This document shows positions 1-64,000 of a stretch of 64,000 bases of DNA, piece after piece. Below the pieces are notes generated by a model that saw only the letters and a list, made by a program, of their open reading frames with translations, did no database searches and had not been told where the DNA came from. A program made the translations under genes and the position numbers. This DNA is from an uncultured bacterium (lineage in GTDB: Bacteria > Oederibacteriota > PGYV01 > CAWJRG01). The stretch's first letter is position 1. Every line of letters begins with the position of its first letter. The stretch is taken from contig CAWJRG010000005.1 of NCBI GenBank assembly GCA_963845185.1, positions 512,001-576,000 on the forward strand. The letters are read 5' to 3'.

Positions 1-3000
1 GCGTATTTGTAGGCGTGCTCGTTGCAGTCCATGTTGGCGAACTGGTAGGCGTGAATGTCGGTGTATTTGTTGCTGAACTCGTCGGCGTCCACGTTGGTGT
101 ACTTGTCGGCGATACTGTAGGCGTGCAGAAACCCGCAAGCACGTTGAAATTATTGACTACAAAATAACCCAGTGTTCCTGTTGTTGAATTTGCGGCAATA
201 CCCACCCAGTATGTGGTATTCATGGCTATGGTCAGGGACGCAACCGGTATCCATGCAACCCCGTCGCTCGAATAATACCCTGCAAACATGGTACCAACCC
301 TCTGCAGTCTTACATATCCTATGCCAGCGTTGTTATAAGTACCATTCCCGCTGCTTGTATTTGTATTAGCCGCGCCGGTCGTGGCCCTATGGATAAAATT
401 ATATACCCCTGACCACTGCGCGCTTATGAAAGCAAAAGTGCTGTTTGTTTCAAGCGTTTCCCTCATCATAATCCCGGCCCTTGAGGAAGCTGCCAGGTTT
501 GAAACACCATCTATGACCAGGGTCACATCCATGTCGCCCGAAACCGGCTGGTATATGTATCTTAACGAATCTGAAGTGCTGCCCACCATTGGGCTGCCGG
601 CAGCCGTGATAGTCAGGGCTCCGCCTCCCTCTGTCTGCGATCCCGCCATGCCGGGAGTGCCTATGTCTGACGCGCCCCAAATGCCTGAATTAAACGAGCT
701 GCCGCTGAACGTGTCGCTCTGCACGCATTGCGGGATTATGGGGGTATCTGTTATTGTAATTGTCGCTGTCGCCGTCAAAGTCCCTGTTATCGTGAAAGTC
801 GGGCTTATCGTCCCTGTCCATGTCGGTGTATTTGTCGGAGTAAATGTCGGGCTTGATGTCCCTGTCCACGTCGGCGTGAATGTTGGGCTGTTTGTCCCTG
901 TCCAAGTCGGAGTATTTGTCGGTGTCCACGTTGGTGTGTTTGTTATCGTCCATGTCGGCGTATTTGTCGGCGAATCCGTCGGCGTCCATGTCGGTGTCCA
1001 CGTCGGTGTACTCGTAGGCGTATTTGTCGGCGAATCCGTCGGCGTCCATGTCGGTGTCCACGTCGGTGTACTCGTAGGCGTATTTGTCGGCGAATCCGTC
1101 GGCGTCCATGTCGGTGTCCACGTCGGTGTACTCGTAGGCGTATTTGTCGGCGTGAATGTCGGGCTAGATGTCAGTGTCCATGTCGGTGTGTTTGTCGGCG
1201 TTACTGTAAACGTCGGTGTCACTACTGTCACTGACTGCGAATCCCCTGCCGGCGCAGTGCAGAAATACGTTCCATTTACCACGCAGGGAAACGTCTGAAC
1301 CCCAGACGGCAATATCGCGTTAAATGTTATTATGTCAAAATTCGGAGTGCTGGCATTGTTCCATTGCGGACTGTATGTTACAAGTATGTTATTTCCGGGA
1401 CGGGTTATGCTTCCTCCCATCTGGCTTGCGGGTGTGCCTAATATTGATACCGCTCCCGGTACTCCTATTAATACGCTCGTTATCGGCCCATCCCCTACTG
1501 CGTCAACGTAATAACTGTATGTTACCGTGTCTCCTGCCACTGCCTGGTTCGGCTGGATGTACGTGTATGCCAAAGGCGTTGATGTTGGCGTCGCAGTTAT
1601 GCTCGGCGTTGCTGTTGGTGTCCATGTCGCTGTGTTCGTTGGTGTCCATGTTGGTGAACTAGTCGGCGTCCATGTTGGCGTGTCTGTCGGACTCGATGTC
1701 GCTGTAAATGTAGGTGTAAATGTTGGTGTTGTTGTAGATGTGGGTGTTAATATTATTACTGTCTGCGAAGACCCATTGGGCACTGGGCAGAGATTTCCGT
1801 TTACAGCGCTTATGTATGTTTCCGAAGGCCCGCTCGATATTGCGCTGAATGTTATTATGTCGAAATTCGGGTCGCTATTATCGTTCCATCCTGCTCCGTA
1901 TGTCACTGTTATTGTATTTGCTCCCAAAACTACTGCCCCTCCATTATTGCTTGTTGGTGTACCACCTGTTACTGTCACGCCCCCTGGTATTGTTATTACA
2001 AGGCTTGTTATCGGCCCATCCCCTGCCGCGTCTACATAATAACTATATGATACCGTATCTCCTTCTACTGCCACTGTCGGCTGAATATACGCGTACGCGA
2101 ATGGCGTCGATGTGTTTGTCGGCGTCGCTGTCGGCGTCACTGTATTTGTCGGCGTCCATGTCCCCGTATTCGTCGGCGTCCACGTTAGCGTACCCGTCGG
2201 CGTATTTGTTGGTGAACCCGTGGGCGTCCATGTAGGCGTATTCGTCGGCGATATTGTCGCCGTGCAGAAACCCGCGAGCACGTTAAAATTATTTACAGCA
2301 AAAGCACCGAGCCCTGCTACTGTTGAATTTGAGGCAATGCCCACCCAGTATGTGGTGTTCATGGCTATGGTTACGGCCCCAGCCGGTATCCAGTTAACCC
2401 CGTTGCTCGAATAATACCCTCCAAATACATTCCCCACCCTCTGCAGTCTCACATAGCCTGTGCCTGTGAATGTGCCACTGCTTGTATTCACGTTGGCCGC
2501 GCCGGTCGTTGTCCGGCGTATAAAATTATATACCCCGATATGCTGTGCCGAGACGCAGGCGAACGTGCTGTTTGTTTCAAGCGATTCCCTCATCATAAGC
2601 CCAGCCTTTGCGTTATTTGCTACGCTTGAAATGCTGTCTACAAAAATGGTCACATCCATGTCGCCTGAAACCGGCTGGTATATATACCTGAAAGTATCGG
2701 AGTTGCCGCCTGTCAGGTTTGTGCCGCCGTCGGCCATGATTTGCAGAACTCCGCCTCCTTCCGTCTGCGACCCGGCCAAGCCTGCGCCTATGTCTGACGC
2801 GCCCCATATGCTTGAATTAAACGTACTGCCGCCGAACGTGTCGCTTTGCACGCATTGCGGGATTATGGGTGTATCTGTTACGGTGATTGTCTGTGTTGCA
2901 GTCAATGTTCCTGTTAGCGTAAATGTCGGGCTCGACGTTCCTGTCCAAGTAGGCGTGAATGTCGGGCTCGTTGTCGGTGTCCATGTCGGTGTATTCGTCG

Positions 3001-4993
3001 GTGTCCATGTTGTCGTATTCGTCGGCGTGTTTGTTGATGTGAATGTTGGGCTTGCTGTGGGAGTCCATGTCGGCGTAATGGTCTGGGTTACAGTGAATGT
3101 CGGCGTCACCACTGTCACTGACTGCGAATCCCCTGATGGCGCGCTGCAGAAATATGTGCCGTTTACCACTCCCGGAAATGTCTGTATCCCTGCCGGCAAT
3201 ATCGCGTTAAATGTTATTATGTCAAAATTCGGAGTGCTGCCGTTGCTCCATGGCTGGCTGTATGTTACAAGGATGGTGTTTCCGGGCCGCGTTATGCTTC
3301 CACCCATATTACTAATGGGAGTGCCTATTATTGATACCACTGCCGGTACTCCTATCAGCAGGGTCGTTATCGGCCCGTCTCCGACAGCGTCAACGTAATA
3401 ACTGTATGTTACCGTGTCTCCTGCCACTGCCTGGTTCGGCTGGATGTACGTATATACCAAAGGCGTTGATGTTGGCGTTGCAGTTATAGTCGGCGTTGCC
3501 GTATATGTCAATGTCCATGTGCCTGTTGCAGTAAATGTCGGGCTCGATGTCGTTGTATTTGTTGGTGTCCACGTTGGTGTGTTTGTCGGCGTAAACGTCG
3601 GACTGGATGTTGGTGTCCATGTAGGTGTAAATGTTGGGCTAGTCGTCGGTGTCCATGTCAGCGTGCTCGTAGGCGTCCATGTCGGTGTATGAGTCGGCGT
3701 CCATGTTTGAGTAACAGTAAGCGTCGGCGTAACTACTGTCACTGACTGAGAATATCCGTTTGGTGCAGAGCATAAATATGTGTTGTTTATCAGGCTTGTA
3801 TATGCTTGTGTCCCGGCATCAGATATTGCACTAAATATTATTATGTCAAAAGGCGGGTCGCTTTCGTTGTTCCATTGCGGGCTATATGATACATTTATAT
3901 TCCCTCCCAGCAAGCTTACGCTTCCGCCAATACTGCTTGTTGGAGTGTCTGGTATTGATACCCCTTCCGGAATTTCTATTATCAGGCTCGTTATTGGCCC
4001 ATCCCCTGCCGCGTTAACATAATAACTGTATGTTACTTTATCCCCTGCCACCGCCACTGTCGGCTGGATATACGCGTATGCCACAGGTGTTGACGTAGGT
4101 GTAAATGTCACGGTTATGGTTGCTGTCGGCGTATTAGTCGGCGTCCAAGTTGTAGTATGTGTTGGTGTCCATGTCGGCGTGTTAGTCAATGTCCATGTCG
4201 GTGTCCACGTCGGGCTGTATGTCGGAGTATTTGTAGGTGTCGGCGCGACTTGTAATTCGATTTCCAGCATTGCACAACGGGATGCAACAGTAGAATTATA
4301 AGTCACAGAATATGACCCTGCAGCGCCTGTTGTTATATCGTGCCCTGCTCCGCGTATGTAATTGGTTGTATTTTCAATATTCCAGCGTTCATTGGCCGTG
4401 GTCGTAAATACCATATCCCCGCCGCTTCTTTCAACAAATAGTCCTGAAATCCAGCTGTTGTTCTGTGCTGTATTGAATGTGACAGTCAATGTATTAGCAG
4501 TGGTAGCGCCTGCACCGGAATTGGCAACTCCGTTATTGCCAATTGAACTCACACCGTCATATTCTATGACGCCCATGCTAATCATATCGCCGGCGACACC
4601 TGAAGTGTTAACATTGATAGTGTATGTACCGTTTGGCGGGTTTTGCAAATACCATATTTCGCCTTCAAGGCCGAGAGTATTACCTAAATAAGCTGATGTT
4701 TTCGTTACACAGTTAAAAGCATAGCCGTCATACGAAACGCCGGATATTGACAACCACGTTCCTGGAGCTGAAGTTTCCCTGATGCCGCAGCTGAATATTA
4801 ACATCCTGTTTGTATTGCTGCTCGTGGCATAGGTAAAAGATGGGTCGGCTGTATTTGCGGTTGTGCTGTCCATGTTGTAATAACTTATGTCGGCAAAAAC
4901 AATGCCGGGCATAAATATAATGAAAAATAAGACCGCAAATGCACTTATTGTGAAATGGAATCCCGGCTTTTTGAATAAAAACTTTTTTTTCAC
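1..4993 (-). CDS. Giant secreted multidomain surface protein with Thr/Pro(Trp) linkers, repeated beta-rich domains and ConA/LamG-like domains; 3' end outside window
   Basis: GAGG then GTG at 4993; translates [39 protein letters not shown] (signal peptide). The same frame reads T/P-rich linker sequence at the window start. Absent from the ORF track, consistent with no in-window stop. Confidence 0.9.
957..1152. repeat. Exact 60-bp tandem repeat x3 (plus partial) inside the Thr/Pro linker
   Basis: Lines starting at 961, 1021 and 1081 are identical. Confidence 0.95.
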
Positions 4994-5119
4994 ATTTTAC
5001 CTCATTGCTGTCCGGAACCGGCAATTTACAACAGCAGTATGTCCCTAAATATCAGGCATACCAGTTTCCGGACAACTATTCATCCCAGAAAGGCTTGATT
5101 ATGCTTTTCCTTAATGATA

Positions 5120-5148
5120 ATTATACAATATACACTCCTGTTTATCAA
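5120..5148 (-). promoter_or_regulatory. sigma70-type promoter for the giant surface protein gene
   Basis: TTGATA-N17-TATAAT on the minus strand, about 125 nt upstream of the GTG. Confidence 0.65.
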
Positions 5149-5233
5149 ACCTAATTTTCTTGCGGATTATTTGACTTTTTTCGTACCAAAATGCGGTTTT
5201 ATGCTTTATTTAAAAGCATTTTTAGGAAGTTTA

Positions 5234-6112
5234 CTATTTTTTCTTTGCCCTTGGATGTGCCTTTTCGTATTCCCTTTTTAATTTTGCGATTGAAAGGTGG
5301 GTATATATCTGTGTCGTTGAAAGGTTTGCATGCCCCAGGAGTTCCTGCACCGCTCGCAGGTCCGCTCCCCTGTCGAGCAGATGCGTGGCAAAAGAATGCC
5401 GCAGCGTATGCGGTGTTACTTTTTTTTCAATTCCGGCGCGCCTCGCGTATTTTATTATCATTATTTCCACGCTTCTCGGAGTCAGCCTTCCCTTGTTCCT
5501 GTTTATAAAAAGCGTTTTACCGGCATCGTATGTTTTGAGCTGTTTTAAGTACTCCTTCAAAAGATTGAGCACCGCGCCGCCTATGGGCGCTATCCTCTCT
5601 TTTGAGCCTTTGCCGAAAACTTTTATTTCTTCGTTTATGAAATCTATGTTTTCAATGTTCAGACCCGTGAGTTCGCTCACCCTGATTCCCGCCGAATAAA
5701 TGAGCTCGAGTATCGTTCTGTCGCGCAGTCCGGAAAAATCCTTTGTTTCTATCGAGTCCAGAAGTTTTGCCGTTTCCTCCTCGGTCAAAAAAGACGGGAG
5801 TTTTTTTTCCTTTTTCGGAGTCAGTATGTACGCGAACGGGTTTTTTTGTATTTTTTTGTTCCTGATGAGGTATTTATAAAAATTCCTGACCGCTATTATT
5901 TTCCTTATTACGGAATTCCTGCTGAGCTTTCTTTTGTTTAGCGATTCAATAAACCCCCTTATTTCCGCGTCGCTTACCCCGGTTTGCCCTTTTGTAAACT
6001 GCAGGAACTGCTTTATGTCGTTTACGTAGTTTATTACGGTTTTTTTTGAATAGTTTCTTTCGTTGCTTAAAAAACTCGCGTATTCATTCAGTTCTTTGTT
6101 TTCTTCATTCAT
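5234..6112 (-). CDS. xerC: Tyrosine recombinase XerC/XerD family
   Basis: GIRVSEL, GKGSKER, HTLRHSFATHLL, LGH..LSTTQIY motifs; follows topA. Confidence 0.9.
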   Translation of the reverse strand: MNEENKELNEYASFLSNERNYSKKTVINYVNDIKQFLQFTKGQTGVSDAEIRGFIESLNKRKLSRNSVIRKIIAVRNFYKYLIRNKKIQKNPFAYILTPKKEKKLPSFLTEEETAKLLDSIETKDFSGLRDRTILELIYSAGIRVSELTGLNIENIDFINEEIKVFGKGSKERIAPIGGAVLNLLKEYLKQLKTYDAGKTLFINRNKGRLTPRSVEIMIIKYARRAGIEKKVTPHTLRHSFATHLLDRGADLRAVQELLGHANLSTTQIYTHLSIAKLKREYEKAHPRAKKK

Positions 6113-8435
6113 TTTCTTTTACTGGCTTGTCTTCCTTGAACTCGCATTTTTTGCAGTATATGACCGTTTTGTCCTTTTTCCATTTTTCCAGCAGGAAAGG
6201 CGCGCCGCACACCGGGCACTTCCTGTCCACGGGTTTGTCCCACACCATGAATTTGCAGTTGGGGTAATTCGAGCACCCGTAAAATTTCCTGTATTTCTTG
6301 AATGTGCGCTCGATTATGTCGCCTGTGCCACAGTCCGGGCATTTGATTCCGGTCGATATGATTATCTGCCTCGTGTACTTGCATGCCGGGTAATTAGAAC
6401 AGGCTATGAACTTCCCAAAAGGCCCCTGCTTTATGACCAGCGGTGCGCCGTCATTCGGGCATTTCTCGTCTATCTTGTCTTCCGGTTTCTGCTCGCCGAG
6501 CGGCTTTGTGTTCTTGCAGTCCGGGTATCCCGAACAGGCAAGGAACTTGCCGTGCCTGCCCCACTTTACTATCATTTTTTTTCCGCACAACTCGCACACC
6601 TTGCCGGTTTCCGTTTCTATTATTTTTTTTGTGTCTATCATGTTAGGCTCGGCTTTCTTCAGCAGCTGCTCAAAATTCACGTAAAAATTTTTAAGCAGCT
6701 GGTGCCATTCCACGGCGCCTTCCTCTACAGCGTCGAGGTCGTCCTCCATCTTGGCGGTGAATTCCTCGTTTATGATTTCAGAAAAATTCTTCGCGAGTAT
6801 GTCCCACACAATCGTGCCAAGCTCGGTGGGCTTAAATTTTCCCCTGTCCCTCTCCACGTATTTCCTTATGACTATTGTGGAAATGATAGGCGCGTAAGTC
6901 GAAGGCCTGCCGATGTCTTTTTCCTCGAGCGCCTTTACGAGCGTGGCGTCGGTATACGCCGGCGGCGGCTGCGTAAAATGCTGCCCCGGCAGGAGCTCAA
7001 CCAGATCCAGTTTTTCGTTCATATTTAATTCCGGCAGCTGGTTTTCCTGCAGTATTTCCTTGTCCGCATCCGGTTCCTTGTTGTTCCCGTTTTCGTTGCC
7101 GTTATCGCTTTCCGCATCTGCGGCCTTGACAATGTCGTAAACCTTTAAAAAACCGTCGAATTTCTTGACCGAGCCGTTTGCCTGCAGAAGGTAAGCGCCT
7201 GCCTGTATTTTTACCCTGGTATCGTCGAATACGGCCTGGGTCATCTGCGAAGCGACGAATCTCTTCCATATCAGCGAATACAGTTTATACTGTTCCGGGC
7301 TCAGGCTTTGTTTCAAGTCTTCCGGGTTTCTTAAAACCGATGACGGCCTTATGGCTTCATGCGCGTCCTGTGATGATTTTTTGCTTTTATAAAAATTGGG
7401 CGTCTCAGGCGCGTATGCCGGTCCGAAATCCGCGCGGATATAGTCAAGCGCTTCTTTCTGCGCTTCGGCCGCCACTCTCAAAGAATCTGTCCTCATATAT
7501 GTTATTAATCCTACATGCCCCTCGCCGTGTATCAGCACTCCTTCGTAAAGCTGCTGGGCTATGACCATTGTTTTCTGGGCAGTGTACCTGTAGCGCTTTG
7601 CAGCTTCCTGCTGCATTGTGCTTGTGATAAAAGGAGGCAGCGGTTTGCGCGACCTTTCCTTTTTCTGTATGTCGGAAACAATATAAGACTGGGCCTTCAA
7701 TTCCTCAACTATTTTATCTGCTTCTTCCTTTATTTTAACTTCAATTTTTTGACCGTCTTTTTCAGTAAGTTTTGCGGTCAGCTTCTGCTTGCCTGCGTTT
7801 TCAAGCAGGGCTTCCACGCTCCAGTATTCCATTGGCTGGAAAGCGTCTATTTCCTTCTGCCTGTCCACTATCAGTTTGAGCGCGACCGACTGCACTCTGC
7901 CGGCCGACAGACCTTTTCTTATGGTCTTCCACAAAAGCGGGCTTATCTTGTATCCCACCAGCCTGTCCAGTATCCTCCGCGCCTGCTGGGCGTTGACCAG
8001 ATTCATGTTTATTTCCTGCGGGTTTTCCAGGGATTTAAGCACGGCTGTTTTTGTTATCTCGTTGAACATCACCCTTGAGATTTTAGCGTCGCCCTGTTTT
8101 TTGAGCTCGTCTGCAACGTGCCAGCATATTGCCTCGCCCTCCCTGTCAGGGTCTGCGCCGAGGAATATTTCACTGGCTCCCTTTACTTCCTTTTTTATTT
8201 CGCTTAAAATTTTCCTTTTGTCGCGCATTACTATATATGATGGCTCAAAATTGTTTTCCACGTCCACGCCAAGCTTGCTTTTGGGAAGGTCCTTAAGATG
8301 CCCTTTTGTCGCCAGTACCTTGTATCCGGCACCCAAAAACTTTTTTATGGTATGGACTTTTGTCGGCGACTCGACTATCAATACTTTTCCCGGACCTGCT
8401 TTTGATTTCTTTTTGCTCTTTTCAGTATTTTCCAA
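6105..8435 (-). CDS. topA: DNA topoisomerase I with C-terminal Zn ribbons
   Basis: IVESPTK, DPDREGE, GRVQS, ITYMRTD, multiple C4 Zn-ribbon repeats. Confidence 0.97.
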   Translation of the reverse strand: MENTEKSKKKSKAGPGKVLIVESPTKVHTIKKFLGAGYKVLATKGHLKDLPKSKLGVDVENNFEPSYIVMRDKRKILSEIKKEVKGASEIFLGADPDREGEAICWHVADELKKQGDAKISRVMFNEITKTAVLKSLENPQEINMNLVNAQQARRILDRLVGYKISPLLWKTIRKGLSAGRVQSVALKLIVDRQKEIDAFQPMEYWSVEALLENAGKQKLTAKLTEKDGQKIEVKIKEEADKIVEELKAQSYIVSDIQKKERSRKPLPPFITSTMQQEAAKRYRYTAQKTMVIAQQLYEGVLIHGEGHVGLITYMRTDSLRVAAEAQKEALDYIRADFGPAYAPETPNFYKSKKSSQDAHEAIRPSSVLRNPEDLKQSLSPEQYKLYSLIWKRFVASQMTQAVFDDTRVKIQAGAYLLQANGSVKKFDGFLKVYDIVKAADAESDNGNENGNNKEPDADKEILQENQLPELNMNEKLDLVELLPGQHFTQPPPAYTDATLVKALEEKDIGRPSTYAPIISTIVIRKYVERDRGKFKPTELGTIVWDILAKNFSEIINEEFTAKMEDDLDAVEEGAVEWHQLLKNFYVNFEQLLKKAEPNMIDTKKIIETETGKVCELCGKKMIVKWGRHGKFLACSGYPDCKNTKPLGEQKPEDKIDEKCPNDGAPLVIKQGPFGKFIACSNYPACKYTRQIIISTGIKCPDCGTGDIIERTFKKYRKFYGCSNYPNCKFMVWDKPVDRKCPVCGAPFLLEKWKKDKTVIYCKKCEFKEDKPVKENE

Positions 8436-8464
8436 TGTCTTCTCCCGTAATTTTTAACCTTGCC

Positions 8465-9586
8465 TTACTTCGTCCTTACGAAATTTTTCCCGCTCAACTG
8501 CCTGACCACGCCTTTTAATTCCAGCATTGTCATGATTCCGGCCAATTTAAATACATCCATATTACTTTCGATTGCGATATTGTCAATATGTTTTTTCTCA
8601 AACCCTATTGCCTCGACTATTTTTCTTTCGCTTTCATTCAGGTCAACAAGCTCCAGTTCCGCCTGTATATCCTCTTTCCTGTCGTCTTTTAAAAATATTT
8701 CGAACTCTTCCATGATATCTTTCGCGTTTTGCACAAGCTTTGCTCCCTGGGAAATCAGGCCGTTCGTCCCGACTGACTTTTCATAAAAAATACTCCCGGG
8801 TATGGCAAAGACTTCCCTGCCCTGCTCGAGCGCGCAGTCTGCGGTTATCAGTGCGCCGCTTCTTCTCCCGGCCTCGACAATAAGCACGCCGTCGGACAGG
8901 CCGCTTATAAGCCGGTTTCTGCGCGGAAAATTTTGTTTTAAAGGCAGCATTGCAAGCGGGAACTCCGAAATGACCAGGCCGTTCTTTATTATATTTTTTG
9001 TCATGTAATGTTTTTCAAGCGGATGAACCATGTTCATTCCAAACCCGAGCACAGCGATGGTGAAAAACCCGTTTTTTAACGCTTCCATGTGCGCCACGGA
9101 ATCTATGCCCCGCGCCATGCCGCTGACGATTATAAAATCACGCTTTGTTTCCTTCATTTCTTTCATGATTTTTTGCAGCGCCCTTTCGCCGTAATCGGTC
9201 GCTGCCCTGGTGCCGACAACTCCTATATTCAAGGCGGATTTTGGTATGGAATCGAAGGCGCCTGCGCAGTACAAGACAGGCGGCGGGTCAAATATTTTTT
9301 TCAGAAGCAGCGGGTAGTCCTCGTCGTATATGGTGATTATTTTTATATTTTTTTCTTCAGCTTCCTTTAACTCGTTTTCAAGCGAGTAATACTCGTCAAA
9401 ATTTTTTATGTATTTTATTATCTCGTCCCCTATGCCGTCGACAGCTGTTAATTCTTCGCAGGAAGCTCCAAACGCGTCTTTCGGGTTTTTAAACCTGCCT
9501 ATAAGCCTGTTCAGCCTCACGCTGCCGACGCCCGGCACCATGTTGAGCGCGATTAAGGCTTCTTTTTCAGTCATATTTTCATTCAT
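8465..9586 (-). CDS. dprA: DNA-processing protein DprA
   Basis: VGTR, VSGMARGIDS, FPRRNRLISGLS, SGALITA, C-terminal winged helix. Start probably MNENMTEK (9586) or 9574; the ORF-track extension runs through a repeat element. Confidence 0.95.
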   Translation of the reverse strand: MNENMTEKEALIALNMVPGVGSVRLNRLIGRFKNPKDAFGASCEELTAVDGIGDEIIKYIKNFDEYYSLENELKEAEEKNIKIITIYDEDYPLLLKKIFDPPPVLYCAGAFDSIPKSALNIGVVGTRAATDYGERALQKIMKEMKETKRDFIIVSGMARGIDSVAHMEALKNGFFTIAVLGFGMNMVHPLEKHYMTKNIIKNGLVISEFPLAMLPLKQNFPRRNRLISGLSDGVLIVEAGRRSGALITADCALEQGREVFAIPGSIFYEKSVGTNGLISQGAKLVQNAKDIMEEFEIFLKDDRKEDIQAELELVDLNESERKIVEAIGFEKKHIDNIAIESNMDVFKLAGIMTMLELKGVVRQLSGKNFVRTK

Positions 9587-9587
9587 G

Positions 9588-9702
9588 AGTGGAACCCCGC
9601 CGACACGAGTCGGCGGCTCCTTTAAAAACCACCGGAGGTTATCATAAGTTCCCTCCGGAAAGGTATAATTAATCCCCCACAAAATCGGGGGGATTTCTTT
9701 CT
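9588..9702 (-). repeat. Diverged copy of three-hairpin element C in the dprA leader
   Basis: AGTGGA + hairpin + CCTTTAAAAA + TCCCTCC + CCC..GGG hairpin, in the same order as the copies at 49253 and 49985. Confidence 0.6.
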
Positions 9703-9757
9703 GGATTTATTTTCACTCGGTTTTGTTAATTTTATTCAGGAATCTAAAATTTGGATA

Positions 9758-9786
9758 ATAATATATAGAATTTTTAATAATGTCAA
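9758..9786 (-). promoter_or_regulatory. sigma70-type promoter for dprA-topA-xerC
   Basis: TTGACA-N17-TATTAT. Confidence 0.65.
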
Positions 9787-9827
9787 GTTTATCTTGCCGT
9801 CGATAGAAAAAAATTATTGGCTGATTT

Positions 9828-10598
9828 TTACCAGCCTTCTTTTTCATCGGGATTTGGCTTGTTGTTTTTTTCACCCAGTGAAAAATCAAAAACAATGCCG
9901 GCTCCGAAATATGGCCCGGAATAGTCAAGGTTTCCATTCTCGGTAACCGTCTCGTACCCCGTTTCATTATAATTAACTTCTGTGCTGCCTTTGGCTACCC
10001 TGTATCCGCCCTTCAAAGATATCGCGAATGACTTTAAAATCCACAGGTCTACGCCGCATTCTATATTGACGCCGAAGAAAAAAGGTTTCCAGTCGCGCGT
10101 GACTTCATATGCTTCCGTGCCGTCCTGATTATATAATTCTTCCTTAATATGGTTGTTGAAATAATAATAGGCGCCCGCGTCCGCGCCCAGGTACATGGCC
10201 ATAAAATATTTTCTCAGTCCTAATCCGCTGTAAAAAACCGAAAAATCCGAATCAACAGTGTAAAGCGCCTGGCCTGGCGACCAGTATGCAATCGTTTGCT
10301 TGTCGGGTAAACCCAGCCAGTAGTTCTTGAAGTACACGCCCCATTCGCCCGCGTTTTTGCTGTCCATCTTCATGACATAATTAATTTCCACAAAAGGGCC
10401 GGCGTTGAGTTTTGTGAATTGGGCTTTTAGGTCGTATCCCTTGAAATAAAGCTCATTTTCCTGCATTTCCTTGTTGTAATCCGTCAGGGCCGCATTGTTA
10501 TAACCGCTGAATATCTCCAGGCAATTTTTGTTTTCCGCGTAAAGGTTAAAAGAACATAATATGCAGAATAAAATAAAAAGTGTTGTGTGTTTTTTCAT
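9828..10598 (-). CDS. Exported protein, probable outer-membrane beta-barrel
   Basis: Signal peptide MKKHTTLFILFCILCSFNLYA; aromatic/Gly alternating strands ending YSGPYFGAGIVFDF. Confidence 0.6.
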   Translation of the reverse strand: MKKHTTLFILFCILCSFNLYAENKNCLEIFSGYNNAALTDYNKEMQENELYFKGYDLKAQFTKLNAGPFVEINYVMKMDSKNAGEWGVYFKNYWLGLPDKQTIAYWSPGQALYTVDSDFSVFYSGLGLRKYFMAMYLGADAGAYYYFNNHIKEELYNQDGTEAYEVTRDWKPFFFGVNIECGVDLWILKSFAISLKGGYRVAKGSTEVNYNETGYETVTENGNLDYSGPYFGAGIVFDFSLGEKNNKPNPDEKEGW

Positions 10599-10629
10599 TC
10601 TCCCCCTTTGCTCCCCGCTCAGCATGTCT

Positions 10630-12741
10630 TTACACAAAATTTATTTCTATTTGCGCGCCGTTGTTAATCAGCGTCGTATAACCTGCTTTTTCGCCGTTAA
10701 CCCGCAGTTCAAGCATCTTGCCTTTCATCTGGTCACGGTCTATCGGGTAGTACCTGAAAATGCTGGACAGCAATATTTGCTCGTCTTTGGCTTTTGTTTC
10801 TATATTCGCCCCGTTAATCAGGAATTCGTCTTCTGAAACTTTTTTGCCGTTCATGTAAATTTCAAAATTTTCGCTTTCTATCCCGTACAGCTTGCCGTTT
10901 ATGTACACTTCGATTTTTTTCTTCGCGGAATATTTTAATACATCCCTTATCCTGTAATAAACCGGGACGTTTTTAAACTCGACTTTATCCATGTTCCTGA
11001 TTTTATATTCCATCGAAACATCCATGCCGTTTACTTTAAGCTGGTAACTTTTCTGTTTCAAAACGACAGGTTCACCGCCGATTGTTATTATTATATCCCT
11101 TTCATTTGTGTCCCGGGCGGCAAAACCGCATTTAAGCAGGGCATCTTTAATTGTCTCTATCTTTTCCACGGATATTTCCGCCCTGTCAACGACAGGCTCA
11201 TTGATAGATATTTCCCTGCCAGCCAGAAACGCCTGCGGGTAAATTTCGGTTATTTTGCCGTTTATTTCGATTGTGGTGAAATATTCTTCAGGTATGATTG
11301 CCCTGATTGTGGCGGCCGCGTCCTCGCCGTCTTTTGTGCCTGTTATTTCTATTTTATCACCTTTTTTAATTTCATCTTCGAGCGTCTTTCCCGCGCCGTT
11401 GACATAAATCTTCGAATGCTCGCCCTTCCCGCCGCGCAGTATCTTGATCTCTTTATTAAACGTAAAAGTTATCGCGCCTCCCGGTTTGCCGTATAAATTT
11501 TTAAGTTCTATACCCCGCGCGATTACGGCGTCTATAACTTTTATCTTGCTTTCCATGTTTATAATGTAAGTTTTTTCGCCGTTGACATCCACGTCGACGA
11601 ACCCGAGCCCTCTTTTATAAAGCGCTGTTTCCAGAATACCGAGCGGGGTTATGCCTTCTGTTCCGGCAAGCGAATCGGGCAGGTTTACTATGTTCAGGAT
11701 GTTTTTGGGCAGCCTGCTTCCCACGCGCACTGCCGGCAAGCCAAGGTTTTCCGCCACTTTCTCGCGCAGGATTTCCAGCCCGCTGCCTCCGCCCACCATT
11801 ATTACTGCCTGCGGCTGTTTTAAGTTTAAATTAAAAATCCCGTCGGCAATTTCCCTTGCAAGCTCTTCGGTTTTTTCGCTTATGGCTTTTTTAAAATCCT
11901 CGTAAGCCACAAAAATTTTATTGTTGAAAATATCCTCGGTTTCAATGCCCCATTCCTTGTCGATAAACCGCTTTATCTTTTCGCCGTTTTTAAAGTCAAC
12001 AAGGAACTTATTGCATATTTCTTCTGTTATTTCATCGCCTGCCTTCGGAATCATCCCGTATGCCGTTATTTTATCCTTGTCGGTTATGGCTATATCCGAT
12101 GTGCCTGCGCCGACGTCGACAAGGGCCAGGTTCAGGAGCCTCATGTCTTCCGGTATGGTAACGTAAAGCGCTGCAATTGGTTCCAGGGTTATTGCCTCTA
12201 TTTCGAGCGAGCAGTTTTTCAGCACGCCAAGCAGGCTGTCAAAGACAATTTTCGGCAGGAAAGTGACTATTGTGTTTATATAAAATTTTTCTTTTGCAAT
12301 TTGCTGCAAGGGGTTTTTTATTGTCTGTCCGTCTATCATGTAAAACACCGGAGAAAAACCCACGCAGTAATAATCTGTTTTTTTCTTTTCAATAATGGCG
12401 GTGTGGGCGGCGCGCACGCTTTCAAGCTCAATATAAGACAAGTCTTCCCTGGTAATTTCCCCTTTTTTGTCCATCGTGGCTTCGGCAATTTCGGTGTGCA
12501 GATTTCTGCCGGCAAGTGCCGTGGTAACCTTGCTTATTGTAATATTGTTTCTTGCCTCAAGTTCTTTTTTTATCCTGCCAACTATATTGCTTACTTCCTC
12601 TATATTATGTATCTGCCCATCGAGCATTGCCCTGCTTTCATGCTCGCGGACCACTGCGTCTATTATGCAGACTTTCCCGTCCCTAATATCGCCCAGTATG
12701 CCTGCAACTTTTCTGGTTCCTATATCAAGCGCAAAAACCAT
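10630..12741 (-). CDS. Long FtsA/PilM-like actin-fold ATPase with repetitive C-terminal extension
   Basis: ALDIGTRKV, LVDVGAGTSD, VGGGS motifs; about 320-aa C-terminus of repeated xNG beta-grasp-like units. Alternative start at 12762. Confidence 0.8.
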   Translation of the reverse strand: MVFALDIGTRKVAGILGDIRDGKVCIIDAVVREHESRAMLDGQIHNIEEVSNIVGRIKKELEARNNITISKVTTALAGRNLHTEIAEATMDKKGEITREDLSYIELESVRAAHTAIIEKKKTDYYCVGFSPVFYMIDGQTIKNPLQQIAKEKFYINTIVTFLPKIVFDSLLGVLKNCSLEIEAITLEPIAALYVTIPEDMRLLNLALVDVGAGTSDIAITDKDKITAYGMIPKAGDEITEEICNKFLVDFKNGEKIKRFIDKEWGIETEDIFNNKIFVAYEDFKKAISEKTEELAREIADGIFNLNLKQPQAVIMVGGGSGLEILREKVAENLGLPAVRVGSRLPKNILNIVNLPDSLAGTEGITPLGILETALYKRGLGFVDVDVNGEKTYIINMESKIKVIDAVIARGIELKNLYGKPGGAITFTFNKEIKILRGGKGEHSKIYVNGAGKTLEDEIKKGDKIEITGTKDGEDAAATIRAIIPEEYFTTIEINGKITEIYPQAFLAGREISINEPVVDRAEISVEKIETIKDALLKCGFAARDTNERDIIITIGGEPVVLKQKSYQLKVNGMDVSMEYKIRNMDKVEFKNVPVYYRIRDVLKYSAKKKIEVYINGKLYGIESENFEIYMNGKKVSEDEFLINGANIETKAKDEQILLSSIFRYYPIDRDQMKGKMLELRVNGEKAGYTTLINNGAQIEINFV

Positions 12742-12783
12742 TTTTCTCCCCTTTTCATGCAAGATCGGTCATGTGGTACCGGC

Positions 12784-13404
12784 TCATGCCCTAATTACCG
12801 AAAGCAGTACCTTGACTGACGGTATATCAGGCACTAAAAGCAGATACCCTTTTATTACTTCGTCGTTTGCCGCTGAAAACTGGGTCTCAACGCATAATAT
12901 ATTGTTTGAAAGCCCTTCCACTCCCTCGCCTATGGATGTCAAAATAGCAGAGGCTATGTCAAAAACCAGGTTCGGCACCGAAGGCAGCAGCAAAATACCC
13001 AGGAATTCATTTAAAGCATTTAAGTAAGCGCCTGCCAGTATATTTCCTGTTTCTTTAATCGCCGAACTTCCTATTTCCGAAAGGACTTTTGTAGTGCCTG
13101 ATTTTTTTTGCAGAAGCATGTCGGCAAGCGACAGCGCGCTTTCCCGCGTTAACAAAAGCACTATTTTTGCTGTTATATCTCCCAGCACATTCATCACAAT
13201 GCCGGCAACAAGGCTGTTTGCATCGCCTATAAGCCCTGAAATGTCGGTGAGTTTAATCACCTTGACCTCCGGGACTGTTATCATTATCTTTCTTTTTATA
13301 AGCTGGGACATCGCTGTTGCCGCATGCCCGGCTCCTATATTTCCAACCTCTTTTAGCGCGTCCACCTGAGCGTCTGTTAAGTTAAGCAAAATTTCGTCTG
13401 ACAT
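12784..13404 (-). CDS. cheC: Chemotaxis phosphatase CheC
   Basis: Two ExxN motifs (ALKEVGNIG, AIKETGNIL). Confidence 0.92.
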   Translation of the reverse strand: MSDEILLNLTDAQVDALKEVGNIGAGHAATAMSQLIKRKIMITVPEVKVIKLTDISGLIGDANSLVAGIVMNVLGDITAKIVLLLTRESALSLADMLLQKKSGTTKVLSEIGSSAIKETGNILAGAYLNALNEFLGILLLPSVPNLVFDIASAILTSIGEGVEGLSNNILCVETQFSAANDEVIKGYLLLVPDIPSVKVLLSVIRA

Positions 13405-13460
13405 TTTTCTCCAATCGTTGTTATCGTTTTATATAACTGTTAGCGGCCGTTGAAACGGGA

Positions 13461-15407
13461 TTAAATCAACGCCGGCACATCCACTATAAGGCTTATTTTC
13501 CCGTCGCCCAGTATTGTAACTCCTGAAAAACCTCTGGCATATCTTAGAAATTCCCCGAGGCTTTTTATCGCGATTTCCTGCTGTCCCATGACCTCGTCTA
13601 TTTCCAGGGCTATCTTTTTGTCCCTGACTTCCACTATGACTATATTGACTATTTCTTTTTCTTTCCGTTCCTTTTTCAAAAGTTCCGCGAGGCTTATTAT
13701 AGGTATAACTTCGCTTCTCAATATTATCACGCGTTTTTCCTGTATTAATTTTATTTCGGCAGCCGGAATTTCAAGCGTTTCAGTTGTATGGATTACAGGA
13801 AGCGCATATATGTTGCCGCTCGATTTTATAAGCAGGGCTTGTATAATAGCAAGCGTTAAAGGCAATTTCAATGTAAATTTTGTTCCTTCGCCCGGAAAAT
13901 TTTCAATTTTAAAAGTCCCGCCAAAAGATTCCACTTTCGTTTTTACCACATCCACGCCCACACCCCTGCCTGACATTTTATCGGCCTTGTCAACGGTGGA
14001 AAAACCCGGCAATGCTATAAGGCTTATTGCCTCTTCATCGGTTAATGACTTTACCTTTTCTTCCGTCATTATGTTTTTTTCCAGTGCTTTTTTACGGACT
14101 TTTGAAACATCAATACCTCTGCCGTCGTCCGAGACTTCTATTAAAACAGAGTTTCTTTCCCTTCTCGCAGAAATCCTGATAAGGCCCTTTTTATTTTTTC
14201 CCAGGTTGGTGCGCGCTTCGGGCGGCTCAACGCCGTGGCCAACAGCATTCCTTATAAGGTGTATCATCGGCTCTGTTATTTCTTCAAGGAGAGTCCTGTC
14301 GATTTCAATATCGCCCCCTGTTATTTCAACCTCAATTTCTTTTCCCGCTTCCTGCGCCATGTCCCTTATCATTCTGGGATACCTTTCAAAAATATGGGAT
14401 ACGGGCAGCATCCTCACCTGCGTGACCTCAACCTGCAGTTCGTCTATTATCCTGTCAAGCTCGGTTGTTGTCTCTAAAAGCTGGTTGTATTTTTTTTCTT
14501 TGGATATCTGGTCAAGCCTTATTTTATTTATTACAAGCTCTCCGACAAGGTTCATCATGATGTCCAGTTTGTCGATATTTACCCTGACGCTTTGCGAAGC
14601 CGCTGCTTCTTTTTTTCCCTTATCTTTCGCCTTATCCTCCGTATCTTTTATACTGGTGGCAACGGCCGGGCTTTCTTTCACTTCATCAACCGCGACTTTT
14701 TCGATCTCGGCTATTTTTAAAAGGATTTTTTCCACATCTTCCCGGGCAATTTGAGATATAAAAACAAGAAAAAAAGAATTGTCAAAATTTCCTTCCTCAA
14801 TGTCCTTTGCGGGTGGGCTTGATTTGATTATTTCACCTTTCTCGGATAAATTTCTGAACACCATAAAAGCCCTTACATTTTTGAAAACGCAGCCTTTTGC
14901 TATATTTACTTTTACTTTGTATATTTTTAAATTTTGAGCCTGCGCTTCTTTAATGACGTTTTCTTCAACTTCAATGTCTATTTCTGCAGCTTTATTTTCT
15001 TCATTTTTTTTTATTGCTTCGGCTTCGTTCGAAAGCATGTTTTTGATGTCTTTTATTATATCCTTGTAATCGTCCGTAGTATCCATATTCTGACGTAATA
15101 TGCTTTCTATAAATTTATCCAGCGTATCCACGCTTTTAAACAGTAAATTTATTACGGAATCATCCATGGCCATTTTTCCGTCCCTTATCCTGTCCATGAC
15201 TTCTTCAAGCATATGTGTAAACTCCGCCAGCCTGTCGTAACCCATGGTGGCAGCCATGCCTTTTAACGTGTGGGATGAGCGGAAAAGTTCGTTTAAGGGC
15301 GTAATGTCGCTGATGTTTTTTTCAAGCACGAGCAGGGCATTATTCATGTTTTTTATGTGGTCTTTTGCTTCCTCTATGAAAATATCCTTGTAATTTTCGA
15401 CGTCCAT
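13461..15407 (-). CDS. cheA: Histidine kinase CheA
   Basis: Hpt HTLKGM, P2, HLIRNAVGHG, DDGRG, SGRGVG, C-terminal CheW-like domain. Confidence 0.97.
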   Translation of the reverse strand: MDVENYKDIFIEEAKDHIKNMNNALLVLEKNISDITPLNELFRSSHTLKGMAATMGYDRLAEFTHMLEEVMDRIRDGKMAMDDSVINLLFKSVDTLDKFIESILRQNMDTTDDYKDIIKDIKNMLSNEAEAIKKNEENKAAEIDIEVEENVIKEAQAQNLKIYKVKVNIAKGCVFKNVRAFMVFRNLSEKGEIIKSSPPAKDIEEGNFDNSFFLVFISQIAREDVEKILLKIAEIEKVAVDEVKESPAVATSIKDTEDKAKDKGKKEAAASQSVRVNIDKLDIMMNLVGELVINKIRLDQISKEKKYNQLLETTTELDRIIDELQVEVTQVRMLPVSHIFERYPRMIRDMAQEAGKEIEVEITGGDIEIDRTLLEEITEPMIHLIRNAVGHGVEPPEARTNLGKNKKGLIRISARRERNSVLIEVSDDGRGIDVSKVRKKALEKNIMTEEKVKSLTDEEAISLIALPGFSTVDKADKMSGRGVGVDVVKTKVESFGGTFKIENFPGEGTKFTLKLPLTLAIIQALLIKSSGNIYALPVIHTTETLEIPAAEIKLIQEKRVIILRSEVIPIISLAELLKKERKEKEIVNIVIVEVRDKKIALEIDEVMGQQEIAIKSLGEFLRYARGFSGVTILGDGKISLIVDVPALI

Positions 15408-15416
15408 TTGTACCCT

Positions 15417-16469
15417 CTATCTTTTCTCTATGGCGTCAATTATGGCTTCGGTTACTTTGTCGACAGAAACAACCACGTCCACTATTCCTTTATCAACGGC
15501 AGCTTTGGGCATGCCGTAAATAACCGAAGTTTCCTTGTCCTGCGCTATTATGATTCCATTTTTTTCTTTTACCTTTTCAAGGCCGGCTGCCCCGTCTTTT
15601 CCCATGCCTGTCAGGACGACGCCTATTATCCTGCCCTTAAAATTTTCCGCCACCGAAAAAAAAGTCATGTCCGCCGACGGCCTTACCCCAGACCTGAACG
15701 GTTTCTGGTTTAAGTCTATGGAATACATGTTGTTTCCGTTTTCTTTTATTTCCATATGGTAATTGCCGGGTGCAAGGTATGCCATGCCTGTTTTTATCAC
15801 GTCGTCCTGCGCCGCTTCTTTCACGGTTATTATCGACTGGTCGTTAAGTCTGTCGGCCAGTGTTTTTGTAAATCCGGGCGACATATGTTGTACTATTAAA
15901 AAACTGGCAGGAATATCGCGTGGTATGCGCGGCACAATATCGCTTAATGCTTTTGGACCGCCTGTTGACGCCGCGATTACAACCATTATATCCTGTTCTA
16001 TTTCATGTTTTTTTTCATACTTTTTCTTTTCTATATTCGCAGGGGTTATGAATACGAGCTTTGAAGGGTCGACCATTTTTGCGGTTTTTATTTTATCAAG
16101 AAGTTCGCCTTGGATTTTTTTTATGTCTATTGATATTTCGCCGGATGGTTTGCAGACAAAATCAACAGCGCCGTATTCCAGCGCCTGCAGGGTTATTTCC
16201 GCTCCCTTGGGGGTATAAGCCGAAACCATGATCACGGGCGTCGGCGCTTCACTCATTATATAGCCGAGCGTCTGAAGGCCGTTAAGCCTGGGCATTTCAA
16301 CATCGAGGGTAATAACGTCCGGCTTAAGTTCCCGTAATTTTTTCAGCGCCTCGTTGCCGTCTTTTGCAGTGCCTATGACTTCGATTTCCTTGTTTTCTTC
16401 AAGCATCTGCGATATTACCTTGCGCATAAAAGATGAATCGTCAACAACAAGGACTTTTATCATATCCAT
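15417..16469 (-). CDS. cheB: Methylesterase CheB
   Basis: Receiver domain plus ASTGGP, QHM, LTGMGKDG. Confidence 0.97.
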   Translation of the reverse strand: MDMIKVLVVDDSSFMRKVISQMLEENKEIEVIGTAKDGNEALKKLRELKPDVITLDVEMPRLNGLQTLGYIMSEAPTPVIMVSAYTPKGAEITLQALEYGAVDFVCKPSGEISIDIKKIQGELLDKIKTAKMVDPSKLVFITPANIEKKKYEKKHEIEQDIMVVIAASTGGPKALSDIVPRIPRDIPASFLIVQHMSPGFTKTLADRLNDQSIITVKEAAQDDVIKTGMAYLAPGNYHMEIKENGNNMYSIDLNQKPFRSGVRPSADMTFFSVAENFKGRIIGVVLTGMGKDGAAGLEKVKEKNGIIIAQDKETSVIYGMPKAAVDKGIVDVVVSVDKVTEAIIDAIEKR

Positions 16470-16475
16470 GTATTG

Positions 16476-16841
16476 TCAATTCTCCTGCAAAGTTCTGTCC
16501 ACCGCTTCCAAGACCCTTGTCGGCTGGAACGGTTTGATTACAAAATCTTTCGCGCCGGCCTGGATGGCCTCAATCACCATGGCCTGCTGCCCCATGGCGC
16601 TGCACATCAGGATTTTTGCGTTTGCGTCGGCTTTCAATATTTCCTTGACCGCCTGTATTCCGTCCATTTCGGGCATTATTATGTCCATTGTTACAAGGTC
16701 TGGTTTTAATTCTTTGTATTTTTCAACAGCCTCCCTGCCGTTCGATGCCTCCCCTATTATTTCAAGCTCCTTTTTCTTAAGTATATTTTTCAGGATATTT
16801 CTCATAAATTTCGTGTCGTCAACTATCAATACGGTTTTCAA
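16476..16841 (-). CDS. cheY: Response regulator CheY
   Basis: Single receiver: VDD, MDIIMP, CSAMGQQ, KPF. Confidence 0.93.
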   Translation of the reverse strand: MKTVLIVDDTKFMRNILKNILKKKELEIIGEASNGREAVEKYKELKPDLVTMDIIMPEMDGIQAVKEILKADANAKILMCSAMGQQAMVIEAIQAGAKDFVIKPFQPTRVLEAVDRTLQEN

Positions 16842-17334
16842 TTTTCCCGACCTCCATATTGTTATTATTCATAATTTCTTTTTCCGCAATTTCTTTGAGC
16901 CCGGCCTGTTCTTCGGATGTAAATATTTTTTCAATGTCGAGCAGTATTATTATTCTTTCATCTATTTTGACTATTTTTTCGATATACATGCTTCCCGGGC
17001 CTGTTATTGCCGGCGGTGAAGGCAGTATATTGTCGTCTTTTATGTTTAAAACCTGCGACACATTGTCGACAGTCACGCCCACAAACTGGTTTTTATAAAA
17101 TTCCAATATTATTATCCTTGTTGTCTTGTCCTTTTCCTTGTCTTCCATGTTAAACCTTTTTCTTAAGTCTATAATGGGTATTATTTTGCCCCTTAAATTA
17201 ATCACACCCGTTATGAAAGGCGGCGCAGTCGGCACAACTGTTATTTCCTTGACCCTTATAATCTCTATAACCTTCATTATATCAAAGGCGAACTCTTCGT
17301 CTTTTAAGTTAAATACCACTATCTTTTTTTCCAT
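16819..17334 (-). CDS. cheW: Coupling protein CheW
   Basis: GVINLRGKIIPIIDL. Confidence 0.95.
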   Translation of the reverse strand: MEKKIVVFNLKDEEFAFDIMKVIEIIRVKEITVVPTAPPFITGVINLRGKIIPIIDLRKRFNMEDKEKDKTTRIIILEFYKNQFVGVTVDNVSQVLNIKDDNILPSPPAITGPGSMYIEKIVKIDERIIILLDIEKIFTSEEQAGLKEIAEKEIMNNNNMEVGKIENRIDS

Positions 17335-17336
17335 AT

Positions 17337-18650
17337 TTATCTTTCCTTTACTTTGTCAAACCTGAATTTGTTTACGAGTGTCTTGAGTACCTCGGCTGTC
17401 TGCGCAAGTTCCTGGGCCTGGGCTGCTATTTCTTGCATTGATGCTGTCTGCTGTTCGGTCGAGGCTGATGCCTGCTGGGTGCCTGCAGCTGTTTCTTCGG
17501 CGACTGCGGCTATTTCTTCCACGGCTTTTACAACTTTATCTGTATCTTCCGCCTGCGCCTTTGTTAGATTGAAAATCTCATGCGTTAAATCAACAACTTT
17601 TGTTACAACTGTGTCTATTTCAAGCAAAGCGTCGCCGCTCTGCTTTACGACAAGTTTTCCTTCCTCGGTTTCTTTGGCTCCCGTCATAATCGCCTGTACG
17701 ACGCTTTCGGTCTTATCGTGTATGTCTTCAACAAGTCTTGCGATTTCCTTTGCTGCCTGTGCAGACCCTTCGGCAAGTTTCCTCACTTCGTCGGCGACTA
17801 CGGCAAATCCTCGCCCCGCGTCTCCGGCGCGTGCAGCCTCTATTGCGGCATTTAACGCGAGAAGATTCGTTTCATCGGCTATCTCGGTGATTATGTTGAC
17901 TATTTCCTCTATTTTTTCGGAATAACTTCTTAATTCTATTATTGAATTTTTTGCCTTATCGGTCACGGCAACAATATCATCGATTTTTTTTACTGTCTCG
18001 TTGACAGCTGTCAGGCCGTTTGTTGTAGCGGTTTTTGCCGCGGTTGCCACGCCGAGCACCTCTTCCGACTTTTGCGCGACTTTCTGTATTGACTGGGACA
18101 TATTTTCCATTATTCTCGATGTTTCTACTGTCCTTTCGGCTTGTTGCTCGACGCCGCGGGCTATCTGCTGTACCGTGGATGTTATTTCTTCCGATGAAGC
18201 GTTGATTTCTTCCGTAGATGAAGAAAGATTCTCGGCAAGGGATAATATATGATCGGTCGAGCTTGCTACCTGTGTAACTATATTTTTTATCCCCTCGATT
18301 GTCTTGGTTATCTCCTGGACAATTTTCCTGAAAAGGCCGGTTTCTTTTTCCCAGCTGACCGTAAGGTCTCCTTCTGCCACTTTTGTCAGTTTGCCAGATA
18401 TTTCTGTAATTTTATCCGTGATTATCCTCATGGTCATTAAAATATTTATTACAGCGATAACTACGCCCATTATAAATCCGAGCAAAATGACGTTATAACT
18501 AAATCGATGCGTCATTACCGAAGCGCTTATTGCGAATATATCCCCGAGTATTACCCATATGGTTATATTAATTAGCGCCATTTTCACCATCGGGTCCATT
18601 CTATCTGTTAGTCTTTTGCCTTTTCCATTTTTTGCTTCTTCTGCGGCCAT
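17337..18650 (-). CDS. Methyl-accepting chemotaxis protein (2 TM, HAMP, no periplasmic sensor)
   Basis: [33 protein letters not shown] hairpin tip; two TM helices separated by about 8 residues. Confidence 0.95.
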
Positions 18651-19132
18651 TATAGTTCTTTTACCCCTTCTTTAAAACTTTTTATAATCGCTTTCTTGTC
18701 GGCAATCCGGAATTCTATAGTCCTTCCGTAATTGCTGCCGGTATCTTCCGCTACAATTGGTATAGCTTTTGCAGACAATAATTCCTTTGTTTTTTTGATG
18801 TTTCTTTCTCCTATCGGCGCAGACTCGGTCTCAATATCAAACATCTTTGCGCCGCCGAATATTTTAGCCTCTATATTTTTAATACTCGCACCCATTCTAA
18901 TAATTTCTTTTATCAGGTTATCCATCCCGCTGTCCAGATACTTGTTGTCATCAAATGAATTTTTTTTTGTTTTAGGCTTTTCGGGAAGCATCGCATGAAG
19001 CATGCCGGCAATGGCGTTGTATTTGTCGTAGCATACGACTACAATACACGAACCAATACCGAAAGCCGCAAGCACTTCGTCATTTTTCCCTGTCCTCAGT
19101 TCGCCTATCCCGACTCGTGTATAATCCGCCAT
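18650..19132 (-). CDS. cheD: Receptor deamidase CheD
   Basis: GIGSC, HAMLP, FGGAKMF, IGERN, EDTG..GR. Confidence 0.94.
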
Positions 19133-19138
19133 TAAACA

Positions 19139-19762
19139 TTAAACACCCTTTATAGTATTATTAAGGGCTTCCAGGATCCTGATCATCGCATCTTTATCAG
19201 GAATTAAATAAAAAGATGTCCCTATTTTTGTGCCTGTTACCACTATCTCGTTTTCTATCAGTAGCGCTTCGCCGCCGGCCTCCGCCATCTCGGCCGAAAC
19301 CGTCTCAAAAATAGCCTCGGGCATATCTATAGCAAGCGCCGGAACAGAAGGCACGGAATTTAACCGGATAAATTTAGCTATTGAATTAAGGTACGACGAA
19401 ACGATTATATTCCCGATTTCTTTTAAGGCAGATTGTTCGGTTTCCCCAAATTGCTTTGTTTCTCCCGGTTTTTTCCTCATAAGCATGTCGAGTAGTAAAA
19501 ATATCTTATCCTGTGGCAACATGAACAATGCCCTGCCTGTTATATCTCCGAATATTCTTAAATAAACTGCCGCAACTATTTTCCCCTGTTTGTCGCTTTT
19601 TTGCACTATTTTTTCGACAGGCACAAAATCAATATTCGGTATATTAAGCGTCATGTCCCGTCCAAGCAATTGCGACAGTGCCGTTGCCGCATTTCCTGCG
19701 CCCACATTGCTCAATTCACGCAGGGCGTCTTTTTGAAAATCGGTTAGTTTCAATTCCTCCAT
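19139..19762 (-). CDS. cheC: Second CheC phosphatase
   Basis: ALRELSNVG and ALKEIGNII motifs. Confidence 0.9.
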   Translation of the reverse strand: MEELKLTDFQKDALRELSNVGAGNAATALSQLLGRDMTLNIPNIDFVPVEKIVQKSDKQGKIVAAVYLRIFGDITGRALFMLPQDKIFLLLDMLMRKKPGETKQFGETEQSALKEIGNIIVSSYLNSIAKFIRLNSVPSVPALAIDMPEAIFETVSAEMAEAGGEALLIENEIVVTGTKIGTSFYLIPDKDAMIRILEALNNTIKGV

Positions 19763-19764
19763 AT

Positions 19765-20130
19765 TCAGCCCCCGATTATTTTTTTAACTGTTTCAAGCAC
19801 ATTTGACTGGTCAAACGGCTTTACTATATAGTCTTTCGCGCCTGCCTGTATTGCTTCTATAACAAGCGCCTGCTGTCCTATTGCGCTGCATATAAGGATA
19901 TTTGCCGCCGGGAACTCGACGATGATTTCTCTTATCGTATCTATGCCTCCCATTTCAGGCATAACCATATCGGAAATCAGCAGATCGGGCTTTAATTCAC
20001 TGTACTTCGCGACAGCTTCCCTGCCGTTCTGGCACTCGGCTACCACTTCATAACCGCCTGCCGTAAGGATGTTTTTCAGCATCATCCTCATAAAAGCCGC
20101 ATCATCGGCTATTATTATCTTCTTGGCCAT
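19765..20130 (-). CDS. cheY: Second CheY
   Basis: ADDAAFMRMML, SDMVMP, KPF. Confidence 0.92.
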   Translation of the reverse strand: MAKKIIIADDAAFMRMMLKNILTAGGYEVVAECQNGREAVAKYSELKPDLLISDMVMPEMGGIDTIREIIVEFPAANILICSAIGQQALVIEAIQAGAKDYIVKPFDQSNVLETVKKIIGG

Positions 20131-20165
20131 AGACTACCTCCCAATATATGCTAAATGTTTAAATT

Positions 20166-20516
20166 TTACTGAAGCGCGTCTTCGTCACGCTCTCCTGTAC
20201 GTATTCTTATTATGCCGGTAATTTCGCTTATAAATATTTTACCATCGCCTATCCTGCCCGTCCTTATTGACGAGATTATTGCATCTATTATTCCCTGAAT
20301 ATCGTCTTCTTTGGCGACTATTTCGATCCTTATTTTTGGCAAAAATTCTATAGATAGTTCCTTTACATTTTTGCTTTTTACAGCGTTTAACTTGCTTTTT
20401 TGAAACCCATACCCTTCCACATTTGATATCGTTACTCCGCAAACCCCCGTTTCAATGAGCTTTTGTTTCAGTGCTTCAAATTTTGCAGGTTGTATTATTG
20501 CTGTTATCTTTTTCAT
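20166..20516 (-). CDS. P-II family signal transduction protein with divergent T-loop
   Basis: MKKITAII, FLPK, TGRIGDGKIF, RIRTGE; overlaps the upstream TPR gene by 4 nt. Confidence 0.92.
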   Translation of the reverse strand: MKKITAIIQPAKFEALKQKLIETGVCGVTISNVEGYGFQKSKLNAVKSKNVKELSIEFLPKIRIEIVAKEDDIQGIIDAIISSIRTGRIGDGKIFISEITGIIRIRTGERDEDALQ

Positions 20517-22702
20517 TTAATTACTTTCTTTTTGCTTGATGTCGGCGAAAGTTGCAGTTCTCTTTTCCATATTGTAACCATACGTTGATTTTCCCTGGCC
20601 ACCCTGGCAAGCTCGGTGTCGGGCTCTTTGTCGACATAATTCTGCCACATTTCTATTGCCTCGTCCCACCAGCCCTTGCGCCTGTAAACCTCGCCCAATT
20701 TATAGTATATTTCATTTGCATCAGGGTTAAGTTCCATGACTTTATGGCATTCTGTCTCGGCCTCGTCCCACCATTCCTTTTTATAATATGCGTCAGCAAG
20801 GGAATAATGGGCCTTGTAATTTCTCGAGTCTTTTGAAATAGCCGCAATAAATGCATTTATCGCGTTATCGTACTGCCCAAGCTCGTAATAGACCGTGCCT
20901 ATGTTATTAAGCGCTTCTATATTATCGGGCTCGAGTTTGATAACTTTTTGATATTGTACAATAGCATTTTCCAAATGTCCAGTACTTCTATACGCCTTGC
21001 CTAAGTCGAAATAAATCTCGGTGTTTTTCCTTACCTCATTTGCCTTTTGTTCGAGTTTTATTATTGTTTCTGCGAAAACCGCGTCTTTTTTTTCGGCAGC
21101 TTCCAGATTTTTCTTCGCTACGGCATAATTAGGATTGATCTCGAGTGCCTTTTTAAAATATTTTTGGGCTTCGTCAAAAAAACTCTTCTTGTAAAAGGCA
21201 ACTCCCAGATTATTATATGCCTTATAATACGTTTCGTCGATTTCAACTGCGCGCTTGTATTCTTCTATTGCCCTGTCGATATCCCCCATGTTTTTATAGG
21301 CTACGCCCATGCTGTTGCGGGCAATTGAATTATTCGGATCTATGGCGAGTGTTTTTTGGTATTCTATCAAAGCCTCTTCATATCTGCCTTTGTCTGTCAG
21401 GACAAGCCCCAGATAAAGGTTAATTTCCGGTTTCTTGATATAAGGAGGCAAAATTTCCAGCGCCTTCCTGAATTCTGTTATTGCTTCTTCATATTTCATT
21501 TGCTTGTAAAAACAAAGCCCTAGGTAATAATGAGCTTTGTCGTCATAAGGCTCTTTTTCAATGCGTTTATCAAATATTTCTATCGCTTTATCTATTTTTT
21601 CTTCTTTGTATAAAAGCACGCCTTTCTCTAATTCTACCCTCGCATAATCTGGATTTTCCTCTTCAATCGCGGTCAGTACCTGCCGCGCTTTATCAAACTC
21701 TTTCATCTCCCTGTATGCGACGGCGATATTGATTTTCGGTTCGACGTAATCAGGCTCCATAGAAAGTGTTTGCTTGAAAATTTCAACAGCTTCATTCAAG
21801 AGTCCTTTCTTTATCAAAAGTTCCCCAAAAAAATTATAATATTGCGGATTTTTCTTATTGTATGTTATGGTTTTCTTTATTTCTTTAATGGATTCGTCTA
21901 TATAGCCTTTTAGTTTATAGATGCGGGCAAGATTAAAATAAGCTTCTTCCTTTCTTTCTTCGTTCATATTTTCAACAATCGTTTCGCGTTTGGGCACATT
22001 GCTCTCGTAATAATCAATTACAAGACTTTTATCCGCTTGGGTAAATGACGGATTTAATTCAACTGCCCTTTTAAAACACATTTCCGCCTGTTCGTCTTTA
22101 CCGGTTTCTCCATAAACAAAACTCAGATTATAATAAGCAGTAGCATATTCTTTGTTCAGACTTATTGCGGTTTTTAATTCCATTTCAGCTTCGTCGTAGC
22201 GGCCTTCCTTGTAAAGTACTTCCCCCATGTTATTTCTCAATTCGGGGTAATTTGGGAATTTGTTCAAAGCAGTCCTGAAAACTTCTTCCGCCTTTTCATA
22301 TTCTCCCTTATTTTTATAAATAACTCCGAGAAGGTTTTGACCAAGAAGGTGTTCTTCGTTAAGATGAAGCGTTTTATTAAGTTCTAAAATAGCGTCGTTA
22401 TATTCACCGGTATATTTCAGTGCATTTGCAAGATTAAAATGCGCTTCTGCGTCATCAGGGTAAAACTGTATTGCTTTTTTATAGGCAAGTATTGCCCTGT
22501 CGTATATGCCCGTATGTTTGTTAACTGCTTTTAAATTTTCTCTTGCCTGCTTGTAAGCGGAATTCATTTCAATTGCTGTTTTAAATTCTTCTATTGCCTC
22601 CTGATACATTCCTTTGGAATAATAATATACCCCGAGATTGTTATGCGAGACTGCGTTGTCTTCTCTGGTTGATTCGGTTGTTTCCTTGCTTCCATCTGCC
22701 AT
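20513..22702 (-). CDS. Large all-TPR protein (729 aa)
   Basis: Continuous 34-aa TPR units (NNLG..Y...G...EA...F..A). Confidence 0.9.
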   Translation of the reverse strand: MADGSKETTESTREDNAVSHNNLGVYYYSKGMYQEAIEEFKTAIEMNSAYKQARENLKAVNKHTGIYDRAILAYKKAIQFYPDDAEAHFNLANALKYTGEYNDAILELNKTLHLNEEHLLGQNLLGVIYKNKGEYEKAEEVFRTALNKFPNYPELRNNMGEVLYKEGRYDEAEMELKTAISLNKEYATAYYNLSFVYGETGKDEQAEMCFKRAVELNPSFTQADKSLVIDYYESNVPKRETIVENMNEERKEEAYFNLARIYKLKGYIDESIKEIKKTITYNKKNPQYYNFFGELLIKKGLLNEAVEIFKQTLSMEPDYVEPKINIAVAYREMKEFDKARQVLTAIEEENPDYARVELEKGVLLYKEEKIDKAIEIFDKRIEKEPYDDKAHYYLGLCFYKQMKYEEAITEFRKALEILPPYIKKPEINLYLGLVLTDKGRYEEALIEYQKTLAIDPNNSIARNSMGVAYKNMGDIDRAIEEYKRAVEIDETYYKAYNNLGVAFYKKSFFDEAQKYFKKALEINPNYAVAKKNLEAAEKKDAVFAETIIKLEQKANEVRKNTEIYFDLGKAYRSTGHLENAIVQYQKVIKLEPDNIEALNNIGTVYYELGQYDNAINAFIAAISKDSRNYKAHYSLADAYYKKEWWDEAETECHKVMELNPDANEIYYKLGEVYRRKGWWDEAIEMWQNYVDKEPDTELARVARENQRMVTIWKRELQLSPTSSKKKVIK

Positions 22703-22730
22703 TGCAAACCCCGTGTATTTTTATGGTTTA

Positions 22731-23333
22731 TCACGCAAACAAAAATTCCGGTTTAATAAGGGTAATAATTGATTCTTTGTCTTTGATTATTCCAGCAATA
22801 TATTTTTGCTCGTCTGTAAGCGTATTTTTGTTTATATTCTCAAAACTTGAATTTTCAAAATTTTTTACCGAAATAACCCTGTCCACTATTATACCAATAT
22901 TTTTTTCTTTGAATTCAAATATTATTATTCTTGTTTCATCGGTGATCTCGTCCTCTTTGTTAAAAATTTTTTTGTTTAAACTTGCTACAGTCACGACTTC
23001 GTTTCTGATGCTTGTTATGCCCTTTATATATGCGGGCACATTGGGAAGCGGAATGATTTTTTTATATTTTATTATTTCCTTTGCAAAAATAATTTCCATT
23101 CCAAATTGTTCTTCGTTAACTTCAAAAATAACTACAAGAATGCCTTTAAGGACGCTTATAATGTCTTCTTCTTTCACGTATTGTTTTTTTACCAAAATTT
23201 TACCAAGCGGCTCAAATTCCGGTGAATTTTTTTGCTCAAATAAAGCCTCTTCAAGCTGCTCCCGTGTAATGAGTCCTGCCTGTTTAAGAAGCTCTCCTAA
23301 ACTTTTTTCCTGTTGTTTGTTAAAACTGTTCAT
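22731..23333 (-). CDS. CheW protein with N-terminal MshEN-like c-di-GMP-binding domain
   Basis: LGELLKQAGLITREQLEEALFEQK...LGKILVKKQYV, followed by CheW (GITSIRNEVV, GIIVDRV). Confidence 0.85.
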   Translation of the reverse strand: MNSFNKQQEKSLGELLKQAGLITREQLEEALFEQKNSPEFEPLGKILVKKQYVKEEDIISVLKGILVVIFEVNEEQFGMEIIFAKEIIKYKKIIPLPNVPAYIKGITSIRNEVVTVASLNKKIFNKEDEITDETRIIIFEFKEKNIGIIVDRVISVKNFENSSFENINKNTLTDEQKYIAGIIKDKESIITLIKPEFLFA

Positions 23334-23392
23334 CCATCCTCCTATACAAAATATGAATCTTATTTGAACCCGCTTCAGTCCGGAGATAAATG

Positions 23393-24571
23393 CTATGTTC
23401 CCCCTTTGTTTAGCAAAACAAGATTTTTCTTGATGATTTCATTATCCGGATTAAGCCTAAGCGATTTCGTCCAGTATTCCTTTGCTTTCTCAGCATTATG
23501 TTCTTTCATAAATATGTTACCTAGCTTATAATAAATATCCTCGCTCTCTCTTCCCATTTCAATGCTTTTTATAAAGTGCTCTTTTGCTTCATTATACATT
23601 ATTTTTTTATAATAAAGATGCCCCAGATTTTCAAAAACCGAAGCATCTTTCATGTCATATTCAAGCGCCTTTTTATACTCGTTTATTGCGTCATCAACCT
23701 GATTCTCTTCCACATAAATAAAGCCCATTGCCTTATGAGCTTCTTTATCGCCCGCATTCATTTCGATAACTTTTCTATATTCTTCTATTGCTTCTTTCTT
23801 TTTCCCTTGTTTTGCATAAATTTCTCCAAGAAGAAGATAAACTCCGCTGTTTTTGAATTTGTTTTTCTTTGCTTTTTCCAGTTCCGCTATCGCCTCGGAA
23901 TACTTACCCTGCTCAAAATACATTATCCCGAGATTGTAAGCCACTCCAGATTCTTTTGGGTTTATGGTAATTGCTGCATTATAGTGTTCTATAGCTTTAT
24001 CAAAATTCTTTAGTTCCCTGTATACGCCTCCCAGCATTGAATGTATTGCCGCATTTTTTGGATTTACCGCAAGTACTTTTTCATACTCGGCAACCGCTTT
24101 ATCATATTTTTTTTGTGTTTCGTAAACGTATGCAAGTTTAAAATGAATTTCATTATTGTCTGGTTCTTTTTCCAGAATAAAAAAATATTCTTTTTCCGCC
24201 GGTTCGAATTTATTCATTTTTACATATAAATCTGCGAGTGAATGATGTGTATTTAGATCAGCTTGGTTTATTTCAAGCGCCTTTTTATATTCGTCAAGCG
24301 CCTGGTCAAATTGCCCTTTATTTACATATAAAATCCCAAGTTTAAGCAATGCGTTGATATTTACCGGGTTTATTTTTAAAACTTTCTGGTACTCTTCTAT
24401 CGCTTTGTCAAAATCGCCTTTAAAAAAATACACTGTCGCGACATGAAAATGCACCTCGGCGTCATCCGGATTTATGGAAAGGGCCTTTTCAAATTCGCGG
24501 ATTGCGTCTGAATATCTTTTGCTCACTGTAAAAGCTAATCCTAGGTTTATGTGGTCCTGTGCACTGTCCAT
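23393..24571 (-). CDS. TPR protein (392 aa)
   Basis: About 11 tandem TPR units. Confidence 0.9.
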   Translation of the reverse strand: MDSAQDHINLGLAFTVSKRYSDAIREFEKALSINPDDAEVHFHVATVYFFKGDFDKAIEEYQKVLKINPVNINALLKLGILYVNKGQFDQALDEYKKALEINQADLNTHHSLADLYVKMNKFEPAEKEYFFILEKEPDNNEIHFKLAYVYETQKKYDKAVAEYEKVLAVNPKNAAIHSMLGGVYRELKNFDKAIEHYNAAITINPKESGVAYNLGIMYFEQGKYSEAIAELEKAKKNKFKNSGVYLLLGEIYAKQGKKKEAIEEYRKVIEMNAGDKEAHKAMGFIYVEENQVDDAINEYKKALEYDMKDASVFENLGHLYYKKIMYNEAKEHFIKSIEMGRESEDIYYKLGNIFMKEHNAEKAKEYWTKSLRLNPDNEIIKKNLVLLNKGGT

Positions 24572-24580
24572 TTATTATCC

Positions 24581-25399
24581 TTAAATTTTTTTAAAAATTC
24601 TTTCTTTGATATTTATGCATTGAAATTCGTCCCTGAAATCAAGCAGCATTGTTTCTGTCTTACCGAGTATCAATGTGCCGTTTTTCATAAGGCCGTCGTA
24701 AAAATATTTCATAACTCTTTTTTGGAGCTCACGTGTAAAATAAATTATTACATTCCTGCATAAAATAATGTCGAAAAATCTTTCCTTGAAAGGTTCCATC
24801 AAATTTAATTTTACAAATCTCAAATTTTCCTTTATTATGCCGGATATGGCATATTTACCGTTGCTACTAATAAAATATTTATTTTTCCTCTGTTTTGCCA
24901 TATTTTCCATTGTCTTTTCTTCATAAATTCCCGTCATTGCTGCATTCAAAGCCGTTTCATCTATATCGGTCGCATAAATTTCATAAGGTATTTTAGGAAG
25001 TCCCAATTTCCCTGTTGTTTCTTCCAATGATATCGCCACTGAATACGGTTCTTCCCCCGTAGAACATCCTGCGCTCCATATTTTCACAATATTATTTAAT
25101 TTTGCTTTATTTTTTAGGATTTCAGGTAAAACTGAATTTTCAAGCTCTATAAAAACTTCAGGATCCCTGAAAAACTGTGTAACATTAATTGTCAGCTTAT
25201 CAAATAATTCATTATATTCGTCTTTTTCTTTGTCAAGAATATCCACGTAACTTGAATAGCTGTTTATTTGTAAAGCCCTCATTCTTACGGCTATTCTTCT
25301 CTTTAGATAATTTTCTTTATATTGTTTAATATCAAGCCCGCGTTCTTTAAAAATTTTTTCCTTTAGCTTTTCAAAAGCCTCGTTTTCGTCCATATTCAA
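24581..25399 (-). CDS. cheR: Methyltransferase CheR
   Basis: INVTQFFRD, WSAGCSTGEEPYS, CRNVIIYF. Confidence 0.96.
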   Translation of the reverse strand: MNMDENEAFEKLKEKIFKERGLDIKQYKENYLKRRIAVRMRALQINSYSSYVDILDKEKDEYNELFDKLTINVTQFFRDPEVFIELENSVLPEILKNKAKLNNIVKIWSAGCSTGEEPYSVAISLEETTGKLGLPKIPYEIYATDIDETALNAAMTGIYEEKTMENMAKQRKNKYFISSNGKYAISGIIKENLRFVKLNLMEPFKERFFDIILCRNVIIYFTRELQKRVMKYFYDGLMKNGTLILGKTETMLLDFRDEFQCINIKERIFKKI

Positions 25400-26823
25400 T
25401 TGCTTGAAATTACGGAATTGTTAAACGCCGTTTTTCCAACATCCTCTCCTCTGTCCTTTTTATCTTCGTTGTCTATAATTTCAAGAAATATATCTACAAT
25501 AGTCTTGTCAAATTGCAAGCCTGCGCATCTTTTTAGTTCGGAAATTGCCTCCTCTTTTGATAAAGCTTTTTTATACGGTCTGTCTGACAGCATCACGGAA
25601 TAAGCATCCGCAATAGCGCATATCCTTGCGCCCAGAGGAATTTCATCGCCTTTTAGATTATCAGGATACCCGTTTCCATTAAATCGCTCATGATGATATA
25701 AAATCAGCGGCAATATTTCGTTTAAAATGGCGAGTTTATTTAGTATCTTTACGGCCTCGGTGGGATGTTTTTTAATTTCGGTAAATTCTTCTGCTGTTAA
25801 AGCTCCAGGCTTTGTTAATATTTTACTGTTGATATTTATTTTACCAATATCGTGTAAAAGCGCCGCATATCTTATTTTCTTTTTTTCTTCGTCGGTAAGG
25901 TTTAACTTGTCTGATATTTTCGCAGCATATGACATAGCTGCGATTGAATGCCCAAGTGTTTCATGATCTTTTGCATCTATCGCAAGTGCCAGCGCTTCAA
26001 TAAGCTTTTCATAATTTATCTCATTTTTGTTGAATAATTCCTGTTTTTCCACAATAACCGAAAGCTGTGCCGACAAAAACTCAGCTATGTATATTTCACT
26101 GTATTCAAAAGAAGTTTGCTTGTATAAAATAATCATTCCTGTGGTAATATTTTCACGCTGTATTGGTATTGCCGTAATAAAACCTTTGTCGACATTCTTA
26201 ATCAAAGGCGCTTTCGTTATTTCGCAATTTTTAAAGTCTTTTGAGGAAATATAGTTTATTGGCAATTTTTTTTCAATGTCATATTCAGAATATATCCCGT
26301 CGGAAAAAAACATTGAAAGTTCGCCATCATCATTTTTCGAGTAAATAATTGTTTGCTGGCTTCCAATTAGATTGGAAATATTTTTTGAAAAAATATGGTA
26401 TATATCGATGGTCGCAAATTTTTTATCCACTAAACCCAGCATATCGTACGCCGCCATTAAAGAAGCTGTTATTTTATTATAGAAAATTTTTTCTTCTTCT
26501 GCGTTTTCTAATCTTTTTTCTTTTCTTCCTGCTAATTTGAGTCTGTCTCCCAGTACTGCAAACGCCGAAAAAATAGTTATATTTATGAATAAGGCTTTCA
26601 AGTCAGGAGTTTTTACCAAAGAATAGAACGAGAAATTAAAAAAAAGATTTATAAACATGCCGTCAATCCAGCTCCTCCTCATGCTTATTGCAATTATTAT
26701 AAGACCAATTATAAGATAACTGTAATTTAAGTTGAAATTGAAAGGGTTTAAGGCTAGCACAAAAGAAATTAACCCACAGATTATAAGGAAATTATATTTT
26801 TGTCTTGATCTCATATTTACCAC
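25396..26823 (-). CDS. Membrane-anchored GAF-like/HD-GYP phosphodiesterase
   Basis: N-terminal TMs; GHS, LHDIGK, HHERFNGNGYP, IADAY, DRPYK, QFD. Confidence 0.9.
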   Translation of the reverse strand: MVNMRSRQKYNFLIICGLISFVLALNPFNFNLNYSYLIIGLIIIAISMRRSWIDGMFINLFFNFSFYSLVKTPDLKALFINITIFSAFAVLGDRLKLAGRKEKRLENAEEEKIFYNKITASLMAAYDMLGLVDKKFATIDIYHIFSKNISNLIGSQQTIIYSKNDDGELSMFFSDGIYSEYDIEKKLPINYISSKDFKNCEITKAPLIKNVDKGFITAIPIQRENITTGMIILYKQTSFEYSEIYIAEFLSAQLSVIVEKQELFNKNEINYEKLIEALALAIDAKDHETLGHSIAAMSYAAKISDKLNLTDEEKKKIRYAALLHDIGKININSKILTKPGALTAEEFTEIKKHPTEAVKILNKLAILNEILPLILYHHERFNGNGYPDNLKGDEIPLGARICAIADAYSVMLSDRPYKKALSKEEAISELKRCAGLQFDKTIVDIFLEIIDNEDKKDRGEDVGKTAFNNSVISSN

Positions 26824-26824
26824 T

Positions 26825-28021
26825 TTACTTTTGAGTCTTTACAACATCGCCGATTTTTATCGGATCTTTTTGCTTAATAACGATGCCCACCGAACTTTTC
26901 TTCATAGAATTAAGAACGACAACCTTGCCCATCTCGTCATAAAAATCATTGTTTTCTTGGTCTTGACTTTTCCTGTATACGGTTAATTTTTCTCCAGGCA
27001 ACAAGCCCTCGTCAAGGCCTTTATCCATATAAACCAAATTTTTATTATTTATTAATTCATTATTTGATGAAACTTTAATAATAAACGCTTCTATATCTAG
27101 ATTTTTTTTCCTGATTTTTCCAGTGAGTTTATTGTAATATTCTTTCAAATCCTTTCTAAATTTTATTTTCAGATTGTTGCGTATGGGTTCGTAACTTTTT
27201 TTAATTTTTACTTTATACACGTTTGCCTGATTATTTTCAGCCCTATCAATTACTTTTGCAACGCCGACAATATTTATCAATTTGCCAAGTGGGGCATCGG
27301 TAAAAGGATCGTTAATATCCTCACCGTCCTTATATATTATAAACTCGCTTCCACTTTTGGACGCCCTCCCTACAGAAATGTTTATATATGCTAGATCCTC
27401 CTGTGACATTAGCTCTTCTCCATTCATTGAATAAATTAAGCCGTCTTCCTTGAAATTATCGCTGATAAAGCCTGCCCTTTCAACCATGATATAGCCGGCT
27501 CTTTCAATTTTTCCTTTTCCTTCCGCCTCAAGGACTATGACTCCGCCGCCGCCTTCCTCCTCAGGCTGTTCAACCGAAAGCATTTCTTCTTTTTCCGGCG
27601 ATATTTCTTGAATTGGTTTCTTGTTGGTTATATATTGCTCCAGCTTTTCTGGTTCAACTTCTCCTGGGGACAATATAATTATGCCTTCTCCTTCGCCTTC
27701 ATTTTCCGTATTTTTCTCAACTATAGCAGGTGTTGCTTCGACAACTGGAGTGCTGACAGTTATAATTACTGTAGCTCCAACGGTTGATTCCGCTTGCTGG
27801 TTTGTTGATATTGCGGTGGGAGTTAAAGCAGATTTTACTTCTGCCTTTTTATCTTTTGCATTTACCGTAGTAGTTTGTTCAGGTTGCACAACAGCTTTAT
27901 TACTATTTGTAGCAATCCCCGTATCGATAAAATCGCTGTCCTGACCATAAATATTTTCACTAAAATACATAAAAATAAAACAAAGGAAAGGAATAGAAAA
28001 AACTTTAAAATATTTTTTCAT
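26825..28021 (-). CDS. Exported protein with acidic linker and FlgT-C/TsaP-like beta domains
   Basis: Signal peptide; DLAYINIS, DPFT...LG, VYMDKG..GLLPGE.L.VYR, MGKVVVL...PIKIGDVV. Confidence 0.55.
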   Translation of the reverse strand: MKKYFKVFSIPFLCFIFMYFSENIYGQDSDFIDTGIATNSNKAVVQPEQTTTVNAKDKKAEVKSALTPTAISTNQQAESTVGATVIITVSTPVVEATPAIVEKNTENEGEGEGIIILSPGEVEPEKLEQYITNKKPIQEISPEKEEMLSVEQPEEEGGGGVIVLEAEGKGKIERAGYIMVERAGFISDNFKEDGLIYSMNGEELMSQEDLAYINISVGRASKSGSEFIIYKDGEDINDPFTDAPLGKLINIVGVAKVIDRAENNQANVYKVKIKKSYEPIRNNLKIKFRKDLKEYYNKLTGKIRKKNLDIEAFIIKVSSNNELINNKNLVYMDKGLDEGLLPGEKLTVYRKSQDQENNDFYDEMGKVVVLNSMKKSSVGIVIKQKDPIKIGDVVKTQK

Positions 28022-28030
28022 TTATATTCC

Positions 28031-28426
28031 TCAATAAAATGTTTTTAATTCATTCAGCCTGTTTTTAACCTTTTCGGCATACTTGCTGTCCGGGTATTTA
28101 TCTAAAAATTCCTTATATGCTTCTTTTGTAGCCCTTATATCCATTGATGCATCGAGGGTTTTTGCCCGGAGATAATATACCATGTCCAGCATATTTGAAT
28201 TATCGTATGTATCGATGAATTTGTCTATAAGTTCAAAAGACCTTTTATATTTACCTACAAAACTGCAATAAGACGCGTTAAAAAAAAGTATTTTTTCTTT
28301 TTGTTCCTCTTGTTTGATATTTTTGTCGGTATAATTCTCAATAGCTTTGCTTACCGATTCTGCCCCCGTCACAACATAAAGTACTATAGCTATTAAAATT
28401 ACTGCAATTACTAATAATTGTTTCAC
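28031..28426 (-). CDS. Small membrane-anchored TPR-like protein (BamD/YbgF-like repeats)
   Basis: N-terminal TM; YKEFLDKYPDSKYA motif. Confidence 0.6.
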   Translation of the reverse strand: MKQLLVIAVILIAIVLYVVTGAESVSKAIENYTDKNIKQEEQKEKILFFNASYCSFVGKYKRSFELIDKFIDTYDNSNMLDMVYYLRAKTLDASMDIRATKEAYKEFLDKYPDSKYAEKVKNRLNELKTFY

Positions 28427-28470
28427 TTTTTTACCTATCCTTTTTTAAGGAATATTTATTATTATGATTA

Positions 28471-28499
28471 ATTGTAGCATTTTTAAAATATTTTGTCAA
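28471..28499 (-). promoter_or_regulatory. sigma70-type promoter of the chemosensory operon
   Basis: TTGACA-N17-TACAAT with TG extension. Confidence 0.7.
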
Positions 28500-28869
28500 T
28501 TTTTAAAAGTCTACTGTAATTTTGCTGGTTTTTCTCATTTTTCGGATTTTTTAGTTTAATTAATTAAGAAATCCCTGTTAGTATATGTTATTTCCTTATT
28601 TTAGTATTTGTCTGCCAACTTTGGCAAATTTTGATTCTTCATTACAAATTATATATATTCCTTAACTATTGGTTTTTATCATGCAATTGCTAGCCGCGTA
28701 TTATCACCCAAGCAAGCTAATCTTTTTACCTAAAAACAAATTGCCGCTTAAAATCAAAACTTGAGGTTTGTTATGTGGCTCAATTTTGTATTTTTACTCA
28801 TTAAAAAATCAACTTTTGTTTTAATAATCTTTTCTGTATTAAAGAGAATAAAATCCGAGGAATAAAATC

Positions 28870-28899
28870 TTGACAAACATTATATTTTATTGTTAGAAT
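28870..28899 (+). promoter_or_regulatory. Divergent sigma70-type promoter
   Basis: TTGACA-N18-TAGAAT with TG extension. Confidence 0.55.
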
Positions 28900-28929
28900 A
28901 CCTAAAATTCATTTTCGCGGAGGAAAACA

Positions 28930-29556
28930 GTGAAAAATAATGCATTAATAAGGTTGTTTACTATATTATTGTTAATAACGTTTTTGTTAATAGGCTGCGG
29001 TAATAAAGGCGCCCAATCCTCAAGAACATTAAATGGTTTTATAAATAGTTTTGAAACCCTGCCTTCAGATTCAGCCATAGGTGATTTCGACCTCGAGACA
29101 AACGGATATGTCAATTTAGAGCAGTCTAAAAAATACGCTACCCAGGGCAAATCTTCATGCAAGGCGGTATTTTCAGTGCCAGTTGATTTTGTTTCCACAA
29201 CGCAGGTCGCAAAAATGCAAAGTTGGATCGCCGGCATAACAATGAGCATAAATACTCTTTCCAAGCTTCCTGTTACAGACTGGTCTTTGTTTAAAAAATT
29301 TTCCGTTGATATTAGCAATCCCGATAATGTATCAAAAGATTTCTTTATCAAACTAACGGATATGCAGGGTAAAGAATATATCGCACCTCCTTTCCAACTT
29401 AAGGCAGGTAGAAACAAACTCGAAATAACACTTGAGGATGTTAAGAATGCTAGGCTTGATATTGCAAATATGGTTGCCTTTGAGCTTTATATGGATACTA
29501 AAACCGACCCAAAAGATATCACACTTTACATAGATAACATACATTTAGTGCCTTAA
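28930..29556 (+). CDS. Lipoprotein with carbohydrate-binding-module-like domain
   Basis: Lipobox LIGC; ATQGKSS, DWS.F..F..DI.NP and LYIDNIHL are typical of galactose-binding-like folds. Confidence 0.65.
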   Translation: MKNNALIRLFTILLLITFLLIGCGNKGAQSSRTLNGFINSFETLPSDSAIGDFDLETNGYVNLEQSKKYATQGKSSCKAVFSVPVDFVSTTQVAKMQSWIAGITMSINTLSKLPVTDWSLFKKFSVDISNPDNVSKDFFIKLTDMQGKEYIAPPFQLKAGRNKLEITLEDVKNARLDIANMVAFELYMDTKTDPKDITLYIDNIHLVP

Positions 29557-29564
29557 TTTTCAAT

Positions 29565-30425
29565 ATGAAAACAATATTGGATTTATTAAGAGTCAAGCAG
29601 TGGACAAAAAATCTTCTCATTTATGCCGCCCTTGTATTCACAAAAAATCTTTTTAATGGCCCTTACCTTCTAAAAACAACTATAGGCTTTATTTTGTTGT
29701 GTTTTACTGTAAGCTCGCTCTATATAATTAACGATATAAAAGATTGTAAAGAAGACCGCTACCACCCAGAAAAGAAGAAAAGGCCGATAGCCTCCGGTAA
29801 AATATCAAAAGATACGGCGATTGCAATAAGCATCATGCTGTTGCTTGTTTCTCTGCTTGTTTCCTTTCTTATTGACAGGCCTTTCTTTTTAATAATTCTA
29901 ATCTATGCAATTATGAATATGCTTTATAACATTATACTCAAACATGTCGTCATAATAGATGTATTTATAGTTGCAGCCAACTACGTTCTGCGCGCAGTAT
30001 CAGGGGCTATAATAATAAAAGTTGTTATTTCACCTTGGCTTTTAATCTGCACGTCCCTGCTTGCCTTATTTTTAATACTTGCGAAACGTAGGTACGAACT
30101 GTCGCTAAGGGACGCTGCCCGCCACAGAAAAATCCTTAAGGAATATTCAATACCGTTACTCGATGAAATGATATCTGTAGTGACGTCTTCGACTGTCATC
30201 GCTTATTCGCTTTACACTTTCACTTCGCAGACGGCTTTGAGTCACAACCTTCTTATGCTTACCATCCCTTTTGTTTTATATGGTATATTTCGTTATCTGT
30301 ACCTGATACACAAAAAAAACATGGGCGGAAGCCCCGAGATGGTGCTATTAAAGGATATTCCACTCATTATCGATATAATTTTATACGTAATTACTACAGT
30401 ATTTATAATGTATTATAAAAGATGA
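29565..30425 (+). CDS. UbiA-family decaprenyl-phosphate phosphoribosyltransferase
   Basis: RVKQWTKN, YIINDIKD...DRYHPEKKKRPIASG, KRRYE, GIFRY. Confidence 0.88.
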   Translation: MKTILDLLRVKQWTKNLLIYAALVFTKNLFNGPYLLKTTIGFILLCFTVSSLYIINDIKDCKEDRYHPEKKKRPIASGKISKDTAIAISIMLLLVSLLVSFLIDRPFFLIILIYAIMNMLYNIILKHVVIIDVFIVAANYVLRAVSGAIIIKVVISPWLLICTSLLALFLILAKRRYELSLRDAARHRKILKEYSIPLLDEMISVVTSSTVIAYSLYTFTSQTALSHNLLMLTIPFVLYGIFRYLYLIHKKNMGGSPEMVLLKDIPLIIDIILYVITTVFIMYYKR

Positions 30426-31366
30426 TACTTGCAGTAAATATAAATTCCACCCTTGATGTAGTTGTCCCAATAAACAAATTCAAACACGGCGCAGTCCTGC
30501 GCACAAAAAGTATTAATTCATATCCCGGCGGTAAAGCTACAAATGTTGCGCGCGCGCTTGCTGCTCTTGGCGCGGATGTAATTGCAACAGGTTTTACATC
30601 ATATAATGAAACTGGCTTTATGCGCGGTTTTTTGAAAAAGCACAGAGTGGAAAGCGATTTTGTTTCTGTTTCTGGTTCAAACCGCATATGTCTGCTTATC
30701 ACCGAACAAGAAACAAACACGGAAACAATAATAAACAGCGAATCAAATTTTAATATTACCGAAAAGGATATCTCCGTTTTCTTAAAAAAAATAAAAGATT
30801 TGTCAAAGAAAGCCTCTTTTGTCATTTTGTCAGGCAGTTTACCTTTATCTTTGCCTAAAAATTTTTATCAAACAGTCATAAAAGTCTTAGGAAAAAATTC
30901 AAAAATACTGCTTGATACCTCCTCGGAATATCTTTTCCACGGTATCAAGGCGTCACCTTATATAATAAAGCAAAACATTCACGAGCTCGAAAGTGCGTTT
31001 AAAATCAATTTTGGTGCGGACTTTCATTCCTCTGCTGCAAAAAATAGAATAAAAAATTTCATGACTGAATTGTCAAAAAAATATTCTGTCCCTACAATAA
31101 TAGTCACGCTCGACAAAAATGGCTCTTTCATGTTTAACAGGGGCACTTTTGTTTATTGTACAGCAGTTAAGGTTAAGAAAACTATATCCCCTGTCGGCTG
31201 CGGCGATGCTTTTTCCGCAGGCCTTGTGTATGGTTTGTCAAAACCCTGGCCTGTGTCAAAAACAATGAGGCTTGCGGCCTGCTGCGCAGCCGCAAACTTA
31301 TCCTATTTAGGTTCGTGTTTTTTCAAAAAAAAAGACGTACAATTACTTTTTAAGGGGGCAATATGA
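30422..31366 (+). CDS. 1-phosphofructokinase-family (PfkB) sugar kinase
   Basis: PGGKATNVA, SGSLP, VGCGDAFSAG. Confidence 0.88.
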   Translation: MILAVNINSTLDVVVPINKFKHGAVLRTKSINSYPGGKATNVARALAALGADVIATGFTSYNETGFMRGFLKKHRVESDFVSVSGSNRICLLITEQETNTETIINSESNFNITEKDISVFLKKIKDLSKKASFVILSGSLPLSLPKNFYQTVIKVLGKNSKILLDTSSEYLFHGIKASPYIIKQNIHELESAFKINFGADFHSSAAKNRIKNFMTELSKKYSVPTIIVTLDKNGSFMFNRGTFVYCTAVKVKKTISPVGCGDAFSAGLVYGLSKPWPVSKTMRLAACCAAANLSYLGSCFFKKKDVQLLFKGAI

Positions 31367-32832
31367 AGAGATTAGCAGGCAAAATAGTATTTGTATTTTT
31401 ATTTTTGGCGTTTATTTTTAACATCGCGTTCGCCGTACCTCCGGCTCAATCCGTCACTGTTTTAAAAAAGGTTTTAAATCCCGAACACTGGAGAAGCCAG
31501 GCGCTGGATAATATAATTCCTTTTTGGACGCAGACAATTGACAAAGACAGCGGCGGTTTTTTCACAGACATTAACGAAAACGGTTCTGTCTGGGGCTCTG
31601 GCAACAAATATCCTCGCATGATATCCCGCCTTGTCTTCGGGTTTTGTGCTGCCTATATGCTGTCCGGCGATGGTAAATATCTGGACTTTGCGGCGCACGG
31701 CATGGATTACCTGAAAAATTTCGGCTGGGATAAAAATTACGGCGGATGGTACACCTCCACTGATGAAAACAACGAACCTGATACAACCGAAAAAAATTTA
31801 TTCGATGAGACTTACTGCAACCTTGGCCCGGTGCTTTATTATTTTGTAACTGGCAATAAAGATGCCCTGTCTTATGTGCAAAAAACTCATGAATTAATGC
31901 AAACCAAGGCATGGGATAAGGAATATTCCGGTTATTTTGCACGGGTTGGTGAGCGATGGGAAGACATAACTTCCAACAAATCATTTAACGCCGAAATCGA
32001 TACCTGCACTGCATATTTGATTTATTATTATATGGCTACAAAAAATCCTGATTTGCTGCGGGATTTAAAAAACATTGCCGATGTTGCAGTCAGGCACATG
32101 GTAGACCCCAATACCGGATTTGTCGGTGAAACATTCAGCAAGGACTGGGTTTCTCGCGAGACACGGCTTTGGGCCGGGCACAATCTAAAAACCGGCTGGG
32201 TCATGATGCGCATGTATTACCTGACAGGCGATAAAAAGTACCTTGAGGCAGCTAAAAAAATCGCCGCTGCACAGGTAAAATATACATGGGATGCTGAATA
32301 TGGCGGATGGTTTTTTCAATTTTCAAGCAAAGATCCCGCATCGGTTAATGACGTGAAAGACTGGTGGACGCAGGAAGAAGGAAATAATCTTATGCTTAAT
32401 CTTTTTCATTACAGTAAAGATAAAAGTTATCTCAATAAATTCCAAAAAAGCGCGTCTTTCTGGGACAATAATTTTATAGACAAGAAATACGGGGAATGCT
32501 TCAGCACGTTATCCAGGGATGGCTCTCCCACAAACCGGACAAAGGGAAACCTTTTTAAATCTGCGTATCACACCATGGAGCATGCTCTGTTTAATTACCT
32601 TTATCTAAGCCTTTATGTGAATAAATCCGAGGCAACGCTTTATTATTGCCTGAACACAGATACCGCAGGCGAGAAGCATTACGTGAATTTATTGGAAGAC
32701 CCTGCTGTATTTATCAAAAACGTTGAAATAGACGGGAAAGAATGGAAAGACTTTGACGCAAACCTGGGATATATTACATTACCGCAGGGAAAAAACATGA
32801 AAGTAAAAGTTGTATTTGGAATAAAACTTTAA
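31363..32832 (+). CDS. AGE-family (N-acylglucosamine/cellobiose 2-epimerase-like) protein with signal peptide
   Basis: IPFW...DKDSGGF, repeated WDKxYGGW, GHNLK, WWTQEE, YH; N-terminal AFA cleavage site. Confidence 0.82.
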   Translation: MKRLAGKIVFVFLFLAFIFNIAFAVPPAQSVTVLKKVLNPEHWRSQALDNIIPFWTQTIDKDSGGFFTDINENGSVWGSGNKYPRMISRLVFGFCAAYMLSGDGKYLDFAAHGMDYLKNFGWDKNYGGWYTSTDENNEPDTTEKNLFDETYCNLGPVLYYFVTGNKDALSYVQKTHELMQTKAWDKEYSGYFARVGERWEDITSNKSFNAEIDTCTAYLIYYYMATKNPDLLRDLKNIADVAVRHMVDPNTGFVGETFSKDWVSRETRLWAGHNLKTGWVMMRMYYLTGDKKYLEAAKKIAAAQVKYTWDAEYGGWFFQFSSKDPASVNDVKDWWTQEEGNNLMLNLFHYSKDKSYLNKFQKSASFWDNNFIDKKYGECFSTLSRDGSPTNRTKGNLFKSAYHTMEHALFNYLYLSLYVNKSEATLYYCLNTDTAGEKHYVNLLEDPAVFIKNVEIDGKEWKDFDANLGYITLPQGKNMKVKVVFGIKL

Positions 32833-32882
32833 AAGTGAAAGGCTTTTATTCGTCGTTTAGTAACTATTTTGGTTTTTGCCTC

Positions 32883-33879
32883 CTATTGCGACCACCAGAC
32901 ATTGTTCAAACGGCTGCCGCTAAACCCGCCTATCACCCATAAAGCATTGTTATAAATTAAACTTGTATGATAGGCCCTTTCGCCAAACCCGGCTGCCGCG
33001 GTTAATTGTGTCCATTTCACGCCGTCGCTTGACCGCCATACGTCGCCAAAATAATTTGTACCGTTCAAACCTGCTATCACCCACATTTCGTTGTTATATA
33101 TAAAGCTTGTGTGGTAAGCCCTGGCGCTGAATCCGGCTACTGCTGTTGCCTGCGCCCATGACATCCCGTCGCTTGAGTTCCAGAATATCATTATAATATG
33201 TAACTCCGTTAAAACCTGCTATTACCCATATCATATTATTAAAAGCCACGCTTGCATGCCCGTACCGCTGGCTGAATCCGGCTGTTCCTGTAACCTCAGT
33301 CCATGAAACACCATTACTCGATTCCCATGCATCGTTATAACAGGAATTGCCGTCATACCCGCCTATTACCCACATTGCGTTGTTGTACACTGTGCTCGTA
33401 TGCAGATACCTCCCGCCAAAACCTGCAGTTCCGGTCACCTGCATCCACGAAGCTCCGTCGCTTGAATTCCATACATCGCTCATAGGGCCGCTGCTGCCGC
33501 TGTATCCGCCTATCACCCACATACTGTTGTTAAATACTGCGCTTGAAAGGTTATACCTTGCGCTGAATCCAGCTGTCGCGCAAACCTGCAACCATGCAGC
33601 CCCGTCGCTTGAGCTCCATACATCATTCAATAACCCTCCGGTATAATCACCGGCTATGATCCACATCTTGTTGTTATATGCTACGCTTGTGTGCCCGTAC
33701 CTGGCTGAGAATCCGGCTGACATAGTAGCGTCTGTCCAAAAAGCACCGGCGTTTGATGCCATAGGCGTACTTGTTGCTGCCGGTGATGGTGGTACCGTTG
33801 GATTCACTGTTTTTTTGCATGCCTGGAATGTTAATGCCATAAAAATAATAAAAAGAATAATCCCTGTCGTTTTCTTCAT
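32883..33879 (-). pseudogene. Kelch-like beta-propeller lipoprotein split by a +1 frameshift near 33184
   Basis: Lipobox FQAC; GFSARxxH..xNNxMWVIGG..NDVWxSSDG repeats continue across two ORFs; GAT ATT C TGG where GAT ATC TGG is expected. Confidence 0.8.
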
Positions 33880-33909
33880 ATTGAAATACCTCTGTTTTTT
33901 AAATATTTC

Positions 33910-33937
33910 ATTCCGTATTCCGAATCCAGAATCTTGA
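33910..33937. repeat. Degenerate heptamer tandem repeat
   Basis: attccgt attccga atccaga atcttga. Confidence 0.6.
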
Positions 33938-33939
33938 AT

Positions 33940-34830
33940 TCATTCAAAATACGGCTCCACATGCACGAGCACATTACAGTCGCCGTACATCGCCTGAAAT
34001 TTTTTCTCTATCTCCTTGGTTAATGCGTGAGCCCTTTTCACAGTAAGATTCTTGTCGACTTTTATGTGCATATCTATAAATATCGTGGATCCGCTCTGCC
34101 TTGTCCTTATTTTATGGTAATCCTTTATTTCCTTGAACTTATCGAGTTCCTTTTTTATTCTGCGCATTTCATTCTCGTCAAGTCCCTTGTCCACTAGCTG
34201 GCCCATAAGCTTTATGGATAGCATGGTAAAAATTATAAGAACCCACACGCCTAAAAGAATGGCAGCAATAGGGTCTATCCACCATATCCCTGTTAATTTG
34301 AGGGCGATAAGGGCGCCTGCTACGCCTAATGATGTTATTACATCCGCCAGATGGTTTTGCCCGTCCACCTCTATACCCAGGGAGCGGAGTTCTTTGCCTT
34401 TTTTGATAAGGTACACTGATAAAAGCCAGTTCAGTACTCCAGCAAAAGCCATTATTGCTATGCCTGCTGTAATGAGTTTGGGATGAGTCCTGTCAATAAA
34501 TTTTTTAACCCCTTCATAAATAATGGCAACGCCGACTACAAATATAAGGATGCTTTCAATCGTGCCTGTTATTATCTCGACTTTTCCATGGCCGTATTGG
34601 TGATCCTTGTCAGGCGGCTGCAAGGCTGTCCTCACCCCAAAATACGCAATTATCGAAGCAAGAAGGTCATCTATTGAATGAAGCGCTTCCGCGATGATGC
34701 TCACCAGCCCTGTTATTATCCCTACTGCCAGTTTCAATATAACAAGGCTTAAGTTTGAAATCACGGAAAACATCATGGCCGTGCTTCTTTCTTTTTGCCT
34801 TTTCTCTTCTTTTGCTTCTATTTCAGACAT
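33940..34830 (-). CDS. Cation diffusion facilitator transporter (FieF-like)
   Basis: AEALHSIDD, HQYGHGKVE, HLAD, dimerisation domain ending VHVEP. Confidence 0.92.
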   Translation of the reverse strand: MSEIEAKEEKRQKERSTAMMFSVISNLSLVILKLAVGIITGLVSIIAEALHSIDDLLASIIAYFGVRTALQPPDKDHQYGHGKVEIITGTIESILIFVVGVAIIYEGVKKFIDRTHPKLITAGIAIMAFAGVLNWLLSVYLIKKGKELRSLGIEVDGQNHLADVITSLGVAGALIALKLTGIWWIDPIAAILLGVWVLIIFTMLSIKLMGQLVDKGLDENEMRRIKKELDKFKEIKDYHKIRTRQSGSTIFIDMHIKVDKNLTVKRAHALTKEIEKKFQAMYGDCNVLVHVEPYFE

Positions 34831-36213
34831 TTATCTTTTTCCCACCTTTATGGTAAGTGTGTTGTTTTTCCCCTTTACGACCGTGACAGGCTTGGCGTTA
34901 TCTTTTACAATCGTTGCCTCGATTGTGATGATGTAAGCGCCCAGGGAAAGTTTATCAAATACAAAATGCCCGTTACCGTCAGCAATTGTGCTTGTTATAG
35001 TATTTGTTTTGCTGTTTATGGCTTTGACCAAGGCATTTTTATAAGGGTCATTGCCGAGAAAGACATCTCCTTCGAGCCTGGATGTTTCGAGGACTTTTAC
35101 AGGTTTGGCTTTATGCTTGCTGGATTTTTTCTTTGGCGTTGCCGTAGCTGTGACAGTCGGTGTCGCTGCGATTATTGTGGTCGCTGCGGCTGTAGTTGTA
35201 ATAACAGGCGTGGATGTGTGCTCTTCTTCTGGCGCCAGTACAAGCGTAGGTGTTATAACAACCTGCCTTTGTTTCTTTCCGATTTCGAGATTAAAAGGCC
35301 AACCCGCAACATCAATATCGTAAATTACCTTATTCATGCTCGGGTCAATTACAGACACTTTTCCTTTTTCTTCATCCGCTATATATCCGCAAATAAAAAT
35401 CTTGTCGCCTGCCGGTACCTTACCATAAACGCAGTCATACATCACGTAATTATTGTCTATATTTGCCGTTTTTGAAAGCGATTCCACGTCATAAACTTCC
35501 ACCGCATCCATTACCGTAACATAAATACTGTCGTTGTAAAACGCTATCCCCCTGGGTGTCTTTGAAGTTTTAATAGTGCTTTTTAAAAGGCCTGTTTTGA
35601 CATTTATCACAGATATTGTATCATCTCCCGAATTCGTAACGTAAAGGGAATCACCATTTATTGCCATTCCCCACGGCCTGTCGCCCACCGGTATGGTGTC
35701 CAGTACTTTTTTATTCACAAGCGACACTATGGCAACTGATGCCTTGTCCCAGAGTGCAACAAATGCTTTTCCGTTTTCTTCAGAGAGTACTATTGCCCTC
35801 GGGCTTCCGCCAACATCGAGCGGCTCGCCGTCAATTTTAAAATCAGGCAAACTTATGAACGATATATTATTGGATTTGCTGTTGCTGACTATTATGCCGC
35901 TGTTGTCGTTTTTAATGGCAAGCTGTACTGGCGAATAACCGACATTGACAAAATCTTTTGCTACTGAGAAATCCGATGTTTTCATTCTGTAAATCGAGTT
36001 GTTGTCGGAACTGGCAAAATAAAGGTATTTTCCATCCGGCGATAATTTCATGCCCTTGATATTTGCGTTGCCTGTTACCTCGGTTACTATGGTGTTGTTT
36101 GCCGTATCCATGATTGAAATTTTGTTAAACTGGTTGTGTGAAATAAAAAGGTATGGCGACGAAAACAAAAACGCAGGCAATGATAAAAACAGCAGAATAA
36201 TAAGCTTTTTCAT
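34831..36213 (-). CDS. Exported YVTN beta-propeller protein with Thr-rich linker and carboxypeptidase-regulatory-like domain
   Basis: Signal MKKLIILLFL; LYVTNSGDDTISVI; ADGNGHFVF. Confidence 0.8.
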   Translation of the reverse strand: MKKLIILLFLSLPAFLFSSPYLFISHNQFNKISIMDTANNTIVTEVTGNANIKGMKLSPDGKYLYFASSDNNSIYRMKTSDFSVAKDFVNVGYSPVQLAIKNDNSGIIVSNSKSNNISFISLPDFKIDGEPLDVGGSPRAIVLSEENGKAFVALWDKASVAIVSLVNKKVLDTIPVGDRPWGMAINGDSLYVTNSGDDTISVINVKTGLLKSTIKTSKTPRGIAFYNDSIYVTVMDAVEVYDVESLSKTANIDNNYVMYDCVYGKVPAGDKIFICGYIADEEKGKVSVIDPSMNKVIYDIDVAGWPFNLEIGKKQRQVVITPTLVLAPEEEHTSTPVITTTAAATTIIAATPTVTATATPKKKSSKHKAKPVKVLETSRLEGDVFLGNDPYKNALVKAINSKTNTITSTIADGNGHFVFDKLSLGAYIITIEATIVKDNAKPVTVVKGKNNTLTIKVGKR

Positions 36214-36311
36214 TTGTTTCCTCCTTAGATTTCGTTTGCTTTGCCAAGCTGTCAACAGGTAATATCAATTTACAACATTGCTTTGTATTTTGCAATTTAA
36301 ATCACTTCTGA

Positions 36312-36788
36312 TTAAAAGTCTTTTATTAGTTCTTCAAAATTTTCTTCTGTATAAATTTTTATGCCTTCTCTCAGCAGCATTGCTGCCAAAACGCCGTTGC
36401 CGTCTTTTAACTTTCTTGAAAAAGTCCCGTCGTAAATTTTCCCGTAGCCGCATGAACCGCCTTTGGTTTTTAGGATGACAGCTGTGGCGTTCATTCTCTT
36501 GACAGTTTTTACGATAATCTTGGCCCCGAATATGAATTTTTCAGTCACATCATTTCCGTCCTCGTCTTTTACAATGGCCTTGCCGTCAAGCACATCCTCA
36601 CCTGTGCCTCCTACAATTTCCGCGGGTTTTCTCGGCACCCCCAGACCGCCCAGCGTTTCAGGGCAAAGCGGTATTGCCTTTTTCTGCCCAACAAGTTTTT
36701 GTATAGCATTTATCAGTTTATTCTTTCCGTCATACCTTGTATTTACTCCTGCCAGACATGCGCTTACTATAATTATTGTTTTTTTCAT
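36312..36788 (-). CDS. DUF523 family protein
   Basis: VSACLAG..RYDG, CPE..GGLGVPR, SCG...YDGTF, GNGV. Confidence 0.9.
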   Translation of the reverse strand: MKKTIIIVSACLAGVNTRYDGKNKLINAIQKLVGQKKAIPLCPETLGGLGVPRKPAEIVGGTGEDVLDGKAIVKDEDGNDVTEKFIFGAKIIVKTVKRMNATAVILKTKGGSCGYGKIYDGTFSRKLKDGNGVLAAMLLREGIKIYTEENFEELIKDF

Positions 36789-36799
36789 TTATTTTGCCT

Positions 36800-36834
36800 T
36801 TCACGCCTCCCGCTTCCCGTTCCACATCTCACGT
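36800..36834. repeat. Degenerate heptamer tandem repeat
   Basis: ttcacgc ctcccgc ttcccgt tccacat ctcacgt. Confidence 0.6.
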
Positions 36835-36840
36835 TATTAT

Positions 36841-38511
36841 TCATTCTTTATATTTATTCGTTATAGGTATTCGCCTGTCCCTACCGAATGCTTTCGGCGT
36901 TATTTTTATCCCGGGTGCCGCCTGCCTTCTCTTGTATTCGTTTATATCTATCATTCTTATGACCTTCTTCAGGGTTTCCCCGTCATATTTATTTTTAAGT
37001 TCGCTGTAGGTCTTGTCTTTTTCTATATAATCCTCTATTATCCTGTCGAGAAGCGAGTATTCGGGCAGGGTATCCTGGTCTTTCTGGTTTTCCTTTAGTT
37101 CAGCCGTAGGCGCTTTTCTTAATATATTTTCCGGGATTAAATCATATCCCGCCTTTTTATTCCTCCATTGCGCAAGTTTATATACAAGGGTCTTAGGAAC
37201 ATCCTTTATGACGGCAAACCCGCCTGCCATGTCGCCGTAAAGCGTGGCATAACCTGTGCTCATTTCGCTTTTATTTCCAGTGGTCAAAACAAGCCACTGG
37301 AACTTGTTTGAAAAAGCCATTACTATATTTCCCCTGATGCGTGCCTGCAGGTTTTCTTCCGTGCTGTCAAAAGGCAGATTATTAAAAAACGGCTCGAAAA
37401 GTTTCAGGTAAATTTCAAATATTCCCTGGATGCCTATTACTTTTAACCCGATTTTCAAATTTGCGCTGAGTTTTTCCGCGTCGCTGTATGATTCCTGTGA
37501 TGAAAATTTCGACGGCATGAATATCACGTTTACGTTTTCCTTGCCGAGCGCGTCCGCGGCTATGCACGATACAAGCGCCGAGTCCACGCCGCCGCTCAGC
37601 GCAACAACGACTTTTTTAAACCCGTTTTTCTCCACATAATCCTTCACGCCAAGTATCAGCGCGTTGTAAATTTCCTCAGGCTCTTCCATGGGTGAAAATT
37701 TGCCCGTCGCTGTTTTTTTGTTTTTTCCCTTTATTTTATATGGTATTTTCTTTATATTTCCCGCTTGGTTTCGCCTGTTTTTTACCTGCCTGTCGAATAA
37801 CACGCGGTCTTCGGAAAACTGTTTTCCCTGGACTATTAATTTGCCTTTCTTGTCCATTGCAATGCTGTGCCCGTCAAATACAAGCTCGTCCTGTCCACCT
37901 ATCAGATTTACATATATTATCTCGGCTTTGTATTCCCTTGCCCTTATTTTTAAATTATCGTACCGTTCTTTCCACCTGCCTGCATGATAGGGTGATGCAT
38001 TCAGGTTCAGGAGAAAATCGATCCTGCCGGACATTTTCATCAAGATTTCGTCGCGCACCCAAATCTCTTCGCATATTGATACCCCAAAATTTACGCCGTC
38101 CACGCTGAAAATTTTACAATCATTCCCTTTTGTAAAATATCTTTTTTCGTCAAAAACGCCGTAATTCGGCAGGTTTATTTTATCGTATACTCCGGTTATT
38201 TTTCCCTTGCATATCACCGCTGCCGAATTATATATTTTATTTTTTTCTTTCCTTACAAAACCTGTTACCGTGATTATGTCGCCTGTATTTGCAGTAATTC
38301 GGTCAAGAGCATCCATATTGCTGTCTACAAACTTTTTCTTCAGCAGCAAATCCTCTGGTGGGTATCCGGTCGTCGCAAGCTCGGGGAATATGACTATATC
38401 CGCGCCTTTTTTTTCCGCTGCTTTTATTTCCATGATGACCTTTTCAGTATTGCCCTTGATATCCCCTACTGTGGTATTTATCTGTGCTAGGCAGAAACGG
38501 ATTGTTTTCAT
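36841..38511 (-). CDS. nadE: Glutamine-dependent NAD+ synthase
   Basis: Nitrilase domain (FPEL..TGYPPED, ICEE) plus SGGVDS, ENLQARIRG, TGNKSE. Confidence 0.96.
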   Translation of the reverse strand: MKTIRFCLAQINTTVGDIKGNTEKVIMEIKAAEKKGADIVIFPELATTGYPPEDLLLKKKFVDSNMDALDRITANTGDIITVTGFVRKEKNKIYNSAAVICKGKITGVYDKINLPNYGVFDEKRYFTKGNDCKIFSVDGVNFGVSICEEIWVRDEILMKMSGRIDFLLNLNASPYHAGRWKERYDNLKIRAREYKAEIIYVNLIGGQDELVFDGHSIAMDKKGKLIVQGKQFSEDRVLFDRQVKNRRNQAGNIKKIPYKIKGKNKKTATGKFSPMEEPEEIYNALILGVKDYVEKNGFKKVVVALSGGVDSALVSCIAADALGKENVNVIFMPSKFSSQESYSDAEKLSANLKIGLKVIGIQGIFEIYLKLFEPFFNNLPFDSTEENLQARIRGNIVMAFSNKFQWLVLTTGNKSEMSTGYATLYGDMAGGFAVIKDVPKTLVYKLAQWRNKKAGYDLIPENILRKAPTAELKENQKDQDTLPEYSLLDRIIEDYIEKDKTYSELKNKYDGETLKKVIRMIDINEYKRRQAAPGIKITPKAFGRDRRIPITNKYKE

Positions 38512-38512
38512 T

Positions 38513-40039
38513 TTATTTTTTCTCGTTTATCAGTCTTCTTATCTCTCTTTTTATTACCTTGCCCGTGCCTGTTTTCGGCAATTCCGGCCAGAACTCAAAC
38601 CTGTGCGGCACCTTGAAATTCGCCAGGTGCGGCCTGCAAAACATTTTTAACTCTATCTCCGTGGCAATCATGCCGTCCCTTAGCTTGACGACACACACCG
38701 GCACTTCCCCGTGTACTTCGTCTTTTTTCCCTACCACAGCCGCGTCCTCAATTGCCGGGTGTCTGTACAAAATATCCTCGACTTCCCTGGGATACAGGTT
38801 CATGCCGTTGACAAGGATTAAATCCTTTTTTCTGTCGAGTATATAAAGATAGCCTTGTTCGTCAATCTTTCCTATATCGCCGGTCAGGAGCCACCCGTCA
38901 TTCATCACTTCTTTTGTTTCTTCAGGCCTGTCGTAATAACCTTTCATGACATTTGGCCCGCTTACTGCTATCTCACCTGCCTCATTTGTTTTCAAATCTT
39001 TGCCATCCTCATCAACTATTTTTATTTTTACACCTGGAATTGGCGGGCCCACCGAACCTATTTTTCTTACGCCTTCAAGGGGGTTTACAGAAACCACGGG
39101 AGACGCTTCGGAAAGACCGTAACCTTCCAGAAGTGGTATTCTGAATTTCTCCTCAAAATTTTTCAAAACTTCAGCTGAGAGTGGTGCGGCGCCTGATACG
39201 CATACCCTTATAGGGTTAAACCAGAGCAGTAGTTTTGGTATTCTTTTACCTGATAACACGTTGTATACCGGAGGTATAGCTATAAACACAGTAATCCTTT
39301 TAAACATAATTGCCTTTATTATCTTCCCGAAAGGTTTTACCGACTTGAGGATTACCACCGTGCAGAACATATATAGGGGTATGAGAATACACACTGTAAA
39401 AGCAAACGAGTGGAACATCGGCAGAAACAGGATAAACCTGTCCTTTTCAACGACTTCTATTCTTGTTATTGATGAATCAGCATTGGATATCAGATTTTTG
39501 TGTGTTAGCATGGCGCCTTTAGGATGCCCTGTCGTGCCTGAAGTGTAAATGATTACTGCGGTTTCGTTTTCATCCATATCAGCAGCCGGTTCAATTGTAC
39601 CCAGCTTCATTATATCTTTATATTGAATATATTGCTGTCCGTCCATCCTGTCGGTTGCTATTATATTTTCAAGGCTTGGCGTCGAGTTTTTCTTAAAATC
39701 CTTCATTACTTCCGAGCAATCCGACGAGGTTATTAATATCTTGGCTTTTGCGTCGTTCAAAATATAGACTATTTCTTCAAGGCTTAAAAAATTATTCAGA
39801 GGAATTACTATTGCGCCTGCCCTTATGGCCGCAAAATAGCAAATCACAAATTCTATGCTGTTGCATAAAAAAAGTGCTATTTTGTCTCCCTTTTTTATGC
39901 CAAGCTTCGTAAATCCCGAGCTTAAGCGCTCCATATCTTCCTTAAACTTTTTAAATGTCACTTTTTCTTTTTCAAAAATTAAAAATGCCTTGTTCGGTCG
40001 TTTTTCGCTTGCCCTGTTTACAGCGTCAATTAAAGTCAT
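38513..40039 (-). CDS. fadD: Long-chain fatty acid-CoA ligase
   Basis: YTSGTTGHPKG, EGYGLSE, TGDIG, GKV. Confidence 0.88.
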   Translation of the reverse strand: MTLIDAVNRASEKRPNKAFLIFEKEKVTFKKFKEDMERLSSGFTKLGIKKGDKIALFLCNSIEFVICYFAAIRAGAIVIPLNNFLSLEEIVYILNDAKAKILITSSDCSEVMKDFKKNSTPSLENIIATDRMDGQQYIQYKDIMKLGTIEPAADMDENETAVIIYTSGTTGHPKGAMLTHKNLISNADSSITRIEVVEKDRFILFLPMFHSFAFTVCILIPLYMFCTVVILKSVKPFGKIIKAIMFKRITVFIAIPPVYNVLSGKRIPKLLLWFNPIRVCVSGAAPLSAEVLKNFEEKFRIPLLEGYGLSEASPVVSVNPLEGVRKIGSVGPPIPGVKIKIVDEDGKDLKTNEAGEIAVSGPNVMKGYYDRPEETKEVMNDGWLLTGDIGKIDEQGYLYILDRKKDLILVNGMNLYPREVEDILYRHPAIEDAAVVGKKDEVHGEVPVCVVKLRDGMIATEIELKMFCRPHLANFKVPHRFEFWPELPKTGTGKVIKREIRRLINEKK

Positions 40040-40053
40040 GAACTTCCTCCAAT

Positions 40054-40215
40054 GATATCGTTTGTTTTGTCAAGCTGGATAGCGCAGACAAAACATTACG
40101 ATATCTTGCACCCATTCCAGTCCGGGGCTTTAGCCAGTTAAATAATCCGGTGGATTATTTGACGGGTAGTTTCTCTAAAGTCATTTAATATAAAAACTGC
40201 CCAGACAAGTGGTGC
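40054..40215 (-). ncRNA. Leader motif A copy 1 (upstream of fadD), element B inserted in hairpin 1
   Basis: GCACCACTTGTC..GGACTGGAATGGGTGC AA GATATCGT AA TGTTTTGTC..GACAAAACA A ACGATATC, then GGAGG. Confidence 0.7.
40135..40204. mobile_element. Element B copy 1 (double hairpin, flanked by CAG repeats)
   Basis: Near-identical to 62642-62710. Confidence 0.7.
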
Positions 40216-40243
40216 CATGAAATTGTATTAATAAATGCTATTT

Positions 40244-40272
40244 ATTATCAGATAAAATAATCACGTTGTCAA
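40244..40272 (-). promoter_or_regulatory. sigma70-type promoter ahead of motif A/fadD
   Basis: TTGACA-N17-GATAAT. Confidence 0.65.
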
Positions 40273-40409
40273 GGCAGGTATTTTAAAACCCCTTAAAATC
40301 ATTATAAAACTTTATTATCACCAGGAAACCCATAGCTTCGGTTGAGGTAAAAGCAGCCAAGTCTGCTGTAGGACTGGCAGGAATTTTTTGACTATTACAA
40401 AAAAAGAAT

Positions 40410-41603
40410 TCATTTGTTTTTCATCATGGACTTTATAGCCATACCCATCCTTTTTATCCCCTTTTCTATCATGTCAGGCTCTGCATTGGAATAGTTAAGG
40501 CGCAGAGTGCTGACGCCTTTAATCCCGGTATAAAAAGGCTCTCCCGGGACAAAAGCCACTTTCTTTTTCAGCGCCGGCTTAAGCAGGTCCATAGCCTTTA
40601 TCTTTTGAGGTAAAGTAACCCATATGAACATGCTTCCCTGAGGCTTTGTGTATCCTGTACCTTCCGGAAAGTATTTCTCTATGCTTTTTTGCATTGCTCC
40701 GGCATGAATGCCGTAAACCCGCTTTAGTTTTTCTATGTGGTCATCAATATTGTTCTTCTTAAGATATTGGTATACTATGCGCTGTGCAAAATAATTAGTG
40801 TGCAGGTCAGCTGCTTGTTTCACTGTTATGAGCCTTTCCATGATAGTTTTGGGCGCAAATACCCAGCCCAGCCTGAGCCCGGGCGCCACTATTTTCGAAA
40901 ACGACCCAAACATGACTCCGTTATCCCCTGCGAATTTTTTAACAGCAGGCAGGTCTTTGCCTTTAAATCTCAGTTCCGCGTACGGGTCGTCTTCGACAAA
41001 CAGGACATTATATTTTTTGCACAGTCCCGCGGCAGCGCGCCTGGTTTCCGTATCGTATGAAATACCAGATGGGTTCTGGAAATTGGGCACAGCATAAAAA
41101 AGTTTGGGCCTGTATTTTTTAAATACCCTTTCCAACTCTGTTATATCGATACCGCCTGAGCTGAACGGTACGGCATGGAACACAGGCTCGAAAACAGACA
41201 TGGCCTGTATAGCCCCGAGATATCCCGGCTTTTCTATGGCAACATGGTCACCTTTGTCTATATATATTTTGGACAGCAGGTCCATGGCCTGCTGCGAACC
41301 GCTGGTGATAAGTATATCATCCGGCCCTGCCTTTATTTGCTTTTTCGATACATATCTGTCCGCTATCCACTTGCGAAGGTGGTAGTATCCTTCTGTTGTA
41401 CTATATTGCATGGAGCGAGTGCCGTCCTGCTCCAATACCTCGTTGCACGCAGCCTCCAATTCCCTTACCGGTATCATTTTAATATTGGGCAAACCTCCGG
41501 CAAAAGATATAATACTGCTGTCAGTCGTCACTTTAAGTATCTCCCTTATAAACGACCTGGGCACCTTCTTCATTCTTGAAGCGAATTTATATTTCATCTG
41601 CAC
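40410..41603 (-). CDS. PLP-dependent class I/II aminotransferase (LysN/ARO8-like)
   Basis: ISFAGGLP, FQNPSG, EDDPY, SFSKIVAPGLRLGW. Confidence 0.92.
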   Translation of the reverse strand: MQMKYKFASRMKKVPRSFIREILKVTTDSSIISFAGGLPNIKMIPVRELEAACNEVLEQDGTRSMQYSTTEGYYHLRKWIADRYVSKKQIKAGPDDILITSGSQQAMDLLSKIYIDKGDHVAIEKPGYLGAIQAMSVFEPVFHAVPFSSGGIDITELERVFKKYRPKLFYAVPNFQNPSGISYDTETRRAAAGLCKKYNVLFVEDDPYAELRFKGKDLPAVKKFAGDNGVMFGSFSKIVAPGLRLGWVFAPKTIMERLITVKQAADLHTNYFAQRIVYQYLKKNNIDDHIEKLKRVYGIHAGAMQKSIEKYFPEGTGYTKPQGSMFIWVTLPQKIKAMDLLKPALKKKVAFVPGEPFYTGIKGVSTLRLNYSNAEPDMIEKGIKRMGMAIKSMMKNK

Positions 41604-41634
41604 ACACCTTCCTCAATTTTGTAAACATCCCACA

Positions 41635-41662
41635 ATTATACGGCATACGTCGTGCACGTCAA
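41635..41662 (-). promoter_or_regulatory. sigma70-type promoter
   Basis: TTGACG-N16-TATAAT. Confidence 0.55.
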
Positions 41663-41673
41663 TAGTACATGGT

Positions 41674-42468
41674 TTATATCCCCAAATACTGCATATCTTC
41701 TGTAGTTGCCTTTCTTGATTTTATTATTTTCTGAACTTCATCCGGTAAAAGATTTATGAAATGCAGGCCCGTAAGGCCTTCTATCTCTTCAATGGTCGTT
41801 GTATAATCGCCGAGCTGCCTGTATTGTGCCTTGTTTTCGAATAAAAACGCAATTGCTTTCATTTGCATGTCAGCGCTTTGATAAATTATTATCTTGTAAA
41901 AATGCGTAGGCACATACACGTTGTTCGAGCCTATTTTTATCATCTTATAAGGCTTGCCTTTTTTGTCTTTTTCCTTGAATATCGGGCCTGCTATTATCCA
42001 TGCAGTCCCGTTTTTCTTTACGAAATTCCTTACAATATCCTCAAGCTGTTTCCATTTTCCCCTTTTTAACTCAGGTCTCATCGGGCATACATTTGACAAA
42101 TAACAGCTTTCTTTCAGTGTTTTCTTGTTCCTGAGCATATCCTGTACCGGCGCCATATTTGCCCTGTCATACGCCGTGCCTTCATAATCATGCGGTTCTG
42201 CTTTTTCCCCGGATTTTAGGTCAGGGTCTGATTTGTAATCCCTTTTCATCGATACTGATTTTTTCAGGTCTTCGTCTGTCAGGCAGTAAGAAACCCATAC
42301 TGGGACTTTCTTTGTATTGTTGTGCAGTACGGCATATCCCGAGCGTATGAACAGGGTTCCAATTTTGCCGGGATACCCAAAATGCACATGCGGATTTTTA
42401 TTAAGCTGGTCAGCGCAAATACTGCAGCCAATCAGTATCAACGCTGTAATAATTAAATTTTTCTTCAT
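41674..42468 (-). CDS. Exported DNA/RNA non-specific endonuclease (NucA/EndoG) homolog with degenerate active site
   Basis: PVWVSY, DY...YDRANMAP, LSNVCP, W..LE, AGP, VPTHFYKII. Confidence 0.85.
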   Translation of the reverse strand: MKKNLIITALILIGCSICADQLNKNPHVHFGYPGKIGTLFIRSGYAVLHNNTKKVPVWVSYCLTDEDLKKSVSMKRDYKSDPDLKSGEKAEPHDYEGTAYDRANMAPVQDMLRNKKTLKESCYLSNVCPMRPELKRGKWKQLEDIVRNFVKKNGTAWIIAGPIFKEKDKKGKPYKMIKIGSNNVYVPTHFYKIIIYQSADMQMKAIAFLFENKAQYRQLGDYTTTIEEIEGLTGLHFINLLPDEVQKIIKSRKATTEDMQYLGI

Positions 42469-42522
42469 TCACCCTCCATTATTTTTTCACGCCGCACATA
42501 TCATGTCCCACCCGGCACGTTC

Positions 42523-43161
42523 TTATCTTACGTAGTTTACTGTATTTTCTCTTCTGGGCTGCGGCTGCGGGTTCTCATCTTTATATCCGAGAGCAAAAGT
42601 ATATATCGGCTTATATCCGTCCGGTATTCCCAGTTCCTTAATCAATTCCTTGCCCTGGTCTCCATCAAAAAGCGGCATGTTCATCTGCTCCCAGCCTGCT
42701 CCAAGCCCAAGCGACTCTGCTGCAATTAACATGTTTTCAACTGCCGCTGCGCAGTCTACAGGTGCGTACTGCATGTTTTCCTCTGCAGAAACCACTATTC
42801 CTGTCGGCGCGCCGTAAAATATCCTGAATTTCGGGTTTTTTGACGCAGGCCCTTTGCCGCTTTTCTTTGCAAGCGAAATGAACATATCCGTCATTTTATC
42901 CAGAATTTTTTTGTCCTGTATGACCGTTATATGCCATGTCTGCTTGTTCATTCCGCTTGGCGCGTATAGCCCTGCCTCGATTACGGCCTGTAAATCCGCC
43001 TCCTTAACCTGGTCGGTTTTAAAAGCCCTTATGCTCCTGCGTGTTTTTATTACTTTCAAAGTTTCGTTCGTGGAAATTGCCTTGCTGTTTTCAGTCTCTG
43101 CCAAAACTACTGCTGATAAAACAAAAATAAGACAAAAAATTAAAGTAATAAATTTTTTCAT
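42523..43161 (-). CDS. Nitroreductase family protein with signal peptide
   Basis: RRSIRAF, APSGMNKQ, ENMLIAAESLGLG, LGY. Confidence 0.9.
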   Translation of the reverse strand: MKKFITLIFCLIFVLSAVVLAETENSKAISTNETLKVIKTRRSIRAFKTDQVKEADLQAVIEAGLYAPSGMNKQTWHITVIQDKKILDKMTDMFISLAKKSGKGPASKNPKFRIFYGAPTGIVVSAEENMQYAPVDCAAAVENMLIAAESLGLGAGWEQMNMPLFDGDQGKELIKELGIPDGYKPIYTFALGYKDENPQPQPRRENTVNYVR

Positions 43162-43223
43162 CTTTTCCTTACCTCCATTAATAGTTTTTAATTGAAAATT
43201 GATAACTCTTAATTGACAATTTT

Positions 43224-44057
43224 TTACATCTTTTCCTTTATTTCCATATACATCACTTCAATAAGGGACGGAAAAGGCGGCCTGCCAGGCGGTGTCGGCA
43301 TTGCCTGAACATTGAATTCTGTCTTTACTTCTTCCACACTTTTCCTCGCTTTTATCATATCCTTTATTTTCTTTTGCCTTGATTCTATCGAAGCTGCGAG
43401 ATTTTTAATGTCATTCTTCGTTACGAATTCGCAGTGCCCGAAAATAAAAGTGTCTGCTCCGAGTTTTAATATTTCCTTCATGTTCTTAACAAGCCCAAAA
43501 GACGAGCCGTTCTTCTGCCTGTGCACCAGCGGGTCACGGCCTATGAAAACAAGGTCTCCGCCGAACATTATTTTTTCAGCAGGAAAGTAAACCACTACAT
43601 CGCCGCTTGTATGACCCGGCCCGAAATGCAAAAGCCTGATTTTTTCGCCGTCAACATTAAGCTCAAGCTTTTTATCGAATGTTTTTGTCGGAATGTATTC
43701 CTTAAGTACTCCCATCTCCGGGGCGCTGAAAGCTTTTTCCATGTCTAATTTCGTGTTCGGATGCGAAATTATTTCCATGCCTTTGGGGAAAGCGCTCAAA
43801 CCGTTCACATGGTCAAGGTCACCGTGTGTAATTATCATGCGTGTTATTGGCAGCGTTGTCAGTTTTTCTATCTCCTCTACCACTTTTGCCCCGAATTCAG
43901 GCGTCATCTTTGCGTCGATTACTATTACTGATTTTTTGCCAATGTAAAAACCAACATTCGCTCCGAGTCCGCCTTTGATGAGATAAATGTTCTCTTTTAC
44001 GTTTTTTACTTCCACAGGCTGCGGTTGCGGCATCTGCCATTTCTGTTGTTCTGCCAT
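43224..44057 (-). CDS. MBL-fold metallo-hydrolase (cyclase-like)
   Basis: THGDLDHVNG, GHTSGD, GDL, GH. Confidence 0.88.
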   Translation of the reverse strand: MAEQQKWQMPQPQPVEVKNVKENIYLIKGGLGANVGFYIGKKSVIVIDAKMTPEFGAKVVEEIEKLTTLPITRMIITHGDLDHVNGLSAFPKGMEIISHPNTKLDMEKAFSAPEMGVLKEYIPTKTFDKKLELNVDGEKIRLLHFGPGHTSGDVVVYFPAEKIMFGGDLVFIGRDPLVHRQKNGSSFGLVKNMKEILKLGADTFIFGHCEFVTKNDIKNLAASIESRQKKIKDMIKARKSVEEVKTEFNVQAMPTPPGRPPFPSLIEVMYMEIKEKM

Positions 44058-44159
44058 GTTAAACACCTCTATTTTGAATATTCGATGTTAAATATTATCC
44101 AGCAGGGCGCTAAAAAAATCAAGACCCTGTTTTTTTCGCAACAGTTCCATTTAAATAAA

Positions 44160-44193
44160 AAAAAAGACGCCATGATTAAGCGTCCTTTTTTAT
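44160..44193. terminator. Intrinsic terminator, possibly bidirectional
   Basis: A-run, GACGC/GCGTC stem, T-run. Confidence 0.6.
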
Positions 44194-44215
44194 TTTTTAA
44201 CCATCTTTAAACTCT

Positions 44216-44566
44216 TTATTTTTGCTCAGGCTTTCCTGCTTTTTCCTCGGAAGGCGCTCCTGATTTTTCTTTTTCATTGCCCGGCATCATCCATTGCTTT
44301 TGTCCGCCCGGCCCGCAGCCCGGCATCATTGACTGTTTATCCCAACCCTGGTGCCAGCCTCCCATCATCATGTGACCGCGGTTCCCGTGCCTTGCTATAC
44401 CGCCGATAAGGACCAATCCTGCCATGACAAACAGTATTATTGCCAGTACTTTGCCGAAAGATGAAATTCCTCCCGGAGTGTTTGACTGTGATGCGCTCCA
44501 TAGCGCTAAGTATCCAAAAAAAACAATAATTACTGCACCTGCTATTGGAAATATCATCATAAACAT
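44216..44566 (-). CDS. Small two-TM membrane protein with Met/Gly/His-rich tail
   Basis: GGAGGTG RBS; two hydrophobic helices. Confidence 0.7.
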   Translation of the reverse strand: MFMMIFPIAGAVIIVFFGYLALWSASQSNTPGGISSFGKVLAIILFVMAGLVLIGGIARHGNRGHMMMGGWHQGWDKQSMMPGCGPGGQKQWMMPGNEKEKSGAPSEEKAGKPEQK

Positions 44567-44600
44567 ACTTTCTCACCTCCTTTTTTGTTTTACATGAATA

Positions 44601-44629
44601 TTAGACGCTTATCATGGAGGCAGAGTTCC
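44601..44629 (-). promoter_or_regulatory. ECF sigma (RpoE-like) promoter
   Basis: GGAACT-N17-GTCTAA, 35 nt upstream of the ATG. Confidence 0.6.
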
Positions 44630-44689
44630 GTCCTGCTTGCATTGTTTTACCTTTTATAAGGATTTCGCATCAAGCCTAAAATCCATATT

Positions 44690-45568
44690 TCATAACGTTT
44701 TTGCAGGCCATTTTACCTTTTTTACCCAGTGTTCAAAATTCATAGGCCTTATGCCGTACTTTTTAGCCAGGCCGGGTATATCCACATTGTAACCGGTCTT
44801 ATCAATCCACTCTATCATTTTAGCAAAGTCAGGCATTGCCTTGCGCATTTCCTCAAAAGGCACGGGTATGGCATTTATCTGCTTCCCCAGCGTTTTTGAA
44901 AGTACCTGTGCCATTTCTGTTACTGTCAACTCGTCTCCGGCAATGTCGATTTCTTCTTTGTTCAGCCCGCCAGGTTGTTCAAAAGCTATGACCCCGAACC
45001 TGCCTATGTCTTCAACAGCTATTATCTGCTGTTTAGCGTCTGGCCTCAGCCCCATAATTAGACTGCCTTTCACAATAGCCGGCCATGTTCTAGGGTTCAG
45101 TATATTTTCCATGAATGACACAGGACGGATTATTGTGTAAAAAGGAAATCCCATATTCCTTACCTTCTCCTCAGTGTGCCATTTGCTTTCAAAATGGGGT
45201 ATCCCTGTATTTTTATTCGCCGAGGCTACCGAACTGTACACAAAATGCTCAACACCGGCTTTTTTTGCAGCTTCTGCGAACTTGATTCCCTGCTCTTCTT
45301 CCCATTGCACGCTTGTTCCAGCCATTGTGAACACAGCAAACACCCCCCATATGCCCTCAAGTGCCTTGCTGATTGCGTCAGTGTCGCCAATATCCGCCTG
45401 CACGATTTGCGCTCCGAGTTTTGAGAGATTTTTTGCTGCTTCCGAATCAGGCTTGCGTGTCACTGCCTTTACGTTGAATCCTTTCTTGAGCAACTGCCTG
45501 GCGACTGCCCCGCCCTGGTTTCCCGTCGAACCCAATACAAGTACTGTTTTTTCATTTTGCTTTGCCAT
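44690..45568 (-). CDS. NmrA/HSCARG family NAD(P)-binding protein
   Basis: GSTGNQGG, HFVYSS, PHFESK, RP..FMEN. Confidence 0.92.
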   Translation of the reverse strand: MAKQNEKTVLVLGSTGNQGGAVARQLLKKGFNVKAVTRKPDSEAAKNLSKLGAQIVQADIGDTDAISKALEGIWGVFAVFTMAGTSVQWEEEQGIKFAEAAKKAGVEHFVYSSVASANKNTGIPHFESKWHTEEKVRNMGFPFYTIIRPVSFMENILNPRTWPAIVKGSLIMGLRPDAKQQIIAVEDIGRFGVIAFEQPGGLNKEEIDIAGDELTVTEMAQVLSKTLGKQINAIPVPFEEMRKAMPDFAKMIEWIDKTGYNVDIPGLAKKYGIRPMNFEHWVKKVKWPAKTL

Positions 45569-45723
45569 GATTTACCTCCTTGCAATAAATTTTTACATTA
45601 TCCGGTCTCTTTTCTAAAGAATAGATTATTTCCATTAATCTTAACATGGCATCTTTCTTAATTTTTTTGACTTATATCCGACTCTGTTTTATGCTATATT
45701 ATTGAAATAAGAAAGGACATACT

Positions 45724-46465
45724 ATGATTGAAATAAAAAATTTGCATGTAGAGGTTTACGGCAGGGAAATCCTGAATGGCATAAATATTACCATACCCGA
45801 CGGCGAAACCCACATACTTTTCGGGCCAAACGGCTCGGGCAAGACCTCCCTGCTCATGACCATAATGGGCTACCCTCAGTACAAAATCATAAAAGGCTCA
45901 ATCAAATTTAACTCAATCGAACTGAACGCTTTACCCGTAGACGCGAGGTTCCAAGTCAGGCATAGGCCTGTTTTTCCAGCGGCCGCCTGCAATAAAGGGC
46001 ATAAAGCTTTCCCAGATGATTGAAATCATAAAAACAGCCAGCGGAATCAAGATAGATTCCGCGGTCGCGGCAAAGGCCCTGAACCTGGGCCCGCTCATGG
46101 ACCGTGACATTAACTCCGGCTTCTCAGGCGGCGAGATAAAGCGCTCCGAGATGTTCCAGCTTTTCGCGCAGAAACCCATGTTCTTAATGCTCGACGAGCC
46201 GGAATCAGGCGTGGATGTGGAAAATATGAAGCTTTTAGGTGGCAAAATAAAACAGCTGCTCGAGCGCGACCTTGATAAAAAACAACGATCAAAAAGCGCC
46301 CTCATAATCACGCATACAGGTTTTATAATGGATTATGTCGACGCAGATGCCGGCTATACCATGCTCGAAGGCAGCATCAAGTGCAGGCATGACGCGAGGA
46401 AATTATTCGAGGATATACAGAAATACGGCTTCAGGGAGTGCGGCGTATGCAAAGACACAGCATAG
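45724..46465 (+). pseudogene. sufC: SufC/SmsC Fe-S assembly ATPase with a +1 frameshift near 45949
   Basis: GPNGSGKT in the first ORF; FSGGE, LDEPESGVD, ITH and C-terminal CGVC in the second; AGG TTCC AAG has an extra T. Confidence 0.85.
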
Positions 46466-47556
46466 AAGTTGATGAAAAAGACACGGCAAAGATAGAAAGG
46501 GCTGGTATAAATCTTGACGAGCAGGGCCGGGCAGGCTCATTTGTCATGTCAAATAGCAGGGTCACGCACGTTTCCATGAAACAGGAAGGCGTGGAAATGA
46601 TGCCCATCCAGGATGCCATGAAAAAATACCCTGAGTATGCCGATAAATTATGGACCATAGTCAATAAAGACAAGGATGAATTTACAAAAGACGCATATGC
46701 CGACACCCAGTCAGGCTATTTTATCCGTGTAAAAGCAGGCGTGAAAGCTTTCATGCCCTTTCAGGCATGCTTTTTTGTCAAGCAGGATAAGTTCAAGCAG
46801 AAAGTCCACAACTTCATAATACTCGAGGAAGCTTCTTCCCTCCATATAATAAACGGCTGCGCTGCCGCGTCATATCTCGCCGAAGGCTCGCACATTGGCG
46901 TGACTGAAATGTTTGTCGGCAAAAACGCGCGCCTGATGTACACCATGATACACGACTGGGCAAAAAACGTGGAAGTAAGGCCCAGGTCAGCGATAAAAGT
47001 GGAAGAAGGCGGCACTTACATATCAAACTACATAGCCTTAAGGGACACTAAAATCACACAGATGTTTCCCACTGCCGAGCTTGCAGGCCGCGGCGCAGTG
47101 GCAAAGTTTAATACACTTGTTTTAGCGCCGGAAGGCTCGGTTTACGACCTTGGGTCAAGGGTCCTGCTCAATGCCGAGGACACCAGGGCCGAAGTAATCA
47201 GCCGCTCCATTTCAGCCGGCGGGGACGTTTATGCGCGCGGCAAGCTCGAGGGCAACTCGCCAAAAATATTCGCGCACCTGGAATGCGACGGGCTCATGTT
47301 AAAAGATAAAGGAATTATTTCAGCCATACCCGAGCTTTCGACAAAATATGCGGATGTTAATATGTCCCACGAAGCGGCAATCGGCAAAATAGACGAGGAG
47401 CAGATTTTATATTTGATGTCCCGTGGCATATCAAAGTCAGAGGCCATATCAGCCATAGTGAGCGGCTTTATGGATGTGAAAATCTTCGGTCTGCCAACCG
47501 CCCTGGAAGAAGAAATAAAAAAAACAATTAAAAACCTCGAGGCCGGCTCGCTGTAG
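46447..47556 (+). CDS. sufB: SufB/SufD family (SmsB-like) Fe-S scaffold
   Basis: QKVHN, GC, VRPR, HLECDGL, HEAAIGKI...YLMSRG. Confidence 0.9.
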   Translation: MQRHSIEVDEKDTAKIERAGINLDEQGRAGSFVMSNSRVTHVSMKQEGVEMMPIQDAMKKYPEYADKLWTIVNKDKDEFTKDAYADTQSGYFIRVKAGVKAFMPFQACFFVKQDKFKQKVHNFIILEEASSLHIINGCAAASYLAEGSHIGVTEMFVGKNARLMYTMIHDWAKNVEVRPRSAIKVEEGGTYISNYIALRDTKITQMFPTAELAGRGAVAKFNTLVLAPEGSVYDLGSRVLLNAEDTRAEVISRSISAGGDVYARGKLEGNSPKIFAHLECDGLMLKDKGIISAIPELSTKYADVNMSHEAAIGKIDEEQILYLMSRGISKSEAISAIVSGFMDVKIFGLPTALEEEIKKTIKNLEAGSL

Positions 47557-47569
47557 CCGGTAAAATTTC

Positions 47570-50554
47570 CTATTTGCCTTGAATCTTTTCGATCATATCA
47601 TAAGCCTGTTTAACTCCCAGTTTTCCGGCTTTGTTTAAGTCTTCAAGTGCCCCCTGCCTGTCGCCCGTGAAGTATTTGACATACCCCCGGTTATAATAGG
47701 CATTCGCCTGCTTTGGATTAATCTCAAGAGCTTTGTTATAATCCTCAATCGCGCCATTGTAATCGCCTGATTTGGTTTTGGCATTTCCGCGGTTGCTGAA
47801 AGCTTCCGCATACTTCGGGTTAAGCTCTATCGCCTTGCTGTAATCCTCAATCGCGCCTTTGTAATCGCCTGATTTGGTTTTGGCAATCCCGCGGTTGTAA
47901 TAAGCCGCCTCATACTTTGGGTCAAATTCCAGTACTTTACTGTAATCCTCTATTGCCCCGGTATTATCGCCCGAACTTAATTTGGCTATACCGCGGTTGC
48001 TGTAGGCTTCCGTATACTTCGGTTTAATTTCTATTGCCTTGCTGTAATCCTTGATGGATTTTTTATAATCACCCATGCCATCTTCGGCATTCCCGCGGTT
48101 GTAATAAGCCGTAGAAAGATCAGGCGCAAATTCAACTGCCTTATTGCAATCCTCAAGCGCGGCTTTGTAGTCGCCCAATTTATATTCAGCAGCCCCGCGG
48201 TTGCAATAGGCTTCCGCATATTTCGGGTCTGATTCTATTGCCTTTGTATAATCCTCAATCGCGCCTTTATCGTCTCCCCGGCCGAATTTGGCATCCCCCG
48301 ACTCCAGATAATTCCGCATTTCACTATTGCCGGAATTAATCTGCTCAATGGCCTTTTTATCCGGGCTGCCGTATTTATCTGCATTTTCGAGCATTTCCTT
48401 CGCCATGGTTATATTCCCATCCTTTTGATAAACCTCTCCAAGCGCCTGATAAGCCTGCCAATAATCCTTTTTTAACTCAATAGCTCTTTTTAAATATTTT
48501 ATCTGGCTGTCTTCGTCGTTAAAGCCTTTGTAAATATTTGCCAGTTTATAATACAGAACCGGTTCATTTCCTTTCATTTCATCCTTAAAAGGGAAAAGCA
48601 TGGCTTTTTTATAAAGCTTCAGCGCCTCTGCCGGATTCCCGCCATTAAAAAGTTCATTGGCTTTAAGCATCATGCAAAACGAATAGGTTATGACAAGATC
48701 TGATGTTACCCTGCTGTAGTCAATATATTTATCATATAATCCGCGGTTATATGAATAAAGCTGAAAAATTTCCGGAGGAATTTGCTTCTTGTTTGTTAAA
48801 TATTCCTGCAGCAGTCCTTTTTGCACAAAATCATGCACCTTTAACTTATCCATAACCGGTGAATATGTGCTTTTGTATATTTCTATGCCGTTGACGGAAT
48901 AATAATCAATAATATTATTCAAATTGTAAGCCGGGGCCTTTTCCTTTACGGGAACATTTCCGAATTTTTTAACAAAATCATCTATTCCTGCCTGCAAGTA
49001 CAGGTCCCACATGCGCAAAAGTTTTATATCCTGCCTTTGTTTTTCAATAATTTGAACATAAAAAAACGGCATGAAATTATAATCGCCTTCGCAAAGAAAT
49101 AAGCTGTTCTTGTCCATGGTTTGCAAAGTATTGTGCCCAAAGTCATATGCCTGATAATTGTACCTGTTGTTGTTTTTTTCAAAATTTTTATATCCCAAAA
49201 ACAATATAAGCAAAAGTACTGTTGTTAAAAAACCGTATCTAAAGGCCTTTGTAGTGGAGCTCCCCGCTTTCATAAGCGGGACACCTTTAAAAAATTTTAT
49301 AATATGCTCCCTCCCCGGAGCGCTATCAATTCCCGCCTGACTTCGGCTGAGCTCAGTCGAAGGCCCTACAAGCGGGGTTTTTCGCGCAGCGGGGTCAAGA
49401 AATCCCGAAATCAAACACATGCCCGAGATAATAAAAAGCATTAAAATATATTGGGCAGGCATAAGAAAAATATCGGAAATCCATATCATGCTTTCCTCGC
49501 TGCGGTTGTAAAAAACTACAGCAATGCTGATTATTAAAAATGCGCCCAAATAAAAATAAAAAATTTCTTTGCTTTTTTTATATATAATATATGCGCCTGC
49601 AGGAATTAAAATCCACAGGATCGAATAATTGCTGAATAAAAGCACAAAAAATTCTTTTATCTGGTATGCATACAGGTGTAAACTCGGAGGCGGGACAATG
49701 CCGGTATATCCCGTTCTGAATATTGTCCACCAGAAATTTTCCCAAGTGTTTGGCCATGCCATAAAAACAAAAATGCTGCTGTTTCCCGACCTTATTGGCA
49801 GGTAAAGGTACGGGCTGAAACCCGCAAGCAGCAGCAATGCCGATGTCATGATATTTTCCAGTTTTATTCTTCCCCGGTATTTAAAAAACAAATATCCGAA
49901 TACCGGCAGCAGTATTATCATGCTCGGCCAGTGGTTTGTAAGCGAAAGCCCGAAAACATATGATATGAGATAAAGATATTTAATAGTGGAGCTTCCCGTC
50001 TTAACAGGCGATTCTCTAATATGCTCCCTCCCCGGAGCGTTATCAAATCCCGCCTCTACTGGTGGGGTTTTTCGCGTAGTGGGATTAAATCCTTTAAACA
50101 GCTCCATGCTCAAGTATATCAGTGCTCCGAAAAGCAAAAGATTTAATATGTAAATCCCGCCTTTTGCCTCTATCGCCTGGTTCCAGAAAATAAAAGACAA
50201 TGCCAGGATGAAAAATCCGGCGAAATTTATTATTTTATCTTCTCGGGCGAAAATCCGGAAAATAATTTGTTTTATAATAAAATAAGACAATAAAAGGACT
50301 ATTATGGCGAGGAATATGACAAAAGAATTTATCCTGAAAGCCGGCGAGCCAACCGGCAGCAGGGAAAACACTTTTGCCGCCATTGTAAAAAGCGGGTATG
50401 CGGGCGGATGGCATATGCCGAGGGTATACGCAGCTGTTATTATTTCTGGCGAGTCATTGTTTTTAAATGCGGGAAACATTGTATAAAGATATAATTGCGA
50501 TACCCCAATTAAACAGACTAATAATATTATAATTTCCTTATATTTCTTAATCAT
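47570..50554 (-). CDS. DUF2723 (TMEM260-like GT-C) membrane glycosyltransferase with C-terminal TPRs
   Basis: DSPE......LGICHPPAYPL, YLYLPIRS, EGDYNF; TPR array. Confidence 0.85.
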   Translation of the reverse strand: MIKKYKEIIILLVCLIGVSQLYLYTMFPAFKNNDSPEIITAAYTLGICHPPAYPLFTMAAKVFSLLPVGSPAFRINSFVIFLAIIVLLLSYFIIKQIIFRIFAREDKIINFAGFFILALSFIFWNQAIEAKGGIYILNLLLFGALIYLSMELFKGFNPTTRKTPPVEAGFDNAPGREHIRESPVKTGSSTIKYLYLISYVFGLSLTNHWPSMIILLPVFGYLFFKYRGRIKLENIMTSALLLLAGFSPYLYLPIRSGNSSIFVFMAWPNTWENFWWTIFRTGYTGIVPPPSLHLYAYQIKEFFVLLFSNYSILWILIPAGAYIIYKKSKEIFYFYLGAFLIISIAVVFYNRSEESMIWISDIFLMPAQYILMLFIISGMCLISGFLDPAARKTPLVGPSTELSRSQAGIDSAPGREHIIKFFKGVPLMKAGSSTTKAFRYGFLTTVLLLILFLGYKNFEKNNNRYNYQAYDFGHNTLQTMDKNSLFLCEGDYNFMPFFYVQIIEKQRQDIKLLRMWDLYLQAGIDDFVKKFGNVPVKEKAPAYNLNNIIDYYSVNGIEIYKSTYSPVMDKLKVHDFVQKGLLQEYLTNKKQIPPEIFQLYSYNRGLYDKYIDYSRVTSDLVITYSFCMMLKANELFNGGNPAEALKLYKKAMLFPFKDEMKGNEPVLYYKLANIYKGFNDEDSQIKYLKRAIELKKDYWQAYQALGEVYQKDGNITMAKEMLENADKYGSPDKKAIEQINSGNSEMRNYLESGDAKFGRGDDKGAIEDYTKAIESDPKYAEAYCNRGAAEYKLGDYKAALEDCNKAVEFAPDLSTAYYNRGNAEDGMGDYKKSIKDYSKAIEIKPKYTEAYSNRGIAKLSSGDNTGAIEDYSKVLEFDPKYEAAYYNRGIAKTKSGDYKGAIEDYSKAIELNPKYAEAFSNRGNAKTKSGDYNGAIEDYNKALEINPKQANAYYNRGYVKYFTGDRQGALEDLNKAGKLGVKQAYDMIEKIQGK
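49253..49393 (-). mobile_element. Element C copy, 141 bp, in-frame inside the DUF2723 gene
   Basis: Encodes PAARKTP...APGREHI...GSST; homologous to 49985-50083. Confidence 0.8.
49985..50083 (-). mobile_element. Element C copy, 99 bp, in-frame inside the DUF2723 gene
   Basis: Encodes PTTRKTP...APGREHI...GSST; CCACTA at both ends. Confidence 0.8.
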
Positions 50555-50562
50555 TTTTCACC

Positions 50563-51795
50563 CTAAGGTTCCAGTTTGTCTGTATTAACAAGCGCCGGAA
50601 AAAACCATACCCACAGCGTTACTACAGCAAGTGTGCCTATTCCGCCTATTACTACTGACGGCACCACTCCGAACCACGCTGCAGTTAATCCTGATTCAAA
50701 TTCCCCGAGCTGGTTTGACGTGCCTATAAACATGGAATTTACCGCGCTTACCCTGCCCCTCATTTTGTCCGGCGTTTTAAGCTGCACCAGCGAATGCCTT
50801 ACAACCATGCTTATCACGTCTGCCGCGCCCAGCAGAACAAGGCTGCAGAGCGAAAATAAAAATGACTTCGATATCCCGAATAATATTGTGCCTATTCCGA
50901 ATATTGCCACGGCCGTGAACATTGTCCTTCCAACCCGGCGGCGCAAAGGCCTGTATGAAAGAAAAAGCGACATCAGCAATGCGCCTGCAGCAGGCGCGGA
51001 GCGCAGCAGCCCAAGCCCAATCGGCCCTGTTTTTAATATATCGCGTGCGTAAGCAGGCAGTAGCGCTGTTGCTCCTCCGAGCAATACTGCAAAAAGGTCG
51101 AGCGATATTGCCCCGAGTATCTGCGGCTTGTGCCGTATAAACGATATCCCTGCAAATACTGATTTTAAGTCCGCGGCCTCGTGTTTTTGCGGCTTATGCA
51201 CATTTTTAATAAAAAAACCCAATACGCACGCTATAAAAATAAGCGCGCCTGAAACAGTATAGACAACTCCCGCGCCTGCTGCATAAAGCAGCCCGCCAAA
51301 CGCAGGCCCGATTATAAAAGCTGTCTGCGTTGAGGAAGTCGATAGCGCGGTAGCGCGCGTAAATATTCCCTGCGGCACGAGCCCGGGCAGGAGCGCCTGC
51401 ATTGTCGGCCCCTCAAAAGAGCGCGCCGCACCGAAAATAAAAACTATAGCCAGTATGCTTTCTTTGTTCAGCCAGCCCATGAAACTGCCGGCTGCCAGTA
51501 CTGCTATACCTGCTGCCTGCACAGCCTGGCTCATACATACAATAATCCTGCGGTTATAGCGGTCAGCCGCGTGCCCGACCGCAAGAGTGAGCAAGAACAT
51601 TGGCAAAAACTGTGCGAGTCCTACAAGGCCCAGATAAAACACGCTTCCAGTTATTGCGTATATCTGCCAGCCTACTGCCACTGCAATCATCTGCGACGCA
51701 ATGGCGCTTGACATACGGGCAAACCAGTAAAGAATGAATTTGCCGCTGAATAAAGCAGCGCGGCTTCTGTTTATATTATTTAAAACAACAGGCAT
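50563..51795 (-). CDS. MFS transporter (EntS/DHA3-like)
   Basis: GHAADRYNRR, LDLFAVLLGG, MRGRVSA, NQLGEFESG; start MPVVL after AGGAG. Confidence 0.9.
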   Translation of the reverse strand: MPVVLNNINRSRAALFSGKFILYWFARMSSAIASQMIAVAVGWQIYAITGSVFYLGLVGLAQFLPMFLLTLAVGHAADRYNRRIIVCMSQAVQAAGIAVLAAGSFMGWLNKESILAIVFIFGAARSFEGPTMQALLPGLVPQGIFTRATALSTSSTQTAFIIGPAFGGLLYAAGAGVVYTVSGALIFIACVLGFFIKNVHKPQKHEAADLKSVFAGISFIRHKPQILGAISLDLFAVLLGGATALLPAYARDILKTGPIGLGLLRSAPAAGALLMSLFLSYRPLRRRVGRTMFTAVAIFGIGTILFGISKSFLFSLCSLVLLGAADVISMVVRHSLVQLKTPDKMRGRVSAVNSMFIGTSNQLGEFESGLTAAWFGVVPSVVIGGIGTLAVVTLWVWFFPALVNTDKLEP

Positions 51796-51823
51796 GTTTA
51801 ATTGTCTCCTGAACGGCAGCGTT

Positions 51824-52372
51824 TTATGGCGATGAAGAAGCTTCCAGTTCCTGTAATTTTGGCCCAACGACATTTCCCAGCTTGCCGCCGGCAGTAAATA
51901 AAACATAGCCAAAAACAATAAGCATTAAAGCAAGAAATATAAAAGACCACAAATGCCGCGACTCAAACCTCTTTATGGTCCTGGCAAAAGACATAAGGCT
52001 TATCACTGCTGCCACTATGATTACAGCGTCCACGCTCGCCCGCTGCCAGTAGCTGCCGCCCAGATGAATCCACATCCCAAACTCATCAAATGTAAGAGCC
52101 AGGGCAATACCGTATAACAGCGCTGTTATTTCAGCCGCGCGTTCAATGGGGCGGTGGAATACGCTGTAACCCCCGACTATGGATAGCAGGAAAATGCCGT
52201 AATTCAAATGATGCACATGCGTCCCCTGTAAAAAGAAATACATATTCGGGATTTGATGTGACATTATCAAAAAAACAACCACCCTTGCCGCAATAAAGGT
52301 GAGTATGAAGCCAAAAAGCGCCCTTCTTGCCAGCCTGTGTACTGTTTCACGGTGTAAGTGCTGCTCAATCAT
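51824..52372 (-). CDS. Conserved membrane protein of unknown function
   Basis: HVHHLNYGI and ALTFDEFGMW motifs; 5 TMs. Confidence 0.7.
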   Translation of the reverse strand: MIEQHLHRETVHRLARRALFGFILTFIAARVVVFLIMSHQIPNMYFFLQGTHVHHLNYGIFLLSIVGGYSVFHRPIERAAEITALLYGIALALTFDEFGMWIHLGGSYWQRASVDAVIIVAAVISLMSFARTIKRFESRHLWSFIFLALMLIVFGYVLFTAGGKLGNVVGPKLQELEASSSP

Positions 52373-52390
52373 AGCGTGTTCCCCACAATA

Positions 52391-53281
52391 TTATTTCGCG
52401 GTTTTTGTAGCTGCATTTGCTTCTGACTCAAGTTTTGTCTTTAGGTCAATAAGCGCTGTCGAGGAAGCGGCTATCTCGTCTCCGTCTTTTACCCCCGAGA
52501 CTATCTCGGTGTAATCGTCTGTCTCGTAGCCTGTTTCTACATCAGCAGGCCCGTATTTCCCCGGCGCCTTTTTTAAAAATACAATCTGTTTTTCCCCTGT
52601 GTCAAATATGCTTTCTGCCGGCACACACAGCCTCTGGCCGAGGTCCATGTATATTATTGCCTCGACTTCCATGCCGGGTTTTAAAAGTCCTGACTTATTT
52701 GGCGCCTCAATGCTTATCTTCAGGATTTTGCTGGCCGGGTCAGTGCGCTTTCCCACTTCGCTTACGCTGCCCGTGAATTTTTTCCCTGGATGCGCGGCTG
52801 ATGTAATTTCCGCTTTTTGCCCAATTTTAACAAGATTTTCCTCGCCTTCGTAAATCTGCGCTTTAATAACGGCAATGCCCGAATCATTTCCGGTTTCGTT
52901 AACCTGCGCCGGCGAACCTGCGCTTTTTAAGCTTAAAAACATTTGTCTTTTCCTGACAAAGGTTGTCTTTATTCCTGCAGCCTGTTCCTGCTGCGGCGAT
53001 ATATCCACCGGCCCTTCGTTTATATCCTTTTCCACTCCCTGTTCCTCGTCGTTCATAACGGTTTCAACATTGTCCTCGTCATTATCCTCGTCCCCTGTCG
53101 CACCGCCTGCCTGCTCCGCTTCGGGCACTGCTTCTTTTTCCTGCTGTTGAGCTACTGCTGCTTCTTTTTCCTGCGCAGGTTTTATGGCTTGTTTTTTTGG
53201 CCTGAATATAAAATACCCTGCCGCTATAATAGCTGCTGCTATAATTACAACAATAAGTATTTTTAAAAAGTTCTGTTTCAC
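52391..53281 (-). CDS. Efflux RND periplasmic adaptor (CusB-like), internally shortened
   Basis: TM anchor; IYE....VKIGQ, LKPGM, VPAESIFDTG, VETG, GVKDGD. Confidence 0.75.
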   Translation of the reverse strand: MKQNFLKILIVVIIAAAIIAAGYFIFRPKKQAIKPAQEKEAAVAQQQEKEAVPEAEQAGGATGDEDNDEDNVETVMNDEEQGVEKDINEGPVDISPQQEQAAGIKTTFVRKRQMFLSLKSAGSPAQVNETGNDSGIAVIKAQIYEGEENLVKIGQKAEITSAAHPGKKFTGSVSEVGKRTDPASKILKISIEAPNKSGLLKPGMEVEAIIYMDLGQRLCVPAESIFDTGEKQIVFLKKAPGKYGPADVETGYETDDYTEIVSGVKDGDEIAASSTALIDLKTKLESEANAATKTAK

Positions 53282-53341
53282 TTTCTCACCTCTGCTTCGG
53301 CAAGTACTATGCAAAATAAATTATCGGCGGCTTTAAGAACA

Positions 53342-53480
53342 CCCCTTCCCCCTCGACGGGGGAAGGCCGGGATGAGGGTGATGTAGCGGCTGAAAGTATT
53401 TAACTTTCCACTCATAACGTTAATGCCACTTTGCCGCTGCTTCACCCTCTCCTTTTTCCTCTCCCTTCAAGGGAGAGGAG
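53342..53480. repeat. Inverted doublet of CCCTCTCCC/GGGAGAGG-type palindromic repeats
   Basis: CCTTCCCCC-TCGAC-GGGGGAAGG..GAGGGTGA ... TCACCCTC..CCTCTCCC-TTCAA-GGGAGAGG, with a paired spacer. Confidence 0.75.
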
Positions 53481-53565
53481 CCCATTGATTAAATTCAATT
53501 TATTATGTTCAAGTATACGATATTCTATCACACGCCTCCAGGTTATTCATTACAAAAATCCTCTG

Positions 53566-54390
53566 TCATTTTAACGGCAATACTTCATTCATGCTTCCGC
53601 TGCGGAAGCCTTCAATATCCAGTGTTATATACTTGAAGCCAAGCTTTTTAAGCCCGTTTACTATCCTCATCCTGTTTTTCTGTGACAGGAGGATTTTGAA
53701 TTTGTCCGCATCAATTTCTATCCTTGCGGTATCTCCGTAATGCCTTACCCTCACCTGTTTTAATCCCATATTTTTAAGAAGTTTTTCCGCTTTTTCAACG
53801 GTTACCAGCTTTTTAATGGTTATCTCATTATAATAAGGGATGCGTGAGGCAAGGCAGGCAGCCGCAGGCTTGTCCCATGTTTTTAAGCCAATTTTTTTGG
53901 ACAATAAACGTACATCTGCCTTTGTAAAGACTGCTTCAGCCAGCGGGTGCCTCACTCCTGCCTCGCTTGCGGCTCTAAGCCCGGGCCTGAAATCCCTGAA
54001 ATCATCCGCGTTTGCGCCGTCAGCCAGCCATTTGATATTTTTTTCCCTGGCTATGCCGAGCATTTTCGAAAACAGCTCTGCCTTGCAGAAGTAACACCGC
54101 TCAGGCGGGTTGTTCTTGAAATCTTTGTTTTTGAGTTCCTCTGTTTGCATGATTATGTGTCCCTGCTTGTTTCCTCTTGCATATTTTTTCGCTTCAGAAA
54201 GTTCCTGTTTTGTGTAAGTTTCCGAAACCGCGGTTACAGGCAATACTTCGCATCCTTTTGTTTCCTGCGCAGCTTTCAGCAGGAACGTGCTGTCCACTCC
54301 GCCCGAATAAGCCAGTATAAATCGCCCCATTTTTTTCAGTATTGCCCGGAGATGTTTGTATTTTAACGAAATTACATTTTTATTACTCAT
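53566..54390 (-). CDS. larE: ATP-dependent sacrificial sulfur transferase LarE family
   Basis: AYSGGVDS, RCYFCK, DFRPG, CLASRIPY, RVRHYG, GFRSGSMN. Confidence 0.9.
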   Translation of the reverse strand: MSNKNVISLKYKHLRAILKKMGRFILAYSGGVDSTFLLKAAQETKGCEVLPVTAVSETYTKQELSEAKKYARGNKQGHIIMQTEELKNKDFKNNPPERCYFCKAELFSKMLGIAREKNIKWLADGANADDFRDFRPGLRAASEAGVRHPLAEAVFTKADVRLLSKKIGLKTWDKPAAACLASRIPYYNEITIKKLVTVEKAEKLLKNMGLKQVRVRHYGDTARIEIDADKFKILLSQKNRMRIVNGLKKLGFKYITLDIEGFRSGSMNEVLPLK

Positions 54391-54462
54391 ATATTCTCCT
54401 ATTTTTAATCTTTTGGATTTTACTTATTTTATCACCCCTTCTAATCCAAAACAAGACAGTAT

Positions 54463-54491
54463 TTGATTTTAGTAACAAATGTTGTTAAAAT
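54463..54491 (+). promoter_or_regulatory. sigma70-type promoter ahead of motif A/glpK
   Basis: TTGATT-N17-TAAAAT with TG extension. Confidence 0.55.
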
Positions 54492-54508
54492 TAATCAGTA
54501 TTATAACC

Positions 54509-54605
54509 GCACCACTTGTCCCTCGCAAGCTCGGGACTTGAGCGGGTACAAGATTCCGTAAGATTTTATCTTCGCTGTTGACGCTTGATAAAATCAACGG
54601 AATCT
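54509..54605 (+). ncRNA. Leader motif A copy 2 (upstream of glpK)
   Basis: GCACCACTTGTCCC..GGGACTTGAGCGGGTAC AA GATTCCGT AA GATTTTATC..GATAAAATC A ACGGAATC, then GGAGG. Confidence 0.75.
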
Positions 54606-54618
54606 ATGGAGGTAAGCT

Positions 54619-56127
54619 ATGTCCGAAAAAAAATACGTTGGAGCAGTTGACCAGGGCACAACAAGCACAAGGTTCATGCTTTTTAATAGAAGCGGCGATA
54701 TTGCGGCCGTGCACCAGGTTGAGCATAAGCAGATTTATCCCCAGTCCGGCTGGGTAGAACACGACGCTATGCAGATATGGAACAATACCAAGGAATGCAT
54801 AAATCAGGCGCTATCAAAATCAGGCATCAAGCCTGAAGAAATCGCGTCAATAGGTGTCACAAACCAGCGTGAAACCACCGTTGTCTGGGATAAAACAACC
54901 GGCAAGCCTCTGCATAACGCCATAGTCTGGCAGGACCTGCGCACAGCAGATATCTGCGCGGAACTATCAAAAAAAGGAGGGCAATACAGGTTTCAGAAAA
55001 CAACAGGCCTGCCACTCGCCACATATTTTTCCGGCCCGAAATTGAAATGGCTGTTTGACAACAAGCCAAAAATAAAAAAAGCAGCCGAATCAGGCACTGC
55101 CCTTTTCGGCACAATGGACACGTGGATAATATGGAACCTGACAGGTGGCGCTCACGTTACTGACCCCACAAACGCAAGCCGCACCATGCTCATGGGCTTA
55201 GGCACATTGAAATGGGACAAAAAAATGCTGGGAATATTCGGCATACCTGAAAGCATTTTGCCGGAAATCAGACCGTCGTCAGACCCTAAAGCATACGGCA
55301 TTACACAGAAAACAGGCCCGTTTGGCGCTGAAATACCCGTAATGGGCGACCTCGGAGACCAGCAGGCAGCCTTGTTCGGACAGACATGCTTTGAAAAAGG
55401 CACGGCAAAAAACACTTACGGCACAGGATGCTTTTTGCTTTTAAATACAGGAAACAAACCTGTTTTTTCCAAAAACGGCCTGATTACAACAGTCGGGTAT
55501 AAAATCGGAGACTCGCCGGTTGTATATGCCCTTGAAGGTTCCATAGCAATAGCAGGCGCGCTTGTCCAGTGGGTGCGCGATAAGTTAAAACTAATTACCT
55601 CTGCCCCTGAAATCAATGACCTCGCAATGCAGGCATCTGATAACGGCGGTGTTTATTTTGTACCTGCGTTTTCCGGGCTGTTTGCTCCCTACTGGCGCAG
55701 CGACGCGCGCGGCATTATTGCCGGCCTCACCCATTACACAGGCAAAGAGCATATTGCACGCGCAGCGCTTGAGGCCACGGCATATCAGGCGCGCGAAATT
55801 TTTGAGGCAATGGAAAAAGACTCTGGCATAAAACTCGCCTCATTAAAAGTAGACGGAGGTATGACAGCAAGCGAACTTCTGATGCAGTTTCAGTCAGATA
55901 TATTAAATGTACCTGTCTCCCGGCCAAAGGTCGCCGAGACAACCGCGCTTGGAGCCGCTTACGCCGCAGGCCTGGCAGCGGGCTTCTGGAAATCGCAGGA
56001 AGAGCTAAAGGCAAACTGGATTTTGTCAAAGCAGTGGCAGCCTAAAATGGCCGCTGACAAGCGGGAAAAGTATTTCAAAGAATGGAAAAAAGCAGTGCAG
56101 AAGTCTTTGGGGTGGATGGAAAAATAA
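54619..56127 (+). CDS. glpK: Glycerol kinase
   Basis: [32 protein letters not shown]. Confidence 0.97.
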
Positions 56128-56154
56128 ACTCGCATTAAAAAAAGGTGAACCCGG

Positions 56155-57615
56155 TTGAAAAATACTTACGATATTATAATCATAGGTTCAGGCATAGTAG
56201 GCTCTTTGATAGCCCGCTATTTGTCCCGCTACGACATATCAGTGCTCGTCGTTGAAAAAGAAATCGACGTTGGCATGTGCCCCTCCTCTGCCAACTCAGC
56301 TATCATCCACTCCGGTTTTGACCCAAAGCCCAGCACAGTAAAAGCAAAAATGAATGCCACTGGCAACAAGCTGTGGTATTCCCTTGCGCCAGAGCTTGGC
56401 ATTGTTTTCAAGCAGACCGGCAGTTATGTCGTATCTATCGGCGAAGCAGAATTCAAGCGCCTGCCCGAGCTTTTAGAGCGCGGCAAGCTAAACAATGTGC
56501 CTGGCGTGGAAATAATAAACCGTGACGAACTGCTGCGGCGCGAGTCATTGATAAATCCCGAAACATCAGGCGCACTCTGGGCACCGAGCGCGGCAGTTAT
56601 TGACCCTTTTGGTGCCACGCTTGCCGCTGCTGAAAATGCGGTTATAAACGGCGTTAAATACATGTTCGAGACCGAATTCAAAGAATTTATTTTTGAAGGC
56701 ACCAAAGTCATAGGCATAAAAACAAATAACGGTGATTTTTATTCGCGCTGGGTCATAAACTCAGCCGGATTATACTCTGACAAGGTTGCGCATAAAGCAG
56801 GCGCACGAAAGGAATTCGAAATAATACCAAAAAAAGGCTGCTATCTTATTTTTGACGCTGCGAAATTCATAATAAACAGCGTGCTGTTCCAGCTTCCCAC
56901 CGAACAATCCAAGGGCATACTTGTCTCCACCACCACGCACGGCAATGTAATGATAGGCCCTGACAACGCACCTTGTGAGGGTAAGGACGACACCGCGACA
57001 ACAGCCGAGGGCCTTGAAAGAATCATACAGGGTGGAAAACGGCTTATCCCCTCCCTTGACCCGAGAAACACCATAGCCATGTACGCCGGTATAAGGGCAA
57101 CCGGCAACGGAAGCAGGGATTTTATAATTGAAATGCCCAAAGAAATCCCGGGTCTGCTGAATCTATGCGGCATTGAATCCCCGGGCTTTGCGTCCGCACC
57201 TGCAATAGCGCTCGAAGTAATAGAAATGCTCAAGAACGCCGGCGTGAAATTAAATGAAAAGAAAACCTGGAACCCTGTCCGCAAGCCATTCCCGCACTTC
57301 CACATGATGAAGCACGAAGAAAAGGAAAAACTTGTAAAATCAAACCCTGCGTACGGCAGGATAATGTGCAGGTGCGAGGAAATAACCGAAGGAGAAGTGC
57401 TTGACGCCATACATTCGCCTGTGCCTGCGCGCACCTATGACGGCATAAAAAGGCGGACATGGCTTGGAACTGGCCGCTGCCAGGGCGCTTTTGACTACCC
57501 GCGGGTGATAAGCATACTCGCCCGCGAGCTCGGCATACCCGAGACAGAGGTTACAAAAAAAGGTAAAGGCAGCGAACTGGTGTTTAGAAAAACCAAGGAC
57601 GTAACTTATGAATAA
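56155..57615 (+). CDS. FAD-dependent glycerol-3-phosphate dehydrogenase-like subunit with BFD-like [2Fe-2S] domain
   Basis: GSGIVG, SSANSAIIHSG, CRCE, GRCQG; follows glpK. Confidence 0.85.
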   Translation: MKNTYDIIIIGSGIVGSLIARYLSRYDISVLVVEKEIDVGMCPSSANSAIIHSGFDPKPSTVKAKMNATGNKLWYSLAPELGIVFKQTGSYVVSIGEAEFKRLPELLERGKLNNVPGVEIINRDELLRRESLINPETSGALWAPSAAVIDPFGATLAAAENAVINGVKYMFETEFKEFIFEGTKVIGIKTNNGDFYSRWVINSAGLYSDKVAHKAGARKEFEIIPKKGCYLIFDAAKFIINSVLFQLPTEQSKGILVSTTTHGNVMIGPDNAPCEGKDDTATTAEGLERIIQGGKRLIPSLDPRNTIAMYAGIRATGNGSRDFIIEMPKEIPGLLNLCGIESPGFASAPAIALEVIEMLKNAGVKLNEKKTWNPVRKPFPHFHMMKHEEKEKLVKSNPAYGRIMCRCEEITEGEVLDAIHSPVPARTYDGIKRRTWLGTGRCQGAFDYPRVISILARELGIPETEVTKKGKGSELVFRKTKDVTYE

Positions 57616-58924
57616 AGAATATGATGTAATAGTCATCGGCGCAGGGCCTGCAGGGCTTGCAGCCGCCATAGAAGCGAAAAAAACAGGCGCAAGCGCACTT
57701 ATAATAGAAAGGAACGACGAGCCCGGCGGCATACTTCCCCAGTGCATTCACAATGGTTTCGGCTCAGTACTTTTTAAAAAAGATTTGCCCGGGCCAAACT
57801 ACGCATGGAATTTCGTAGAGGAAGCTGAAAAATTCGGTGTTGAAATGCTGCTCGATACTTTTGTCCTTGATATTACCGACAATAAAACAGTGTATGCCAC
57901 AAACAGCCGCGAAGGTTTCCTTGAACTCAATGCAAAGGCAATTGTGCTTGCAATGGGCTGCAGGGAGCGAACAAGGGCGCAGATAAGGATACCTGGTGAC
58001 AGGCCGGCAGGCGTTTTTACCGCAGGCATGGTGCAGAGGCTGGTAAATATCGAGGGTTTTATGCCCGGCAAAAATTTCATAATACTTGGCTCAGGCGACA
58101 TAGGCATGATAATGGCTCGGCGGCTCACGATTGAAGGCGCAAAAGTAATTAAAGTAATCGAACTCATGCCTTACTTGACAGGGCTTCGCAGGAATTATGT
58201 GCAGTGTCTGCAGGATTTTGACATTCCCCTTTCCCTGTCCACCACAATAAAGAGAATAATCGGCAAAAAACGTGTCGGGGCAGTTGAGACAATAAAAGTT
58301 GACGACGGTTTGAGTCCAATCACCGGCACCGAAGAAACAGTCCCATGCGACAGCGTGCTTTTGTCTGTCGGCTTAATTCCGGAAAACGAGCTTTCAAAAA
58401 AAGTTGGCGTGTTGCTTGACCCTTTGACCGGAGGCCCTGTCGTGGATGAAAACATGGCAACGAGCGTGCCAGGAATATATGCAGCGGGTAATGTCGTCAC
58501 AATTTACGACCTTGTTGATTATGTCTCAAAAGCAGGCTTTATCGCAGGCAGAAACGCGGCTCTTTACGCTGCAGGCAAAACCCAGCCCGCGCAGTATGTT
58601 GAAATAAAGCCCGGCGACGGCATACGCTCGATCATGCCGCAGCGGCTAAGTAGAGACGGGGCTCTGTCCCTGTCTCAGCAGGAACCAAGACAGGCGCAAG
58701 GGCCTGTCTCTACGCAGGAAATACTCCTCGAACTGCGCGTTTCAAAGGAATTCCCCGAAAAAATATCAATAGACCTTATAGACCGGGACAAAACAGTGCA
58801 GTCTTTCAGGCAAAAATATGCCCGACCAGCTGAAATGATTACACTTAAAATAAACCCTCAGGAATTTGCGGCAAAGCTCTCGTCGGCCACGTCGGAAATC
58901 ACTGTACGAATAAAAGAGGTTTAA
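57608..58924 (+). CDS. NAD(P)/FAD-dependent oxidoreductase, partner subunit
   Basis: GAGPAG, GGILPQCIHNGFG, MGCRER, GSGDIGMIMARR. Confidence 0.88.
   Translation: MNKEYDVIVIGAGPAGLAAAIEAKKTGASALIIERNDEPGGILPQCIHNGFGSVLFKKDLPGPNYAWNFVEEAEKFGVEMLLDTFVLDITDNKTVYATNSREGFLELNAKAIVLAMGCRERTRAQIRIPGDRPAGVFTAGMVQRLVNIEGFMPGKNFIILGSGDIGMIMARRLTIEGAKVIKVIELMPYLTGLRRNYVQCLQDFDIPLSLSTTIKRIIGKKRVGAVETIKVDDGLSPITGTEETVPCDSVLLSVGLIPENELSKKVGVLLDPLTGGPVVDENMATSVPGIYAAGNVVTIYDLVDYVSKAGFIAGRNAALYAAGKTQPAQYVEIKPGDGIRSIMPQRLSRDGALSLSQQEPRQAQGPVSTQEILLELRVSKEFPEKISIDLIDRDKTVQSFRQKYARPAEMITLKINPQEFAAKLSSATSEITVRIKEV
58650..58713. repeat. GTAG-type REP doublet inside the coding sequence
   Basis: GTAGAGACGGGGC..GTCCCTGTCTC ... 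AGACAGGC..GCCTGTCTCTAC. Confidence 0.75.
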
Positions 58925-58927
58925 AAT

Positions 58928-59302
58928 ATGGAACGAAAATTCATCTGTATCCGCTGCCCCGAAGGCTGCGAAATTACCACAACCATTGACGGTTACGGCA
59001 ACGTAACTGACATAAAAGGCAACTCCTGCAAGCTCGGCATTGAGTATGTAAAAACCGAGGCAACAGACCCGCGCCGTACCCTGACAACCACGGTAAAAGT
59101 GGAGGGTGGAGCCTATCCCCTTTGCCCTGTCTGGAGCGAAAAACCCGTGCCAAAGGATAAAATAATGGATCTGGCAGTCGAACTCCGCAAAATCACTCTA
59201 AAAGCGCCTGTAAAGATCAACCAAATCGTGCTGGAGAACGCTTTAGGAATTGGCGTGAATATTATCGCTTCTTGTGATATAATTAGTATTGAAAAGAAAT
59301 AA
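58928..59302 (+). CDS. DUF1667 Cys-rich small subunit
   Basis: CIRCPEGC, GNSCKLG, PRRTLTTTV. Confidence 0.88.
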   Translation: MERKFICIRCPEGCEITTTIDGYGNVTDIKGNSCKLGIEYVKTEATDPRRTLTTTVKVEGGAYPLCPVWSEKPVPKDKIMDLAVELRKITLKAPVKINQIVLENALGIGVNIIASCDIISIEKK

Positions 59303-59310
59303 ATATTAAA

Positions 59311-59409
59311 GTACCACTTGTCCAAACCTACAGTCTGGACTTGAGCGGGTACAAGATAGCGTAATGTTTTGTCAGAGCCTGTTGACGTCTCGACAAAACA
59401 AACGCTATC
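59311..59409 (+). ncRNA. Leader motif A copy 3 (upstream of response regulator)
   Basis: GTACCACTTGTCCA..TGGACTTGAGCGGGTAC AA GATAGCGT AA TGTTTTGTC..GACAAAACA A ACGCTATC, then AGGAGG. Confidence 0.75.
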
Positions 59410-59426
59410 ATTAGGAGGGTAATAAC

Positions 59427-59828
59427 ATGGATAAAAAAACCATACTTGCAGTGGATGACGAACCAAATGTGCTTTCTGCAATCAAAGACACTTTAAATGA
59501 AAGATATAACGTAATCACGGCCAAAAACGGCAAAGAAGCCCTGAAGATGATAGACACCCACGCTCCTGACCTTATCATAATGGACGTGGTAATGCCTGAA
59601 ATGGACGGGCTTGAGGCAGTCAGGCGGCTGCACATGAAAAGCCCGTTTGGCCCTCCGGTCATTTTTTTAAGCGCAAAAACAGGAATCTCCGACGTGGAGC
59701 AGGGTTTGAAAGTCGGCGCGTTTGTTTACATGACAAAACCATTTTCGCCGTCACAGCTTGAAAAAAAAGTGGATGAAACTTTCGCAAGGATTGAAACAAG
59801 AAAGAAAATGCCGAAAAAGAACCCGTAA
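59427..59828 (+). CDS. Single-domain response regulator
   Basis: VDDE, MDVVMP, LSA, KPF. Confidence 0.92.
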   Translation: MDKKTILAVDDEPNVLSAIKDTLNERYNVITAKNGKEALKMIDTHAPDLIIMDVVMPEMDGLEAVRRLHMKSPFGPPVIFLSAKTGISDVEQGLKVGAFVYMTKPFSPSQLEKKVDETFARIETRKKMPKKNP

Positions 59829-59866
59829 ACTTCGCTTTTATTATTAACCCGCAAAAACTCCCAGTA

Positions 59867-60676
59867 TCATGCCTTTGCTTGCGGATGCGTCCTGTTGTAG
59901 CATGCCTGCACCAGCATTGGCAGCACTACCGCGTTTAAGGTTTGCATGGATAAAGAAGCGAATACTTTCGGCTTGTCGTTTTTTACCTTGTAAGTATACA
60001 CCCTGCCCTCGTAATACTGCGGTATATATATCTTGTCCGTCCACAGCACTTCTTCCCTGCCGCCGAATAGTTTCTTTTTTGAATAGCCGTTTTTTGACAA
60101 TTCAACGCTGCCTATTTTTACGGTTTTGCCGTATTCAAAAATTTCCTTCATGATTTTCGCCACAATAAACGGTTCAACATAAATTTTTGCAAATTCTATC
60201 ATTTTAAGATAAGCGTCCTGCAGTTTTTGATTGCCGATATAAAAAAATGATGCGAAATTTATGGAAATCTTTCCGTCTTCGCCTTTTATGCAGTATTTAA
60301 AGGTCTGCGATGTCGGGATAAGGTTGATTGTAATCTTCACGGTGTTATAAAAAATCCCGTTAATCCTGTTGTAATTGAGGATTGTCCCCCTGTATTCAAC
60401 GCTGTCCCTTTTAAATGTTAAAGGAGGCTTGCTCAGTACCAGCGGAACAAGAACAAACGGGTAAAAGCCTGCGTTTTGGTCAGGGCCCGTGCTTGTTTGC
60501 GGCGGCTGCCCTGAGTTATCAGTCTTTTTCCCCCGCAGAGAAATAAAAGTCATAATCGCGGCAAATGCCGCAAGCACAGCAGCTATGGCGATTGTTATTG
60601 CCTCGGTTTTTTTAAAAGCAAGAAAAGCTACAGCTAAAACTCCTATCCACAAAACGACAAGCTGGAATATGCTCAT
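59867..60676 (-). CDS. Hypothetical membrane-anchored protein
   Basis: Two N-terminal TMs, 269-aa ORF, purine-rich RBS. Confidence 0.7.
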   Translation of the reverse strand: MSIFQLVVLWIGVLAVAFLAFKKTEAITIAIAAVLAAFAAIMTFISLRGKKTDNSGQPPQTSTGPDQNAGFYPFVLVPLVLSKPPLTFKRDSVEYRGTILNYNRINGIFYNTVKITINLIPTSQTFKYCIKGEDGKISINFASFFYIGNQKLQDAYLKMIEFAKIYVEPFIVAKIMKEIFEYGKTVKIGSVELSKNGYSKKKLFGGREEVLWTDKIYIPQYYEGRVYTYKVKNDKPKVFASLSMQTLNAVVLPMLVQACYNRTHPQAKA

Positions 60677-60754
60677 TTTATTTTTCCTTTCCTGTTTTAT
60701 TATCAGCCTCTTTAATCATCCTGCAACCAAAAGTTACGGCATGCCTTTTTAAAA

Positions 60755-60940
60755 TTATTGTTCCCCTTCCTGCAAAATTTCAACCTGCACGTCCTTATCA
60801 ACCATATTCCTGAAATTTCTCGCTGCATTTTTGCCAAGCTCATAGTGCATCGGGATTGCCACGTTCGGTTTCATTTCGTTTATCATTGCCGCGGCCTGCT
60901 TGGGGATATCGCCGCTGCTTTTGAAATTAATAAGTGCCAT
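60755..60940 (-). pseudogene. C-terminal fragment of an MBL-fold (UPF0173-like) hydrolase
   Basis: AAAMINEMKPNVAIPMHY; the HxHxDH portion is absent. Confidence 0.6.
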
Positions 60941-60975
60941 TGTATTTTCTTCTCGTTTTGCTTTTTTCTTTTCAA

Positions 60976-61003
60976 TCTAAAATTTGCAGTCTAAAATCTA
61001 AAA
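60976..61003. repeat. TCTAAAA heptamer array downstream of xth
   Basis: tctaaaa tttgcag tctaaaa tctaaaa. Confidence 0.6.
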
Positions 61004-61765
61004 TTGTACTTCTATGCCTACAGGGCAATGGTCCGAGCCCATAACTTTGGCGAGTATAAAAGCATCTTTAAGGTTTTTTTTCATGTTATCGCTTATGTAA
61101 AAGTAGTCTATCCTCCAGCCCACGTTCCTTGCCCTTGCCCCGCTTTTAATGTCCCACCAGCTGTAATTGTTTGGTTCATTGTTGAACTCCCTGAACGTAT
61201 CGATAAAACCCATAGATAGGAATTTGTCTATCCAGGCGCGTTCTTCCGGTAAAAAACCGGAAACCTTGGAGTTTTCTTTCGGCCTTGCCAGGTCTATTTC
61301 CCTGTGCGCGGTGTTCACATCCCCGCATACTATGATTTTTTTGCCTTTGTTTTTCAGTTTGACGGCATAGTCAAGGAAAGCGCCGTAAAACTGCATTTTG
61401 TATTTTAGCCTGTCCGGCCCTGACTTGCCGTTTGGGAAATAAATGTTGAATAGCGTGAAATCCCTGTATTCGGCTATCTGTATCCTGCCCTCGATGTCGA
61501 ATTTTTTCACCCCAAACCCGGTTTTTATTTCAGCAGGTTTTTCTTTTAAAAACAGCGCCACCCCGCTGTAGCCTTTTTTGCCTTTGGATGATTCAAAATA
61601 GGAATTATAACCTTTGATATTTTTTATTTCATCCGGTACCTGGGATTCGTCGGCTTTTGTTTCCTGCACGCACAAAATATCCGGGCTGTCTTTAATGAGC
61701 CATTCCGTAAAGCCCTTTTTCGCTGCTGCCCTGATGCCGTTTACATTCCAGGATAGTATTCTCAT
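60998..61765 (-). CDS. xth: Exodeoxyribonuclease III
   Basis: SWNVNGIRA, QETK, GDVNTAH, GWRIDYF, SDHCP. Confidence 0.96.
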   Translation of the reverse strand: MRILSWNVNGIRAAAKKGFTEWLIKDSPDILCVQETKADESQVPDEIKNIKGYNSYFESSKGKKGYSGVALFLKEKPAEIKTGFGVKKFDIEGRIQIAEYRDFTLFNIYFPNGKSGPDRLKYKMQFYGAFLDYAVKLKNKGKKIIVCGDVNTAHREIDLARPKENSKVSGFLPEERAWIDKFLSMGFIDTFREFNNEPNNYSWWDIKSGARARNVGWRIDYFYISDNMKKNLKDAFILAKVMGSDHCPVGIEVQF

Positions 61766-61815
61766 ATTTCACCCTAAACTAGATTCAAAAGTCAAATCAA
61801 AATATATTTTTCTAA

Positions 61816-61843
61816 TCTAAAATCCAAAATCTAAATTCTAAAA
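61816..61843. repeat. TCTAAAA heptamer array upstream of xth
   Basis: tctaaaa tccaaaa tctaaat tctaaaa. Confidence 0.65.
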
Positions 61844-61845
61844 TA

Positions 61846-62595
61846 TTACTTCTTGGCCTTTCCCTGGTTTGCCACTGCTTCCATTGCCTTTTTGACTTCT
61901 TCAGGGTCACCGAGATAATAATTTTTTATTGGCTTTAAATTATTGTCAAGCTCGTAGACAAGCGGCATTCCAGTGGGTATGTTCAGGTGGACTATGTCCT
62001 GGTCAGAAATGTTGTCGAGGTATTTCACAAGAGCCCTTAATGAATTGCCATGGGCAGCAATCAGCACCCTTTTCCCCTTTTTAATTGTCGGCGCTATTTC
62101 TTTTTTCCAGAAAGGAAGAACCCTTGCCACAGTGTCTTTTAAACATTCCGTCAGAGGAACTTCGCTGGACTCTAATTCCTTGTACCTCGGGTCTTTTGCC
62201 GGGTTCCTCGGGTCGTCAGGCTCCAGCTTTGGCGGCGGCGTATCATAGCTTCTCCGCCATATCAAAACCTGCTCGTCTCCGTATTTCGCGGCTGTCTCTG
62301 CCTTGTTTAATCCCTGCAAAGCGCCGTAATGCCTTTCATTCAGCCTCCAGTTCCTTATCACGGGTATCCACATCAGGTCCATGCCGTCGAGCGTGAACCA
62401 CAGGGTCCTTATAGCCCTTTTTAAAACCGATGTGTAAGCAATGTCAAAAATAAAACCCGCGTCCTTTAAATAGTTCGGCGCCTTCTTTGCCTCTTCAATG
62501 CCTTTTTCCGACAGGTCGACATCTGTCCATCCTGTAAACCTATTTTCCTTGTTCCATGTGCTTTCTCCGTGCCTTAACAGTACGAGTTTATACAT
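61846..62595 (-). CDS. gpmA: 2,3-BPG-dependent phosphoglycerate mutase
   Basis: [29 protein letters not shown]. Confidence 0.97.
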
Positions 62596-62610
62596 TTTTT
62601 AACCTCCTTA

Positions 62611-62770
62611 GAGTCCGTTGATTTTGCCGAGCGTCAACAGGCAGTCAAATAGTCCTGTGGATTATTTGACGGGTAGTTTCCATAAGTTATCTAATATAAA
62701 AACTACCCAGCAAAATCTTACGGAGTCTTATACCCGCTCAAGTCCCGAACTTGTGAGGGACAAGCGGTAC
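62611..62770 (-). ncRNA. Leader motif A copy 4 (upstream of gpmA), element B inserted in hairpin 2
   Basis: GTACCGCTTGTCCC..GGGACTTGAGCGGGTAT AA GACTCCGT AA GATTTTGC..GCAAAATC A ACGGACTC, then AAGGAGG. Confidence 0.75.
62642..62710. mobile_element. Element B copy 2
   Basis: Near-identical to 40135-40204; CAG at both ends. Confidence 0.7.
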
Positions 62771-62777
62771 TAGTACT

Positions 62778-62829
62778 AAAAGAAAAGCCGCGCAATGAAA
62801 AATTAAATTTTCACAACGCGGCTTCCTTT
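62778..62829 (-). terminator. Intrinsic terminator after eno
   Basis: AAGCCGCG...CGCGGCTT stem followed by TTCTTTT on the minus strand. Confidence 0.75.
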
Positions 62830-62831
62830 AT

Positions 62832-64000
<1,169 letters not shown>

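What the first reader, a model, noticed from the sequence alone, without database searches (positions are those of the whole stretch)
49253..50083. Palindromic DNA element (C) inserted twice in-frame in one membrane protein gene
Two GC-rich multi-hairpin copies (99 bp and 141 bp) interrupt the AT-rich DUF2723 gene in the same frame and orientation. They add PTTRKTPPVEAGFDNAPGREHIRESPVKTGSST and PAARKTP...APGREHI...KAGSST to loops between TM helices. This is analogous to Rickettsia palindromic elements, which create new peptide segments. The terminal hairpin followed by CCAC loosely resembles IS200/IS605-family right ends (inference).
Basis: partly seen in the sequence, partly recalled or inferred. 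Interest (0 to 1): 0.75.

Follow-up and report, generated by a model that had tools for sequence, protein, structure and literature searches.

The report
Palindromic mobile element inside a gene
A small GC-rich, hairpin-forming mobile DNA element sits twice, in frame, inside one membrane glycosyltransferase-like gene and adds two extra loops to the protein, much as Rickettsia palindromic elements do, but in an unrelated uncultured bacterium.

Summary
Window 49985-50083 (99 nt) and 49253-49393 (141 nt) are two copies of one GC-rich (0.55 against 0.36) multi-hairpin element. Both lie in the same orientation and frame inside a 994-aa DUF2723/TMEM260-like + TPR gene (47570-50554, minus strand).

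- **Homologs:** 16 of 17 aligned homologs lack the first insert and 17 of 17 lack the second. The net insertions are exactly 33 and 47 codons, with no target duplication and no terminal inverted repeats.
- **Other copies:** the same peptide occurs in frame in a UDP-glucuronate decarboxylase-like protein, a radical-SAM protein and two small ORFs from other contigs. This makes it a dispersed element, not an ancestral protein segment.
- **Left flank:** five of six independent sites are preceded by Phe-Asn (TTYAAY); the sixth is preceded by CTTGAC.
- **Anatomy:** a left hairpin 16-17 nt from the end, a right hairpin exactly 10 nt from the end, and similar stems in both. This matches ends-only derivatives (PATEs) of IS200/IS605 single-strand transposons.

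No transposase and no further DNA copies could be examined. Verdict: a new family of a known kind (RPE-like in-frame selfish DNA). The peel-and-paste mechanism is inferred.

The parts
47570..50554 (-). Host gene: 994-aa membrane protein with an N-terminal TMEM260-like/DUF2723 (GT-C type) domain and C-terminal TPR repeats. The ORF is intact.
   Evidence: ORF. Pfam PF11028 (82 bits) plus many TPR families. It keeps all 59 invariant columns of the 18-sequence alignment.
49985..50083 (-). Element copy A, 99 nt = 33 codons (protein residues 158-190). The hairpins are degenerate. The same site is occupied in homolog P0002.
49253..49393 (-). Element copy B, 141 nt = 47 codons (residues 388-434). The hairpins are intact. 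This copy is unique to this protein.
50084..50089 (-). Left (5', sense-strand) flank of copy A, TTTAAT. It encodes the host's own Phe-Asn.
   Evidence: Phe-Asn is present at this position in 10 of 16 homologs without the insert.
49394..49399 (-). Left flank of copy B, CTTGAC (Leu-Asp).
49332..49376 (-). Copy B left subterminal hairpin (8-bp stem). Its foot lies 17 nt from the left end, and it encloses the nested palindrome.
   Evidence: Folds (element positions 18-62).
49341..49362 (-). 22-nt palindrome forming the core of the 27-nt block that is present only in copy B. The block follows the conserved GTAG directly.
   Evidence: I3, 93% complementary; gap in the alignment; GTAG position.
49306..49321 (-). 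Conserved central core of copy B (5-bp hairpin; encodes Ala-Pro-Gly-Arg-Glu-His).
50023..50038 (-). Same conserved core in copy A.
49263..49280 (-). Copy B right subterminal hairpin (7-bp stem, 4-nt loop). It is followed by a 10-nt tail (49253-49262) that ends the element.
   Evidence: element positions 114-131 and 132-141.
49995..50008 (-). Copy A right hairpin remnant (5 bp, one G-T pair), again followed by a 10-nt tail (49985-49994).
   Evidence: element positions 76-89 and 90-99.

Best explanation
This is a small, non-autonomous, GC-rich mobile DNA element that has landed twice in one gene. Both copies lie in the one sense frame that has no stop codon, so they are read through and add two hydrophilic, net-positive, probably disordered loops between transmembrane helices. 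Shown: it is a repeated sequence, absent from most homologs, present in unrelated proteins of related genomes, inserted as whole codons with no duplication. Inferred (about 0.4-0.45 on its own): it is an ends-only derivative of an IS200/IS605-type transposon (a PATE). A Y1 HUH transposase supplied in trans would move it as single-stranded DNA and paste it 3' of a TTRAY target on the lagging-strand template without gain or loss of host bases. Selection then keeps only copies whose length is a multiple of three, in the open frame, in tolerant loops or tails. Copy B looks recent, with intact hairpins. Copy A looks like an old or decaying copy.
For: - **Repeat status:** two copies share a 23-nt exact core, with 0 of 100 shuffles matching, and GC is 0.55 against 0.36.
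- **Absence from homologs:** 16 of 17 lack A and 17 of 17 lack B.
- **Other hosts:** a peptide profile found 4 proteins among 442 candidates: the window protein, P0002, P0121 (SDR/UDP-glucuronate decarboxylase-like, whose homology to PDB 4gll ends at residue 310, after which the element supplies the C-terminus) and P0122 (radical SAM + B12-binding). A scan of 1.84 billion representatives added two small ORFs, P0123 and P0124. P0121 and P0122 sit on the contigs that also hold the insert-free homologs P0004 and P0006, so at least four genomes carry the element in different genes.
- **No duplication:** the host residues on both sides are all accounted for against insert-free homologs, and the net gain is exactly 33 and 47 codons.
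- **No inverted ends:** one search found no inverted pair between the ends.
- **Left flank:** Phe-Asn precedes 5 of 6 independent sites; the DNA reads TTTAAT and CTTGAC.
- **Anatomy:** the left hairpin foot is 16-17 nt from the end and the right hairpin is 10 nt from the end in both copies, and both stems start CCCGCTT in copy B. IS608 has 19 nt and 10 nt, inserts 3' of TTAC and neither gains nor loses DNA (PMC3201880, passages). ISDra2 uses TTGAT and the lagging-strand template (PMC8944449, passages). The PATE definition is in PMC3119063 (passages).
- **Strand:** the plus strand has GC skew -0.096 across the window. The sense strand would therefore be the lagging-strand template, as that model predicts.
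- **Loops:** both inserts lie between helices, are coil, and have pLDDT below 50.
- **Level of conservation:** most differences between A and B change the amino acid. Conservation is therefore at the nucleic-acid level, not the peptide level.
Against: - No transposase of any kind appeared among the 54 of 61 window ORFs (90 aa or longer) that were scanned. The rest of the genome could not be read.
- Only two DNA copies were seen. The other five are known as peptides only, so hairpins, ends and flanks of those copies are unverified.
- The genome-collection scan with the core found only 6 chance matches, so copy number is unknown and may be low.
- The Phe-Asn codons could in part belong to the element in the other hosts. 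Only for site A, and the Phe of P0121, is it shown to be host sequence.
- Guide-to-cleavage-site pairing, which defines IS200/IS605 ends, was not shown.
- The GC skew may reflect gene strand rather than replication.
- Copy A does not fold better than shuffles as DNA.
- The low pLDDT of the inserts is partly forced, because the alignment is empty there (mean pLDDT 66, pTM 0.42).
- Translation of the inserts is assumed, not shown.
Confidence: 0.55

Rival explanations
1. It is a palindromic selfish repeat of the RPE/REP kind. It would spread by another route than IS200/IS605 peel-and-paste: a REP-associated tyrosine transposase, recombination, or gene conversion between copies.
For: In-frame palindromic repeats in unrelated genes are what RPEs and intragenic REPs are (PMC10969869 and PMC3733652, passages). 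A GTAG tetranucleotide sits at the same position in both copies. In copy B a 27-nt palindromic block follows it directly, which recalls GTAG-tagged REPs. Window copy A is closer to the copy in P0121, a different gene and genome (20 of 22), than to the copy at the same site in P0002 (15 of 23). Copy-to-copy conversion could produce that pattern.
Against: The GTAG lies in the loop of the left hairpin, not outside a 20-40-nt palindrome. The two main hairpins are in direct, not inverted, orientation. The conserved left flank and the 10-nt right tail are not explained by this reading. The CGTC tag of RPEs is absent from the ends; it occurs once, internally, in copy A only (sequences printed).
Confidence: 0.3
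2. It is a classical MITE, cut and pasted by a DDE transposase that recognises terminal inverted repeats.
For: The size (99-141 nt) and the palindromic content are typical of MITEs (PMC10969869, passages).
Against: There are no terminal inverted repeats (ends). There is no target duplication. The 2-nt identities beside the element (AT/AT and AC/AC) cannot be duplications, because the pre-insertion gene would then be out of frame.
Confidence: 0.04
3. It is a protein-level module: a short peptide kept by selection for a function and moved between genes by recombination. On this reading it is not selfish DNA.
For: The peptide is recognisable in six proteins, and the APGREH stretch is kept in 5 of 7 copies. 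At site A the insert peptide is 15 of 23 identical between the window protein and P0002 over its first part, and 18 of 48 columns are invariant across the three peptides aligned. That is not clearly below the 62-66% identity of the whole proteins.
Against: The hosts are unrelated in fold and location: a membrane GT-C protein, a cytoplasmic SDR and a radical SAM protein. One copy merely replaces a C-terminus. There is no Pfam match. The conserved residues coincide with hairpin stems. A and B differ mostly by amino-acid-changing substitutions and by blocks that are themselves palindromes. The GC content is foreign to the host gene.
Confidence: 0.05
4. It is removed or skipped at the RNA level (intron-like excision or translational bypass), so the protein lacks the inserts.
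For: The element is strongly structured and sits inside a gene. IS200/IS605-linked introns are known: search listing of 10.1101/2023.11.20.567912 (abstract start only); their name, IStrons, is recalled.
Against: All internal copies are whole numbers of codons and free of stops in the host frame, which removal would not require. At 99-141 nt it is far too short for a group I or II intron. Rfam gave no match.
Confidence: 0.03

Closest known systems
Rickettsia palindromic elements (RPE)
   Same: They are short (about 100-150 bp) palindromic repeats inserted in frame into unrelated genes. Each family encodes a conserved peptide, and the insertions are compatible with the host protein's fold (PMC10969869, passages).
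   Different: The host here is not Rickettsia; the nearest named homologs of the host protein come from Goldbacteria-type MAGs. The CGTC end tag reported for RPEs (PMC3733652) is absent. Only seven copies are known here, against dozens for RPEs. Sequence similarity to RPE families was not tested.
PATEs: ends-only derivatives of IS200/IS605-type transposons (Haloquadratum; Halanaerobium)
   Same: There are no inverted ends and no target duplication. Near-terminal palindromes resemble each other, and the distance to the end is longer at the 5' side than at the 3' side. A 4-5-nt targeting sequence lies at the 5' side. The element is too short to encode a transposase, and elements as short as 52 bp are described (PMC3119063; PMC7290912).
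   Different: PATEs are described as non-coding elements. In the passages I read, none is reported as read through in frame inside genes. No parent IS or TnpA was seen here.
Intragenic REPs (GTAG- or CGTC-tagged palindromes; RAYT-associated)
   Same: They are palindromic repeats sometimes found wholly inside ORFs of known proteins (PMC3733652). A GTAG is conserved in both copies.
   Different: REPs are single 20-40-nt hairpins with the tag outside the stem, often paired head to head. This element is a 99-141-nt composite of three or four hairpins with asymmetric ends.
GC-rich palindromic clusters in AT-rich yeast and fungal mitochondrial genes
   Same: They are GC-rich mobile palindromes in AT-rich DNA, some inside coding sequence (recalled; PMC4478555 seen only as a search listing).
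   Different: They are organellar, have different sequences, and move by a different and unknown mechanism.

Membership tests
Rickettsia palindromic elements (RPE) | Short palindromic repeat inserted in frame in unrelated ORFs and encoding a conserved peptide | tested here: met
   Two copies in one gene. The same peptide is in frame in an SDR and a radical SAM protein.
Rickettsia palindromic elements (RPE) | Sequence membership in one of the Rickettsia RPE families | not tested
   No RPE sequence was on hand. Rfam gave no match to anything. The host protein's named relatives are Goldbacteria-type MAGs.
Rickettsia palindromic elements (RPE) | CGTC tetranucleotide tag at one end (PMC3733652) | tested here: not met
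   The ends are CCC... and ...CCACT in both copies. CGTC occurs once, internally, on the plus strand of copy A only.
PATE / IS200-IS605-derived element | No terminal inverted repeats | tested here: met
   There is no inverted pair between the ends.
PATE / IS200-IS605-derived element | No target-site duplication; insertion without gain or loss of host bases | tested here: met
   Net gain is exactly 33 and 47 codons, with all host residues matched in insert-free homologs.
PATE / IS200-IS605-derived element | Subterminal hairpins at both ends, alike in sequence, farther from the 5' end than from the 3' end | tested here: met
   Copy B has a left foot at 17 nt and a right hairpin 10 nt from the end, and both stems begin CCCGCTT. 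Copy A has the same distances (16 and 10 nt) but degenerate stems.
PATE / IS200-IS605-derived element | Conserved 4-5-nt target immediately 5' of the left end | tested here: inconclusive
   The DNA reads TTTAAT and CTTGAC. Phe-Asn precedes 5 of 6 independent sites at the protein level. Only site A is proven to be host sequence.
PATE / IS200-IS605-derived element | A parent IS with the same ends and a Y1 TnpA (and/or TnpB) in the genome; cleavage sites paired with guide bases | not testable with these tools
   No transposase was found in 54 of 61 window ORFs.
Classical MITE (DDE transposase) | Terminal inverted repeats and target-site duplication | tested here: not met
REP / BIME (RAYT-associated) | GTAG tag directly beside a 20-40-nt palindrome, usually extragenic and in inverted pairs | tested here: inconclusive
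   GTAG is conserved at element positions 25-28 in both copies but lies inside the left hairpin's loop. In copy B a 27-nt palindromic block follows it. Overall layout and length do not fit a REP.
Intein or self-splicing intron | Intein splicing motifs, or a group I/II intron RNA fold | tested here: not met
   The insert peptides have no Pfam match at E up to 1. Rfam gave no meaningful match at E up to 10 and none at gathering score. The length is only 99-141 nt.

The most novel reading that the evidence does not exclude
This would be an ends-only IS200/IS605-type element specialised for silent residence inside coding sequence. It would carry a stop-free frame, insert scarlessly 3' of TTRAY on the sense (lagging-template) strand, and be able to leave just as scarlessly. 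The same site in the DUF2723 gene would then have been hit twice independently, or emptied once in the paralog P0003. That reading fits the best tree (P0002,(P0001,P0003)) and the fact that window copy A is closer to the copy in P0121 than to the copy at the same site in P0002. [quoted passage not shown]
Probability: 0.2. Interest if true: 0.65.

Novelty: new member of a known kind. Interest (0 to 1): 0.45.

Why it matters
In-frame palindromic selfish DNA is best known from Rickettsia, and its means of movement has never been settled. Here the same phenomenon appears in an unrelated, uncultured lineage. The insertion junctions can be read exactly against insert-free homologs: no duplication, no inverted ends, a conserved left flank, and IS608-like hairpin-to-end distances. 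If the link to single-strand (Y1 HUH) transposition holds, it offers a testable mechanism for how such elements enter genes without destroying them. It also shows how new loops and C-termini are added to proteins. In practice, these inserts inflate gene models, break domain matches and can mislead homology-based annotation of MAGs.

Tried and rejected
- **Genome scan:** a scan of genome contigs with the 20-nt degenerate core gave 6 loci. In 0 of 6 did the match extend beyond the pattern, so these are chance hits.
- **Opposite-strand frame:** a profile of the opposite-strand open frame scored no protein among 30 candidates of 84-2000 aa. This is weak evidence that antisense in-frame copies do not exist.
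- **Plasmids and phages:** blastn of copy B against both collections gave no match.
- **Rfam:** only chance-level hits at E up to 10, and nothing at gathering score over the whole window.
- **Representative library:** it returned only two small ORFs and did not return P0001, P0002, P0121 or P0122. It therefore under-reports insert-bearing members of conserved families.
- **The listing of cluster members:** Accessions and organism names of the carriers stayed unknown.
- **2-nt target duplication:** the AT/AT and AC/AC identities beside the copies were considered. I rejected this because the pre-insertion gene would be out of frame.
- **Strand-specific structure from G-T against C-A pairs:** rejected, because copy A favours the plus strand and copy B the minus strand at the left hairpin.
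- **Terminator on the antisense strand:** on the plus strand the left hairpin is followed by TTTTT, which could explain why only sense-oriented copies survive in genes. The consensus terminator scan did not call it, so this stays an idea.
- **One or two insertions at site A:** the tree could not decide. The best tree is (P0002,(P0001,P0003)) with support 85/75. The grouping (P0001,P0002) was not rejected (p-AU 0.21), nor was (P0002,P0003) (p-AU 0.0855).
- **AlphaFold model:** it is only moderate (mean pLDDT 66, pTM 0.42). I use it for loop position, not for fold claims.
- **Literature:** six searches listed no paper on such an element in Goldbacteria-type bacteria or in DUF2723 genes. None of the 10 papers listed holds either word. 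This is not proof that it is unpublished.
Full report
**What is there**

The minus-strand ORF 47570-50554 encodes a 994-aa protein. It has an N-terminal TMEM260-like/DUF2723 membrane domain (PF11028, 82 bits) and a long C-terminal TPR array. Two GC-rich blocks interrupt its AT-rich membrane part:
- copy A, 49985-50083, 99 nt;
- copy B, 49253-49393, 141 nt.

They share an exact 23-nt core. A 21-nt part of that core occurs twice in the window, against 0.00 expected, and 0 of 100 shuffles reached two matches. In an alignment with flanks, similarity begins and ends at the block borders. B differs from A by two extra internal blocks of 27 and 15 nt. A blastn-short search found no third copy in the 64 kb. 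GC is 0.545 and 0.546, against 0.361 for the surrounding part of the gene. Both blocks lie in the same orientation and the same frame.

Of the six frames, only the one in use and one antisense frame are free of stops in both copies.

**Are they insertions?**

I aligned the protein with 17 of the 201 other hits. These were the best full-length ones, the four paralogs from the same 804,866-nt contig, and two named Goldbacteria proteins.
- Insert B is absent from 17 of 17.
- Insert A is absent from 16 of 17.
- The exception is P0002 (810 aa, 62-66% identical, from a 334,805-nt contig). It has a diverged 33-aa copy at exactly site A.

Host residues on both sides of each insert line up with the insert-free homologs with nothing missing or extra. 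The net gain is exactly 33 and 47 codons. This rules out a target duplication. The 2-nt identities next to each copy (AT/AT, AC/AC) cannot be duplications, because the pre-insertion gene would then be out of frame. No inverted repeat joins the two ends.

**Other copies**

| Search | Examined | Result |
|---|---|---|
| Profile of the three insert peptides against proteins of 84-2000 aa | 442 candidates | 4 hits: window protein, P0002, P0121, P0122 |
| HMM scan of representatives | 1.84 billion | 2 small ORFs: P0123 (81 aa), P0124 (83 aa) |
| Antisense-frame peptide profile | 30 candidates | none scored |

- **P0121** (348 aa) is a UDP-glucuronate decarboxylase-like SDR. Its match to PDB 4gll ends at residue 310, and the element then supplies a new 38-aa C-terminus.
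- **P0122** (475 aa) is a radical SAM + B12-binding protein. Its insert lies just after the Pfam radical-SAM match.
- P0121 and P0122 lie on contigs of 908,139 and 496,631 nt. Those contigs also hold the insert-free DUF2723 homologs P0004 and P0006.
- **P0123 and P0124** carry the peptide too, the second with an apparent frame change near its end.
- The representative scan did not return P0001, P0002, P0121 or P0122. That library hides insert-bearing members of conserved families, so these counts are a floor.

At least four related genomes therefore carry the element in different genes. That is the signature of a mobile repeat, not of an ancestral protein segment.

The scan of genome contigs with the core gave six loci, all chance matches (0 of 6 extend beyond the pattern). 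The source genome is not in that collection. Copy number and intergenic copies remain unknown. Plasmid and phage collections gave nothing.

**Anatomy (sense strand of the host gene)**

Copy B folds into two domains.
- **Left domain:** an 8-bp hairpin whose foot is 17 nt from the left end. Its loop holds a conserved GTAG, followed by the 27-nt palindromic block that A lacks.
- **Centre:** a conserved 16-nt core that is itself a 5-bp hairpin.
- **Right domain:** a 7-bp hairpin followed by a 10-nt tail that ends the element.
- Both main stems begin CCCGCTT.

Copy A has the same distances (16 nt and 10 nt), but its stems are eroded.

| Copy | RNA z (minus / plus strand) | DNA z (minus / plus strand) |
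|---|---|---|
| B | -2.24 / -3.35 | -2.21 / -2.62 |
| A | -1.33 / -2.74 | +0.94 / -0.57 |

This fits B being recent (unique to this genome) and A being old or decaying (site shared with P0002). Most A/B differences change the amino acid. What is conserved is therefore nucleic-acid structure, not a peptide. The peptides match no Pfam family, and the DNA matches no Rfam family.

**Left flank**

- The residues just before the element are Phe-Asn in window site A, P0002 (the same site), P0121, P0122, P0123 and P0124. That is 5 of 6 independent sites. Site B has Leu-Asp.
- At the DNA level the two flanks read TTTAAT and CTTGAC, that is TTRAY.
- At site A the Phe-Asn is the host's own: 10 of 16 insert-free homologs have it there.
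- In P0121 the Phe aligns with the human enzyme.
- The right flanks show no such regularity.
- The gene has 19 TTRAY sites on the sense strand, so the motif alone does not explain why this gene was hit twice.

**How it most likely works**

*Shown:* it is a dispersed repeat, inserted as whole codons, scarlessly, in one orientation and frame, in unrelated genes.

*Inferred:* it is non-autonomous, because it is far too short to encode a transposase, and none is present in 54 of the 61 window ORFs of 90 aa or more that were scanned. Seven ORFs were not scanned: five in the repeat region at 381-3692 and two that overlap larger ORFs.

Its features are those of ends-only IS200/IS605 derivatives (PATEs; PMC3119063, passages):
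- no inverted ends;
- no duplication;
- similar subterminal hairpins in direct orientation;
- a longer 5' than 3' distance to the end;
- a short conserved sequence 5' of the left end.

The distances resemble IS608. There TnpA cleaves 3' of TTAC, 19 nt before the left hairpin, and 10 nt after the right hairpin, and it rejoins the donor without gain or loss (PMC3201880, passages). ISDra2 uses TTGAT and, like IS608, the lagging-strand template (PMC8944449, passages).

The window's plus strand has GC skew -0.096 throughout, and 41 of 61 ORFs are on the minus strand. The sense strand of this gene is therefore plausibly the lagging-strand template, which is where such a top strand should land. Gene-strand effects on skew make this weak support.

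Survival inside genes then needs three things: a length divisible by three, the stop-free frame, and a tolerant position.

I put the general claim (mobile, in-frame, read through) at about 0.9. I put the peel-and-paste mechanism at about 0.4-0.45.

**Effect on the protein**

- Hydropathy places insert A (residues 158-190) between the helices at about 134-152 and about 190-210. It places insert B (388-434) between the helices at 364-382 and 437-455.
- The AlphaFold model has mean pLDDT 66 and pTM 0.42. It shows both inserts as coil with pLDDT below 50, between helices 130-152/188-204 and 365-385/433-461. The low confidence is partly forced, because the alignment is empty there.
- The inserts are hydrophilic and net positive (+1 and +4, counted from the peptides).
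- By helix counting from a cytoplasmic N-terminus, as in GT-C enzymes, both loops would be cytoplasmic. This is an inference from family knowledge.
- The protein keeps all 59 invariant columns of the alignment, so it is probably still functional.
- The same contig holds at least four paralogs (P0003, P0022, P0029, P0035). That redundancy may explain why one copy tolerates two insertions.

**History of site A**

P0001, P0002 and P0003 form a clade (support 100/100), but its inner order is open.
- The best tree is (P0002,(P0001,P0003)), with support 85/75.
- The grouping (P0001,P0002) is not rejected (p-AU 0.21).
- The grouping (P0002,P0003) is not rejected either (p-AU 0.0855).

Over the first 22-23 residues, window copy A matches the copy in P0121 at 20 of 22, but the copy at its own site in P0002 at only 15 of 23. 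One old insertion, two hits at a hot spot, or one insertion followed by a scarless loss in P0003 all remain possible.

**Comparison and novelty**

Functionally this is the RPE phenomenon: selfish DNA read through in protein-coding genes (PMC10969869, passages). Intragenic REPs are also on record (PMC3733652, passages). It is not shown to be an RPE. The CGTC end tag is absent, the host is different, and sequence similarity was not tested. It meets most defining features of a PATE that can be tested here, but the decisive one, a parent IS or TnpA with the same ends, could not be tested.

I rate it a new member of a known kind. Six literature searches listed nothing on such an element in these bacteria or in this gene family, which does not prove that it is unpublished.

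**What stayed unchecked**

- The rest of the source genome.
- The DNA of the five copies known only as peptides.
- The closed metagenome and viral contig collections.

Noticed in passing
window 45724-46465 (+): A SufC-like ABC ATPase gene upstream of sufB/D (46438-47556) is split into two overlapping ORFs (45724-46023 and 46016-46465). The reading frame appears to shift near 45935-45945. This could be a real frameshift or an assembly error.
   Followed up: partly
window 54505-54590 and 59312-59400 (+); weaker copy at 40122-40161: A conserved intergenic motif of about 60-80 nt (a 40-nt part is 85% identical between the two sites) lies upstream of a glycerol-kinase-like gene (54619) and a response-regulator gene (59427). 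No Rfam family matches it at gathering score. It may be a shared operator or leader.
   Followed up: partly
window 49301-49329 and 50018-50046 (-): Both element copies contain the same weak sigma-70-like match (TTGATA, 17 nt, CATATT; 9 of 12) in the sense orientation. It is a consensus match only.
   Followed up: no
window 50049-50076 and 49332-49386 (+ strand reading): Read on the plus strand (antisense to the host gene), the element's left hairpin is followed by TTTTT, like an intrinsic terminator. The consensus scan did not call it. It could explain why only sense-oriented copies are seen in genes.
   Followed up: partly
window 1-4200: This is a highly repetitive region with 12-nt periodicity and several 200-300-nt repeats 60-88% alike (families D1-D5, D7, D10-D12). 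It is presumably one or more large repeat-protein genes.
   Followed up: no
window 32915-33750 (-): Five tandem units of about 144-147 nt (D6 and D14) correspond to Kelch repeats of the ORF 33094-33879.
   Followed up: no
same contig as the window (proteins P0003, P0022, P0029, P0035): The source contig encodes at least five DUF2723 + TPR paralogs. Only the one in the window carries the element.
   Followed up: partly

Follow-up and report, generated by a model that had tools for sequence, protein, structure and literature searches.

What explains four genes within a single 64-kb stretch of DNA that each carry the same two-hairpin structure, in the sense of the gene and immediately before its ribosome site? 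The window analysed here, the whole stretch of 64,000 nucleotides, belongs to the 3.5 Mb genome (11 contigs, 99.4% complete; G000) of an uncultured peat bacterium. The genes behind the four copies encode an AMP-binding (fadD-like) protein, an FGGY glycerol kinase, a single-domain response regulator and a His_Phos_1 (gpmA-like) mutase. A preliminary description of the locus had proposed either a cis-regulatory RNA for several carbon-metabolism genes or a portable leader cassette bearing its own ribosome-binding site. Our analysis favours a different answer, to which we give a probability of about two in three: the module is a mobile structured leader repeat and not a riboswitch, an old order-specific element that has proliferated and is tolerated just before the Shine-Dalgarno (SD) motif.

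The window contains the 20-mer GGACTKGARYGGGTRYAAGA four times (40104-40123(-), 54534-54553(+), 59337-59356(+) and 62726-62745(-)), where 0.05 occurrences are expected and none of 100 shuffles reached four. The covariance model R1 recovers the same loci at 54505-54608(+) with 97 bits, 59307-59413(+) with 91 bits, 62607-62774(-) with 77 bits and 40050-40157(-) with 56 bits. On re-reading, all four copies lie where the preliminary description had placed them, in the orientation of the next gene. From the 3′ end of each it is 1-3 nt to a following GGAGG and 9-15 nt to the ATG, the spacing from GGAGG to ATG being 6-9 nt. The stem pairs that it quoted, the AA/A internal loop and the CTGTTGACG loop common to three copies also read as written.

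Two of these copies are uninterrupted. The copy ahead of the glycerol kinase gene (glpK) spans 54509-54607(+), with the first hairpin, H1, at 54509-54549 and the second, H2, at 54550-54605. It is followed by GGAGG at 54608-54612 and an ATG at 54619, and a promoter-like sequence, TTGATT-17-TAAAAT, at 54463-54491(+) ends 17 nt before H1. The other full copy, at 59311-59412(+), fills the gap between a DUF1667 gene (stop codon 59300-59302) and the response-regulator gene, with H1 at 59311-59352, H2 at 59353-59409, the SD AGGAGG at 59413-59418 and the ATG at 59427. A candidate promoter inside the element, TTGACG-18-TATCAT, fits this copy and was rejected: the start would fall within the SD, and only 13 of 109 copies hold such a promoter-like match internally.

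The remaining two copies are about 160 nt long because each contains a nested repeat, N, of about 67-69 nt. In the copy before the fadD-like gene, 40051-40215(-), H1 is interrupted at its apical loop by an N of about 69 nt, itself two hairpins (40134-40202(-)); H2 ends at 40054, the SD lies at 40046-40050, the ATG at 40037-40039, and a promoter-like TTGACA-17-GATAAT stands upstream at 40272-40244(-). The copy before the gpmA-like gene, 62608-62770(-), has H1 at 62770-62730, an N of about 67 nt in the apical loop of H2 (62642-62708(-)), the 3′ end of H2 at 62611, the SD at 62603-62607 and the ATG at 62593-62595. Directly in front of this copy, 3′ of the enolase gene, is a hairpin that looks terminator-like by eye; a terminator scan reported none. 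The apical loops of H1 and of H2 thus both accommodate an insert of about 68 nt, and N has one orientation only in 31 of the 32 copies associated with it. Peat-metagenome contigs from three runs consist of short pieces that mix paralogous copies; two of them skip 68 nt at 62640-62709, with four other letters between, and may represent family members without N. A fifth, partial copy at 36211-36260(-), in which the H2 loop and 3′ arms are fused to TAAGGAGG and an ATG, was found by nhmmer (E 4.7e-4, model positions 74-120) and missed by R1 at E ≤ 0.1.

The two hairpins are conserved in different ways. H1 is conserved in sequence (ACC.CTTGTC ... GACTKGARCGGGT): its lower stem and internal loop hardly vary, and its apical stem varies freely. 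H2 is conserved in shape, with two 9-bp helices flanking a GTAA/AAC internal loop of which both sides, GTAA and AAC, are fixed. The parts that covary are the apical stem of H1 and both helices of H2. In a set of 31 sequences, 22 from the host genome and 9 from relatives, paired cells make up 91.7%, a level that none of 500 shuffles reached (75.6% when shuffled, 33-43% with slid partners). For covariation the score is 0.39, compared with 0.12 after shuffling and 0.05-0.08 with slid partners, and 17 of the 32 pairs have changed on both sides, which supports the covariation first described from four copies. The module also falls into subfamilies, between which both stems differ. A CCTC in the apical stem of H1, a possible anti-SD pairing, is not conserved, as read from the list of H1 matches.

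The window holds only a few of many copies. Searched exactly, the degenerate 20-mer matches the genome 61 times, against 0 for its reversed control, and with up to three mismatches it matches 153 times. An nhmmer profile built from 135 of these 153 (the 18 excluded carry the nested repeat or are cut short) gives 200 matches, in which interrupted copies are counted twice, and R1 gives 147 with only 150 candidates scored. The family therefore has about 150-200 members in the genome, at least 147 of them by R1. The module is about 100 nt long with a G+C content of 43-47%, and one tandem array, at C9:916533-917180, contains seven units with a period of 100. Identity to the nearest other copy has a median of 87%, a value on which a recent burst of copying was rejected, and the single identical pair sits in a duplicated segment; by this measure the copies appear to be old, not young.

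Placement was assessed for the 157 nhmmer matches that reach the 3′ end of H2, with 5000 intergenic positions and strands drawn at random as background. Within 25 nt of the H2 3′ end, an ORF of 60 codons or more starts in 113 of the 157 (12.8% of random points), an SD-like motif lies within 14 nt in 113 (5.7%), and both are present in 103 (2.2%). The onset of the motif falls 1-3 nt past the 3′ end in 100 of the 157, that is, in 100 of the 113 with a motif. Across intergenic DNA, 995 of 2630 GGAG occurrences (38%) stand before a gene start, compared with 103 of the 113 SD-like motifs beside copies; the module is therefore placed at genuine ribosome sites rather than wherever GGAG occurs. Neither motif nor gene start follows 34 of the 157 H2 3′ ends, and these copies end in ...ATC plus 1-3 nt with no GGAG afterwards. 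After 12 of the 157 ends comes the next unit of a tandem arrangement. Among 109 full-length copies, 92 have a co-directional upstream gene, with 23 of these within 30 nt of its stop codon, and the remaining 17 lie in divergent promoter regions. The module stands either behind a promoter or where two co-directional genes leave a short gap.

Behind 24 further copies lie genes whose functions are unrelated. Their products include VIT/VWA, DUF2298, Mur ligase, LemA, FG-GAP, 3D, TMEM260-like and ABC ATPase proteins; a phosphofructokinase, a glutamine amidotransferase, an alcohol dehydrogenase, TPR proteins, a beta-CASP nuclease and a carbamoyltransferase; and a GFO/IDH/MocA oxidoreductase, an Orn/DAP decarboxylase, a HAD hydrolase, SecG and an FGE-sulfatase protein. 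That the window seems to favour carbon metabolism is therefore an effect of sampling, and tabulating the downstream genes returned unrelated functions rather than the carbon metabolism proposed at the outset.

Comparison with relatives shows that individual sites are not fixed. The relatives were retrieved from metagenomes with the oxidoreductase that adjoins the response-regulator copy as query (83%, 69% and 66% protein identity). In L082, L084 and L085 the DUF1667 and response-regulator genes are adjacent, about 106 nt are absent exactly at the copy, and AGGAGG, the SD, is retained together with the bases that follow; R1 finds no copy on L083-L085. The L083 ortholog of glpK is preceded by a TTGACA-17-TAAAAT promoter (by eye), then by a short leader and GGAGG, with no element. 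The reverse case is also seen, since L082 carries a full copy at 13783-13889(-) before a membrane-protein gene, and the ortholog of that gene in the host genome (C5:~694.5 kb, 74% identity) is empty, with its SD GGAGGTT.CAA unchanged. The empty orthologous site thus keeps its own SD in all three filled-versus-empty comparisons, which span 66-83% protein identity. At the level of sequence comparison, these sites identify the modules as insertions that are gained and lost between relatives. In the three comparable sites the SD is, on the same alignments, a part of the host site, and the element lies between leader and SD. As for the two features that mark MITEs, target-site duplication and terminal inverted repeats, no duplication is readable in the filled/empty pairs, which are 17-34% diverged, and the module ends, GTACC... 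and ...CTATCA, are not inverted copies of one another.

The family extends beyond this genome and stays within its order. Of 99 genomes of the phylum, 5 contain the exact H1 pattern, with 87 matches in the host genome and 1-10 in each of four genomes of one sister family, and its reversed control gives 0 across the 99. R1 matches 12 of the 24 genomes of the order, with 1-18 copies outside the host genome, and none of 75 genomes of other orders, under stricter filters with 39 candidates scored per genome. Element-bearing public records are titled candidate division FCPU426 or uncultured bacterium. In one genome of family f3 (G077), at least two of the four copies abut an SD and ATG. A different arrangement is found in family f10, of which 13 loci were examined: a promoter-like box (by eye) stands directly before H1, and an A-run, hairpin and T-run terminator follows H1-H2. 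At 11 of the 13, both neighbouring genes run antisense to the element, and the terminators would act in both directions. With this layout, the f10 copies look like independent, putative small-RNA genes. The 23 neighbouring ORFs in sister genomes are diverse, except at loci that are syntenic between species, and no recurrent partner gene is found among them.

One low-copy locus is especially informative. A copy between fabG and acpP is syntenic in five genomes of two families; it runs antisense to the operon, with an overlap between its H2 end and the stop codon of fabG. Among the five orthologous copies, 15 of 35 predicted pairs have changed on both sides. Such compensatory change indicates that the fold is under selection at a fixed locus, independently of copying. 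The corresponding site in the host genome holds no copy.

Together, these results describe a large, old, order-restricted family of two-hairpin elements, whose fold is under selection, whose members are gained and lost and, in this lineage, sit strictly in sense at ribosome sites. A module of about 100 bases in some 150 copies, most of them before ribosome sites, is best read as a mobile leader repeat and not as a metabolite switch for carbon metabolism. Kinship to low-copy, partly syntenic, small-RNA-like copies further suggests that an old RNA element of the order has probably turned into a proliferating leader.

How such a repeat could persist at this position can be outlined from its fold. 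To judge from its position, the module would form the final ~100 nt of the transcribed 5′ leader; it would fold on itself while the SD stays single-stranded, and it may be tolerated because this self-folding leaves the SD free. The predicted probability that the SD is unpaired averages 0.56 in 80 leaders with the element and 0.49 in 250 control genes with a GGAG SD (p 0.03), and falls to 0.50 when the element is deleted from the same leaders in silico (p 0.04). The effect is small. With the SD predicted to be slightly more open when the element is present, nothing suggests an SD-hiding switch. At most, the module may act as an insulator between upstream RNA and the ribosome site, protect the 5′ end and stabilise the mRNA, or provide a processing site. 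Its strict placement could mean that it prefers to land in translation-start regions, or that copies survive in the long term nowhere else.

Among the alternatives, the one that survives best treats the module as a domesticated global leader. Here H1 would be bound by a dedicated factor acting in trans, either a protein or the ribosome, which sets the translation or stability of about 100 mRNAs, with the free copies and the seven-unit array at C9:916533-917180 serving as decoys. CsrB acts as such a decoy for CsrA. The near invariance of the H1 lower stem and internal loop across the order, when the rest of the module varies, fits this reading; the compensatory changes that preserve the fold in low-copy syntenic copies, the stand-alone units with promoter-like box and terminator in sister genomes, the array itself, the high share of true gene starts among adjacent SD-like motifs (103/113 against 38% for intergenic GGAG) and the predicted openness of the SD all fit as well. 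Yet the genes served are unrelated, none of the 23 diverse neighbouring ORFs in sister genomes recurs as a partner, relatives differ in which sites are filled, a 68-nt insert is accepted in either apical loop, and the wobble pairs give no strand signal. We therefore regard a domesticated global leader as unlikely.

A more elaborate proposal joins the two ideas. An order-specific small RNA would have become a self-spreading leader aimed at translation starts, and the ~100 leaders, the free copies and the array would now form a Csr-like network around one H1-binding factor. We consider this doubtful. If it is true, a mobile RNA module would have built a regulon, and ribosome-site targeting would operate without the transposase families tested here.

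The fold might instead matter as DNA. In this account the module is a palindrome, either a recombination or protein-binding site or the single-stranded DNA hairpin of a lost IS200/IS605-type transposase; the RNA fold is a by-product, and the gene sense results from a target that adjoins CTCC in the opposite strand. Two hairpins with a fixed adjoining motif would suit such an element, as would the single orientation in which repeat N enters (31/32) and the antisense placement of both the fabG-acpP copy and 11 of the 13 sister-family loci. Pairing preferences are equivocal. Among 108 distinct copies there is no wobble signal for the sense strand (G-U against A-C in H2: 18/18 in the outer helix, 14/24 in the inner), and folding is better by about 1 kcal/mol on the antisense strand, for H1 in 71 of 108 copies and for H2 in 67 of 108. 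The lack of a G-U excess and the better antisense folding mean that the fold could matter in DNA or on either strand. Against a DNA-level role, a U-G pair of the sense strand is conserved in H1 in 98 of the 108 copies, and would be a C-A mismatch on the other strand.

The search for a mobilising enzyme also weakens this account. Its scope was the Y1, TnpB-type, serine recombinase and IS110 families. The 99.4% complete genome yielded no match to the Y1/HUH transposase PF01797 (found in 6 of 14 reference genomes as a control), none to the TnpB-type PF07282, and none to the serine recombinase PF00239 as a test for IS607-type elements (control matches in 12 of 14 reference genomes). Seven IS110-family DEDD transposase matches are present, and IS110 was considered as the mover and rejected, since four identical 1288-bp copies adjoin a different, C/T-rich repeat. 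Also present, and separate from the module, is a group II intron, of which the genome has six full copies and a shortened one. Nor do the copies show replication-strand bias beyond that of genes (minority strand, 10 of 70 copies against 356 of 1838 genes; p 0.36). On this balance a purely DNA-level palindrome is improbable.

Still less probable is a portable cassette that carries its own SD and replaces the native leader and SD by gene conversion, in the manner of Neisseria REP2. The HMM consensus does continue into TAAGGAGG. The linker to GGAG also tracks the H2 subfamily, for example as CTC-TAA-GGAG or ATC-AAG-GGAGG (an uncounted reading by eye), so part of the SD context may travel with the element. 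However, the same SD and downstream bases stand at the empty site in all three comparisons, and the 34 copies that lack both SD-like motif and gene start have no GGAG after ...ATC plus 1-3 nt. Neither is there a conserved promoter in or before the unit: internal matches are confined to 13 of 109 copies, and the 30 nt before H1 contain no motif beyond A/T-richness (A at -1 in 61% of 89 clean flanks among the 109 copies). Of the cassette originally envisaged, the dispersed, sense-oriented and portable character holds, while the ribosome-binding site is not brought along in the three sites that can be checked.

Rfam gave no match at the gathering score in the window or in four related loci; at permissive E-values it gave chance matches on the window copy and terminator-hairpin matches in the relatives' loci. 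The element is thus, as first supposed, not a known riboswitch, and the copies in the host genome (147 by the covariance model) are dispersed, sense-oriented, tied to start codons and covarying, so the outcomes named in the preliminary description as refuting a cis-regulatory role did not occur. A riboswitch-like metabolite sensor for carbon-metabolism genes, suggested by leader position, sense orientation, covariation and the four window genes that touch carbon metabolism, is nevertheless close to refuted, given at least 147 copies before unrelated genes, stems that both differ between subfamilies, loops interrupted by another repeat, orthologous leaders without the element, no expression platform with the SD predicted open, and no Rfam match. 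The cis-regulatory role advanced for several carbon-metabolism genes is likewise unsupported, as copy number, variable presence and an SD left open all speak against it.

The mobile leader repeat that we favour shares features with several known classes of bacterial repeat and coincides with none of those compared. REPs are short G+C-rich palindromes, mostly at gene 3′ ends and tied to a Y1 RAYT gene. Like REP/BIME and REPIN-RAYT systems, the module is a short, structured, intergenic, high-copy repeat that forms tandem arrays and a modular mosaic (H1, H2, nested N and a module P); unlike REP and REPIN-RAYT, it is about 100 nt long with 43-47% G+C, lies at gene 5′ ends and occurs in a genome with no Y1 gene. 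With IS200/IS605 ends and their gene-less derivatives (PATEs) it has in common its two hairpins, one per end, a short fixed motif adjoining one of the ends and orientation specificity, but it differs in having no TnpA (Y1) or TnpB-type gene, no extra replication-strand bias and a distance of 1-3 nt from hairpin foot to motif.

Co-transcribed, modular, structured repeats include the BOX elements of Streptococcus pneumoniae, mycobacterial MIRUs and phage T7 RNase III sites. MIRUs lie between co-directional genes in gene sense, and the intercistronic RNase III sites of phage T7 are internal-loop hairpins just ahead of ribosome sites. H2, with two helices and an internal loop, resembles the latter; that H2 might likewise be processed is speculation. 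We know of no BOX element, MIRU or T7 site reported to abut the SD at 1-3 nt in more than 100 genes.

A literature search returned no description of this element, and neither did a term search of the Goldbacteria paper (PMC7031533). The closest parallels found are in Delihas 2011 (PMC3184786). REP2 of Neisseria is described there as 120-150 bp long, in about 26 copies, with promoter, RBS and ATG. Both REP2 and the IR-A/IR-B repeats of Borrelia plasmids resemble the module, as described there, in being dispersed, in having two stem-loops and no terminal inverted repeats, and in standing immediately before unrelated ORFs in sense (PMC3184786). Unlike REP2 as described there (a comparison of descriptions, not of sequences), the module has about 150 copies and no conserved promoter, its SD is host-owned at 3 of 3 sites, its stems covary in subfamilies, and it has low-copy small-RNA-like relatives across an order (PMC3184786).

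A second parallel concerns placement only. In marine Beggiatoaceae, direct repeats of TAACTGA, in 169 sets, lie a few nucleotides upstream of the start codons of unrelated genes (MacGregor 2015, PMC4679880). They are suspected there of a role in translation and have no known mechanism of spread. By the same account they are unstructured heptamer arrays that often replace the canonical RBS, whereas the module is a 100-nt fold before a canonical SD (PMC4679880).

These findings carry a warning for RNA discovery, as leader position, sense orientation and strong covariation, by which riboswitches are usually recognised, are all displayed here by a repeat that is gained and lost between relatives. 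For the annotation of this candidate lineage they matter because its units otherwise resemble integron cassettes or regulatory RNAs. The presence of the module 1-3 nt before the SD of about 100 genes points either to aiming at translation starts or to a benefit of a folded insulator. Its small-RNA-like, syntenic relatives, in turn, may offer a rare view of a cellular RNA element becoming a proliferating repeat, or of the reverse.

Two of the two-hairpin (H1-H2) leader copies in the window are interrupted by the nested repeat N, at 40134-40202(-) and 62642-62708(-), which itself consists of two hairpins, GGGTAG..CTACCC and GTCAAATAGTCC..GGACTATTTGAC. N has 55 matches across the whole genome, 17 of them lying within H2 and 14 within H1, while 23 have no H1-H2 element close by. 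Where N lies in or adjoins such an element, it follows the strand of its host in 31 of 32 matches. A third palindromic module, TAGGGGCGATTCACGAAT...ATTCGTGAATTACCCCTA, replaces the H2 loop in composite copies found both in this genome (contig C10, ~562410-562560(-)) and in the metagenome relative's locus L082 (4610-4731(-)), and the composite copies precede different genes in the two.

The H1-H2 module also occurs in other arrangements. On contig C9 (916533-917180(-)), seven units follow one another in a tandem array that repeats every 100 nt exactly, with a 1099-aa ORF downstream. Five sister genomes each carry one copy between fabG and acpP (loci L150, L151, L160, L161 and L162; 1501-1607(-) in L160), which runs antisense to the fab operon, overlaps the fabG stop codon with its H2 end, and retains its fold through compensatory changes. 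Copies consisting of H2 alone occur in two relatives, at L149 (G078:C117) and L154 (G091:C62), where they sit at a gene end between repeated coding pieces that specify a Cys-rich C-terminus (..CPECG..LEHEGGC..C..CGYSKC).

Within the window, the glycerol cluster (54619-59302(+)) encodes an FGGY glycerol kinase, a DAO-family dehydrogenase carrying a BFD-like 2Fe-2S domain, a Pyr_redox_2 protein and DUF1667, an arrangement known for anaerobic glycerol-3-phosphate oxidation. Read by eye, an extended -10-like TG.TATAAT (59270-59285(+)) falls within the final codons of the DUF1667 gene and is invariant across the window and three relatives' loci with an empty response-regulator site (L082, L084 and L085). 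The motif may serve the response-regulator gene as a promoter of its own.

The genome also carries an IS110-family element and a group II intron. The IS110-family element, of 1288 bp, is present in four identical copies (C1, ~323 kb; C5, ~336 kb; C9, ~330 kb; C10, ~446 kb), each inserted next to a C/T-rich repeat (..CACCCTCACCCT..CTCTCCC..) that bears no relation to the H1-H2 module. The group II intron, of ~1.9 kb, occurs as six full copies and one shortened copy (C1:269894(-), C9:699945(+), C9:813074(-), C9:846914(-), C10:385218(-), C10:831397(+) and C11:63444(-)), two of which have an H1-H2 or N element immediately upstream. Immediately before each of the seven copies stand GGAGG, a short spacer and TATGA, while AAAAA and hydrophobic codons come directly after it; the intron therefore lies within the ATG-AAA-AAA start of genes for secreted proteins or lipoproteins. 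The Shine-Dalgarno sequence together with the start codon appears to serve as the intron's homing site.

Follow-up and report, generated by a model that had tools for sequence, protein, structure and literature searches.

The window analysed here, the whole 64,000-nucleotide stretch of DNA, corresponds to C5:512001-576000 of genome G000 (3.50 Mb in 11 contigs, 99.38% complete; C1 and C5-C11 are contig labels of this genome). It holds two copies of a short double-hairpin unit, element B, each embedded in a copy of motif A, a ~100-nt two-hairpin leader repeat that abuts Shine-Dalgarno (SD) sites and that in gene sense runs from a 5' hairpin through a longer hairpin directly into GGAGG and a start codon (Table 1). 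Copy 1 lies inside the loop of the SD-proximal hairpin in the leader of a histidine-phosphatase/GpmA-like gene, its displayed plus strand being antisense to the gene, and copy 2 lies at the apex of the 5' hairpin in the leader of an AMP-binding (acyl-CoA-synthetase-like, 'fadD') gene. Both genes are to the left of their B units on the minus strand, so both units stand in 5' leaders and in antisense. The original prediction had placed two such units at 62642-62710 and 40135-40204, in different hairpins of one host motif, and both statements are borne out: the units are present as placed, have in common an exact 21-mer (GGATTATTTGACGGGTAGTTT; two matches against 0 expected from window shuffles), and, whichever strand is folded as single-stranded DNA, each gives a pair of adjacent hairpins (z -3.6 to -6.8). 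The loop of hairpin 2 in copy 1 is A+T-rich and ~20 nt long. Two further copies of motif A in the window are without B.

A sigma-70-like promoter, identified by consensus match only, lies immediately upstream of A in the sense of the AMP-binding gene, so that A plus B would form the 5' end of the transcript. At the GpmA-like gene, a GCCGCG...CGCGGC hairpin followed by TTTTCTTTT was found by eye between the enolase gene and motif A (62786-62826, minus strand); the scanning rule missed this terminator-like hairpin, whose loop is too long for the rule. It leaves no promoter space between itself and motif A. Rfam gave no match in the window at the gathering score, and only chance-level matches at E up to 10 on 62560-62840.

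Table 1. Coordinates of element B, its host leaders and related features. Positions without a contig label are window positions.
Feature	Position	Strand	Remarks
Element B copy 1	62643-62708	+	unit AGTC...CTACCC; covariance-model score 93.8 bits
B copy 1, hairpin 1	62644-62670	+	12-bp stem 62644-62655 / 62659-62670, loop 3 nt
B copy 1, hairpin 2	62671-62708	+	GGGTAGTTT (62671-62679) pairs with AAACTACCC (62700-62708)
Motif A of GpmA-like gene, interrupted by B	62608-62771	-	two-hairpin leader
SD of GpmA-like gene	62603-62607		CCTCC on + strand
Start codon of GpmA-like gene	62593-62595		gene on -
Histidine-phosphatase/GpmA-like gene	61846-62595	-	left of B copy 1
Element B copy 2	40136-40202	+	covariance-model score 79.4 bits
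B copy 2, hairpin 1	40137-40163	+	
B copy 2, hairpin 2	40164-40202	+	
Motif A of AMP-binding gene, interrupted by B	40051-40220	-	
SD of AMP-binding gene	40046-40050		gene on -
Start codon of AMP-binding gene	40037-40039		gene on -
AMP-binding enzyme gene	38513-40039	-	left of B copy 2
Sigma-70-like promoter	40244-40272	-	TTGACA-17-GATAAT, 11 of 12; consensus match only
Motif A copy without B	54510-54604	+ (gene sense)	then GGAGG, ATG
Motif A copy without B	59311-59409	+	then AGGAGG, ATG; two-hairpin fold
B' copies	C10:218619-218687, C9:888652-888722, C9:910865-910935, C6:121811-121879		
B' copies, further	C10:442996-443067, C9:145673-145744, C10:492903-492974, C10:356190-356261		
Third-family copies	C10:190923-190986, C5:752909-752972, C9:329551-329614, C9:622825-622884, C10:314611-314674		
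CbiM-like gene copies	C5:499870-500261, C8:43679-44070, C6:146414-146805, C1:333917-334307		

Element B is a multi-copy unit with precise ends

Iterated nhmmer searches of the genome returned 66 matches, 46 of them full-length copies of B and the remainder palindromic self-hits or partial/variant copies; a covariance model built from 19 B copies recovered the same 46 together with related families (78 matches, including reverse-strand self-hits). Full-length copies measure 64-72 nt, about 66, read AGTYAAAT...CTACCC, and are on median 79% identical to one another (maximum 97%). All 46 lie in leaders or intergenic repeats, which makes B a short, imperfect, high-copy and extragenic palindrome. 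When all copies are aligned with six flanking bases, conservation runs sharply from AG through CCC in every context, confirming B as a discrete multi-copy unit.

Hairpin 1 combines a 12-bp stem with a 3-nt loop into a 27-bp perfect palindrome. Among the 19 sequences, three of its 12 pairs change on both sides (AGTCC/GGACT to AATCC/GGATT and GTC.../...GAC to GTT.../...AAC, or the reverse) while 100% of cells remain paired; none of 500 shuffles attained its covariation score (0.122, against 0.083). Hairpin 2 (GGGTAGTTT/AAACTACCC) is conserved without double changes and has a GTAG/CTAC word at its base. The two hairpins are unrelated to each other in sequence, and B has no terminal inverted repeats (TIR), AGTYAAAT and CTACCC not being inverted copies.

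Two families related to B, B' and B'', occur in the same genome. The sister family B' combines the hairpin 1 of B with another hairpin 2, GGGTAGAAG...CTTTTCTACCC; its hosts are palindromic repeats of the CCCCTTG... type, and five of its eight copies are enclosed by 11-18 flank pairs. The third related family has a hairpin 1 variant, GTTGAATATTCC...GGAATATTCAAC, followed by a GTTGAGA...TCTCAAC hairpin, and one of its copies adjoins an IS110 insertion.

B sits in the loops of other hairpin repeats, mostly motif A

Motif A is itself abundant: a profile of its 5'-hairpin half has 180 matches in the genome, and A covers ~0.6% of it. Its lower stems form several covarying subfamilies, all of them represented among the 121 full-length A copies without a nearby B. 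A tandem array at C9:916618-917177 consists of six head-to-tail copies with a 100-nt period. The second host of B is a dispersed repeat, GTCATTGCGAG...CGAAGCGACGAAGCAATC (ending ...GCAATC), which has 33 pattern matches, most without B; three copies have B in the middle. This repeat, GTCATTGCGAG(G/A)AGCGAAGCGACGAAGCAATC..., is often paired with an inverted partner (e.g., C5:269108, C9:197376, and C11:124935).

Altogether, 41 of the 46 B copies lie in or against A, and three more in another hairpin repeat. By site class, assigned by eye from the flanks and the nearest empty A copies (n = 46), 20 occupy the loop of the SD-proximal hairpin just before the 3' arm on the B strand, nine the 5' hairpin between its inner hairpin (...CCGAG) and 3' arm, and five the 5'-hairpin apex; four lie directly next to the SD with the 5' arm replaced, three are chimeras in which the left of the SD-proximal-loop site is fused to the right of a 5'-hairpin site (C9:855574, C9:930728, and C5:444966), three are in the middle of the GTCATTGCGAG...CGAAGCGACGAAGCAATC repeat, and two are in other contexts. 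Since B thus occurs at at least four positions within A and also in other palindromic repeats, it must have entered more than once independently, as had been proposed from the two window copies. The same proposal left open whether B targets structured leaders or is tolerated in them; its concentration in a repeat that makes up so little of the genome is far above what tolerance alone would predict.

At least five flank-to-flank pairs enclose 26 of the 46 B copies, against 44 of 300 random segments (30-nt flanks). In predicted leader folds, the host stems are kept and B forms a two-hairpin branch in the loop. At the SD site, the host hairpin has its 5' arm destroyed by B in all four copies. The orientation relative to A is the same in all 39 copies that have an A profile match within 130 nt (39/39, opposite 0; seven are without a match).

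Pair counts on the two strands give a mixed picture of which one may fold, and they are not independent because the copies are related by descent. Across 54 copies, hairpin 1 on the plus strand (antisense to the mRNA) shows 625 Watson-Crick pairs, 15 G.U pairs, and eight mismatches, against two G.U pairs and 18 mismatches in mRNA sense, which would favor folding of the antisense strand. Hairpin 2 shows no asymmetry at positions 1-9 (23 G.U on the plus strand against ~19 on the other strand, from the C.A/A.C cells); in mRNA sense only, it gains two U.G pairs, the first position in 52 of 54 copies, which would favor the mRNA sense. In 44 of the 46 copies, the plus strand of B falls on the C-rich strand. 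Replication-strand and orientation biases of B may be secondary to gene orientation, because the orientation of A itself follows the chromosome arms. The GC skew (about +/-0.1) flips sign at C9 ~750 kb and C10 ~780 kb, and the orientations of A and B switch along with it; these two places are probably the replication origin and terminus.

Junctions argue against a general CTG target duplication

The original prediction described CTG/CAG at both ends of the unit and a CTG target duplication as its boundary. The flanks are real in both window copies (CAG...CAG on the plus strand, CTG in gene sense), but genome-wide CAG stands at both ends in only 12 of 46 copies, these two included (left end 23/46, right end 12/46), and a classical target-site duplication (TSD) is absent from 45 of the 46 full-length copies. 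The duplication therefore does not hold as a defining boundary. As the unit itself reads AGTYAAAT...CTACCC, two parts of the CAG words, 'AG' and the final 'C', are B sequence. It had further been argued that removing B plus one CTG restores the host hairpin. This carries little weight, because B occupies a loop and its presence makes no difference to the pairing of the host stems; at the fadD copy, removal of B leaves an apex ~2 nt shorter than in empty copies.

Compared with its closest empty copies, B usually replaces 2-7 host loop bases and is not cleanly added. No conserved word precedes or follows B in all site classes, and a few host classes dominate the flanks. Two flank variants, GTCATTATGGC-B and GTCGAAGGC-B, are found only beside B, yet in A copies with different stems. 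The GTCATTGCGAG repeat shares a CGAG-B-GAAGCG-like junction with A copies of the 5'-hairpin class, and these shared junctions, together with the grouping on the B tree (below), fit recombination.

No mobilising enzyme is recognised in the genome

A cognate HUH/RAYT enzyme or an insertion sequence (IS) transposase bounded by the ends of B had been suggested, and neither came to light in this 99.38%-complete genome. Searches with PF01797 (Y1 transposase, HUH/RAYT) and PF01385 (TnpB) gave no match there; in a control search, PF01797 matched 6 of 14 genomes. No open reading frame (ORF) is bounded by B ends, and no hairpin-1/hairpin-2 pair is split by 120-6000 nt, so the genome holds no candidate autonomous element. 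IS110-family transposases (PF01548) have seven matches, and the ends of the element, aligned from four identical copies, are unrelated to those of B. Three tyrosine recombinases are encoded. An integron attC reading was set aside: hairpin 1, as GTTAAAT...ATTTAAC, has the reverse order of the attC core sites, and there is no cassette array.

The four identical IS110-family elements (355-aa transposase; C1:323041, C5:335702, C9:330368, and C10:445859) are each inserted beside GGGAGAGG within a CCCTCTCCC...GGGAGAGG palindrome, which gives the genome another example of a hairpin repeat being targeted.

Relatives and the B tree

B was found in none of 40 order- and phylum-level relatives by BLAST, and in none of 23 other genomes of the order by covariance model. 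A metagenome scan yielded eight contigs with nine full B copies and one cut copy in the same contexts, their flanking genes 78-92% identical to those of genome G000. Between these contigs and genome G000, B shows filled, empty, and shifted states at orthologous leaders. The leader at C1:39816 is filled in both genomes (contig L032, ~90% identical). The A copy at C10:633227 is empty, and its counterpart in L030 has two B copies, one that takes the place of the 5' arm and loop at the SD site and one in the 5'-hairpin apex. B occupies different positions in the orthologous leaders of L033 and C11:157282. L027, L029, and L034 have A plus B next to the SD at sites where genome G000 is without A.

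Several other candidates were set aside. An 18-base B pattern gave 12 single matches in public species genomes of unrelated phyla, at or below chance by estimate, and four single matches of an A 20-mer were likewise taken as chance. Joints that skip B in four DNA runs of short contigs (68-77 nt skipped, with 4-13 other letters in between) were considered as an empty allele of the gpmA-like site; their sides are short, and they most likely stem from paralogous empty A copies. The gene that A plus B precedes in L031, a multi-copy one, was considered as a transposase; by its translation it is CbiM-like and no transposase. This CbiM-like membrane-protein gene has at least four copies near contig ends of genome G000 (Table 1), and it is its L031 homologue that has the A plus B leader.

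Within genome G000, none of the 43 inner branches of the B tree is well supported, and the tree therefore gives no sequence of events. The B copies from the GTCATTGCGAG repeat form one group (SH-aLRT 94) beside a 5'-hairpin copy, in a cluster rich in the 5'-hairpin class. Site labels change at least 18 times on the tree, against 24.1 with shuffled labels (0/200 shuffles reach 18; the minimum possible is 6), and by this measure B subtypes partly track site class. B identity and host-stem identity show next to no correlation (r = 0.14 for 19 of the 20 SD-proximal-loop copies, C10:633357 being left out as it is without a left arm); copies of B that are 94% alike were found in A stems merely 68-70% alike.

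Interpretation

Sharp ends in at least six contexts, several positions within A, strict polarity, and an excess in loops point, as far as sequence comparison reaches, to B as a discrete mobile unit. The reading that we favor, tentatively and at somewhat less than an even chance, is that B is a mini-element in the style of REPs and PATEs, non-autonomous and strand-specific, with a preference for hairpin loops, and that it also spread via A and recombination. As such it would be a small non-coding mobile element with two unrelated hairpins and precise ends, without TIR or target duplication, that either inserts into the unpaired apical segments of larger hairpin repeats or persists only there, in every case with one strand polarity relative to its host hairpin, and with the portable two-hairpin leader A as its main host. 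Single-strand mobilisation, loop targeting, and any past enzyme are what we infer here. Since the enzyme is not encoded in the genome, the present copies are probably either fossils or mobilised in trans by an unrecognised factor. Once the first entries had occurred, passive growth would have added to the copy number, because A plus B comes and goes as one unit and A copies recombine. The missing enzyme, the replaced host bases, the shared junctions, the chimeras, and this unit-wise gain and loss give hitch-hiking and recombination a share in the spread, and the two explain part of it, possibly most. A bolder version, which we consider unlikely, joins B, B', and B'' as a 'hyper-parasitic' double-hairpin unit that invades apical loops on one replication strand, is moved by an unrecognised enzyme other than HUH, TnpB, or IS110 or by transposase-free replication/repair, and remodels the leader system of ~180 genes.

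The strongest challenge to the mini-element reading is that B has no mobility of its own, and that a few illegitimate, microhomology-mediated entries were followed by hitch-hiking on a mobile A and by gene conversion or unequal recombination. Much fits this account: there is no transposase, TSD, or TIR, host bases are replaced at the junctions, the GTCATTATGGC-B and GTCGAAGGC-B variants are common to A copies of different stems, CGAG-B-GAAGCG junctions occur in both the GTCATTGCGAG repeat and the 5'-hairpin class with B copies that group on the tree, three A copies are chimeras with the left of one site and the right of another, orthologous loci either have or lack A plus B as a whole, and homology would naturally give a fixed orientation. 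Illegitimate recombination, however, should carry along variable flank, and B keeps the same precise ends across six unrelated contexts or more. It also takes up four positions or more within A and occurs in two or more other host repeats, and B identity hardly follows host-stem identity (r = 0.14). On balance, we regard immobility as somewhat unlikely. That B is instead an ancestral part of A, deleted from most copies, would accord with the short, variable loops that empty A copies have at B positions; we find it scarcely credible, and it is largely refuted by the occurrence of B at four different positions of A and in other repeats, to which come the two B copies in a single A of the L030 relative and the 121 full-length empty copies across all stem subfamilies.

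A selected role in the leader is a further alternative, whether B served as a protein-binding, stability, or translation-tuning arm of the 5' UTR RNA, as a DNA operator, or as a source of promoter parts. B does lie inside 5' UTRs, downstream of a promoter-like site, in one orientation (39/39 copies) and with host stems intact in predicted folds; hairpin 2 is extended by two U.G pairs in mRNA sense, and the 27-bp perfect palindrome of hairpin 1 would suit an operator. The gene-sense end of B supplies a TTGACT (a weak -35), and some copies have TTGACG-N16-18-TATCAT-like boxes on the other strand. Such boxes are not conserved, however: the TTGACT takes part in a single weak promoter-like match (9 of 12), which we rejected as a promoter in B, and the window copies are without a box on the plus strand by the scanning rule. 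B also resides in non-leader repeats, the G.U asymmetry of hairpin 1 favors the non-mRNA strand, and Rfam has no match. A leader-RNA function is possible but not indicated, because only ~41 of ~180 A matches carry B, the positions vary among four, and the four SD-site copies destroy the host 5' arm; we rate a selected module of any of these forms as very unlikely.

Comparison with known systems

We read B as a variant of the REP/PATE/MITE kind, nested in the loops of another repeat. GTAG/CTAC words such as the one at the base of hairpin 2 mark REPs. REP, BIME, and REPIN sequences, which are linked to RAYT Y1 HUH enzymes, are short, extragenic, high-copy palindromes with hairpin recognition (PMC3333891, PMC3116915), and to that extent B resembles them, as it does in lacking TIR and TSD and in forming mosaics with other motifs. 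Unlike these systems, the genome of B is without a RAYT or Y1 gene, B consists of two unrelated hairpins and not of an inverted doublet of one REP as in a REPIN, and it is nested in another repeat's loops, not placed between convergent genes as a REP is. With IS200/IS605 elements and PATEs, B has in common end hairpins that differ from each other, the lack of TIR and TSD, strand-specific behavior, and a replication-strand bias (44/46 copies, confounded with gene orientation). It differs from IS200/IS605 in that the genome has neither TnpA nor TnpB and in that its hairpins are at the very ends, guide-sequence spacing not being apparent. It may also differ in its target, as no tetra- or pentanucleotide next to the left end is common to the site classes, although a few host classes dominate the flanks. 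From a classical MITE it is set apart by the missing TIR, a TSD in 1/46 copies at most, and the lack of a parent IS with the same ends.

Palindromic repeats as landing sites have precedents. Five IS families, IS3 and IS110 among them, have members that target REP sequences, and IS1397 and ISKpn1 (IS3 family) and IS621, ISPa11, and ISPpu9 (IS110 family) are examples that target REP hairpins (PMC1525189). B likewise picks another palindromic repeat; unlike those elements, which are full insertion sequences with transposase genes, it is a 66-nt non-coding unit with ends unlike those of the resident IS110. Composite repeats are known as well: ERIC/IRU sequences with ~70-bp internal insertions, the modular BOX of Streptococcus pneumoniae, and the BIME mosaics. 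Like A, ERIC and BOX are co-transcribed, structured intergenic repeats with short forms and with long forms that hold a ~70-bp module; the insert in A differs in being a separate family with precise ends, several positions, and other hosts. ERIC is mentioned in a table and in the text of a further paper (PMC3184786). The open-access literature searched yielded no non-coding 66-nt element with precise ends and without TSD or TIR that is nested in another repeat's loops, and no paper on nested REP or hairpin-loop insertion; nor does the Goldbacteria genome paper discuss repeats, palindromes, hairpins, transposons, or leaders.

B in A is a clear case of a small bacterial repeat lodged within a second one and, if the loop preference is real, would be a natural system for the recognition of hairpin or cruciform DNA as an insertion target. 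Roughly 40 genes have B between their promoter and ribosome-binding site, and it is associated with leader deletions and chimeras, which bears on how portable 5' leaders diversify. In annotation, the long forms of A would be missed by a single RNA model.
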